46,753 nucleotides of DNA from Welwitschia mirabilis. Its lineage: Eukaryota. Made by a program: the position numbers and the translations under genes. The notes under the pieces are model-generated. The model searched no databases, was not told the origin of the DNA, and was given only the letters and a program-made list of their open reading frames with translations. This document shows, in pieces, positions 1 to 46,753 of this stretch (positions are counted from its first letter, which is position 1; every line of letters begins with the position of its first letter). The stretch is taken from NCBI GenBank assembly GCA_051453625.1, contig JBOZIK010000001.1, forward strand, positions 48,860,053 to 48,906,805. The letters run 5' to 3'.

Positions 1-3000
1 ATCTTGATGAAGATGAGATTTATTTATTAGTAAAAAGGTTCAAAAATATTATTGCATAGAAAAAAAAGAGATGGTAAATCAAGCAAGGGACCAAGATGGG
101 GTCAGTTCAACCTAAGAAGAGATTTAAAAAAAGGAAAGAAGATCTAATTTTATGCATGTAAGGGTGATGAACATGTTTCAAATAAATGATCAAATAAGAA
201 AATAGATCAGAGAAAATCCAAGACATCATCCTTCATTGCCACCTATGATAATGTAGATGAAGAAGAAGATAGTAGCTCAAGCCAAGAATTAGATAGAGAT
301 AGAAGACTTTCCTTCATGGCTATAGTCCCTTCCATGAAAAATATATCATGCTTAATTAAACTAGATGACCTAGACCTTATTAAAGAAGGTTAGAAGGACC
401 TAGAAGATACTTATTAAGAACTTTATTCAGAATGTAAAAAGTTGGTAAAATAGATCAATGAGTTAAATAAGATAGTAAAGGCTCTAAACAAGGAAAAAAA
501 AGAGTTAAAAACAAAGTATAGGATGGTTTAAACAGAAAACATCAAGCTAACTCAAGAGGTAAAAAGCTTATCTCATTTTATAAATCAATTTTTAAATAGT
601 TCAAGTAAATTGGAATAGATACTTGGGATACAAAGATCAGTCCATGATAAGAAAGGTATTGGCTTAATCTCTTAAAAATCATGCAATTAGTTGGATAAGG
701 TAATATGGTCAAATAACTCTATGTCAAAGATTACTTNNNNNNNNNNCTTATCATTTTTATAAAAAGATAGGTCATTCAAAATTATTTTGTAAATTTAGAA
801 AGATAATTCTTTTTTCAAGATCTGTCAGTACTTTTTCATTTAAATCTATCCTAAGGGGATGTGTACCATAATAGTTTAAATGAACTAATTGGGTAAGGGA
901 TGATAAGTTAAAAAGTTTATTAATCCAAACAACCTTTAAAGTATAAAATGGAATTTATTGGTACATAGATAGTAGATGTTCTCAGCACATGATAGACAAC
1001 AGATCAAGATTTTAACATCTAGACAACTTTGATGGAGGAGTAGTAACATTTGAAAAAAAGAAAAAAGGAAAATTTAAAGGCATTGGAAACATCAGTGGAG
1101 ATAACGTGCCTAAAATTAATGAAGTTTTATATGTTGAATGGTGTTAAACATAATTTGCTAAGCATTAGTCAAATTTATGATAAAGGCCATTAAGTTATTT
1201 TTGATAGTAAAAAATGTGAAGTTAGACATGGTAAAATAAATGATGTTTTGCTTAAAGCAAATAGAATAGACAAAATTTATAGCATTGATTAGTATTTGTC
1301 TACTTGTTATTTTTGTCGTATAAATCAAGTAGAATTATGGCACCAATAGTTAGGCTATGTAAACTATGACAATCTCAAATCCATTATTAAAAAGGAGATC
1401 ATGAAAGAAATTCCTAAGATCAATATTGATAAACATTGGCTATTTGATGCTTATTAAAATGGAAAATAAATCAAAAGTTCTCATAAAAGTAAAAATTTAG
1501 TCTTCTCAACAATGCCACTTAAACTCATTCATATGGACTTAGTGGGTCTTGCCCAAACTAAAAATCTAAGAGGAAAATAATACTCCTTTATTATGATGGA
1601 TGACGTTTCTAGATTTACGTAGATTTCATTCTTACAAAACAAAGTTAAAACCTTCAAAAATTGTGTTGAAATCTATAAGAAAATCCAAAATGAGAAGGGA
1701 CACACTATTAAAAGGATTAGAAGTGATCATGAGGAATAATTCAAAAATCATTTTTTTAAGAAATACTATGTGGATAATGGTATAGAACATTAGTTTTCAT
1801 CCCCAAAAACTCTGAAAAAATATGGAATTATAGAAAGAAAAAACTAGATCCTTCAAGAAATGGTAAGAACAATGCTAAATGATAAGGAAGTACCTAAAAC
1901 ATTTTGGACTAAAGTAGTAAGTACTGCATGCTATATTATCAATAGAGTTTATCTAAGATAAGGGCCTTATGAAGTCTGAAAATAAAGAAATCCAAATATA
2001 TCATATTTTAATATCTTTGCAAGTAAATATTTTATCTTAAAAGATAAAGAACGTTGGAGTAAATTTGAGTCTAAAGCCAATGAGGCAATTTTTCTAGGAT
2101 ATTCAACTAGAATTAGAACCTACTAGGTTTTCAATAAATGAATTCTAACAGTGGAAGAATCCATAAACATTTAAATAGATGACTTTAGTACTAGACTTCT
2201 TTCTTCAAGTGGTGAAGAAAATCTTACTTTAAGTATCTCCACAGTAAAAGAGGTAATAATTGAAAAGGAAGAAGAAATCTTAAGAGGTTACTTTTAAAAG
2301 GTTCAAAAAGCTAAAAGATCATCCACTTGATTCTACTATTGAAGATTAAGTTCAAAATTTCACACTAGAAACTCTTTCAAAAACTTTTATGCCCACATTT
2401 ATTATGTTTCTCGAATTGAACCCAAAAAAATTTGAAGAGGTAGAGTTTCTTGAAGAATGAATGATGGCTATGCAAGAAGAACTTTAATAATTCAAAATAA
2501 ATGATGTTTAGAAATTTGTAGAAAGACGAAAAGATAAAAATTTAATTAGAACAAAGTGGATCTTTAAGAATAAGTATGATAAACAAAATAATGTGGTTAA
2601 AAACAAGGCAAGATTAGTGGCTCAAGAATACAACTAGATCGAAGGAATAGATGTAGGAGATACATTTGCTTTAGTGGCCAAACTAAATAGTATTAAAATG
2701 TTTCTCTCCTATGCAACCTTTAAGAACATTAAATGTTTTTAGATGGATGTAAAGCCTTCCTAAATGAAACTATCAATGAAGAAGTTTATGTAAAACAACC
2801 AAAATATTTCATGGATTTATACAAACTAAATCATATTTATAGACTCAAAATGGATTTGAATGGCTTAAAACAGGCTTCAAGGGTCTGATATAAAAAACTT
2901 GCAACATTTCTTAAAAATAATGATCACATCTATGGAGCTATGGATAAAACTTTGTTTGTAAAAAATCTTAAAGAAAACTTTATCATCATTCAAATCTATG

Positions 3001-3943
3001 TTGATGAAATAATTTTTGGAGCCTCAAAAGAGGACCTCTTAAAATAATTTACTACCATTATAACTATACAATTTGAAATAAGTATGCTTGATGAAGTTTG
3101 CATGTTTTTAGTTTACAAATTAAGAAAACAAAACATAGTATTTTTATTTCTCAATCTAAAAACTCAAAGGAGTTGATTAAGAAGTTTACACTAAAAAATG
3201 CAAAATTAACTAACACACCTATTTCAACTTTATATAAAATTATTCTTAATAATCATGGAAAATCGATGGACCAAAAACTTTACAGGAGCATGATAGAAAG
3301 CTTATTTTATTTAACTTTTAGTATCCTTGACATAATGTTTAGTATTGCTGTATGTGCAACATATTAGACTAAACCAAATGAATCACACCTCCAAGCTGTC
3401 AAAATAATCATAAAATATAAAAAAGGTACAACTGACTATGGGCTATAGTATCCTATAGAAACTTCCTTTGAGTTGCAGGTTTTAGTAATGCAGACTAGGT
3501 TGGTTGTAAAGATTCTTAAAAAATCACTAGTGGAAATTGTTTTTTTTCAAGATTATGCTTGGTAAGGTGGAAAAGCAAAAAGAAAAATTCTATCTCTCTT
3601 TTTATAGTAGAAGCAGAATATATAGCAGCAAGAAGTTGCTATATCCATTATCTATAGATGAAGGAAATGCTCAAAGATTTTGGAGTTAATTTTGAATAGG
3701 TTTTAATATTTTCTAATAATACTAGTATAATTAACATCTCAAAAAACCCTATTCAACATTCTCAAACTAAACATGTTGAACTAAGACACCATTTCCTTAG
3801 AGATTAAGTAGAAAAAGGTAATATTTCTATGAACTTTATAAGCATTGATAAATAATTAGCTAATATTTTCATAAAAGTTCTAAACTTTGATAAATTTTTT
3901 TTAGACTTCATTACAAATTGGGGGTTGTTTCTCTATCCTCTAA
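1..3943 (+). pseudogene. Sirevirus gag-pol with many stops and frameshifts
   Basis: Hand translation: protease WYIDSRCSQHM (~959), LWHQ*LGYVN (~1336), integrase PLKLIHMDLVG (~1514), RT RLVAQ..EGID (~2610) and QIYVDEIIFG (~2990), RNase H KHVELRHHFLRD (~3768). Confidence 0.93.
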
Positions 3944-4328
3944 TTAAAGTAGGATAGCAGACTAGATCTTTCATTCAGTTGATCATATTTGGAGAAGTCA
4001 AGTCAACCAAATTTTACTTGGATACTTAAACTTTTCTAGAAAAAAAACTTGAACCCAATCAGGTTGATCAAATTGAAGTCTTGATTGATGGACTTGGAAA
4101 TGTTTTGACCCATATCTTGATGGGTTGACTAGATTAAAATTTGGTTGACCAGGCTTGTGGGATTATAGTGTGAAATAAATGCAGTGGGCCTAATTGTTTT
4201 CTCAAATTCAACTTATTTTACTCCTTTATAAAATATTATGGAGCTATACCTTCCTCATTTCCAATTATCTCCCTATTTATCCTAGATTTAGCTGTCTTCT
4301 TTCATTTTCTTTGTCTTTAGTAAGTGCC

Positions 4329-5414
4329 ATGTGTTATCAAATGGTAGAGGGTCCCTCTAGAAGAGCTCAATAGAATGAGCTTACAAGTAATGATCTAGGA
4401 TATTTCTACTCAAGAATGTTAGATAAGGCTCTAGACAAGTTTAATGAAAAGTTTGAAAAGAATCTTATCTGTCAAAAGAGGCCAATAGCTTCAAGGGAAC
4501 TTAAAGAACTTAGGGATGTGATAAAACTTCTCAACTATCTAGATTTATTTTATTTCCTTGAGGTTTCTAGGTTAGTTTACCCTTTTCTTACCTATATGTT
4601 ATACTATAATACTTCTTATGATGTGGATTCCTCTATTCTTTTGACTCTTGTTTTAGGAAAAAGAATTCAAGTAACTATAAATTTGATAGACTCCCTCATA
4701 AATATTCCTAGAGGAGATTATAAGGAGTTTTAGCCCTTGTGTGATTCCTTCGATGACAAGGAATAAATCACTAGGAAACTTTGTAAGAAACTCATTTAGT
4801 GGGAAACTATCCTTTTCACCTTATATCTTACTCCAAAATATTGTTTTCTTTGTTTAGTTTTCACTCACAATTTTTTACCTCTTACTGATCATCCTAATGA
4901 GACCTCAAATTATGGTACATATCTTTTGTAATTAGTAGGAACTCATCACTCCGTTGATGCCCCTATCATTATTCTTAAGAATATGGTCTCTTAGTTAGAA
5001 CATCATAAAACTAGGGCCCTTTCTTACTCTATCCTAATTGCAAACATTTGTTATTATTTTAGGGTCCAAATACATCTTAAACTTGAGACCCCAACTTTTA
5101 TGTCTTCTATGATCCTAATTTTATGTCTTCTATTGGGAATGCTACTCTATCCCACATGCACATTTTCTCTAGATCCAAGAAATCTTTAAAATTTATTTTT
5201 TTGGAGCAAGCCTTCCCTGAAGAGATTCTACATACCTTAAGAGGCTGGATTCTAGAATTCAGCACATAAAAGAAGCACTCATTGCAATAAGGTATGATAT
5301 TGCAAATACTTTTGAGAAATCCAGTAGCTCAAGGCAGAAGAATAAGAAGAAGATGATGTTGACCCAAATTCTAAAGAAGAATCTAAGGAGGAGGAAGAAG
5401 AAGAATCAAACTGA
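4329..5414 (+). pseudogene. Sirevirus env-like extra ORF, disrupted
   Basis: Lies between pol and the PPT. ORF 4416-4733 (VYPFLTYMLYYN...LVLGKRIQV) fits Sirevirus extra-ORF motifs, and the frame ends in an acidic tail EEEEEESN*. Confidence 0.7.
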
Positions 5415-5487
5415 TTATTTATTTTTACTATTGTTGTTATTCTTGTGTTTTTCTTGTTACTTTTTTATTTCTCTTTTCTTTGTGATT

Positions 5488-5814
5488 GATGTCAAAAGGA
5501 GGATAAATAGAGTCTATAAAATTAGTTATAGCCAATTGTTATCACATAAGTATCTTTCAGTTATACTATGTAAGACTGGTTAATAAAAATAAATTTTGTA
5601 TCATTTATCTCATTTTTTAATTGAATGTTATATTTCCCATAAATTATGTTTTTAATTTTTTATGGGTCTTCTTGTAAAACCATTATAAATGCTTGATCTA
5701 GATAAACATGGTCAATAATATTTCTTGAATCTAAATGATCACTTTCTAAGGTGGAGTTTTCAAATTGATATATTCAAATAAATATAGTTTTCCATCAATG
5801 TCAAAGGGGGAGAT
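5488..5814 (+). promoter_or_regulatory. Multiple polypurine-tract region of element 1
   Basis: Proximal PPT TCAAAGGGGGAGAT at 5801-5814, with degenerate upstream copies GATGTCAAAAGGAGGA (~5488) and AAGGTGGAG (~5748). Multiple PPTs are a Sirevirus hallmark. Confidence 0.75.
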
Positions 5815-7199
5815 TGTTAAGTTTATTTTTAGTAAGTTGATGTTAGACTAACATTTTTTGGTATAGAAAAATATGTGCATTTCTTGTAGAAAATAATGAT
5901 TCTTATAGGTTAGAACTATTAGATTATGTTTTGCTAATTGGTATCAAACTAATATTTTCTGTGAAGTAAATTTTTTATATCTTATGCAAAAAATATTAAC
6001 CAGTTGCAGGTCAGATGCTGATGCTAGGAATGTCATATTTTGATCACTAGAAACCTATTAGGTTTACTTATCATCTTGAGGGGCCTATCGGACTTTCAAG
6101 GGGTCGAACACACCTATGAAGGATTAACCAGATCTATTCATCCCTCTCTAGGATTCTCAATCCCTATAAGAACTAACCTAACATTTATCACTAGATTTAC
6201 TTGAACTTAATAAGTAATAGATCAATCAAGGGGTTAATTAGATTGCATATGGATCGACTATAGCTATACAAGAAACTATTAAATCCTTTTCTCAAGGAGT
6301 CGACTAGATGTTTAAGCGTTGATTGGACCTATACTAAAACTATTACATTTATTTTAATAAAAGTTTAACTAAATAAAAATATGGTTGATGGGACTTAGAC
6401 ATATGCAATCGACTGGATCCTAGATAGGGTCGGCTATACTAGAAGATGTAAAAAACTTAGGTCAATTAGGAAAAGGTGGAGTTGACTAGCTTCACTAACA
6501 ACACTCAAAGGAATCGACTGAATGTTTTAAGAAGTTAACTAGTTGTTGCAAAAATAGAATTTCTCAATCCATTTTTTAGCTGTTGTCTTTCTATTTTTAT
6601 CCATTGGAATATTAGATTCACTTATAAAACCCTAAAATCTGTCCTCTATATAAACCACAACCATCAAAATCATTGATCACTCTTTAGTTGACTAAATTAA
6701 AAAAGCATCTTTTTACTACCAGTTCTTTGGTCAATTAGATTATACTATATGTACTTGCATTTGTGACATCATTTTTAGATAGTGTGGTACTATCTTTACT
6801 ATACTTTAAATCTGGTAAAGTCTATGCATCTTAGCTTACTATTAATACCAAAAAGCATTTTTGCAAGATTGAGCCTTGAAAAGTCCAGTTGTAAAGGTTA
6901 CAGGTTAAATTGAGAAACCTGGAAAGTAAGTAATAAGGATCTGGATCAGTCTTGAGTAGAAGCTGACTGTCAAGAGTAGAGTAGGGGATTTCTCAAACCA
7001 CTATAAATCATGCATCTAATGATTTCATTAGTATTTTTTATTTTTAGTTATTTCTCTTTTTAAATCTTATTATTAGATAAATCATTAGTTTATTTTGTAT
7101 GAACAAACATTTTTTTAGTATTCAATATTTTCTGAAGATATTCTTTCAATTTATTTTTTAATTCTATTCACCCCCTCCTCTAGGATCCTAGATTCAACA
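5815..7199 (+). repeat. 3' LTR of element 1 (~1.39 kb)
   Basis: Starts TGTTAAG right after the PPT and ends TCAACA. GTCGAC-core repeats at ~6090-6540, TATA box CTATATAAA at ~6646, C-rich signal at 7165-7183. Confidence 0.88.
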
Positions 7200-7767
7200 T
7201 CATTAGTACCAAAGATTTTTATTTACTTAGCTTATATAGGAAAAATTTTTGTACCATGAAAGATGAATCTAGTACTTCATTGGCTAGAAATAGAAAGGAT
7301 AATAGGTAGAAAATAAACTAAAAAGTTTTGTTTTCATTGGGACTAGTCAACCCCTTGAAATGTCCGATTGACCTAATTAGTTGTGTTCACTGAAGTCAAT
7401 CGACGTCACTTTCTTTTGGACAAGATAATATCCTTACATCATATAATTGAGTTAGCCTTATCCAGAGTCTAGTTGATCGCATTTGATTTAGGTCCAGTTG
7501 ATCCTATTTTGATTTGGTTGACTCCTTATCAATTTGATTAGACAATTTTTGGTTCATTTCCAGTCAACCCTATAAGTCTAGTTGACCCCTTATAGAATTC
7601 AGTCAATTCCTTGTGAAAATTGATAAAAAACTTTAGTTCTAGGTCTAGTTAATCCCTTTGGGATCTAGTCAATCCTTTGTTAAGTTTATCACTTGTTAGA
7701 TCAGGCGAAGCTAATGAAAAATGTTGGATTACTTCTAACCTATAAGGACTTTAGCTTCATGAAATGT
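7200..7767 (-). repeat. Inverted partial LTR (U3/TATA) of the same Sirevirus family as element 1
   Basis: 7205-7325 aligns by eye to the reverse complement of ~6560-6680 (ATGAATCTAGTACTTCATTGGCTAGAAATAGAAAG vs GTGAATCTAATATTCCAATGGATAAAAATAGAAAG), followed by reverse-oriented CTAGTCAA/CTAGTTGA repeats. Ends at an N gap. Confidence 0.75.
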
Positions 7768-8363
7768 NNNNNNNNNNNNNNNNNNNNNNNNNNNNNNNNN
7801 NNNNNNNNNNNNNNNNNNNNNNNNNNNNNNNNNNNNNNNNNNNNNNNNNNNNNNNNNNNNNNNNNNNNNNNNNNNNNNNNNNNNNNNNNNNNNNNNNNNN
7901 NNNNNNNNNNNNNNNNNNNNNNNNNNNNNNNNNNNNNNNNNNNNNNNNNNNNNNNNNNNNNNNNNNNNNNNNNNNNNNNNNNNNNNNNNNNNNNNNNNNN
8001 NNNNNNNNNNNNNNNNNNNNNNNNNNNNNNNNNNNNNNNNNNNNNNNNNNNNNNNNNNNNNNNNNNNNNNNNNNNNNNNNNNNNNNNNNNNNNNNNNNNN
8101 NNNNNNNNNNNNNNNNNNNNNNNNNNNNNNNNNNNNNNNNNNNNNNNNNNNNNNNNNNNNNNNNNNNNNNNNNNNNNNNNNNNNNNNNNNNNNNNNNNNN
8201 NNNNNNNNNNNNNNNNNNNNNNNNNNNNNNNNNNNNNNNNNNNNNNNNNNNNNNNNNNNNNNNNNNNNNNNNNNNNNNNNNNNNNNNNNNNNNNNNNNNN
8301 NNNNNNNNNNNNNNNNNNNNNNNNNNNNNNNNNNNNNNNNNNNNNNNNNNNNNNNNNNNNNNN

Positions 8364-8894
8364 TGTTTTATTTTTTCATAAATTTTCAAGATAGACATCT
8401 TTGAAATAGTAGATGTCTCTTATCAGGTAGATGTCTTCACCCTAAAAGACATCTTTGGTTAAAGTGCCTAGATATTAATAAAACTTGAACTACTATACCT
8501 ATGACCTTAGAGATCATGAATCTAAGATGTAAAACTTACTTGCTTTCCTAAAATGTAGATAATTTATTAAAATACAATTTGTCCTTGTTGCCTCTTCTAG
8601 TTTAGCACAAATATCTTTAACTCTATAGCTGTCTTCCATCAGATGAAGTAGTATAGATGTATTTTATTTAATAGATGTCTTTTATCTATCTTAACATCTT
8701 GGTTTAGTATTGACATCTTTGATATTATAGACAACTTTGCCTATTTGACAAAGACTAGTTTAGTGTAGATAACTTTGATATTATAGAAGCCTTTTACTTC
8801 ATCAATTGTATTTATCCTTTATAAAATCTAAGCTGAAACTTCTGTGCAATATGAACTTAAGGTTTTAACTTGGATTGATCCTTTTCGCAATTTG
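8364..8894 (+). repeat. Partial Sirevirus-like LTR U3 with GACGTC-type repeats
   Basis: Repeated TAGACATCT/TAGATGTCT (CpG-decayed AGACGTCT), then a TATA-like CCTTTATAAAA (~8816). Interrupted by element 2. Confidence 0.5.
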
Positions 8895-9898
8895 TGTTAG
8901 GATCATGAAAACATCTTAGAGGGAGAGTGAATAGGATTTTTAACTTTATTTTAAAATAAAACGATAATAAGAGCAATGAAATAGAATTAAAAACTAAATA
9001 ATGCATATGAATAAAATACCAGATGTTTATAGTCGTTCGGCTCTCCAAACCTACTTCACTCACAAGAGGCAGTACAATTTTTCAGCTTCCTGGTTTTCTT
9101 AATTAATAAATAACTTTAGTACAATTACCCTTTAGCTAGGGTTGAAATCATAGGATTTACTCTTACTTAAGCAACATTAAAGAATAATAAAGAGAAGTCT
9201 GATGAGGAATAAGCCTTAGATGCTTGAATTCATCAGCATGAGTTATATTTGGAGAAGAATAATAATCCTTAGTTCAGATCAGATCTGATCAAAGAGAGAG
9301 AGTTCTGAATTTGATATACAAAATATATTTTCACAGTTTTGTGCATTACGATAAAAGAAACTTTGATTTATAAGAGGTTTTAAATGGAGAAAATCCTAGG
9401 ACCACTTGTTTAGATGAGTGTACCACTAGCCTCTAGCTCTAAGTCATTTATCCTTTGAAACATGTATTCACCATTTATATGAATTACTTTTTCATAGCAA
9501 CAGATAGTTAAATAGATATCTCATGAGAAACATTTAGGTATCCCAATTTTAAAGATTATTTTTAATAAAGAATTAAAATAGGAGTCTGATGTCCTAGTTC
9601 TAAGTCTCAAATATCCTGGTACAATATAAATAATCATAGATTCGATGTCTTAGGTAAAACAGTGGATGTCCCATTAAAGTTTTTGGTGTATAGGTCTAAA
9701 CGTCTTAGCTCAAAGGGCAAATATCCCTATACAGTCTCCCATGTATAGGTATAAACATCCCAAGTTAAGGGGTAGATGTCCCATCATTATGTTTGCTTAG
9801 CCTAAGTTTGTTGCTTCATAAGATAAGATTCTTGGATTGAGTTTTTATTCCTTGTTATGCTCCTATTGATCATCATTGAAATGTGTCTTTACTTAATA
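8895..9898 (-). repeat. 3' LTR of element 2 (~1.0 kb)
   Basis: Minus strand reads PPT AAAAGGGAAGAT then TATTAAG (mutated TGTTAAG) at 9898, and ends CCTATTCACTCTCCCTCTAAG...CTAACA at 8895. Confidence 0.85.
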
Positions 9899-9990
9899 AT
9901 CTTCCCTTTTATCAATAATAATAATGTACTCCTTAGTTCATCATCTGATTTGATTGGAGTTACATATTTAACAAACTTGATCCATACAAC

Positions 9991-10003
9991 TATATATATA
10001 TAT

Positions 10004-10043
<40 letters not shown>
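9991..10043. repeat. Compound microsatellite (TA)n(CATATA)n
   Basis: Directly visible; lies between the two PPTs of element 2 (~9901-9910 and ~10251-10268). Confidence 0.95.
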
Positions 10044-10349
10044 TTCAAATGAATGGTTAGAAGAAGATAGATAGATATTTGCTATGTTTAGATACCTATC
10101 ACTTGCTTAAGTAAATAGGGAAAAATTATTCCAAAACAATATGAAAACATGAAATTACAATACATATTAAAAATTTTATGAAAGAAACCTTTTGTATTAA
10201 ATTAAAATGAAGTTACACTAGAGAAATTTTAATATAATTACACAAAACATTTTTCCCCTTTGTCATCATTGAAAATACAAAAGATTAGATAGAAGAAAGG
10301 AGAGAATGCAGAAAGTGAGAAGAAGAGATATGAGATAGAGGGAAAAAAG

Positions 10350-11408
10350 ACTATTTAAAAGAGCCATCATGATGAGAGGAGGATGAGGTTCTCCTTGAGT
10401 TACTTCTTCTTTTGACTCTAGAGGAATCTCAAGACCGAAAGTAGATAAACTATAAATCATATAATCTACCTTCTTATTTAGTTTATCTATTGAATCCTGA
10501 AGAATTTAATAGCTTTATAGATAAATTCATTTGAGATCTACTCTAAGGTAAATCCTTCCTCTGTATGCTACTTCTTCTTCGGAGGAGATGAGGACCCAAT
10601 TATATCTAAAAAGATGTTCATATTCTTTAATGAAAAAGACTCAAGAGGTTTTGGTAACTTAAATAATTCTTCATCTCTTTCAAGGATAAATTGAAAATTT
10701 TCAAGAATAGCTATAATCAATTATCTAAAGAGCAAGCTAGAATAATTAACAATAAAAGAGTGACTGATATAATACATTATGAATTTACGAAGATTATCTT
10801 AGCCCCATTCCTAAACAGAACATAATATAAGCATAAAGAGGTGAAACTTCATCCTTGTGACCAAGTTTTGGAACTAGATTATACATGGAAGTCCGAAAGA
10901 CAACTCAATAAAATGGCTTTAACTAATTGGTGGGAATGTTTGCATGCCAAAATAGTTGTTTTCCATATAATTCCTCAGTAATAACACATTTAGATATTGC
11001 TTTTTGAAGAGATGCTATTGAGATTATGTCCCGAATGAAGCCATTATTTGCAAAACTAGTAATTAAAGATATGGTTTCTAGATCTAATTCAACTATCCTT
11101 CCATAAACTTTAGAAACCAATTTCTAGTTGCTTTAATTAAAAATACCATTATAGTAAAATAATCATACCATTTTTATTGAGGCTTTAGTACCTAGATTTA
11201 GTGCATACATCCATTCTTATGCTACAAACTTTGGCTCTAACCTGAGATCATGATGAAAGGATCCAAAGTCTATTCTACATTCTAGAGATATTAACCTCTT
11301 GGAGAAACATCCTAGCCAAGTTTTTCTGTGATTTGAAGAAAGAAAGCAATTAGCTTCTGAGGTTGGTTCTTTGCCTTTTCTTAAAGTAGAGAACTTGGAT
11401 TTCATCAT
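10350..11408 (-). pseudogene. env-like extra ORF of element 2, disrupted
   Basis: ORF pieces MMKSKFSTLRKGKEP..., LFYYNG and SKVYGRIVELDLETISLI between pol and the PPT. Confidence 0.7.
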
Positions 11409-11906
11409 GATGAAAAATGCAAGAGAAGAGGTAGAAAGACAAGAGGATCAAGAACAAGATGAAAAAGAGAGAAATTAAGCAACAAAGTGGTAAAATCTAT
11501 TTAAAAAGGGTTTGGAACATCCATGGATTTATGTCCATGTCAAGGGTCAGACGTCTAGTTTTTTATATCAGGACATTTAGGTTTTAAAAAACTCACTTGT
11601 TTAAAAATTTTTCTAGGACATCTAGAGGTATAAGGTAAGACATCCAAGTAATAGCTCAATTTGAAAAGAACTTCATAATCATACATCCAAGTGGATTAAG
11701 GGAATGTCAGGGATAAATCTTGGATGAAATACAAAATTTAACAGTTGGACGTCTAATAAAAGGAATAGGACATTTGGGATAGAACATCAATTTAGGCTTT
11801 TAGAGATGTAAGAAGGGGAAAGACAATAAGGTTAAATTTCATGTTTATGCTTTACTTGAAATAATTTCAAATGATGACAAATATAGGATCAGAAACTTTT
11901 CACAAT

Positions 11907-14900
11907 TTATATTGATAAGGAATTGATCCCTAAACTAAGTTGATTTTTGAAGAACAAAAATTTTTCTTTACTCAAACTCTTAATCATAATAGCTACAATT
12001 TGTTTATTAGTTGGAATATATTCAAGAGTAATATTATCATGTTGGACATGTTCCAAAATGAAGTGATGTTTAATGTCTATATATTTAGTTCTAAAGTGTC
12101 GAAGAGGGTTATTGGTTATGTTTATTGTGCTAGTATTATCACAATAGATTTTGATTTTATCAAGTTTAACACCAAAGTTGATCATTATTTGTTTTATCTA
12201 AAGCAACTGAGTACAACATGCTCCTACAGCTATGTATTTAACTTCAGAAGTGAATAAAGATGTTGTAGTTTTCTTTCTACTTGACCATGAGACTAGGTAG
12301 TTTCCCATATAGAAGTAAATACCACTAGTAGTTTTTTTATCATTGGCACATCTTACCTAATCAGCATCACTGTATCCCTTTAGATATAATGTAGTATTAT
12401 AGTCATACTAAAGACTAAAGTTTTGAGTGAACTTGAGATACCTCAAGATTCTTTTAACATGGATAAGATGGGATTATCTAGAGTCATCTTGATATCTTTC
12501 ACAAACTCTAATACTATAGGCAATGTTAGGTCTACTAGTAGTGACATACAATAAGCTTCCTATAAGACCTTGATGTAGCTTTTGGTCTACTTTCTTTCCA
12601 AGTTTATCTTTACTTACTTTAGCCCTTGTGGACATGGGAGTTATGGTATCTTTAGATTCCTTCATGTTGTATTTAATAAGGATATCATAAACATACTTAG
12701 ATTGATAGATAACAATTCAATTCTTTCTTTTTTTTATTTTTAGTCTTAAGAAAACATTTAGTTCAACCCTTAATTTCATTTCTAATTTCTTTTGCATGAG
12801 GTTGGTAAAATCCAAGGCAGGAGAGTCTTTAGTAGATCCAAAAATAATATTGTCTACATAGATCTGAGCTATAAGAATGTTTTCTTTATCTCTTTTAATG
12901 AAGATATTTAGGTTCATACTACCCTTTGAAAAGTCATTATCTAAGAGAAAAGAATCTAGTTTATCGAACTAGGCTCTAGGATCTTGTTGTAAACCCTACA
13001 AAGATTTATTTATCTTAAAAACATGATTAGAAAATTTTGAATTAGTAAAACCTAGAGGTTGAGCTATATAGACTTCTTCATTTATAAAACCATTTAAAAA
13101 TGCGCTTTTAACCTCCGTTTGAAATAATTTTATTTTATGAAAACATGCATAAGTAAGTAACATGTAGATAGCTTCTAATCTAATAACTATAGTGAATGTC
13201 TCACCATAATTAATCCCCTCTTATTGGTAATATCTTTGAGCTACTAATCTTGCTTTGTTTTGAATAATGTTGTGATATTAATCTCTCTTGTTTTGAATAC
13301 TCATTTTGTACAAATGACATGTTTTCCTTCTGACCAAGGGAGTGGGTTCCACACTTTGTTTTGTTTAAATTGATTAAGTTCCTTTTGTATGGATAACATT
13401 CATGATTTATTGTTGTCTACTTCCTAAAATGTTTTGTTCAATGTTAGATAAAAAACAAAGGAAACTTTGGTTGATGTGCTTACCACTTCTTGTAGTGGTT
13501 CCTTCAGAGGAAGCACTTAAGATGGAATCTTCAGGATGGTTCCTTTTGATTTTCATTAGAAGAAAGGAACATTATTAAAAGTCTTTNNNNNNNNNNNNNN
13601 NNNNNNNNNNNNNNNNNNNNNNNNNNNNNNNNNNNNNNNNNNNNNNNNNNNNNNNNNNNNNNNNNNNNNNNNNNNNNNNNNNNNNNNNNNNNNNNNNNNN
13701 NNNNNNNNNNNNNNNNNNNNNNNNNNNNNNNNNNNNNNNNNNNNNNNNNNNNNNNNNNNNNNNNNNNNNNNNNNNNNNNNNNNNNNNNNNNNNNNNNNNN
13801 NNNNNNNNNNNNNNNNNNNNNNNNNNNNNNNNNNNNNNNNNNNNNNNNNNNNNNNNNNNNNNNNNNNNNNNNNNNNNNNNNNNNNNNNNNNNNNNNNNNN
13901 NNNNNNNNNNNNNNNNNNNNNNNNNNNNNNNNNNNNNNNNNNNNNNNNNNNNNNNNNNNNNNNNNNNNNNNNNNNNNNNNNNNNNNNNNNNNNNNNNNNN
14001 NNNNNNNNNNNNNNNNNNNNNNNNNNNNNNNNNNNNNNNNNNNNNNNNNNNNNNNNNNNNNNNNNNNNNNNNNNNNNNNNNNNNNNNNNNNNNNNNNNNN
14101 NNNNNNNNNNNNNNNNNNNNNNNNNNNNNNNNNNNNNNNNNNNNNNNNNNNNNNNNNNNNNNNNNNNNNNNNNNNNNNNNNNNNNNNNNNNNNNNNNNNN
14201 NNNNNNNNNNNNNNNNNNNNNNNNNNNNNNNNNNNNNNNNNNNNNNNNNNNNNNNNNNNNNNNNNNNNNNNNNNNNNNNNNNNNNNNNNNNNNNNNNNNT
14301 TATGATAGGATTTGTTGAACACTTTGTATGCTTTACTTGAAATAGAATAACCAAGAAAAATACCATCATCAGATTTTAATTCAAATTTACCTATGTAAGT
14401 TTTATCTTTGAGAATAGTAAATTTACTTCCAAATACTTTAAAGTAACTTACATTTGGTTTCTTATCATACCATAGTTCATATGCTATCTTTATTATACTT
14501 GTTCTTAAGAAGATTCTGTTCCTTACATAACATGTAGTGTTTATGACTTTGGCTCAAAAGTGTTGAGGTAAATCATACTCATTCAGCATGATTCTAGCCA
14601 TCTTAATTAGCACTTTGTTCTTTTTTTTAGCTACTCTATTTTGTTGTGGAGTTCTTGGTGCTAAAAATTGATGTTGTATTCCATTTGTGTTATAGAACTT
14701 CTCAAATTTTTCATTCTTAAATTTACCACCATGATTAGATTGAATTTATTTAATAGTGTATCCTTTTTCATTCTATATTCTCTTGTAAACTTTAACAAAT
14801 AGATCAAATGTCTCATTCTTACTAGATAGAAATGAGACCTAACAGAAACAAAAAATCATCCACTATAATTAAAATATATTTCTTACCTCCTAAGCTTCTT

Positions 14901-17165
14901 TCTTGAGTTGGTCCAACCAAGTTAATATGAATAAGATCAAGAGGTTGATTTGTAGAAATACCTAATTCGGATTTGAAGCTTGATTTTGACATCTTATCTT
15001 TCATGCACAATTCACACATTCTTACCTATTGCATATTAAGTTTCTGAATTCCAGCCACAATTTTCTTTCTTAGAATTGTCTTTAAATATTTGAGATTCAT
15101 GTGACTGAGCCTCCTATGCCAAATGTCAATTTCATCTTCTTGCACTATAAAATACCCTTCTCCATGCTTGTCTTGGCTACCAATAACATCCATGCACTTA
15201 GATTTATTACTATTAATACAATACTATTAGTGAAAGAATTTCTAATAATACATTTAGCTTTATAAAAGGAGATAGTGTTTCCTCTATCATAAATTTGGAA
15301 AACACCTAAGAGATTATTCTTTAAACCATTAGCTAAATAAACATCATGAATTTCAGGATGGTTCTCATTTACAGTAATGGATTCTTTACCAACAATGTGA
15401 TTTTTTTCATTATCTTCAAAGGTTACTTTGCCAATGTTATAGTCTTGGAAGATTATTAACAATATCTTATCACCATTCATATGATGATAACATCTATTGT
15501 CCAAGTATCATTTTGTTATCTCTTGTACTTTAAATATTGCATGAATAAATAGAGACATAGTGGCTTTGTTCCTTATCCATTTCTAATTATTCATCTTAGT
15601 GATTGGTCTTCCTTCTAAAGTTTTAAGTTTACTTTAAGATTTATGATTATACTTGTATTTGAACTACTAGGATTTTTTGTATTAACAAGAAAATTGGATG
15701 TGATCATATTCTTGAATACATAGCACTTTAAACTAGAGACACCAAAAGAATGATACTTAACAATTGAACAAAAAAACTTCAGGGATGAAACATATCAAAC
15801 TAGATCCAATTTTAAATTTATCATTTTATTTCATTTACATTTTTAATAGATGATTCAAATTATCCTTTCTATTTACAAGTCATTCAACCACACCTTGGAT
15901 TTGAGCTAGATCGTTGTAAAAAGCCTTTATCTCTATAGAGGCCTCTTTTAGTTTCCCTTTTAGATTGCTAACCTCTTTCTTAATACAAATATTTTTCTTT
16001 CCAAGATCTAAGCTAACATGATATAGTTTTTCATAAGTAGTAGATAAATCATCATCATTACTCTCATGATTACATACCTCAGTTAAGTTAATTGAAGAAT
16101 GTAAATCAAGAGATTTACTTACATCTTCTATTATGGAGATTAGACTAAAATTTAATATATCCTTCTTCATCATTTGAGGGAGAGCTTGCATTATCCTCAT
16201 CCCAAGTAGCTTTTAAGGCTTTCTTGCCTTTGGATTTAATAAGCTTGTCCTTTAATTTATTAGTACATTCAAAAGTAATATGATTATACCCTTTTCATTC
16301 TTAACATTGAATGGAGCTAGATAGGTTTTTACCTTTGTCCATACCTTGTCTGAAGGAATGTTAAGAAGATATTCCTCCTTTTTTCTTGAGAAATTTTTTA
16401 AAATTTCTTGCTAGAAGAGGCAAGATGTTGTCTTCTAAGTCCTTACATATTGAGTGTTCTCATCGTCATTAGGTTTAGATTTAAGAGCAATATTTCTTCT
16501 CCTTGATTGATCATCTTATATCTGTAGAGATGCCTCATATTCCATGAGAGATCCTTTAAGTCCTTTAATCTTGATACATAGATATTCTTGCTTTTATCAA
16601 TGGCTGTAATCTTGGGTCTTAAGTTCTTGATGAGCCTCCTAAGGATCTTCCTCATAACATGGTTCCGAGGCATAGCTTCTCCCATGTCCTACATGTTATT
16701 CACAATGTCATTTATTTTGGAGGTTTAGTCTGCCACTGATTCTAAGTCTTCCATCATGATGTTTTCAAATTGAGCTCCTAACATTAAAATTTTGCATTTT
16801 TCATAATGTTCGTATCTTTATGAGCAACCCTTAAAGTCTCCCAGCTTTCTTGAGCTATTGTGCATTGCACCACACAGTTGTACTCTTCTAGAGATAAGGC
16901 ACAAATCAAGGCATTCATGACTTTATCATTCATTTGAGTAGTGCTTTTGTTGTCTTGATCTTGTTCACTTCTTAGTTTTGGGATGGTTTTACCACTGACT
17001 ATTTTCATAAGGGTAGTATATCCAAACTCAACCATTTTCCAAATCTCATAATCTAGGAACTATAGGAAAACGGCCATATTCTTTTTCCAGTAGGCATAGT
17101 TGGATCCTAAACACAAAAGGCGGTCTAGAGATAGATTAACTTTCTATAAAGTTTGAGGAAGCCAT
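11907..17165 (-). pseudogene. gag-pol of element 2, disrupted, spanning an N gap
   Basis: gag start MASSN..RPP...NYAYWK at 17165; protease LDNRCYHHMNG; integrase PLDLIHINLVGP; RT QIYVDNIIFGS; RNase H IYCDNTSTINI..RTKYIDIKHHFI. Confidence 0.93.
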
Positions 17166-17220
17166 TTGATCTAAAAAAACACAAGAAGAAATAAGAAAAA
17201 CCTTAATCTAGAGAAACTAG

Positions 17221-17530
17221 GTTCTACTACCAATTTATAGGGTTTTTAACTTTATTTTGAAATAAAAAATAATAAGAGTAATGAAATAAAATTAAAAACT
17301 AAATTATGCACATGAACAAAANNNNNNNNNNNNNNNNNNNNNNNNNNNNNNNNNNNNNNNNNNNNNNNNNNNNNNNNNNNNNNNNNNNNNNNNNNNNNNN
17401 NNNNNNNNNNNNNNNNNNNNNNNNNNNNNNNNNNNNNNNNNNNNGGGTTGAGATCATAAGATTTACTCTTACTTAACCAAAATTAGAGAATAATAGAGAG
17501 AAGCCTGATGAGAAATACATTTTGTAGATG
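17221..17530 (-). repeat. PBS and truncated 5' LTR of element 2
   Basis: GTTCTACTACCA resembles the reverse complement of TGGTATCAGAGC. LTR homology to ~8931-9220 stops at ~17530. Confidence 0.8.
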
Positions 17531-19029
17531 TTGGTAGTGTTGGATTAAAACATACAAGAGTCTTAATTTCACATCAAATGTAATTATTACATTGATATGA
17601 TTTTAGAGTATTGGATTCCACATTGTAATATCTTACATATGAAGAATGTTTAGATTTATAAATGTATAGTTAAAACATTCATGTTATGTGATATAATTGC
17701 TTATAATAAATTAATAATGTAAACATATTTACGTATGTTTAGTTAGTGCTTGACCATTAGTTTATGTTTGAATAGGATTATTTTAGAAGATGGATGGTTC
17801 TTATTTCTATTAATTTAAATATCCAGTTTATTTGGTTTATGCTAGTAGAATCTTTATTCCTCATAAGCATGTAAAACCCGTTCTGTATCTTTACAAAAGG
17901 TTTTAGGTAACTAATAATTATCATGGCCTAATTATTAATGTCATACTCTCATAAATACAAATATAATGGCCAAAATAATCTTTTGTTTATGTATGAAGAT
18001 ACATATCATCTTGTTTATGAAACTAGTCAGGAGCGTCTAAATACTACCTGAAGAATTACATATATGGTATAGTAAATTGTGAAAGAGAGGAAATGGGATA
18101 TATAGATATAAGGAATAATGTAAAATATAGTTTAAGGACTAAATATGTAATTAATACATATCTTATTTATGATAAAAGAAGAAAAGAATTAAATGTGTAG
18201 GAAACATAGGATTTAATCATAATTATAATTACTAGAATGAATGATTAGTATTACCTAGAGCCATTTTAAGTACCACCTTAGTAATCTATGAGGGTAGTAG
18301 AGGTAATAATCATGAATAACATCACATCATGTTATAAGTAGCAATACCATTAATCTAAGAATCTAACAATGTTTATGATAATCATTGTGACATAATGATT
18401 TCAAAAAATTTTCAATAAAACACTCATTATAAGCGATAATATGATAAAGAGATAAGTTATCAGAGTGTACAACAATGGAAAGTTGAGCCATAATGTTAGG
18501 TCCTAGGTTGCTATAATATTCCCTTTTATGAGGGATGTAACTTAAATGATCCTTAATAAGTATAAATTATGAAGTTCGGGCATAGTAATTTCAAGGGTTG
18601 GAAAATTATATGTACACTTTTGTGTACAATTCTAAGTTCTTGCATTCTTTTATGATCTAAAGAAATTCTTGTTTACTTGTTCCTTGTGATTTCTTGAAAT
18701 TCTTCTAAATTTTTTGTTTATCTTTAATAAGTTTGGAATTCTTCTATAAAAATTAGTTGTAAATTCAAAACTTCATATTATACAATGTTAATTTGTGAGA
18801 AGTGGAAAAACATTACATCATCAAAATACTTTGTGAAGTATTTTGATTTCTTATCTCTTGAATTTATCTCATAAGTTATAATCTCCTTGTTAATGATATA
18901 ATTTTTTATGCACCTTAATTTTGTAATTGATATGGTTTTTTTAGGAAATCAAGGTTATTTCAAATCAAATGTAACCATTCTTCTAGTATATACTTTTAAT
19001 TAAACAAATATTAAATTAAGAACAAATGA

Positions 19030-19796
19030 TGATTCAAGGAAATATAATTAAGTTCTAAAAGGTTTAGTAGTCAAGACAACTAGAGAGTTAAGCAACATAA
19101 AAGTCTACAAGTGAGATCTTACAAGAAACCCAAGCTACTAGGAAGTTTCTAGGAGAAAACCTCTTAAGGGGAAAGAGAATTCATATGTCTATATTTTCCT
19201 AAGATTAGAAAATCTTTTTAGTTAATTAGATAAATAATTAATTATTAGAATTTAATTACTAACAATAAGTCTAGTCATTAGTTGTTCAAAAATAATAAAA
19301 ATAATAATGGTAAAAGTAAAAATAAATATTTGCATGTTTATCTATCTTAGCAATTTATTGAAAAGTTAACTTATAGTTATTACTCTCAGTAAATTAGTTG
19401 AAAGGTTGATTTAATTGTGAAATTTACTATTACTTATATGTGATTGTTTATTCTTACAGTTTAGAATTAAATTACTTGACTTACTTTTGAAAATTAACTA
19501 TAGCTTGATGTATATATTTTTATAATTGTATATTATTCATGAAATAATAGCTATATGTGTTCTAAAGTATCTAGTCATGTTATTTGGTTGATGTAGTTTA
19601 ATATACTTAGTAATGTTTTTGGGTTATTATTTAAACCACATGGCTACACTTGGAAAGAATGGGTTATGAAAATATAAACTACTTGTAGAAACTTAACCTT
19701 TACTATTAGTTTTTAATTATAAATACCTGAGTCCCTTAGATATTAAAGTTATATACACATACCTTGTGATTATATACATGTTGGAGCTTTTGAATG
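19030..19796 (+). mobile_element. Gypsy Tekay/Del-type remnant: end of pol, PPT and start of the 3' LTR
   Basis: GCAACATAAAAGTCT looks like a decayed ATWES chromodomain motif. AGTTTCTAGGAGAAAACCTCTTAAGGGGAAAGAGAAT (19144-19180) matches the Tekay pre-LTR motif AATTTCGAGGACGAAA..TTAAGGGGGGGAGAAT. Confidence 0.5.
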
Positions 19797-21701
19797 TGTA
19801 ACTCCCAACTTTTTGAAATTGAAGAATGTTACTTTTGAAAATGTAAAACCCAACTTTTTATACTCGAAATATGTTACTTTCCTTAATATGGTCTCTTCTT
19901 CATGAAGCATTAAATGTTATTCTTTTAAAAGTAACCTACTACAATAATGAGTACTTTTAAATAATTAAAATTATGGGATAATGATACTTCTATAAATTCA
20001 ATAATTATTCTAACAAGTTATAGGTAAACAGACAATATTAAAGATTCTACAAACCTTAATATAGCCATTTTTAATAAGAAAATCGACAATCAAGAAAATC
20101 AAAATTTGTCACTTCTACTATTACAAATTCATGAAGGTATAATAAAGTATACACATGATCTAGTTTCGAAATTATTTTCAAGATCCCTCATAAAGAACTA
20201 CAAGTTCCACTCTAAGATAAATTTTTCAATATAAACTATAATAATAATTTTCATTGCTGTATTCCCTCCTCAACATTTAAGCTCTAGCTTTACCACCTAT
20301 TAACATAAAAAATATGGATTGAGAACTATGAAAATTTCACAGCTCCCAATATGATCTACATAAGGGAAGTTAAAGATTAAAAGATTCCAAATCTTAAGAT
20401 TGATAAGGCAAGAATCAAGAATTTACTAAAAAATAATGAATATTTCAATAATTTCAAATAACAATATTATGAAAATGATAAGAGAAATAACTGGCTTTTT
20501 AATAAATTTTTCATCATAAATATTTTTCCTCCACTACCTCGTTCGGCGATTTGTGGGATTCATTACCTCTCTTGGTGATCTATGGATTTCTCATAATATT
20601 TCTTTCATATTCTCTTACTTCGCTGCCTCATTCGGTGATCTATGGGGCCCACTGCCTTATTTGGTGATTTGTGGTATAATCAATCGATTAGTTCCACTAC
20701 CTCATTTAGTAATTTATGGGCTCTCATATTCCACTGCCTCATTTGGTGATCTATGAAAAACTCATTTTTATAAGATTACAAGAGTCTAAGATATAGAAAA
20801 GAAATATGAGCAAGGAATATCAACAAAAGATAAATCCTCCACAAGAATAACTTTGATTTAGATTCATAAATATTTTGTCAAACGAAAAATAGTGAAGGCC
20901 GAGATTTATATCTAGGAATGCATCTATTCAGATATTAATACATACACAGCTAGCATCTTTACAATATTACAAGAAAATAAATAAAACAGAGGTGCATAAA
21001 AGGATGCATATAAGGAACAGACCAAACAAGGAAGCACGAATGGAATGGGAATCATACCCATATTTGGTTATAGTATATAAAGACTTTAAGGCTCTTTCTA
21101 GATTCGAAAGCTTCAAGGTTTTAAGCTCCAAGTTCAAATTGCCAAGTTTTAATAACAAGGGTTTTTTTGAAGATGTGCAAAATATGAGAAGAGGGAAGTC
21201 CTATTTATAACGTGAGGATGTGAGGGTTATGAGAAGAATCATGAATATGAAGATACACCATCATGAAATGGAGTTGGTAAAAGTGGTAAGGGTTTCATAA
21301 CATCCCATCCTTACTTGCCTGGCCACTGGGCACATAATAATTGATCATAATAAATATAATTACTTTGCATTCTACTACATCCAATTTTGAAATGGAGAAT
21401 CAAAATGAGCCACTATATAATAATTTCTTTTCCATGAAAAAATCAAGAAAAGGTGCAACAATCACACAAAGAAAATAATATTATTCTAATTACTAGAAAT
21501 CATTTTTATTAACGATTATAACAAAATAATATTATGGATTTTACAAAATGAAGGACTTAAAAGCACAAAATTTCCCACAAAATAATGTTATCTTAATAAA
21601 CACAATTTCTATATTAGTTGATGACTCTATAAGTAAAACATTTATTTTAAATTTAAAATTTTAACCTAAATCTTTGGACCTTTAAAAGTCTGGATGTGAT
21701 A
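19797..21701 (-). repeat. 3' LTR (~1.9 kb) of a Tekay/Del-type Gypsy element
   Basis: Minus strand: pre-LTR motif and PPT at 21702-21738, LTR start TATCACATCC at 21701, TATA TATAAATAGG at ~21200-21210. A TGTAACTCCC/TGTAAAACCC terminus at 19797/19842 is the likely other end. Confidence 0.65.
20531..20755. repeat. Six ~27-bp spaced repeats, consensus CCACTGCCTCATTYGGTGATCTATGGG
   Basis: Copies start at ~20531, 20560, 20620, 20649, 20694 and 20731 with spacers of ~2-35 bp; all lie inside the Gypsy LTR. Confidence 0.9.
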
Positions 21702-23650
21702 TTACTCCATTCCTTAAAAAGTTTCATCCTCAAAACTTGTATGAAAAACACTTAATTCTTCACTACAAGACATCTATTTTATATTCCCAAGTAGCTTTTG
21801 CTTTTGTTTATCTTAGTTGTTGTACATTATAAGGTTGAATTTATCTTCCTCTACTCTTGACTTTGACTTCAACGCATATGCTCTAAAATTTATAGTGTAG
21901 GTCAACTCCAAAATTTACAAAAATTCTTTTGTTATACCTAACCTTTTAACTTTCCTTGCTTCCTAAGTTGGTAATGGTTATTAGATTAAGATGGCAGTAA
22001 TTATATTAAGGTTGGTTCTTCCATATAATATCAATTTGTATTAAACTTGATGTAAGCTAGTTTTAAAAATGGTTACCATAATGATTTCAAATAATGAATA
22101 TTTTTTATTAATATTCTACTAAAAGTTTTGATTTATTTTTGAAAATATCATAAGAATCTTTAACTATAAAATTTATTTTACTAAACTAGACACACCATCT
22201 TACAACACATGCATGTATTAAATTGATTACTTTTGGACTTAAGTTTTTAATTTGATGAATGCCAAAATAAGATAGTTAAAGATAAGGAAGTAAAGGATAG
22301 CCAAAGCAATCATAATACCTAAATCACTGGTCTAAACCTATAATATTTCTCTAGAATACTTATTTGTACAAGTTGTATTTCTGACCAATTCCAATATTTC
22401 TGTGAATATATATTAAAGAATAACCATGTGTAAAATATACTATAGCTTTGCCTCAAATGTGATTTAGGTAATTTGCTAACTTTAGAAAACAAGTAGCTTT
22501 TCCAACTAAAGAGTAAGACCTACATTTACACCAGTGCATTTACTTCTTTACCATTCATAATGATCACCGTTGATAACACAACTTTATACATGCATTTGGA
22601 AACTTCATATTTGTGATCGCGGCTCTTTCCAACAGCTACATCATTAGATTACTGGCTTTCTTAATGGCCATTTGTTCATATTCTTGACCCCCTTTTTTTT
22701 GGATTTAATAATCACACTTACTTCCTCTTTAGCTACCAACATGCTCTCATAATATTGCATGTCATTACTTAAATGTTGAAATTTCTTCCACTGTTGTGTG
22801 ATTCCTCCCAAGATATTTATGTCTTAAGAGGTATGGCCATTACTATTAATATCAGAAGGTTTCAAGATTATCATCTCTAAGAAAATTAACACTATTTCTA
22901 AGCTTAAAAGAGCTAACTCCTTAGAGGGCCTTCTTGCTAAGTTCTCTCATGATCTTAGATAAAGCTTCATAGCCTCTTCACAAAGTAGGAAAACCGTGAT
23001 TTTGATTCTATGTCCTTCTTGCATCTCTTGAATTTAAAAGGAAGAAAGCCTAGTGTTGTGAAATCCTCTGCATTTGTCAAATGATACTCCTTCAATCACT
23101 CTTGAGCTCCTCCTTTGAATAAGAAAGCTTTTATTTTCTTAGAATTATAATAGGATCCTTCAAAAAGGAGCTAGAATATTAGGTATTTGGCCTTACATAG
23201 GTTCAAGTTATGTTTAAAGAGGAGAAACCCTACAAAATTAATTTTTCTTTAAACAACACACTCCAACCTAAAGCTAAACCTTTGCTCACCATTAGAATTC
23301 CTAAAGAAAAATGCTTCTCCTATTAAAGCACCGATGTAAAAATTTATTATTAGATATTATCTACTTCTTGAACAATACTCTCTTTTCCATTACTTGCTGC
23401 TACAAATAGTGGCTTCCTATTTCTTTGATTAGAATCTAAAACTAATAATAATAATCATGCTAGCAATCACTCCAGGATGGCATAGATTACCTACATTATC
23501 TTCGTTGCATGGCTCAGTCTAAGACTTTTTCTTTACCCTTCTTTGCTACTCTTAGAATCATAAAACATGATTTCAAGTTTACAAGGGAGAATAAGGAGAA
23601 AAACAATTAAATTACGCCAAATTATTGATGTCGAAAATGTGATTCTGATA
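21702..23650 (-). mobile_element. Highly decayed, internally deleted Gypsy gag-pol
   Basis: KATWE chromodomain motif (~21785-21800), RT-like GIHQIK..ACVVR (~22190-22270), gag-like KITVFLLCEEA (~22970-23005). Confidence 0.5.
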
Positions 23651-23899
23651 GTTAAACTATTTGCATCTACAAAAACCTCTACCACTTAGAAGAATAGCCT
23701 ATAAAAATGTTCAAACCCTATGAAGAGCTAATGATTATCACTCAAAGTGAAAAGAATCTCAATATCACCAAAGATCAAAGCAATATGGCTCTTAGGTTTG
23801 CTATGTATTAAAAAACACAAGAAAAAATCTAGAATGAAGTAAGTTTAGCATTTTGAAGGGATTGTGAATAATACAACAGAGGCAAAGTAATCAAAAAAT

Positions 23900-25086
23900 T
23901 TCAAATATAGCAAGCTGAACTTGACTACTACTAGTTTTTATTAAAATACAAGGCTCAATCACGATGTCTTTGTAATGGTCTATAACATACAGCATTCAAC
24001 TATTAATGCACCACATAGTGTTAAACATAAAAAGGGGATAGGAACAAAAGTTGCATCTAGTTGAGTTGCATGCTTAAATTTAGTTTAGTTTTAAAGATTC
24101 TTATTTGAGAATAATGATCAAAAACTAAATATCATGTTGGGCTTTTATTGAAAAGTCCACATAGAATTTCTTAAAAATGTGTTGTATCATGAGTTGAATT
24201 CCCTTTTTTTCCCACATCGAATTAGTTAATCCAGTGGAAAATAATTAATGCATATAATTAGAAGGAAGAAAAATTTTCTTTAAAATGCACATGATTAAAA
24301 TTTTTTATATATTCAAGAATTTATATAGACCAACTAAATGTTTTATAATAGAATCCTAAGGATAGGATAGAAATAAGAATTTGAAATGATTTAAAATTTC
24401 CTTTTTATTTAATGCAAGTATAATTATTACTTATTATTATGACTATAATAATTTCTTTAAATGTTTCTTCATTTTAATGTTTTATTAATAAACATTTAAA
24501 GGTTGAAAGTTATGTCCAAAGGCTTACCATAAGTATATGCTTAGAGTTTTCTAAAAATCATGTTACAAGTGGTTTCTTGTTGGTACTATCCATATTTTCA
24601 ACCTATAAACCTACAAATGTATAAGGGTTTTTAGTCCAAATAATGGTAATATGCTCGGTATCCACTCTTATGTGATTTTAAAAGTCTAGAGAAGAGCTAA
24701 GCTTTCTTATTCAATTTCCGAGGATAAAAATTTTTAAGGGATGGAGAAATGACATGTTCATGCTTTTTAATGTTCAAAGATTTAGCTTAAAAATTTAATT
24801 AAAATAATTTTTTTATTATTATAGAGTCGTCAAGATAATACAGGTATTGTATTTAATGAGAAGACATTATATTGTGGAAAATTTTGTGCTTTTAAGTCCT
24901 TCATTTTGTAAAAGCCATAATATTATTTTATAAATCCTTAAGAAATTTCTTTAGTGGTTGCATCAACATTATTTTCCTTATGTGATTGTTGCACTATTCT
25001 TAATTTTACATGGAAAAATATTAATATATAATGGCTCATTTTAATTCTTCATTATTATAATTACATGTGATATTTTTATTTATTAT
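23900..25086 (+). mobile_element. Tekay-type integrase remnant, PPT and start of the 3' LTR; same family as the minus-strand copy
   Basis: HIVLNIKRG*EQKLHLVEL (~24010-24068) resembles the integrase motif CVLDFKGSWEEHLPLVEF. The PPT motif is at 24713-24749, and 24750-25055 is the reverse complement of ~21390-21701. Confidence 0.72.
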
Positions 25087-25186
25087 NNNNNNNNNNNNNN
25101 NNNNNNNNNNNNNNNNNNNNNNNNNNNNNNNNNNNNNNNNNNNNNNNNNNNNNNNNNNNNNNNNNNNNNNNNNNNNNNNNNNNNNN

Positions 25187-27720
25187 GTAATGAAATAATT
25201 AGTTTACATTACAATTTATGTTAGTGGTATATAAAGTACAAGCTTACAAACTACAATCACATTTATAATGATTCCAGTAACCTCCCTCAATGATTACCTA
25301 CAAAGCCTCACTTTAGACTTTGTTATTTTATGCCTTTAAACCTATTACACTCCTCTATTTATAACCTATTATACTCCTCTATTTATGAGGCTTCAAATAA
25401 AGACATCCTCTAATATTAAGCTCTTGTATTAGCATATTTGTAACTACCACATAAATGCACTCTAACTCCCTTCTAAAGAAAGCATAGTGTGACTCCCTCC
25501 TAAATACATTGTAACTTCGTTATAAAAAAATCATACTATAACTCCCTTCTAGAGACATTATAACCCTCTTCTAAATAAGGTATAATGTAACTCACATATA
25601 AGTAAATTATACTCTAACTTATTTCAAACATGGTAATTATAATTGGTTGTTTATATTTTCCACATGATACCCCTCATTAATGCAAATTCATTTTAATTTT
25701 ATTTTTCAAGGATGCTCTTGTGTTAAGTAATTAATCAACCATACTATTATGCCAAACTATTCTATCCAAAATATCTTTAATACATTTCCATGAAATAATA
25801 GTGTCAATCTAAGTGTTGTAATATTTCTATGTTTGCACTCTGCTAGTTCATTTTATTATTACATTTTTGGATATAATAGCTAGTGATTAATAAGATAATC
25901 ATAGAATTATCTATTAATAATCCTCCATAATTGTTTGACTAAAAAATTTGACTTTTATATACAATTAAGATTGTTGATATTTACGAAAATTCATAAAACA
26001 CTATGTAAATTCATATTTTTAGTTCAAAGGAAAATATCATGTATATTTATTGCATTAGTTAATAAATATCACATAATATCTATAGTGTTTAAATGAATTA
26101 ACTAGAGCTGATTCCCATGAATCACAATGTAAGTTTAAAAGAGGTTTATCATAGAATTTTTTAAATAATAAAAATGGTAACTCACATGCCTTAACCATTT
26201 AATGACTACTACAAACATTATTGACTTTATCATTTGCACTAGAAATAAAGCTATTCTTCTTTAAAAACATAACTAGTTACATTTCTAGATGTCCATGATA
26301 AGTGTCAAATGTAATCATTAACTAACCAAAACTATGTTCAGGATAGAGCTACCTATTCATTTTTATTTTCTAGCTGCAAGGCATATAGGTTATCGCATGT
26401 GCTACCTGCTGTCATTATTTTCTTACTTTTCCTTTTTTGAATTACAAATCCATCTAAGGAGAAGTTAAATCTATAAGAGTATTTAGATATCATTTGGATA
26501 AAAAGTAAAATATTTTTAGTAAGTTTAGAAATGACCAACACATTATTTAGTTACAACTCTAAATTTCCAACTAATAAAAATGTATGATCAATATGGATAA
26601 TATCTAATGTATGATCCTTGTTGATCATAATGTTTTTGAACCAATATAAGAAGTATAAGTTTTTATCTTACTAAGATATACGGTCATGCATTAAGAAGCA
26701 CTAGTATGAGAGTATTAAGAAGAATCTTTACTATTTAACACTAAAATAGCTATCAAAGCAGTGACCATATCTTTAAGCCAATATGTCTCATTAAAATCAT
26801 GCCAACATCATATGGTTAAATGATTAGGCTTGTTATAAATCTGACACCTAATTTTCTTCTCTTTCTTATATTTATTTTCTTTATTTAATTATTCCTTATT
26901 ACTTGAGAATTTAAACTAAAGTACTTTCTAGGCATTACTAAATGGTGTGCTAAAAACCAACATGTGTAAGACCTCTTTCTTTTGAGATGAAATTTATTTG
27001 ACCTTGGTTACCTTTTCTAATAAAGTTCTTTCCTCTTTCATATCCTTCTAGTTATAAGCTAAAAATCACACATTATGATTAATACCATTAAAACTTCAAG
27101 AATTATGTAGATCATGCATAGTCTCATCAGCTAATGTAGTGGGACAGTTCCATTGTAAGATAGAATGGATAGCTTTAACATAGTTGTCACAAAAAACTCA
27201 CATCCAAACATAAGAACTTTATTATTAATGGACTTGTAAATGATAGCAAATTACCATACTAACTTAAAAAATCATAATGTAATTAGATATATAAGATGAA
27301 CATTTATAATGGAACTTTGGTTAATTTATTAAGTGAAATTCGTTTTCCTATGTATCTTAAGCAATGAATTAAACAAAGTACTCCATACTTTAAAAATTAT
27401 TTTCATTCTTATGATTAGGCTAAGAACTTCCTTTATTAAAGTTCCTTTTATCCATCCATGAAGTTGTTATCTCAATTTCTTCCAAATAACATAATTTGGA
27501 TTTCCATTAATGACTTTGAAAATGTATTGAATCTCAATTAAGTTCATGATGTACATTTTCCATAATCGGAAATTTGTTTGTGTCAACTTAAATTATTCTA
27601 CATTCAATGATGAGATATACGGATACTTCATAGAAGACATCGCTATTGTGGTAGCCATAGTTATTATTTAAAAAAAAAATATTACAATTCTTTTTTGAAG
27701 AATTCTAATATGATATTCTT
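25187..27720 (-). mobile_element. Ale/RE1-type Copia element, internally deleted (most of INT and RT missing)
   Basis: gag ATG at 27658 (MATT..KYPYISSLNV..KLTQTNFRLWK..GWIKGTL), Zn knuckle CQIYNKPNH..CW (~26800-26850), protease (~26690), integrase KPLLNLHCDSW (~26120-26150), RNase H remnant (~25730-25860), PPT TGAGGGG (~25670), LTR ~25187-25665 with ~25-bp TAACTCCCTTCTA repeats. Confidence 0.8.
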
Positions 27721-28299
27721 TTTAATATCATAAAAAAATTTTTATGTCAAAACTCTTCCCACTTCATGTTTAGAGAGATATTTCATAATTAAATAAGCAA
27801 GATTATAGATGCCTATGGAATTGTTTCTATAATATCATTGTAGAAAAGTAATTTCAATAAGGCATGTTACATTTTGTTTATAGAAGGAACATGAACGAGA
27901 AATTTGATGAATGGAATTTCTAGAATAAGTCCTTTCTAGATCTAAAATATCAATTAGCTCTAATTCACTAGCATCAACTCCTTTTTTAACACTTCCCTTG
28001 ATTTAGAGATCTAGTAAAGACATCATAAACTTCTACAAGAGTACATTGAGCATTTCTGATGTAGCATTACTTTTTAAAATCTTATGGATTTGAGCTTTTG
28101 ATAATAGTAAGCATTTCATGAAAAGTTTCAAACCATGAAATAACATTTTTTTGATTTTAAAAGCCTATGTATGTTAATTTTGAACATTGAATTATTCATT
28201 GTAAAAGATGAACGTTGGAAGATGAATTTGTAACTTTTTAATAACTACACTATAAAAGGGTGAAGTTGCCATGAAAAAATGAAAAATTGATAGATAATG

Positions 28300-28530
28300 A
28301 TTTGTGTGAAATCTAATAAATAGATGAATATGGAAGTTTTAGTATAAGTCAGCTGTGATAATATCTCTTTATGATATTTTTCATTATTATGATCTTTGCT
28401 TTGTAAAAGATATAGAGTTAAATCTGTCTTCTAGAGAACTATGTTTGAGAGATTAATTCTACTTATAGTAGATGTTGATTTCCTTAAAAAAAGAAAATTC
28501 ATTCTCTAAGTGATGAAAATTTTAGAGCAA
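28300..28530 (+). mobile_element. Possible hAT transposase C-terminal relic
   Basis: Weak motif HSLSDENFRA (~28500-28530) preceded by an ER.FS-like segment; very degenerate. Confidence 0.25.
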
Positions 28531-30344
28531 AGAAAACATAGTCTTAATCCTAATTATAATTTAAATTTTAAGCAGAGCTAAATGAAAGAATTTGTGACAA
28601 TGGAGGTAGGCATCATCAGGCCTCTGTAATCTCTAATGTCATTTGTTTCTTAAATTGAAATGTTATTTCCTTTTTTAAAAAAATTATAGTTTACCTTTAG
28701 TTCAAAACTAAGCATAACTCTTATAGTTGAAACTGAAGCAAGATTAAACCTGATTAAAGTTTGAAATTATTATATCTGATATTATTTTCTTTCTTAAATT
28801 AAAAATTCATTAATCTCAGTTATTATGTCTTGGAGTCTAAAGTCAACAAAAATGACTAAAAGTTATAAAACCTTTTTCTTCCCATTCCTTAAGGCTTCAC
28901 CACTATATTGGAACTAACGTAATTTCAAAACATTAAAGGGCTACACACATGATCTTTAGTTAGACCATAATACAACATTGTCTAATNNNNNNNNNNNNNN
29001 NGAAATGATTGTGATTCTTGCTTCCTTTTTTTTTTTTTTTTTATTTAGGCTACCTAGGATTGTTTCATGATAATAGTCACTTCCTATGCTTAAGAGAAGA
29101 AGCATTTGATTATAATTTTATTCTCTTCTAAATCACTATACTATAGTAATTGTTGTATGATTGGTTCTAAATGTATAACAAGGAAGCATTTGAACTTCCC
29201 TCTAGTGCTTAAGAAAGAATGACATTAGGGTTTCCTTATATTGCAACTAATAGCCCTAGTTTATTTTTAAAATTTCTTTCTCTAAATTAGTAGCTAGCAT
29301 ATTACTTATATTTCAAGGAGCACATTCTATAGCACAAGGCGAATATCAGGCTTTTTTTTTTTCCCTCAACTCATGGCATGGACTTATAAGATGTAATCTA
29401 AGGAAATAGTTCTAGCTTTACCTAAGAAACTAGAAGAAAAAGATGTTAAAAATTCTGATGTTATATTTCCTTTCAAATCCAAGTCTCAATCTCAAGTTCA
29501 TGACCTTTAATAATAAAAGAATCTTATGGATGCTTATGGAGCCGAGATCCCAACTAAAGCTATCTATAACTCATAAAGTTATAATATTATAAATCCTTAA
29601 AATCATTCATGATTACTTTTATTATTTAATCTAAAATTACTTTGATATAAGTTACTAGTTAAACATTTAACATTATTTGTTCTTACGTTTCCTTTATCAA
29701 AAAAACTTTATGTTCATTAACAAAAAGGCCTAGTTTGTTCTAGTAGGCTTAACAAATATCAACATTTCTTTCATGCATATATCTTAAAAAGAGAATCATA
29801 TTAAATTCTCTTTATTATTTACTATGTTCATTTCCATTACTCTTCTTACATTTCCTTATATTTTCTAACATAAACTACAAAACAAGAATATTTCATGGAT
29901 TACACCCTTGTTATGGAATCAAGTTGATTTCTCAAATGAAAAAGTAGGTTGGACTTTAAGCCATCGATTGTTTATAAAGCTTTAAAGAGTATTAGCAATA
30001 AATACCTGGAGTTGAGTACATGACATTCTTTAGGGAATAATAGTAATATCAAAAGCATTTTTAATAGGCTACAACTTGATCATTCTAGCATCCATTAAAA
30101 CTTTTTTTTTTTTTGAATTATAAGCAAGTTAGAAATACATGTGTAATTTCAATTTTTAGAGATATAAATAGGATAGCAATAGAATTTCTTATTTCTTAAT
30201 GACTAATATAATAAAAACGTAGTTTTTTAGAGGGGATGTTGAACTTGAGACTTTAGTGACCATATGTCCCCTGAAAAGTGCAGTCACTATGATTACCTAA
30301 AATGAATGACCTAATTATCTCCAAGGCCTCAGTTATGCTAAGAA

Positions 30345-30411
30345 GCGCAAAGGTTTAAACCCATGACCTCTTGAATGGAGGACAAGTGTCCCACCAATTA
30401 GACTACTCACC
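30345..30411 (-). mobile_element. tRNA-derived SINE head or tRNA pseudogene, most like tRNA-Gly(TCC)
   Basis: Minus strand GGTGAGTAGTCTAATTGGTGGGACACTTGTCCTCCATTCAAGAGGTCATGGGTTTAAACC has A box TAGTCTAATTGG, an anticodon-like arm CTTG..TCC..CAAG and a CpG-decayed B box GGTTTAAACC. The acceptor stem does not pair. Confidence 0.6.
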
Positions 30412-30776
30412 ATTGGCATTAATAATATTACTTTTAGATTAGAACCCAAAGAAAGAAAATGTGGTTGGAGGTGAATCATCTTCTTTAAGTTATAGAACAC
30501 AAATGTAATGGATAGGTAGCATCTCAATAGTACCTTATATTGATGAAACCTTGGGTTAAGAAAATATTCATGAAGGTGGTCATAGTAATAGCTATGGTCA
30601 TCGTGGTCTAGTACAAAATGGAAGCCTAGCTTATTATGCTTTTTGTCATGGACTAGTTATAACTAAAAACTTAACATGAAATGAAAGTTGCAAATAATTC
30701 ATGATCTCACCAGTCATGTTGTGAGTCGCTTTACTAGAAATTTCTACAAATATTAGTTTTAAAGGGCTAATATTAT

Positions 30777-31052
30777 AGATTGGGTTTTAGTTGTAAACTT
30801 GTAGTCTTTCCTTTGATCTTTCTTTTAGTTCCCACCACTTTTAGACCATAGGCGTGTGGCGTAGTTTCTCATGACTTATTATAGAACATCCATTATGTAA
30901 TACCATTCACTATTGCAGATTGGGTTTTAGTAGTAAACTTGTAGCCTTTTCTTTGATCTTTCTTTTAGTTTCCACCACTTTTAGACCATAGGCAAATGGT
31001 GTAGTTGGTCATGACTTATTATAGAACATCAACTAAATAATTCCATTCACTA
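30777..31052. repeat. 140-bp tandem duplication (2 copies)
   Basis: TGGGTTTTAG at 30781 and 30921, with high identity through ...CCATTCACTA. Lies downstream of the minus-strand gene. Confidence 0.95.
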
Positions 31053-31380
31053 CAGAGGGGAGATGATAGAAATTCCTTTCACACAAGAAAAGTCGAGTTT
31101 TTCATAATCAAGCAAACATATGATTTGGCATTCAAAACCATGCTACATAAAGCATGGTCCATTACTGCATAGACCGGTGACAAGCACACAGCAAACCCAT
31201 GAGTTAAGGCTAAATCTTAGCGTAGGCAAACTATTGCAGAGCATGACCAAGAGAATGATATCTTATTTATTTCACAAAAGAACCAATCAGCCAACCAATC
31301 AATCAATGAAAAAATAAACTAACGACACAATTGACGAGCTTTCAAAGCATGAAAAGTGCTGACGTGGAAATGGAGGGCAT

Positions 31381-31880
31381 TCACCTGAAACCGCGTCGCA
31401 GGTCCCGGTGAGCAAAGGCCATCTCTGCGACGGCTCGGCGACCGCCGCGCAGAGACGTCGGCGGAGAGGCGTTCTCCACCTCAGCACGACGACGCTGCTC
31501 TGTCACTTCCACGTTCGCAACCTGCGCACAGCAAATGGAGCTTCATTTCTCTCTTTCCTCCGTTGATATCCATTCTCAATTACTAAAGACAAGCTTCATT
31601 TCGTTCTTTCATTCATTGATTTCGTTGATGTTAGGGTTGATATCCATCCTGACTTCTCAATTACGAAATATGAATAAATGAGAGAAGAGGCACATACGAA
31701 TTCCGGGGAGTCGAAGAGATTAGAGATGTCTCGGAGAGGCGAGCGCGGATCGCCGTTGAAGGAAATGTCTGACTGTGGATGCGGATCCGGATCCCCTTCT
31801 GTCGATGCGCCATTCGCGTTCGCAGTGCGCGACGACGGCGTTGAAATGCTTTCTACTTCGAATCCTTTTGCCGACGCCAT
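31381..31880 (-). CDS. Small two-exon gene (31880-31698, 31521-31381), 107 aa, with a D-box and a C-terminal FR tail; UVI4/OSD1-like motif layout
   Basis: CpG-rich island. Phase-0 intron GTATGT...TGCGCAG (31697-31522). Spliced product: MASAKGFEVESISTPSSRTANANGASTEGDPDPHPQSDISFNGDPRSPLRDISNLFDSPEF/VANVEVTEQRRRAEVENASPPTSLRGGRRAVAEMAFAHRDLRRGFR*. Confidence 0.75.
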
Positions 31881-31895
31881 CGCATTCGCATTCTC

Positions 31896-32090
31896 TTTGA
31901 ATTGTTGAGAGTTCAGTGAATGAACTAGCGAAACCAGAAGATAAATCGGATGGTTGGACAACCGTTGAGAGTCGAGAGAGCGAAGAGGCGGTAAATATTT
32001 CAAAGAAAAGAGAAGAAACGAATGAATTGCACATGTATCGTATGAATGACGTATCCATTCTCCACTCTCCACTGTCCAACGGTCGTTAAT
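31896..32090 (-). promoter_or_regulatory. Putative G2/M promoter with MSA and CHR-like elements
   Basis: TCCAACGGTC (32075-32084) is a full match to the MSA consensus YCYAACGGYY; CTCAACGGTT is on the minus strand at 31960-31969; TTTGAA occurs at 31896-31901 (+) and 31999-32004 (-). Confidence 0.6.
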
Positions 32091-32402
32091 TCGTCCTTGT
32101 CCATGTAATTAATTACTATTTAACAACTTCAATTATCTATTTCCCGACTTCATTTTGAATGCTCATCGTATTGTGTATCATTAACAAATTAGAGTTGTAT
32201 GAACCCCATAGCCATATGTAGGAATAATGCCTTGAATTATTCTCTGTTTTTTAGAATCATAGATCAAAGAGCTCAAATCCTCCATGGTAATAAGGAAATA
32301 TGATAATGGATCACTTCTCGACGGACAATCATTGGGTGAAAATAATCATAAACCTGTTAATCTAAAATTAATAAAAATTTTATACTTTTATAACACTGCT
32401 AA

Positions 32403-32442
32403 AGTTTTCATTATTAATGATTAGTTTTCATTATTAATGATT
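32403..32442. repeat. 20-bp perfect tandem duplication
   Basis: AGTTTTCATTATTAATGATT x2. Confidence 0.95.
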
Positions 32443-32652
32443 ATGAAAGTTCATCTACTTTGAAACCTCATCCACAAAGAATTAGTCTACAGCAGAAAAC
32501 ACACTACTTTTTTCTTATTTCAAATCAATTTGATTTATGACTGAATGAATAATTTCATGCACATAAAGTATGTAATCAATGACATTCCTTCTTATTACAA
32601 AACCTCCTTAGTCTAAACTAATAATTTCTTGAAGCAGAAATGCTCCTCTATT

Positions 32653-32742
32653 TCCCATAAATTTTCAAATGGTCTTACAAGCCACAGTACAAAGACGTCC
32701 CATAAATTTTCAAATGATCTTATAGGCAACAGTATAAAGACG
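32653..32742. repeat. 45-bp tandem duplication
   Basis: TCCCATAAATTTTCAAAT...AAAGACG x2 with a few substitutions. Confidence 0.92.
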
Positions 32743-32999
32743 AATTAGCATAAAGCCTTGACCTTGCTTATTGTTAGTACCTTTGTAAGGATAGTAATCT
32801 AAGTATCATTTAGGCTTTGCTTTGATTTATCATTCTCCCAAAACTTGTGTTAATAATATCCTTCTTAATAACATCCTAGTGGTGCTTGAAAAAGTCTATA
32901 AGAAAGCCAATAGGTCCAAGTGTCTTATTATTAAAAACACTAAATATAGCCCCCTTGATCTCTTTATTTATAGGATAGGAATTGAGAGTATCTAAGATA

Positions 33000-34800
33000 G
33001 CTATAGATAATCTTCTGTTAATAACATGAATGATCCTGTTCACATTTTATACCTACCTACTAATTATGAGCTAAAAGTTTCTAATAAAAGCTTAGAAAAA
33101 TGTTTTGAATGTGATTTAAATTAAAGACTATTTCATCATTATCATCACTAAGACATTTGATGGTGATTTAATTTTCTCACAGATGTATATGGGTGAAATA
33201 ACTAACTACTTTTATCCTCAAACCTAAGATAACTATTTTTTCCTCCTTTGAAACTAATATTATCTCTCCCATTACCATAGGTGAAAGTAATATCCAAATC
33301 ATTTCCTTTTTTAAGATTTGGAGTGATCATCTAAATGTTGATATTCTTAATCCTCTTTAGATCTTTTAATACAAGAAACTTTTTTTTTTTTTGGTTGGAT
33401 ATTACTTTGATCTACCATTTTAAATAACTCATCTATATNNNNNNNNNNNNNNNNNNNNNNNNNNNNNNNNNNNNNNNNNNNNNNNNNNNNNNNNNNNNNN
33501 NNNNNNNNNNNNNNNNNNNNNNNNNNNNNNNNCTTCTTTCTTAGTCCTTCATCCATTCATCCTGAATAATATGTCCCACTTTATTAAAATCAAATTATCC
33601 ATTCTTCAAATGAAACATGAACTTGGAAAAAATATTGATAAAGGTTTGTAGCAAAATAAGTTAATGATTCCATTCAAATTTAACAAAGTCCCTAATTAAA
33701 AAAAATTGTAAAAAGACTAACCAAGCATCATTACAGAGAAATCTTTTTAACTCACATGCAATGGATGCATCATCTTTTATATCATACATCCATATGAAAA
33801 CACCATCATGAATAAGAATGTCACTTAAACCTAACTTGATAATGATATCCCTAAAAATGACATTAATAAAATTTCATGGCTAATCAACACTTTTCTTAAA
33901 ATGATGTACGATGTCATTAAAGTCATCTACAATAACAAAGAAATATTAATGTTCAATATATATGTCTTTATACCTTTCCAAAAGGATTCATGATCCTTTG
34001 GATGAGAAGAAACATATCCATTTAGAAAAATCCAAGCATGATAGCTACGGATGTAAAGAATAATTAAATCTCTACAAGCCCAAAGAAGATCTACTTTTTA
34101 GTTTTCTTCTAAATTATAAGTAACTTATTTAATCAACCAATATAGTTAATAGACATATTTTCCATATACAAAAAGTTAATAATAGAATTAGTTTTTGTGT
34201 TCTTTATTTTTTTCCTTAGAGATGCATAAAATTAGTCTTATAAGTTATAAATGATCTCTTAATAATATCTTGATGTGAGGTATTTGAACATTCCTCACAT
34301 TCTAGCTTATGATCCTCATAGAGCTATGGAGAATGAGTATCCTCTTTATTTTTAAACATAATATGAGAGTCTTCTATTGACATCATGACTCTATTTGCAA
34401 TGCATTTACTATCCAAATTTTATAAATCTAGTTTTACCCAAATGTATGTCATTAATGGATCATTCAACTTCCTCCATAGGAAAAGATTTGTATGTCTCCT
34501 CTTGATGATCTTAATCTTCCAATGATAAATCTACACCTATATAAGAAGTTGCAGAATTTATGATGACTTGGTAATTTTAATCATCTTATATTTATAAGTC
34601 AACAACATCTTTAGGTTGTATTTTCTCTTAACAATATCTTTATATTGCTTAACTACTAGCTTTGATTTCTTATTCTTAACTAGTAAAGCCATTTTTTCAT
34701 ATCTATGTTCCAAATATTCCATGTGTAATTATTGCTTGAAACCTCTTAATGAAAAAGAAATTATTTCATTTAAAATTTTTAAAAATATGTAGATCTTAAT
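33000..34800 (-). mobile_element. Probable Mutator-like (MULE) transposase relic
   Basis: Frameshifted minus-strand motifs in MuDR order: IQPKDVVD (~34600), then HCK..MSIEDSHI.FKNK.IL (~34340-34405), resembling CRPVISIDGTHL.GKY.G.LL. No TIRs identified. Confidence 0.4.
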
Positions 34801-35499
34801 ATTCTGAGTCATTAGAAATATCTTGAATATTTTATAATAAATTCATCCCTAAAGGTCAAATTGCAAACTAATAATAAGCCTAATAATTAAAATTCATGTC
34901 ATTAGAATAATGTCATACCGCTTTATTTCTTGCTACATAAATATTAAATTCCTCAAGGAACTGATAAAAGCTAGATTTTGAGAAAAAAGAAATTACGTAA
35001 AACTTTTCAAAAATATAAACATTAACTTTGTAAGTCTAATTATTGAAAAGCTTGAGAACTTAAAAAAAAACACTAAAGAGTTTAGTCGTAAACTATTAAA
35101 TAATGTTAAAATTGATTTAAAATATTTACTTCTAGATGTTTTTATTCTAAAACTTTGTGGTGTAAAATTGACCTTTTATATGTTCTAACAAAGAACATCT
35201 CTATTATTTTGCCACATTTCCTCACTGTTATATCAAGTTTGCTAATTACTTCACAATCTTGATCACTTCACCATGCATGTAAATGTGAAATTATGCTTTC
35301 TAAAATTTGTAAAAATTAATTTCCTATTAATTTTTGGTTGCATATGTGATTTTTAAGTAATTCCAACTCTATTTCTTGACAAAAATTCCTTGAATCATCT
35401 AAATAGTATTTTTGTTTATGGTAGTTTCCACCCATAATTCTTTCAAAATGAAACTTTTGTTTTGTTTTCAACATGAAGTAAAGCTTTTATAAGGCTTTT

Positions 35500-38430
35500 A
35501 GAGAAACTATCTTTTAGGTGTGATTAGTATCATGTGATAGATTTTGATATTAATACTCCATTTTTTTAGCCATTTGTTTCCTTCATAAAATTAATTATTA
35601 TTTTAAATAGCCTAGAAATCATCCTTTAAAAATTTGGTAACTTTAATGCTTTTCATCTTTTAAATACAAGCAATAAATTTAGATATTGCTTCAAACTCTA
35701 ATATAAAGTTTAAATTTAAACTTGAAATCATATTAAAATAAATTTTTGATGAATTATTTATATTTATTTTGATGGTTTCACTAGTAATTTTAACCCCTTT
35801 ACTAGATAAGCATAAACAATTATATAAACAACAATTCTTAGATAAGATATTTTCAAACTTTTCTAGTTTAAATACCTTTTTTTTTTAACACTCATTTCTT
35901 AAATAATAAAGATCCTTGTACTACTCGACATTCTTTCATGTACATACTTACTCCATTCATAGTTGCTGAACTAATGAAGTCCTACATGTTTTTAAAAAGA
36001 AACCAATGTCACTTGTTTATTTCAAAGCTCAAATTTATAATTTATTTTTTTGTTATCATAACACATGATCTTAGTCTTAGCCACATTAATTTTCAATACT
36101 AATAAGTTATAAAACTAATTTAAAATTTTCAACAAATAATGCACTATTAATAATAGGGATGTTAGCTCTTCAAAATAAGAGTTATATTAGATGCGAAATG
36201 CTCCTCCTTTCAATTTTATTATAGTGAAATTCTTATCATTCTACTTTGACATATTCAATTGTCATGGAATCGACTGCTTTAGATTCAGCACCTCTGACAT
36301 TTTTGGCTCCATATTCTCAGTGTGCCATAGGAGAATATTTCTGTGATAATGAAATGCATGCTATTACTAGAACAGGGAAAGAGTTAGCCATACAAATGCT
36401 CCAACATTTAAGTAAATGCATGGGCTAGAAAGTGAGAAAAGTAAAGCGTGTCGCATAAGGGTATATGTTGGTAGTTATAGGGTAGTATATGGAGAAAAGC
36501 ATTTATATGTGGTAGTTGGATATAGGTTGGTCATTTGCTTCATCAAAATCTATACTACAAGCATTTATTCATCAACCACCAAGTAACTAATCATACCTCT
36601 CTTTTATACGACATCCCTGGCTCGCGTGTCATGTCATTCTTATCATTCTGTTATAATACGAGTTTTACCTTTTTAAAATAAGAGTTATATTAATGTGCAT
36701 TTACAATATTATTTAATTCAGTTTATCTTCACTCTATTGTAGAAGCTTTTAATAATCTTATTATTCTACATGCTTATGCATGAAATTTCTATTGCCATGA
36801 AATAAAAGCATATGTAACTCTCTATTGCTTTCTTTTCTTTTAATGATAACCACTAATTCAATAAAAAATGCCATATGAAATAAGATTTTAAAATTATATT
36901 AAAAATATGCATTAATTTAAAAATGTAATCAAAATTTATTTTTCATTCATTAATATAAAAGAAAATATAAAGCTAAGAGAAATAAAAAGCTAGTAAAAGG
37001 ATGAATGGTTATGTATTTATGATATTCTAGTACAAGGCTACAAAATATGAATGACATCTTCTTCTCACTTGTTTCTTAATAATAGAATCTTTTTTGAGTC
37101 TAATGAACTTAGGCCTCTTATAAATGCTCTCTAATTTAATGTGTAAAGAGAGATGACATTTAGAAACTATTGAGTCTTTCCATCTTTCCATTATGTATTT
37201 TTATGATTATTATCAAATTTATTTCTAATAGTAATCTTGATAAATATTGTTATCCTAGCATCTATCAATTCTATATAGAAAAATATCAAAACTCATTTTA
37301 TTTAAAGTTTACTTTAAAAAACTTAAATTAGAATCTAAGTGTGCTACCATTATGTTTTATTTGTTTACACATTAACACATGTAAAAGGGTCCAAATTAAA
37401 GTAAGAGTTAAAATATATCACTTTTAACACATTTTAGTTTGTAAGCAAAGACTTAGTATGAAATGTTAAAGAGGAGATGAGAACTAAAATTAAAATTTAC
37501 ACCCCTCTAACTCTAGTATAAATTATTTATGCGATATATATGTAGCATGCTAAGCTTAATATAATTTATTTGATTTCATTAACATTGTGTGGCTAGTAGT
37601 TTATTTATATAAGCATTTATGTCTTAACAAACATGTTTTTAAATTTTATTCCTTTTACAAAGATTGAAAGAAAGTATAAATATTTTAAGATTTTATAATA
37701 ACTAGCGTCCTAAATGTACAAAAGTTTTAAATAATTAGAGGATATAATATAATAAGATAATTATGTAAATTAAAAGGTAGAAATGGAAAATAGAGACTTA
37801 TGCAATAAATGGGATGAAAAAAAAAAAAGGAATTAGAAGAGCTTGAATACAAATTTAAAAAAAAAAAAAACCTCAAAATTTAGGCAAATAGAGAAGGTCA
37901 TATACATTTTCTTTTATTACACTCAATGTGAATATTAAAAAGATACTTGGAAAGAATCAAAAAAATAAAAAATAAAACATGTTCTTCATCTTCAATGGCA
38001 TATGATGTACATAATTAATAGTTTTATTGTCCTTATGATGTGTTACTTCATTTACTTGTTTTACACCTTCAAATAATAAGAATCCATCCTCACTTTACTA
38101 ATTAAATGTTAAATTTCAATGGTGAAGAATTTCAATGATGTATCTATTTATCATAATTTTACTTTTGATTTTTTCAAAATAAAATTTCGGTTTCTATTCT
38201 AAGCTAGAGAAAATAATTTGTAATGATTTTTAGAGAAACAATGCCTTTAATGTGATTATAATGATATGATAAATTATTGATATTAATATTTCATTTTTCT
38301 AGCTAGTTGTTTTTCCATAAACCCATCCATTTTTTAGACAGCTTTTAAAAATCCTTTGAAAATTTGGTATCTTAAAAAAAATTATCTTTCAACTATAAGT
38401 TAAAAAACTAAGATATTACTTTAACCTTCC
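35500..38430. repeat. Diverged ~200-bp direct repeat pair (~35500-35700 and ~38230-38430)
   Basis: Shared blocks in the same order: GAGAAAC, TGTGATTA, TTGATATTAATA, ATCCTTT.AAAATTTGGTA, AGATATT.CTT. Confidence 0.6.
36243..36366 (+). pseudogene. atp1: Nuclear copy of a mitochondrial ATP synthase alpha fragment (NUMT)
   Basis: [39 protein letters not shown] matches mitochondrial Atp1 [45 protein letters not shown] and DN.MHA fit the mitochondrial better than the plastid form. Confidence 0.9.
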
Positions 38431-39149
38431 AAAGTAACATATTATTAGAATTTTGGAACAAATATTCTTGATATAATATTCAAGATTAATATAGAAGTGT
38501 AATTATTCTATTACGAGAGTTACAAAGGGGAAAAAACTTCTATCAACAAACTTTTATTAGCAAGGTTCTATCAGCAAACTTTTATAGGTGGTAATTGGTT
38601 AGGTTGGTCGCCTAAACATCACTAGATAATGGATAATTAATATTAGTTAAATGTCCTTTTAACGGTTGGACTTTAACTGGATTTGACTTGGTCTAACTTG
38701 CGTCTGAGCATGAAATTCACATAGGTTGAGGATTATAACAGCTTATTGTTTGTTTAATAGTGCTTTTGACTAGGCAAAGGTTTGAAGTGATCAAAATAAT
38801 AGGCTAAACATTAGTGAAACATGCTAAACCATTATTTTAGATATACAATGCATTATATGTACATATATGTGTATATATTTGTACCTTTCCATTTTTTTCT
38901 TTTTATACAAAAAGCCTATGCAATTAGTAGCCTATTTAGGAATTTGACTAGGTCTCGTCATTACACATTTAAGAATTTTAATTAATGACTTAATCAGTAG
39001 TTATGTATGATTAATAAATTTCACAATATTCGCGTAACCAATAATAACACAATGAAAGAATCTTAAATAAAAGAAACTAAAATTTTAAATTGAATACCAA
39101 GGAGAAACTTGAAAAAAAAACTAAAAAAATAAATTTTTATTATGTTTAA

Positions 39150-42100
39150 AGACCTAAAGGATTTATTGAATAGAGGAAATGATCATGTCATGAAATACAA
39201 AGATAGATTCAGTAAAGTGGCCAACAACCACTAGATGCAATATGAAAAAATCAAAGAGATTTCTTCTAGTGATATTAAATTTTTTTTCTTATAGGTTCTG
39301 TAGTAGTACAAAAAAATAAAACATATCCTTTGCCTTCAATTATCCTAGATTACACAATCCACATGCTATTCCATCTTTCACTTTTGATTTTGAGACAATG
39401 AAAACTTAATCAAGCTTTACTAATAAGGCTTTGCATCTTCATTGGCATTTTTGCTATATGATAGTGAACTAGTAAATCAAATTGATTATGGTGAATTTTC
39501 TCAAAATAAAACTTCTTATTGACTTATACATTTGTCTATAATTTTATTAGAACATGTTTCTTCCTGAAACTATAAATCTTAATGAAATTGATTTGGACAT
39601 TCTCCTAAGAAATATTCCATGTTTTTAGCCATTGCATTCCCTGAAAATACCATTCTTTCTCTTTTGTAGTTTTAAGAATTACTCATGAAATTTTTAGTTG
39701 CTCTGCTTCCATTAGCTTTAAAGTGTAAGCATAAAACTGACACATGGCTTTGGCTTTAATACCTAAAAGATTACATTATAACAACATCATAGGATAAGGT
39801 ATTTGAATCTTTACCTTAAGTTCATCTAGTAAGAAAAATTTCTGCACTCTGTCAATATCTTTCCAATTTCTTTCACTTATAGCTAGCCTCCAAACTGGGC
39901 ATCTATACAAAATAGTGGGATATATGATGGATTGAAAAACTTTTTTATGAACTTGCCAAGCCCAAATCCCCGTTGAACTACATTTATTTTTTATAGCATA
40001 GAAAGCTTTAGTTTGATCTTCTATCCTCTCTTTAATCCATTTGTCCCATATATAGTTATTGAAATAACAAAAACCTAAGCATCAAAAAGCTTATGCTATT
40101 TTGATTTTCTCCCCATTGAATTTAAAATCAAATTAGGTATTCTTGGTGCTCTAAATTATTAATCTAGTTTTTTTTGGTATTTACTATCAAACTAAAGGAT
40201 TGACAAAAAAATTTCAATTTTGAAGCATGTTTTTCATACTTGTTTCTAAAGTAGAAATCAAAATTGCATCATTTGCATAAAAGAACAATTAGGCTATCAA
40301 TAATTCCATCTCAACAACATTTAGGTTCTTTGAAGAGCCAATCTTGTAACTCATTAATGAAGAGGCCAAAGAGTGTTGAAGAGAGAGGGCATCCCTGTTT
40401 TACTCCTATTATAGTGCAAAACCCAAAACATCTTTTTTAGTCAAAGTCTTTTGTTTCAATTATAACCTCTTCATATAATCTTTGAATAGCAGCAACAAGA
40501 TCAAGAGGGATTTCAATGTGATTGAGCCACATCCATAATTTTATACGTTCATTGAATCAAAAGCTTTTAAAAAATCAATAAAACAAAACATAAGTTTTTT
40601 GTTTAGCTTTTTTGCAAAATCTAGGCAATGCCTCAGCATAAGCAAATGATCAATAGTGGAATTATTTTGGTGAAAACTTGCTTGAAAATTTATTCTAATA
40701 TTATTGTCTTCTTCCCATTTCAATCTTCTGTTCAAGAAGTATGCCAAAAAGCTTTACAAAAACATTACTTACTATTATCATTCTATAATTATTTAGGTCA
40801 TTCTTGTCTTTTTTATTGAATAGCAAAATTGACTTGCTTGTTGTCCATTCCCAATTCAATCCATTTGCTACTATAAAATTCATTTTTTTTCAAATTTCTT
40901 TGTGAATTAAATATTTAACTCACTTCATTAGCTCAGTGTATAAACTAGTTGAATTCATGACTTTTTCATTAGCTAATCTATTAATGTCAGCTAAAACATC
41001 TTCAAAGGTAAATTGAAAAGGATTTTGAAGATTAACAATAAAGCTTTTCTTACCTATGTCTAATTTTTTTTTTGTGGGAAAAATCACATATTGCAAGAAA
41101 AGACAAATTTATAGTTGGAGATTCTTAGCACTACAAAGAATTCCAAAATTTCTTAGGATCCCTTTTGATCATGCAAATGAAATTTTCTTGTTTATCTTTG
41201 ATAAATTGTCTCTTTTTACTTCTAACAAGGATTTTGTATCTTTTTGTTACTACTTTCCTTTGATCTTTATCTTCTGTTTTAATATTTTTCTTACATATAT
41301 ACATTCATTATCAACCCAAGAATTTTGAGTGCATTAAATCTTTTCTTTTGAAAGTTTCAGCAACTGCATTCAGTAGAATTTTTTTCAAAATTTTTAATTT
41401 GTCTTTGAGATTTAATTTTATACAACCAGTTTAAATTCTTCTTTTGCCTCCAATCCTATTCTTATCTAATGGTTTTTCTTCTTTCACTTTTTATTCTTAT
41501 GTAAATTTAAAGTAATTTCTATCACAAACTCCAAATGATGATGGCATGATTACACTAAGTAATTACCTACTCCAAAATCCTTCATAAACTGTACATCCTC
41601 AAAAGAAGAAATAAGGAAATCAATACATGAATTTCCTTGGATCCCTATAAATGTAAAATTTTCAAATCTAGGGAATCTGTCTAAGCCATTACAAATCAAT
41701 AAATCCATCATCTTTGTCCATTCTAGAAAATTTTTTCCAAATGTATTAAATGTTTTATCAGCAGAGTGTCGAGACAACTTTAAATTAGAAATCACATCTA
41801 TTTCACCATTCTTATGATACCATTGTATAAGATTTGTTTGTTCTAATCCAACTTGAGTATTAGATATTCACAAATGAAAACCTTTACTTTTATTCGAAAA
41901 TATGCAATATCTTCTTCTAAATGCTAGAAAGGAAAATATTTAAGTAATCCTTTGATAGTATAAATAGATGATTATTTGGGAGAAAAATAACAAATAGCAA
42001 GATAAATATAGTCCTAATGGTGATAAATTTTCAGCCAATATATTATTTATGTTGATCCACCTTTTCAAGTTTGACAATATGCTCTAGAGAACTTCAAATG

Positions 42101-42475
42101 AGACATGCAATGCCTTATACGAGTCTACCTCTTCTACCTATTCTACTATTTTTTGCATAGATAATACTAAAATTTGGAATAGCAAATTACTCAGATCCAT
42201 CATCTTCCCAAGTTTATATAAATCCAAAAATATCAAAATTATTAAAGAAAATAATGCTATTTAAATAAAAAATCTTATTCATAATTCCTCCATCAATGTT
42301 TAAAACTCCACAATGCAAAGAATTTATGTGTTTTTCGAAAAACTTTAATACTTAATTACTACTCTATTTCGTTCATTAAAATATGCAAACTTATCTTTTT
42401 TGTGTGCCTTTTTCACTTACTGTCATTTTCTTTTCTTTTTGAAAAAGTATATATATTAATCTTGAAAATATACAT
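39150..42475 (-). mobile_element. Non-LTR retrotransposon (LINE) ORF2, RTEX/RTE-like, degenerate
   Basis: APE endonuclease NFDIFGFI*TWED (~42200-42245) and NSCIDF; RT NNYRMI, FCFIDFLKAFDS, GVKQGCPLSSTLFGL (~40365-40410), YANDAIL, LIVNTKKT, PTILY; a C-terminal Cys/His remnant (~39550-39600). Confidence 0.88.
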
Positions 42476-42753
42476 CAGGGGGCGAAAATTCCCAGGAATA
42501 ACATGATGATTAAACTGTTCAGAAAAAGAGAAGAAGTCCACTAGCTGGTAAAGGAGGAACTGAGAAATAGGAAAAAATGGGGGTGAAACCGTCCCTTGAC
42601 GACATAGTCATAGGGAACTGCCTATTTAGAAGAGTAAAAGGATAAAAAAAGAAAAACATAGTACTACTAATAGACTAGGGATGAAAATGCCCCATCAGAT
42701 TTGAAGTTACAAAAAACTCAGTTTTAGTAAGGAATAGACCTAAAGGGGGAAGA

Positions 42754-43041
42754 TTAAAGCCCTCTATAGAATGGAAACATGTTACGATGATTATGGTCAA
42801 GAAGGAATCTACCCAAATCATCAAAGAGGATCTCAAACGCTTGATTTATCTCCTTAAATTCTTTAGCACCTACTAAATTTTTATCTGGATGTAGGTGTAG
42901 GGCTTTCTTCCTGTAGCTAACTTTAAGGATCTGAAGGAAGGCTCTATGAAAGAGTCCTAATGTGATAAAGAGACATCTCTTCAGCCCTTGAATGGTTGGC
43001 AGTACAACCTCCCATCTAGCAGCATTTATGTTAATGTCCTT
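42754..43041 (-). pseudogene. DnaJ J-domain-coding segment in a stop-interrupted intronless frame
   Basis: 95 open codons including CLFITLGLFHRAFLQILKVSYRKKALHLHPDKNLVGAKEFKEINQAFEILFDDLGRFLLD, with HPD at 42883-42891. The same frame upstream is S/P/Q-rich with TAA/TAG/TGA stops. Confidence 0.82.
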
Positions 43042-43276
43042 TTATGGTTGAGGTTGGATTTTGACTGATGAAGAATCTGAAGTGGAGTTCTATGGAGAGC
43101 TTGGGCCTAAGGCTGAAGTAGGGGAGGTTTGAACATGCCTACCTCACTTTTGACGATTGGGTAACGGTTGATCCTANNNNNNNNNNNNNNNNNNNNNNNN
43201 NNNNNNNNNNNNNNNNNNNNNNNNNNNNNNNNNNNNNNNNNNNNNNNNNNNNNNNNNNNNNNNNNNNNNNNNNNNN

Positions 43277-45050
43277 CTAAGTCATTACGAATCAAGAAAT
43301 CCATTGCCTTTGTCTATTCCTATAATTTTTTTTTTGGTTGTATTAAAAGTTTTATTAGTAAAGTGTCAAGACGAATTTAGAATAAAAATCACATCTATTT
43401 TGCCCTTCTGATGATGCCATTGTATAAGGTCTATTTGTTACAATCCAATTCAAGCATTGAAATCTTCACAAATGAAAACCTTCCATGTTGTTCAAAAATC
43501 TATAGTATCTTCTTCTAAATATTAAAAAGGAAAATCTTTAGATAATCCTATGCTGGTATAAACAGATGATTCTCTAAGTGCAAAATAACAAATAATAAGA
43601 TGTAATGAATTTTCAGCCAAATATGTTATTTGTATCAATCAACCTTTTCAAGTTTGACAATATGCTCTAGGGAACTTCAAATGAGACATGCAATGCCTCC
43701 TGTCAGTCTACCTCTTCTACACGCTCTATTATGTTTTGCAATGAAAGTACTAAATTTCGAATATAACAATGCTTAGACTATTGTCTTCACAAGTTTCTAC
43801 AAATCCAAAAATATCAAAACTATTGAAGAAACAATGCTATTTAAGGAAACAATCTTGTTTGCAATTCCTCCATCAATGTTTAAAACTCCATAACATAAAT
43901 AATTTATCCATTTTTGAAAAACTTTTATCCTTAATTACTGTTATGTTCTGTGCATTTAAATATGCAAACTTACCTTCTTCGTGTGCCTTTTTTACTTTTT
44001 GCCATTCTTCAGACCTTCTGAAGAGTTTTATTTTTGTCAAATCCTCAATAATTCATATTTTATTTTTCTTTAAGATTATTGGAATTATGCCAAACCTTGT
44101 CGTTTGTAAAAAATCTCAAAATCAGATGAGGATATGACGAGGCTTTTCTCATTTTTAGCCGATTCTAAAAGCATATTGAAATGGTTGCTTTGAAATGTGC
44201 ACTTCTTCACAGAAAAAATGAGGAATATCAGTTATCAAATCTTCTTCATCTTTTAAAAGGAGCTCCATCAATTGTAGGCTAAAGCTTTTTCTGCTTTTTC
44301 TTATTTTTCTTTCATGGCTTCACACATTATAGTACTTCCATCTACTTTATCCTCAAGTTTAGTATTAAACCGAGCAAAAACTTTAAGGAGACAAAATGGA
44401 AGGAGAGGAGAAAAATATTTTGCCACACATAAAGAAACCATTACAATGGCTTTATTTAAAATATGAATAATCCTAAATTAATAAATACAAACAAACTCTA
44501 AGAAATTTGGAGATTAGAAAACAAACAATAAAATTAGAGATGCCAAAACTTGCAAACTGGCAATAAATTCTCCAACATGTAGATTGAATAGAGCATAGCT
44601 TTTCTTTTAACGTCTCAAATTTTGAGGAACCTTCTAATTTCTGTTTAATATTTGTATTTTATGTTGATACCTCAGAAATCTTTAAGGATTGTTGTGAGAG
44701 AACTTGGATCTACACATTTAAACCCTGAATGATTATTTCCATTCTGATTTTGGAATTGTTATCTCTGTCATTTTCCAAGGAGACTCCAAGTCATCAATGT
44801 TGTCTTCAATGATTGAATTGATCATTTTTGTTTTTTGCTTGGCTTTCTTCAGCATTCAACATGGTTGATCAAATTTTTTGGAGATAGTTCCTTTCGTCTT
44901 ATTTCCGTTTCTCTTTAAAAAAATGGAATGGTAACGTTTCTCACTCATATCAAGAAAAATGAGGGCAATTCAACTCTGCAATAAGATTTGATCCTTTGGA
45001 AATCTCTAAGCTTCAATTTCAAGATTGTCTTTATAGTGTTCGTCCTATGG
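43277..45050 (-). mobile_element. Second copy of the same LINE family: ORF1 and the endonuclease start
   Basis: ~43385-44005 is colinear with ~41785-42430. The ORF1 remnant reads AFRIG..EKPRHILI.F...LKKNKI*IIEDLTK..RRSEEWQKVKKAHEEGKFAY. Confidence 0.8.
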
Positions 45051-45279
45051 ATATTTTGTAAATGGAATGTTCTTCCTAGTGGAGGCAATGACGGGTTTGC
45101 TTTGAATTAAATAAAGGAGAAACTAAACTGTCTCCCAACTCTTAATAAATTTATGTACATCATGCATTGGGGTGAGGACATGTGGTTTCAAACTTGTGGT
45201 GTGCATTTCAGCTGTACACCTCATTTAATATGAAATAGAAAGTTGTTTAGCCTGCTTCTTAAATAAATAAAAAGGAAAG

Positions 45280-46650
45280 AAGCGGAGAGGTGATGTGAGA
45301 ACTCGAGTGTGAATGAATGAGTGTGCATCCGATGACCAAAACGAAGTGGCGCACGTGTAATGTCTATTGAAGTCACGTGGTTGTGGTTATAGCAGGAAAT
45401 ACGAGTCCTTACAAAAAGATGATTTGAAAGACGAGCAAGCAAAAGCATGTGATTTACAGTAGAGAATGAAGTAAAGGTAACTTGGTATTGAGAATGGTGC
45501 AGACACCGAGACTTCAATCCTTCAAAGCACCCTTTTAAAATTTCTTTGCAGTCCTCCTCTACTCTTATCTTTGGCCGTCTCGCTTGTGTAAACGTTGCCT
45601 CTTAGTTCGTAGGAACCCCTGTTTCAAGCACTCTGTATCTCTTTCTTGTGTGCTCTTTTCTTGGATGCCCTCTGTTTTTTCTGTTTTCTGTTCTGCTTTT
45701 GATTCCCTGCCTCTCCCTAACTCTGTTGCTGCTTCATCGAGCTCCCCCGTTTCCTCAGTGCACCTCCCTTGTTTTTTTTTTTATTACACCCTTCTCTCTA
45801 TCATCAGGTTCCCCCGTATCCGTCTTTCGGCTCCTTTTTCTTTCTTTCTTTTTTCCCCCTTCTATGATTCAGTCTTCATTGAGAAGGAAGCTACTTAGCC
45901 CCCTTCTGCCAGTCTTATCTTCTATGACGTTGTTGAAAAGACTGAAGCGCAGCCCTGTTGACTTCTGTGCCCTAGCTTTGCTATGACGTCGTGTTCTACC
46001 AGCGTCCTCCATGCTTGCCGATCACCTTTTCTGATCGCATCCTTCTTTGCAACTGTTGATGCTCCCCGCTGGCCGCCGTTTGTTCTGCTGCATCTTCGAT
46101 TGGCTCGTGTCTCTGATCCACTAGCATCCTCTGACGCAGTCTTCTCTAGCTGACTGTTGGCCTGTGTCCTCTCTTCCTGTGTTCTGGCTGTAATTCTTTA
46201 GCCTCTTCTGTGCTGCGCGGCTCCTTTATGTGTGCTGGCTCTTTAACTGCACTAGTCGTGCTTCCTGTGACCACTGGTTCCCTCTTAGCACCTCTGTTCC
46301 TGCGGTTCATGTGGTTTGTGCTGGCGTCCCCTCCGTAACCATCGATCACTGCAACACCTCTTTAACTGAGCTGCCCTCAGTTTTCTTCTGGCGTTGTGTT
46401 GGTGTTCGTGCTGTCGAAGCTGTGTTAAAATGCGTTGTAGCTGATTGACTGCTAGCTCTCTCTTCATCCCTTACATCTTCTAACGCTTCCTTGCTGTTTG
46501 AATTCTGCCTTTTGTCCCCTATTTTTCTTGGGGTCCCCTATTTTTGCCTCCTGCTTTCTGCCAATCCCATGCTGCAGCATATGCTCTTATTCACTTCTAG
46601 CTCATTCCGATATGCCGCATTCCGTGTGCGTAGGGATTTGTGTTGACGTG
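45280..46650. other. CpG-rich island of unknown function, pyrimidine-skewed on the + strand, with two G-boxes at its left edge
   Basis: CACGTG at 45352-45357 and 45374-45379; many intact CpGs compared with the flanks; no credible ORF. Confidence 0.5.
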
Positions 46651-46753
46651 TAAAATATTCTATACAGTTATTGAAATTAGTGGGTTGGTTACGAAAAAGG
46701 AAGTGGTTATTAAGTTAGTGGGTCTGTTACAAAAGAAGAAGAATTGTTATTTC

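Follow-up and report, generated by a model that had tools for sequence, protein, structure and literature searches.

Several described systems that involve the APC/C bear on the locus presented here. The destruction box (D-box) has a published consensus of ten residues, RxxLx[D/E][hydrophobic]xN[N/S] (PMC5717348; this paper and PMC5405339, PMC10905365, PMC13674478 and PMC4536785 are cited here from excerpts). When Cdk1 phosphorylates position 2 (P2) of the D-box, where P3 is commonly Pro, APC/C-dependent ubiquitination is reduced, for example in Dbf4, and the tails described for the APC/C comprise IR, MR and LRRL, the last in Emi1/Ube2S (PMC5717348). The plant protein OSD1 has a GxEN/KEN box at residues 80–83, a D-box at 104–110 and an MR tail, and the paper reporting this also draws a parallel between Mes1 and OSD1, and the D-box of the cyclin TAM deduced from it is RAPLGDITN (PMC3406007). 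Genes for mitotic cyclins are driven by MSA elements, the consensus of which is (T/C)C(T/C)AACGG(T/C)(T/C)A (PMC5405339). MSA elements usually lie near the transcription start, and their number and orientation are variable (PMC10905365). An in vitro preference for TTCAAA is reported for Arabidopsis TCX5, a DREAM factor, and ATATTTAA is given as a putative TCX6 motif (PMC13674478).

We analysed a 46.7-kb window (the whole stretch of DNA under study, 46,753 nt). Our preferred reading is that the locus is an unannotated, lineage-restricted short gene, expressed at G2/M, that would encode a CDK-gated APC/C substrate. We hold this reading tentatively, at somewhat less than an even chance. The window consists of AT-rich, plant-like DNA, with a GC content of 0.17–0.34 in most 1-kb bins, transposon debris and eight runs of N. 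At 31300..32200 it contains an island, not assigned to either strand, that is richer in GC (0.40–0.56) and has retained its CpG dinucleotides, and this is the lone strong one in the window. The observed/expected ratio of CpG, taken in 200-bp windows across 31300–32199, was 1.06–1.82, as compared with 0.29 for the 46.7-kb window as a whole. When 300-bp windows were scored, only 12 of 436 had a ratio of at least 0.8 together with at least 8 CpG (the median ratio was 0.18); nine of these 12 were in the island and the other three, which were weaker, were at 45.2–46.1 kb. The island exceeds chance expectation and was counted in favour of a gene. A second copy was not found within the 46.7-kb window, no Rfam family matched the island at either the gathering or the E ≤ 1 threshold, a tRNA scan of it gave none, and a search of plasmid DNA for a vector-like or bacterial-like origin gave no match. 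We also considered that the island is a fragment captured in a transposon; this was rejected because no flanking inverted repeats bracket it. The island resembles a promoter joined to a short transcription unit.

The gene model lies on the minus strand, starts with the ATG at 31880 and has two exons and one GT–AG intron, giving 107 residues. The coding part of the proposed exon 1 (31698..31880, minus strand) has 61 codons, ends in phase 0, is acidic and is predicted to be coil. The proposed intron (31522..31697, minus strand) is 176 nt long, runs from GTATGT to GCGCAG, and contains an imperfect tandem duplication as well as AACCCTA at 31638. The proposed exon 2 (31381..31521, minus strand) has 46 codons plus a TGA (31383–31381), is basic and has two predicted helices. 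The splice, the length of 107 residues, the motif RSPLRDISN and the LRRGFR end had all been claimed from the sequence alone, and all were reproduced letter for letter. Left unspliced, the frame reaches a stop after 94 codons. There is a second donor, GTAATT, 33 nt into the intron and in frame, and its use would give 118 residues. The GC content is 0.56 in exon 1, 0.67 in exon 2, 0.38 in the intron and 0.37–0.42 in the flanks, which we counted in favour of a gene, although an AT-rich intron is partly circular as evidence because stop codons are themselves AT-rich. G at codon position 1 was also counted in favour of a gene, since in each exon it peaks in the proposed frame. An AATAAA at 31266..31271 (minus strand), 112 nt past the stop and with a T/G-rich stretch before it, is a likely poly(A) signal, which we take to be a plant near-upstream element. 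Onward splicing from the GT that overlaps the TGA was considered and dropped, as the DNA beyond it is rich in AT, poor in CpG and has no open frame.

For the promoter, we scored MSA-type sites as those that match at least four of the five flank positions of YCYAACGGYY. One such site, TCCAACGGTC, is at 32075..32084 on the plus strand, antisense to the gene and about 200 nt upstream of the ATG; its AACGG core is at 32078–32082, on the opposite strand to the gene, and it matches at all five flank positions. The other, CTCAACGGTT, is at 31960..31969 on the minus strand, which is the sense strand; its AACGG core is at 31966–31962 on the gene strand, 86 nt upstream of the ATG, and it matches at four of the five. 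Both cores thus have flanks that fit the published consensus as excerpted (PMC5405339). Two flank-matching sites were obtained in 0/2000 dinucleotide shuffles of the 210-bp upstream stretch, and only three exist in the whole window, two of them in this promoter. The count of bare AACGG upstream is borderline (P = 0.038). Going by position, the placement of the two putative sites is typical of MYB3R targets as the excerpt of PMC10905365 describes them.

The TTTGAA and TTCAAA motifs claimed for the upstream region are likewise present, as are the AACGG motifs and the CpG-retaining island. A TTTGAA followed directly by ATATTTA is at 31992..32004 (minus strand), with the TTTGAA at 32004, 124 nt upstream of the ATG, and a TATA-like TATTTA 117 nt upstream. 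A TTCAAA at 31896..31901 (minus strand), 21 nt upstream of the ATG, is weak, and a further TTCAAA is at 32159, 279 nt upstream. The count of TTTGAA/TTCAAA in the 210 bp is likewise borderline (P = 0.038), and there are 123 copies in the window, or 2.7 per kb. The resemblance of TTTGAA plus ATATTTA to the TCX motifs as excerpted (PMC13674478) is suggestive, but this hexamer is frequent in the AT-rich window.

The candidate D-box, RSPLRDISN, occupies residues 46–54 (31719..31745, minus strand), and an S-P-x-R CDK-type site falls at its positions 2–5. R at P1, L at P4, D at P6, I at P7 and N at P9 match the consensus, and P10 is L rather than N or S. The D-box that the sequence-only reading had pointed to is therefore close to the full published consensus, agreeing with the excerpt of PMC5717348 at every position but the last. 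The pattern RxxLx[D/E][hydrophobic]xN has its sole occurrence here among the 89,972 six-frame residues of the window. It arose in 202/300,000 residue shuffles of the 107-residue protein and, in any of six frames, in 84/5000 shuffles of the island. Like the island itself, this pattern and the pair of flank-matching MSA-type sites exceed chance. The figures for both motifs overstate the surprise, because the motif thresholds were set post hoc and the locus was picked for these motifs, which we counted against the preferred reading. The bare pattern RxxLxxxxN is not beyond chance, with 14 six-frame matches in the window and a frequency of 2.4–2.6% in residue shuffles. The D-box has the frame and orientation that the promoter motifs dictate, and this was counted in favour of a gene. 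There are four S/T-P sites in the protein, and S47-P-L-R is the sole full CDK-type site of the form S/T-P-x-K/R. Ser at P2 and Pro at P3 fit the pattern of CDK-inhibited D-boxes as excerpted (PMC5717348), which we counted in favour of the preferred reading. A string search of the literature with 6-mers of the D-box core gave no match to its letters. These sequence features and the degree to which they exceed chance are observations.

The two halves of the predicted protein differ in charge. The exon 1 half is acidic, with 10 D+E as compared with 4 K+R, and the exon 2 half is basic, with 10 K+R as compared with 6 D+E. A charge–hydropathy plot places the protein marginally on the disordered side (0.409, as compared with a boundary of 0.420). 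Single-sequence AlphaFold2 predictions, to which we give low weight, show exon 1 as coil with a mean pLDDT of 61 and exon 2 as two helices, at residues 64–79 and 85–106, with a mean pLDDT of 76. The protein had been described as apparently disordered; because helices are predicted in exon 2, this description holds for the first half only. The FR end may, from the same predictions, be part of a helix. The protein ends in LRRGFR, and a hydrophobic residue followed by Arg at the end was seen in 2.4% of shuffles, which is borderline. K5 is the only lysine able to take ubiquitin, and this was counted against the preferred reading. No KEN, GxEN, DEN, ABBA or LRRL motif is present in the 107 residues; there is a VEN at residues 76–78, on the C-terminal side of the D-box.

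To look for relatives, each exon was queried alone rather than as the spliced 107-residue protein. Neither exon matched a Pfam family at E ≤ 10, and a Pfam scan that covered 93 of the window's 106 stop-to-stop ORFs found nothing at this locus (the 13 others are 12 that cross N stretches and the one at 13378..13578 on the plus strand). Word-index searches gave 38 candidates for exon 1 among proteins of 108–2000 residues and 54 for exon 2 among proteins of 82–2000 residues, none of which scored, and no candidate for exon 1 among proteins of 33–107 residues. An exhaustive HMMER search with exon 1 against 1,835,955,588 representatives gave 0 matches at E ≤ 0.001; for a low-complexity query of 61 residues in a library this large, the passing score is roughly 40 bits or more, so that diverged relatives of a disordered protein could be missed. 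A search of the PDB by sequence gave none for exon 1, and an exact look-up in the protein collection showed that both the unspliced 94-residue ORF and a rival ORF of 112 residues are absent from it. Together the searches revealed no homologue of either exon (by Pfam, word index, ESM Atlas and PDB for both exons and by HMMER for exon 1). As a consequence, the family proposed for small D-box proteins with an LRxxFR end is without evidence, having no member besides this model. We counted the lack of relatives in these searches, and the absence of the unspliced ORF from the collection, against the preferred reading.

Some leads from these searches were set aside. In the ESM Atlas, exon 1 gave a cluster of a 97-residue streptophyte 'hypothetical protein' at 0.76 and exon 2 gave only clusters of 21–25 residues at 0.80–0.81, all of them below a meaningful level. 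For exon 2 the PDB returned two designed proteins with E of about 0.01, with no stretch that passes alone. The C-terminal helix has a CCT-motif-like look, which was dropped as there is no Pfam match. The segment FDSPEF (residues 56–61) brought Endosulfine/ARPP19 to mind; the core of the Endosulfine domain is FDSGDY, and exon 1 has no Pfam family at E ≤ 10. A preprint on CHIQUITA1 involves a destruction box only by way of a cyclin reporter and is irrelevant here.

Under the preferred reading, MYB3R factors would bind the two MSA-type sites and transcription would follow at G2/M; DREAM/TCX-type repression through TTTGAA/TTCAAA is possible and is weakly supported. A transcript of about 0.55 kb would lose its one 176-nt intron. 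The product, of about 107 residues, would be acidic and unstructured in its N-terminal half and basic and possibly helical in its C-terminal half. Its D-box (residues 46–54) would be read by the co-receptor made up of an APC/C co-activator and APC10, and we propose that the protein would therefore be destroyed at mitotic exit. Because the Ser at P2 is within an S-P-x-R CDK site, phosphorylation by CDK should protect the degron until the activity of CDK declines. The steps that we infer are thus transcription, splicing, translation, CDK gating and APC/C recognition. If they are real, this would be an unannotated mitotic gene and a compact example of a D-box that carries its own CDK switch. It would also mean that small cell-cycle proteins overlooked by gene predictors can be picked out by MSA sites together with a consensus D-box.

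These data can also be read in ways that need no functional protein. One is that the MSA-bearing promoter and its transcript are real and that the transcript is non-coding or very young and de novo, in which case no functional protein corresponds to the 107-codon model and the D-box is a side effect of CpG-rich DNA being translated into Arg-rich sequence. We consider this somewhat unlikely. The length of the ORF gives it support, since at least 107 codons with one arbitrary GT–AG intron were obtained in 80% of 200 dinucleotide shuffles of the island; the length of the spliced ORF is thus not beyond chance for the island. Exon 1 is largely open in each of the three sense frames, which was counted against a gene, and a frame other than the proposed one holds the rival 112-residue ATG ORF (32058–31720). 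The 170-codon stop-free run around exon 1 is mildly unusual (54/2000 shuffles, or 65/2000 with the parts shuffled separately). NCG codons make up 18 of the 107, and the residues include 13 S, 13 R, 12 A, 9 P and 1 K. NCG codons are rare in dicot genes. Both the codons and the make-up of residues match what CpG-rich DNA gives in any frame, and we counted them against a gene for this reason. In addition, a uORF of 12 codons (31853..31891, minus strand) overlaps the main ATG, and its two out-of-frame ATGs, at 31891 and 31885, are 11 and 5 nt upstream of the ATG at 31880; this argues against efficient use of the latter, barring a transcription start further downstream or leaky scanning. The failure of the Pfam, word-index and exon 1 HMMER searches to find relatives, and the shuffled islands with a consensus D-box in some frame (84/5000), point the same way. 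However, of all frames and directions the D-box occupies the single combination expected from the promoter and splice model, the periodicity of G at codon position 1 favours the proposed frame in both exons, Rfam gave no match at E ≤ 1, and the inverted repeats include no strong hairpin. It is improbable that there is no gene at all, the DNA being a recent or otherwise unmethylated piece, such as an organelle-derived insert, with coincidental motifs. A young organelle insert would also be compatible with a GC content of about 0.45 and with CpG that is not depleted, and neither relatives nor an annotation-like record were found. Against such an insert stand two flank-matching MSA-type sites (0/2000 shuffles) and a consensus D-box in the right order and direction, and a GC content that alternates between 0.38 and 0.67 along the exon–intron model; the Rfam and tRNA searches found no organelle RNA genes.

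Other readings keep the protein and change its function or origin. The sequence-only reading had raised the idea of a minimal inhibitor, and as first proposed this putative inhibitor stands on the FR end alone. In its fuller form, a pseudosubstrate would fill the co-activator site with its D-box and dock on a TPR subunit with its hydrophobic-Arg end, much as OSD1/UVI4 do but at half their size, which we think unlikely. In its favour, the core of the D-box is much like that of OSD1, a protein with one lysine in 107 residues would accept ubiquitin poorly, and the C-terminal LRR is faintly like the LRRL tail of Emi1/Ube2S as excerpted (PMC5717348). By contrast, a literature search gave no match in which an 'FR tail' is tied to the anaphase-promoting complex, the GxEN/KEN/DEN box and the ABBA motif are absent, the end is predicted to lie within a helix that extends to residue 106 (a single-sequence prediction of low weight), the scarcity of lysine is to be expected from GC-rich codons, and the searches made found no homology to any protein. 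If an inhibitor were encoded here, it would offer a new way to act on endoreduplication and ploidy in a crop-type genome. A more elaborate form of this idea, which we regard as a long shot, is a lineage-restricted, perhaps newly born, lysine-poor G2/M mini-protein that acts as a CDK-switched APC/C pseudosubstrate and is a minimal analogue of OSD1/UVI4 that arose independently. It would be inert with S47 phosphorylated and, once dephosphorylated, would clamp the co-activator through its D-box, possibly with the C-terminal basic helix and the FR end joining the clamp; it would resist ubiquitination because of its single lysine. Shared ancestry with OSD1, the candidate being a truncated paralogue or diverged piece of a gene of the OSD1/UVI4 type that kept the D-box segment alone, is very improbable. 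The candidate and Arabidopsis OSD1 do have P-R-[S/T]-P-L-R-D-I-[S/T] in common, but the likeness spans only nine residues and the TAM sequence RAPLGDITN is nearly as close, the exhaustive search with exon 1 gave no significant similarity, and the GxEN box and MR tail are missing.

As a comparison with known APC/C proteins, the plant APC/C inhibitors OSD1/UVI4 (also named GIG1/PYM) have a conserved D-box of the form RxxLxx[LIVM] that is needed for co-activator binding, and the candidate, which on the preferred reading is a substrate, matches it with RSPLRDI (residues 46–52). The Arabidopsis OSD1 D-box, translated here from a mutagenic primer, is P-R-T-P-L-R-D-I-T (PMC3406007) and the corresponding segment of the candidate is P-R-S-P-L-R-D-I-S, with seven of nine residues identical and two S/T swaps. 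This closeness of the D-box cores was counted in favour of the preferred reading. Because the D-box of TAM is nearly as close to the candidate as that of OSD1, the shared core appears to reflect a general plant D-box grammar and not a family signature. In both OSD1/UVI4 and the candidate the C-terminus is a hydrophobic residue plus Arg and there is a link to mitosis, which for the candidate is suggested by its sequence. The tail is Met-Arg in OSD1/UVI4 whereas it is Phe-Arg in the candidate, and the candidate is without the GxEN/KEN box that OSD1 has N-terminal of its D-box. The length of OSD1/UVI4 is roughly 243–259 residues, so that the candidate, with 107, is under half their size. The absence of the GxEN box and of the MR tail, together with this size, means that membership of OSD1/UVI4 fails, while the idea that the candidate would work as a D-box protein stands. 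Homology along the protein was not detected by the exhaustive search with exon 1 or the word-index search with exon 2.

The other known systems share particular features with the candidate. Mes1 and Acm1, pseudosubstrate inhibitors from yeast, are short and block co-activators by means of D-box/KEN-type motifs; they carry several degron-like motifs, whereas the candidate has one D-box only. PATRONUS1/2, securin-like targets of the APC/C in plants, resemble the candidate in being small and largely unstructured with a D-box that is functionally important; PANS1 has a DEN-box besides its D-box, unlike the candidate, which has neither DEN nor KEN (for PATRONUS1/2 as excerpted, PMC4536785). No sequence similarity between PATRONUS1/2 and the candidate was found. 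PANS1 is about 190 residues long. The N-terminal destruction box of mitotic cyclins has the same degron grammar as the candidate, RxPLxDI[S/T]N, but those proteins have a cyclin fold, and the candidate, at about 107 residues, has neither this fold nor a Pfam domain. CDK-gated D-boxes such as that of yeast Dbf4 share with the candidate a phosphorylatable Ser at P2 followed by Pro at P3 (in the excerpt of PMC5717348), and this is a likeness of motif only, between proteins that are unrelated.

The reading frame of the proposed protein, the 107-residue minus-strand model with the destruction box RSPLRDISN, does not close at its proposed start codon. Upstream of the ATG at 31880 the frame stays open for 76 more codons (31881-32108, minus strand), and these contain no in-frame ATG. 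The resulting stop-free run is 170 codons long, a length matched in 54 of 2000 shuffles. Codons seven to five before the start encode K-E-N. If the gene has a further exon upstream, or if translation begins at a non-AUG codon, the proposed protein would gain a candidate KEN box, an APC/C degron motif that is absent from the 107-residue model.

The same DNA can also be read in another frame. A rival ATG-initiated ORF of 112 codons at 31720-32058 on the minus strand overlaps most of exon 1 and the promoter motifs (the MSA-type AACGG and TTTGAA/TTCAAA sites upstream of the proposed ATG). In its start context, position -3 is A and position +4 is G, and its product would have a hydrophobic start and four Cys residues. 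A look-up of this product in the protein collection returned no entry.

Within the proposed intron (31697-31522) there is an imperfect tandem duplication at 31539-31655, recorded as repeat families D3 and D14 (81-85% identity, offsets of 53 and 74 nt). Near the start of each copy is GTAATTGAGAA. The telomere-repeat-like motif AACCCTA occurs at 31638 in this intron. Tandem repeats also occur outside the CpG-retaining island around the proposed gene (31300-32200). Some 330 nt past the stop codon of the model, a 140-nt unit is present in two tandem copies that are 88% identical (30771-31050). On the other side, immediately upstream of the island, AT-rich DNA carries a perfect 20-nt tandem duplication at 32403-32442 and a 45-nt one (89%) at 32653-32742.

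A second, weaker CpG-richer stretch lies at 45201-46100 (CpG observed/expected 0.83-0.92, GC 0.39-0.49). Both of its strands carry overlapping open frames, for which there was no Pfam match.

Elsewhere in the window, a broken Ty1/copia-type retrotransposon occupies 12474-17059 on the minus strand. Separate ORF pieces of this element match RVT_2 (two pieces), gag_pre-integrs, Pol_BBD, and Retrotran_gag_2 in Pfam, and an N run (13587-14299) falls within it. A weak RVT_1 reverse-transcriptase match at 40541-40753 on the minus strand (22.9 bits, below the Pfam cut-off of 29.6 bits) is possibly a LINE remnant. Just downstream of an N run at 43177-43276, a 95-codon open frame (42754-43041, minus strand) matches the DnaJ J-domain (Pfam, E = 1.9e-10), including the HPD motif, and probably represents a J-protein gene fragment or one exon of such a gene.
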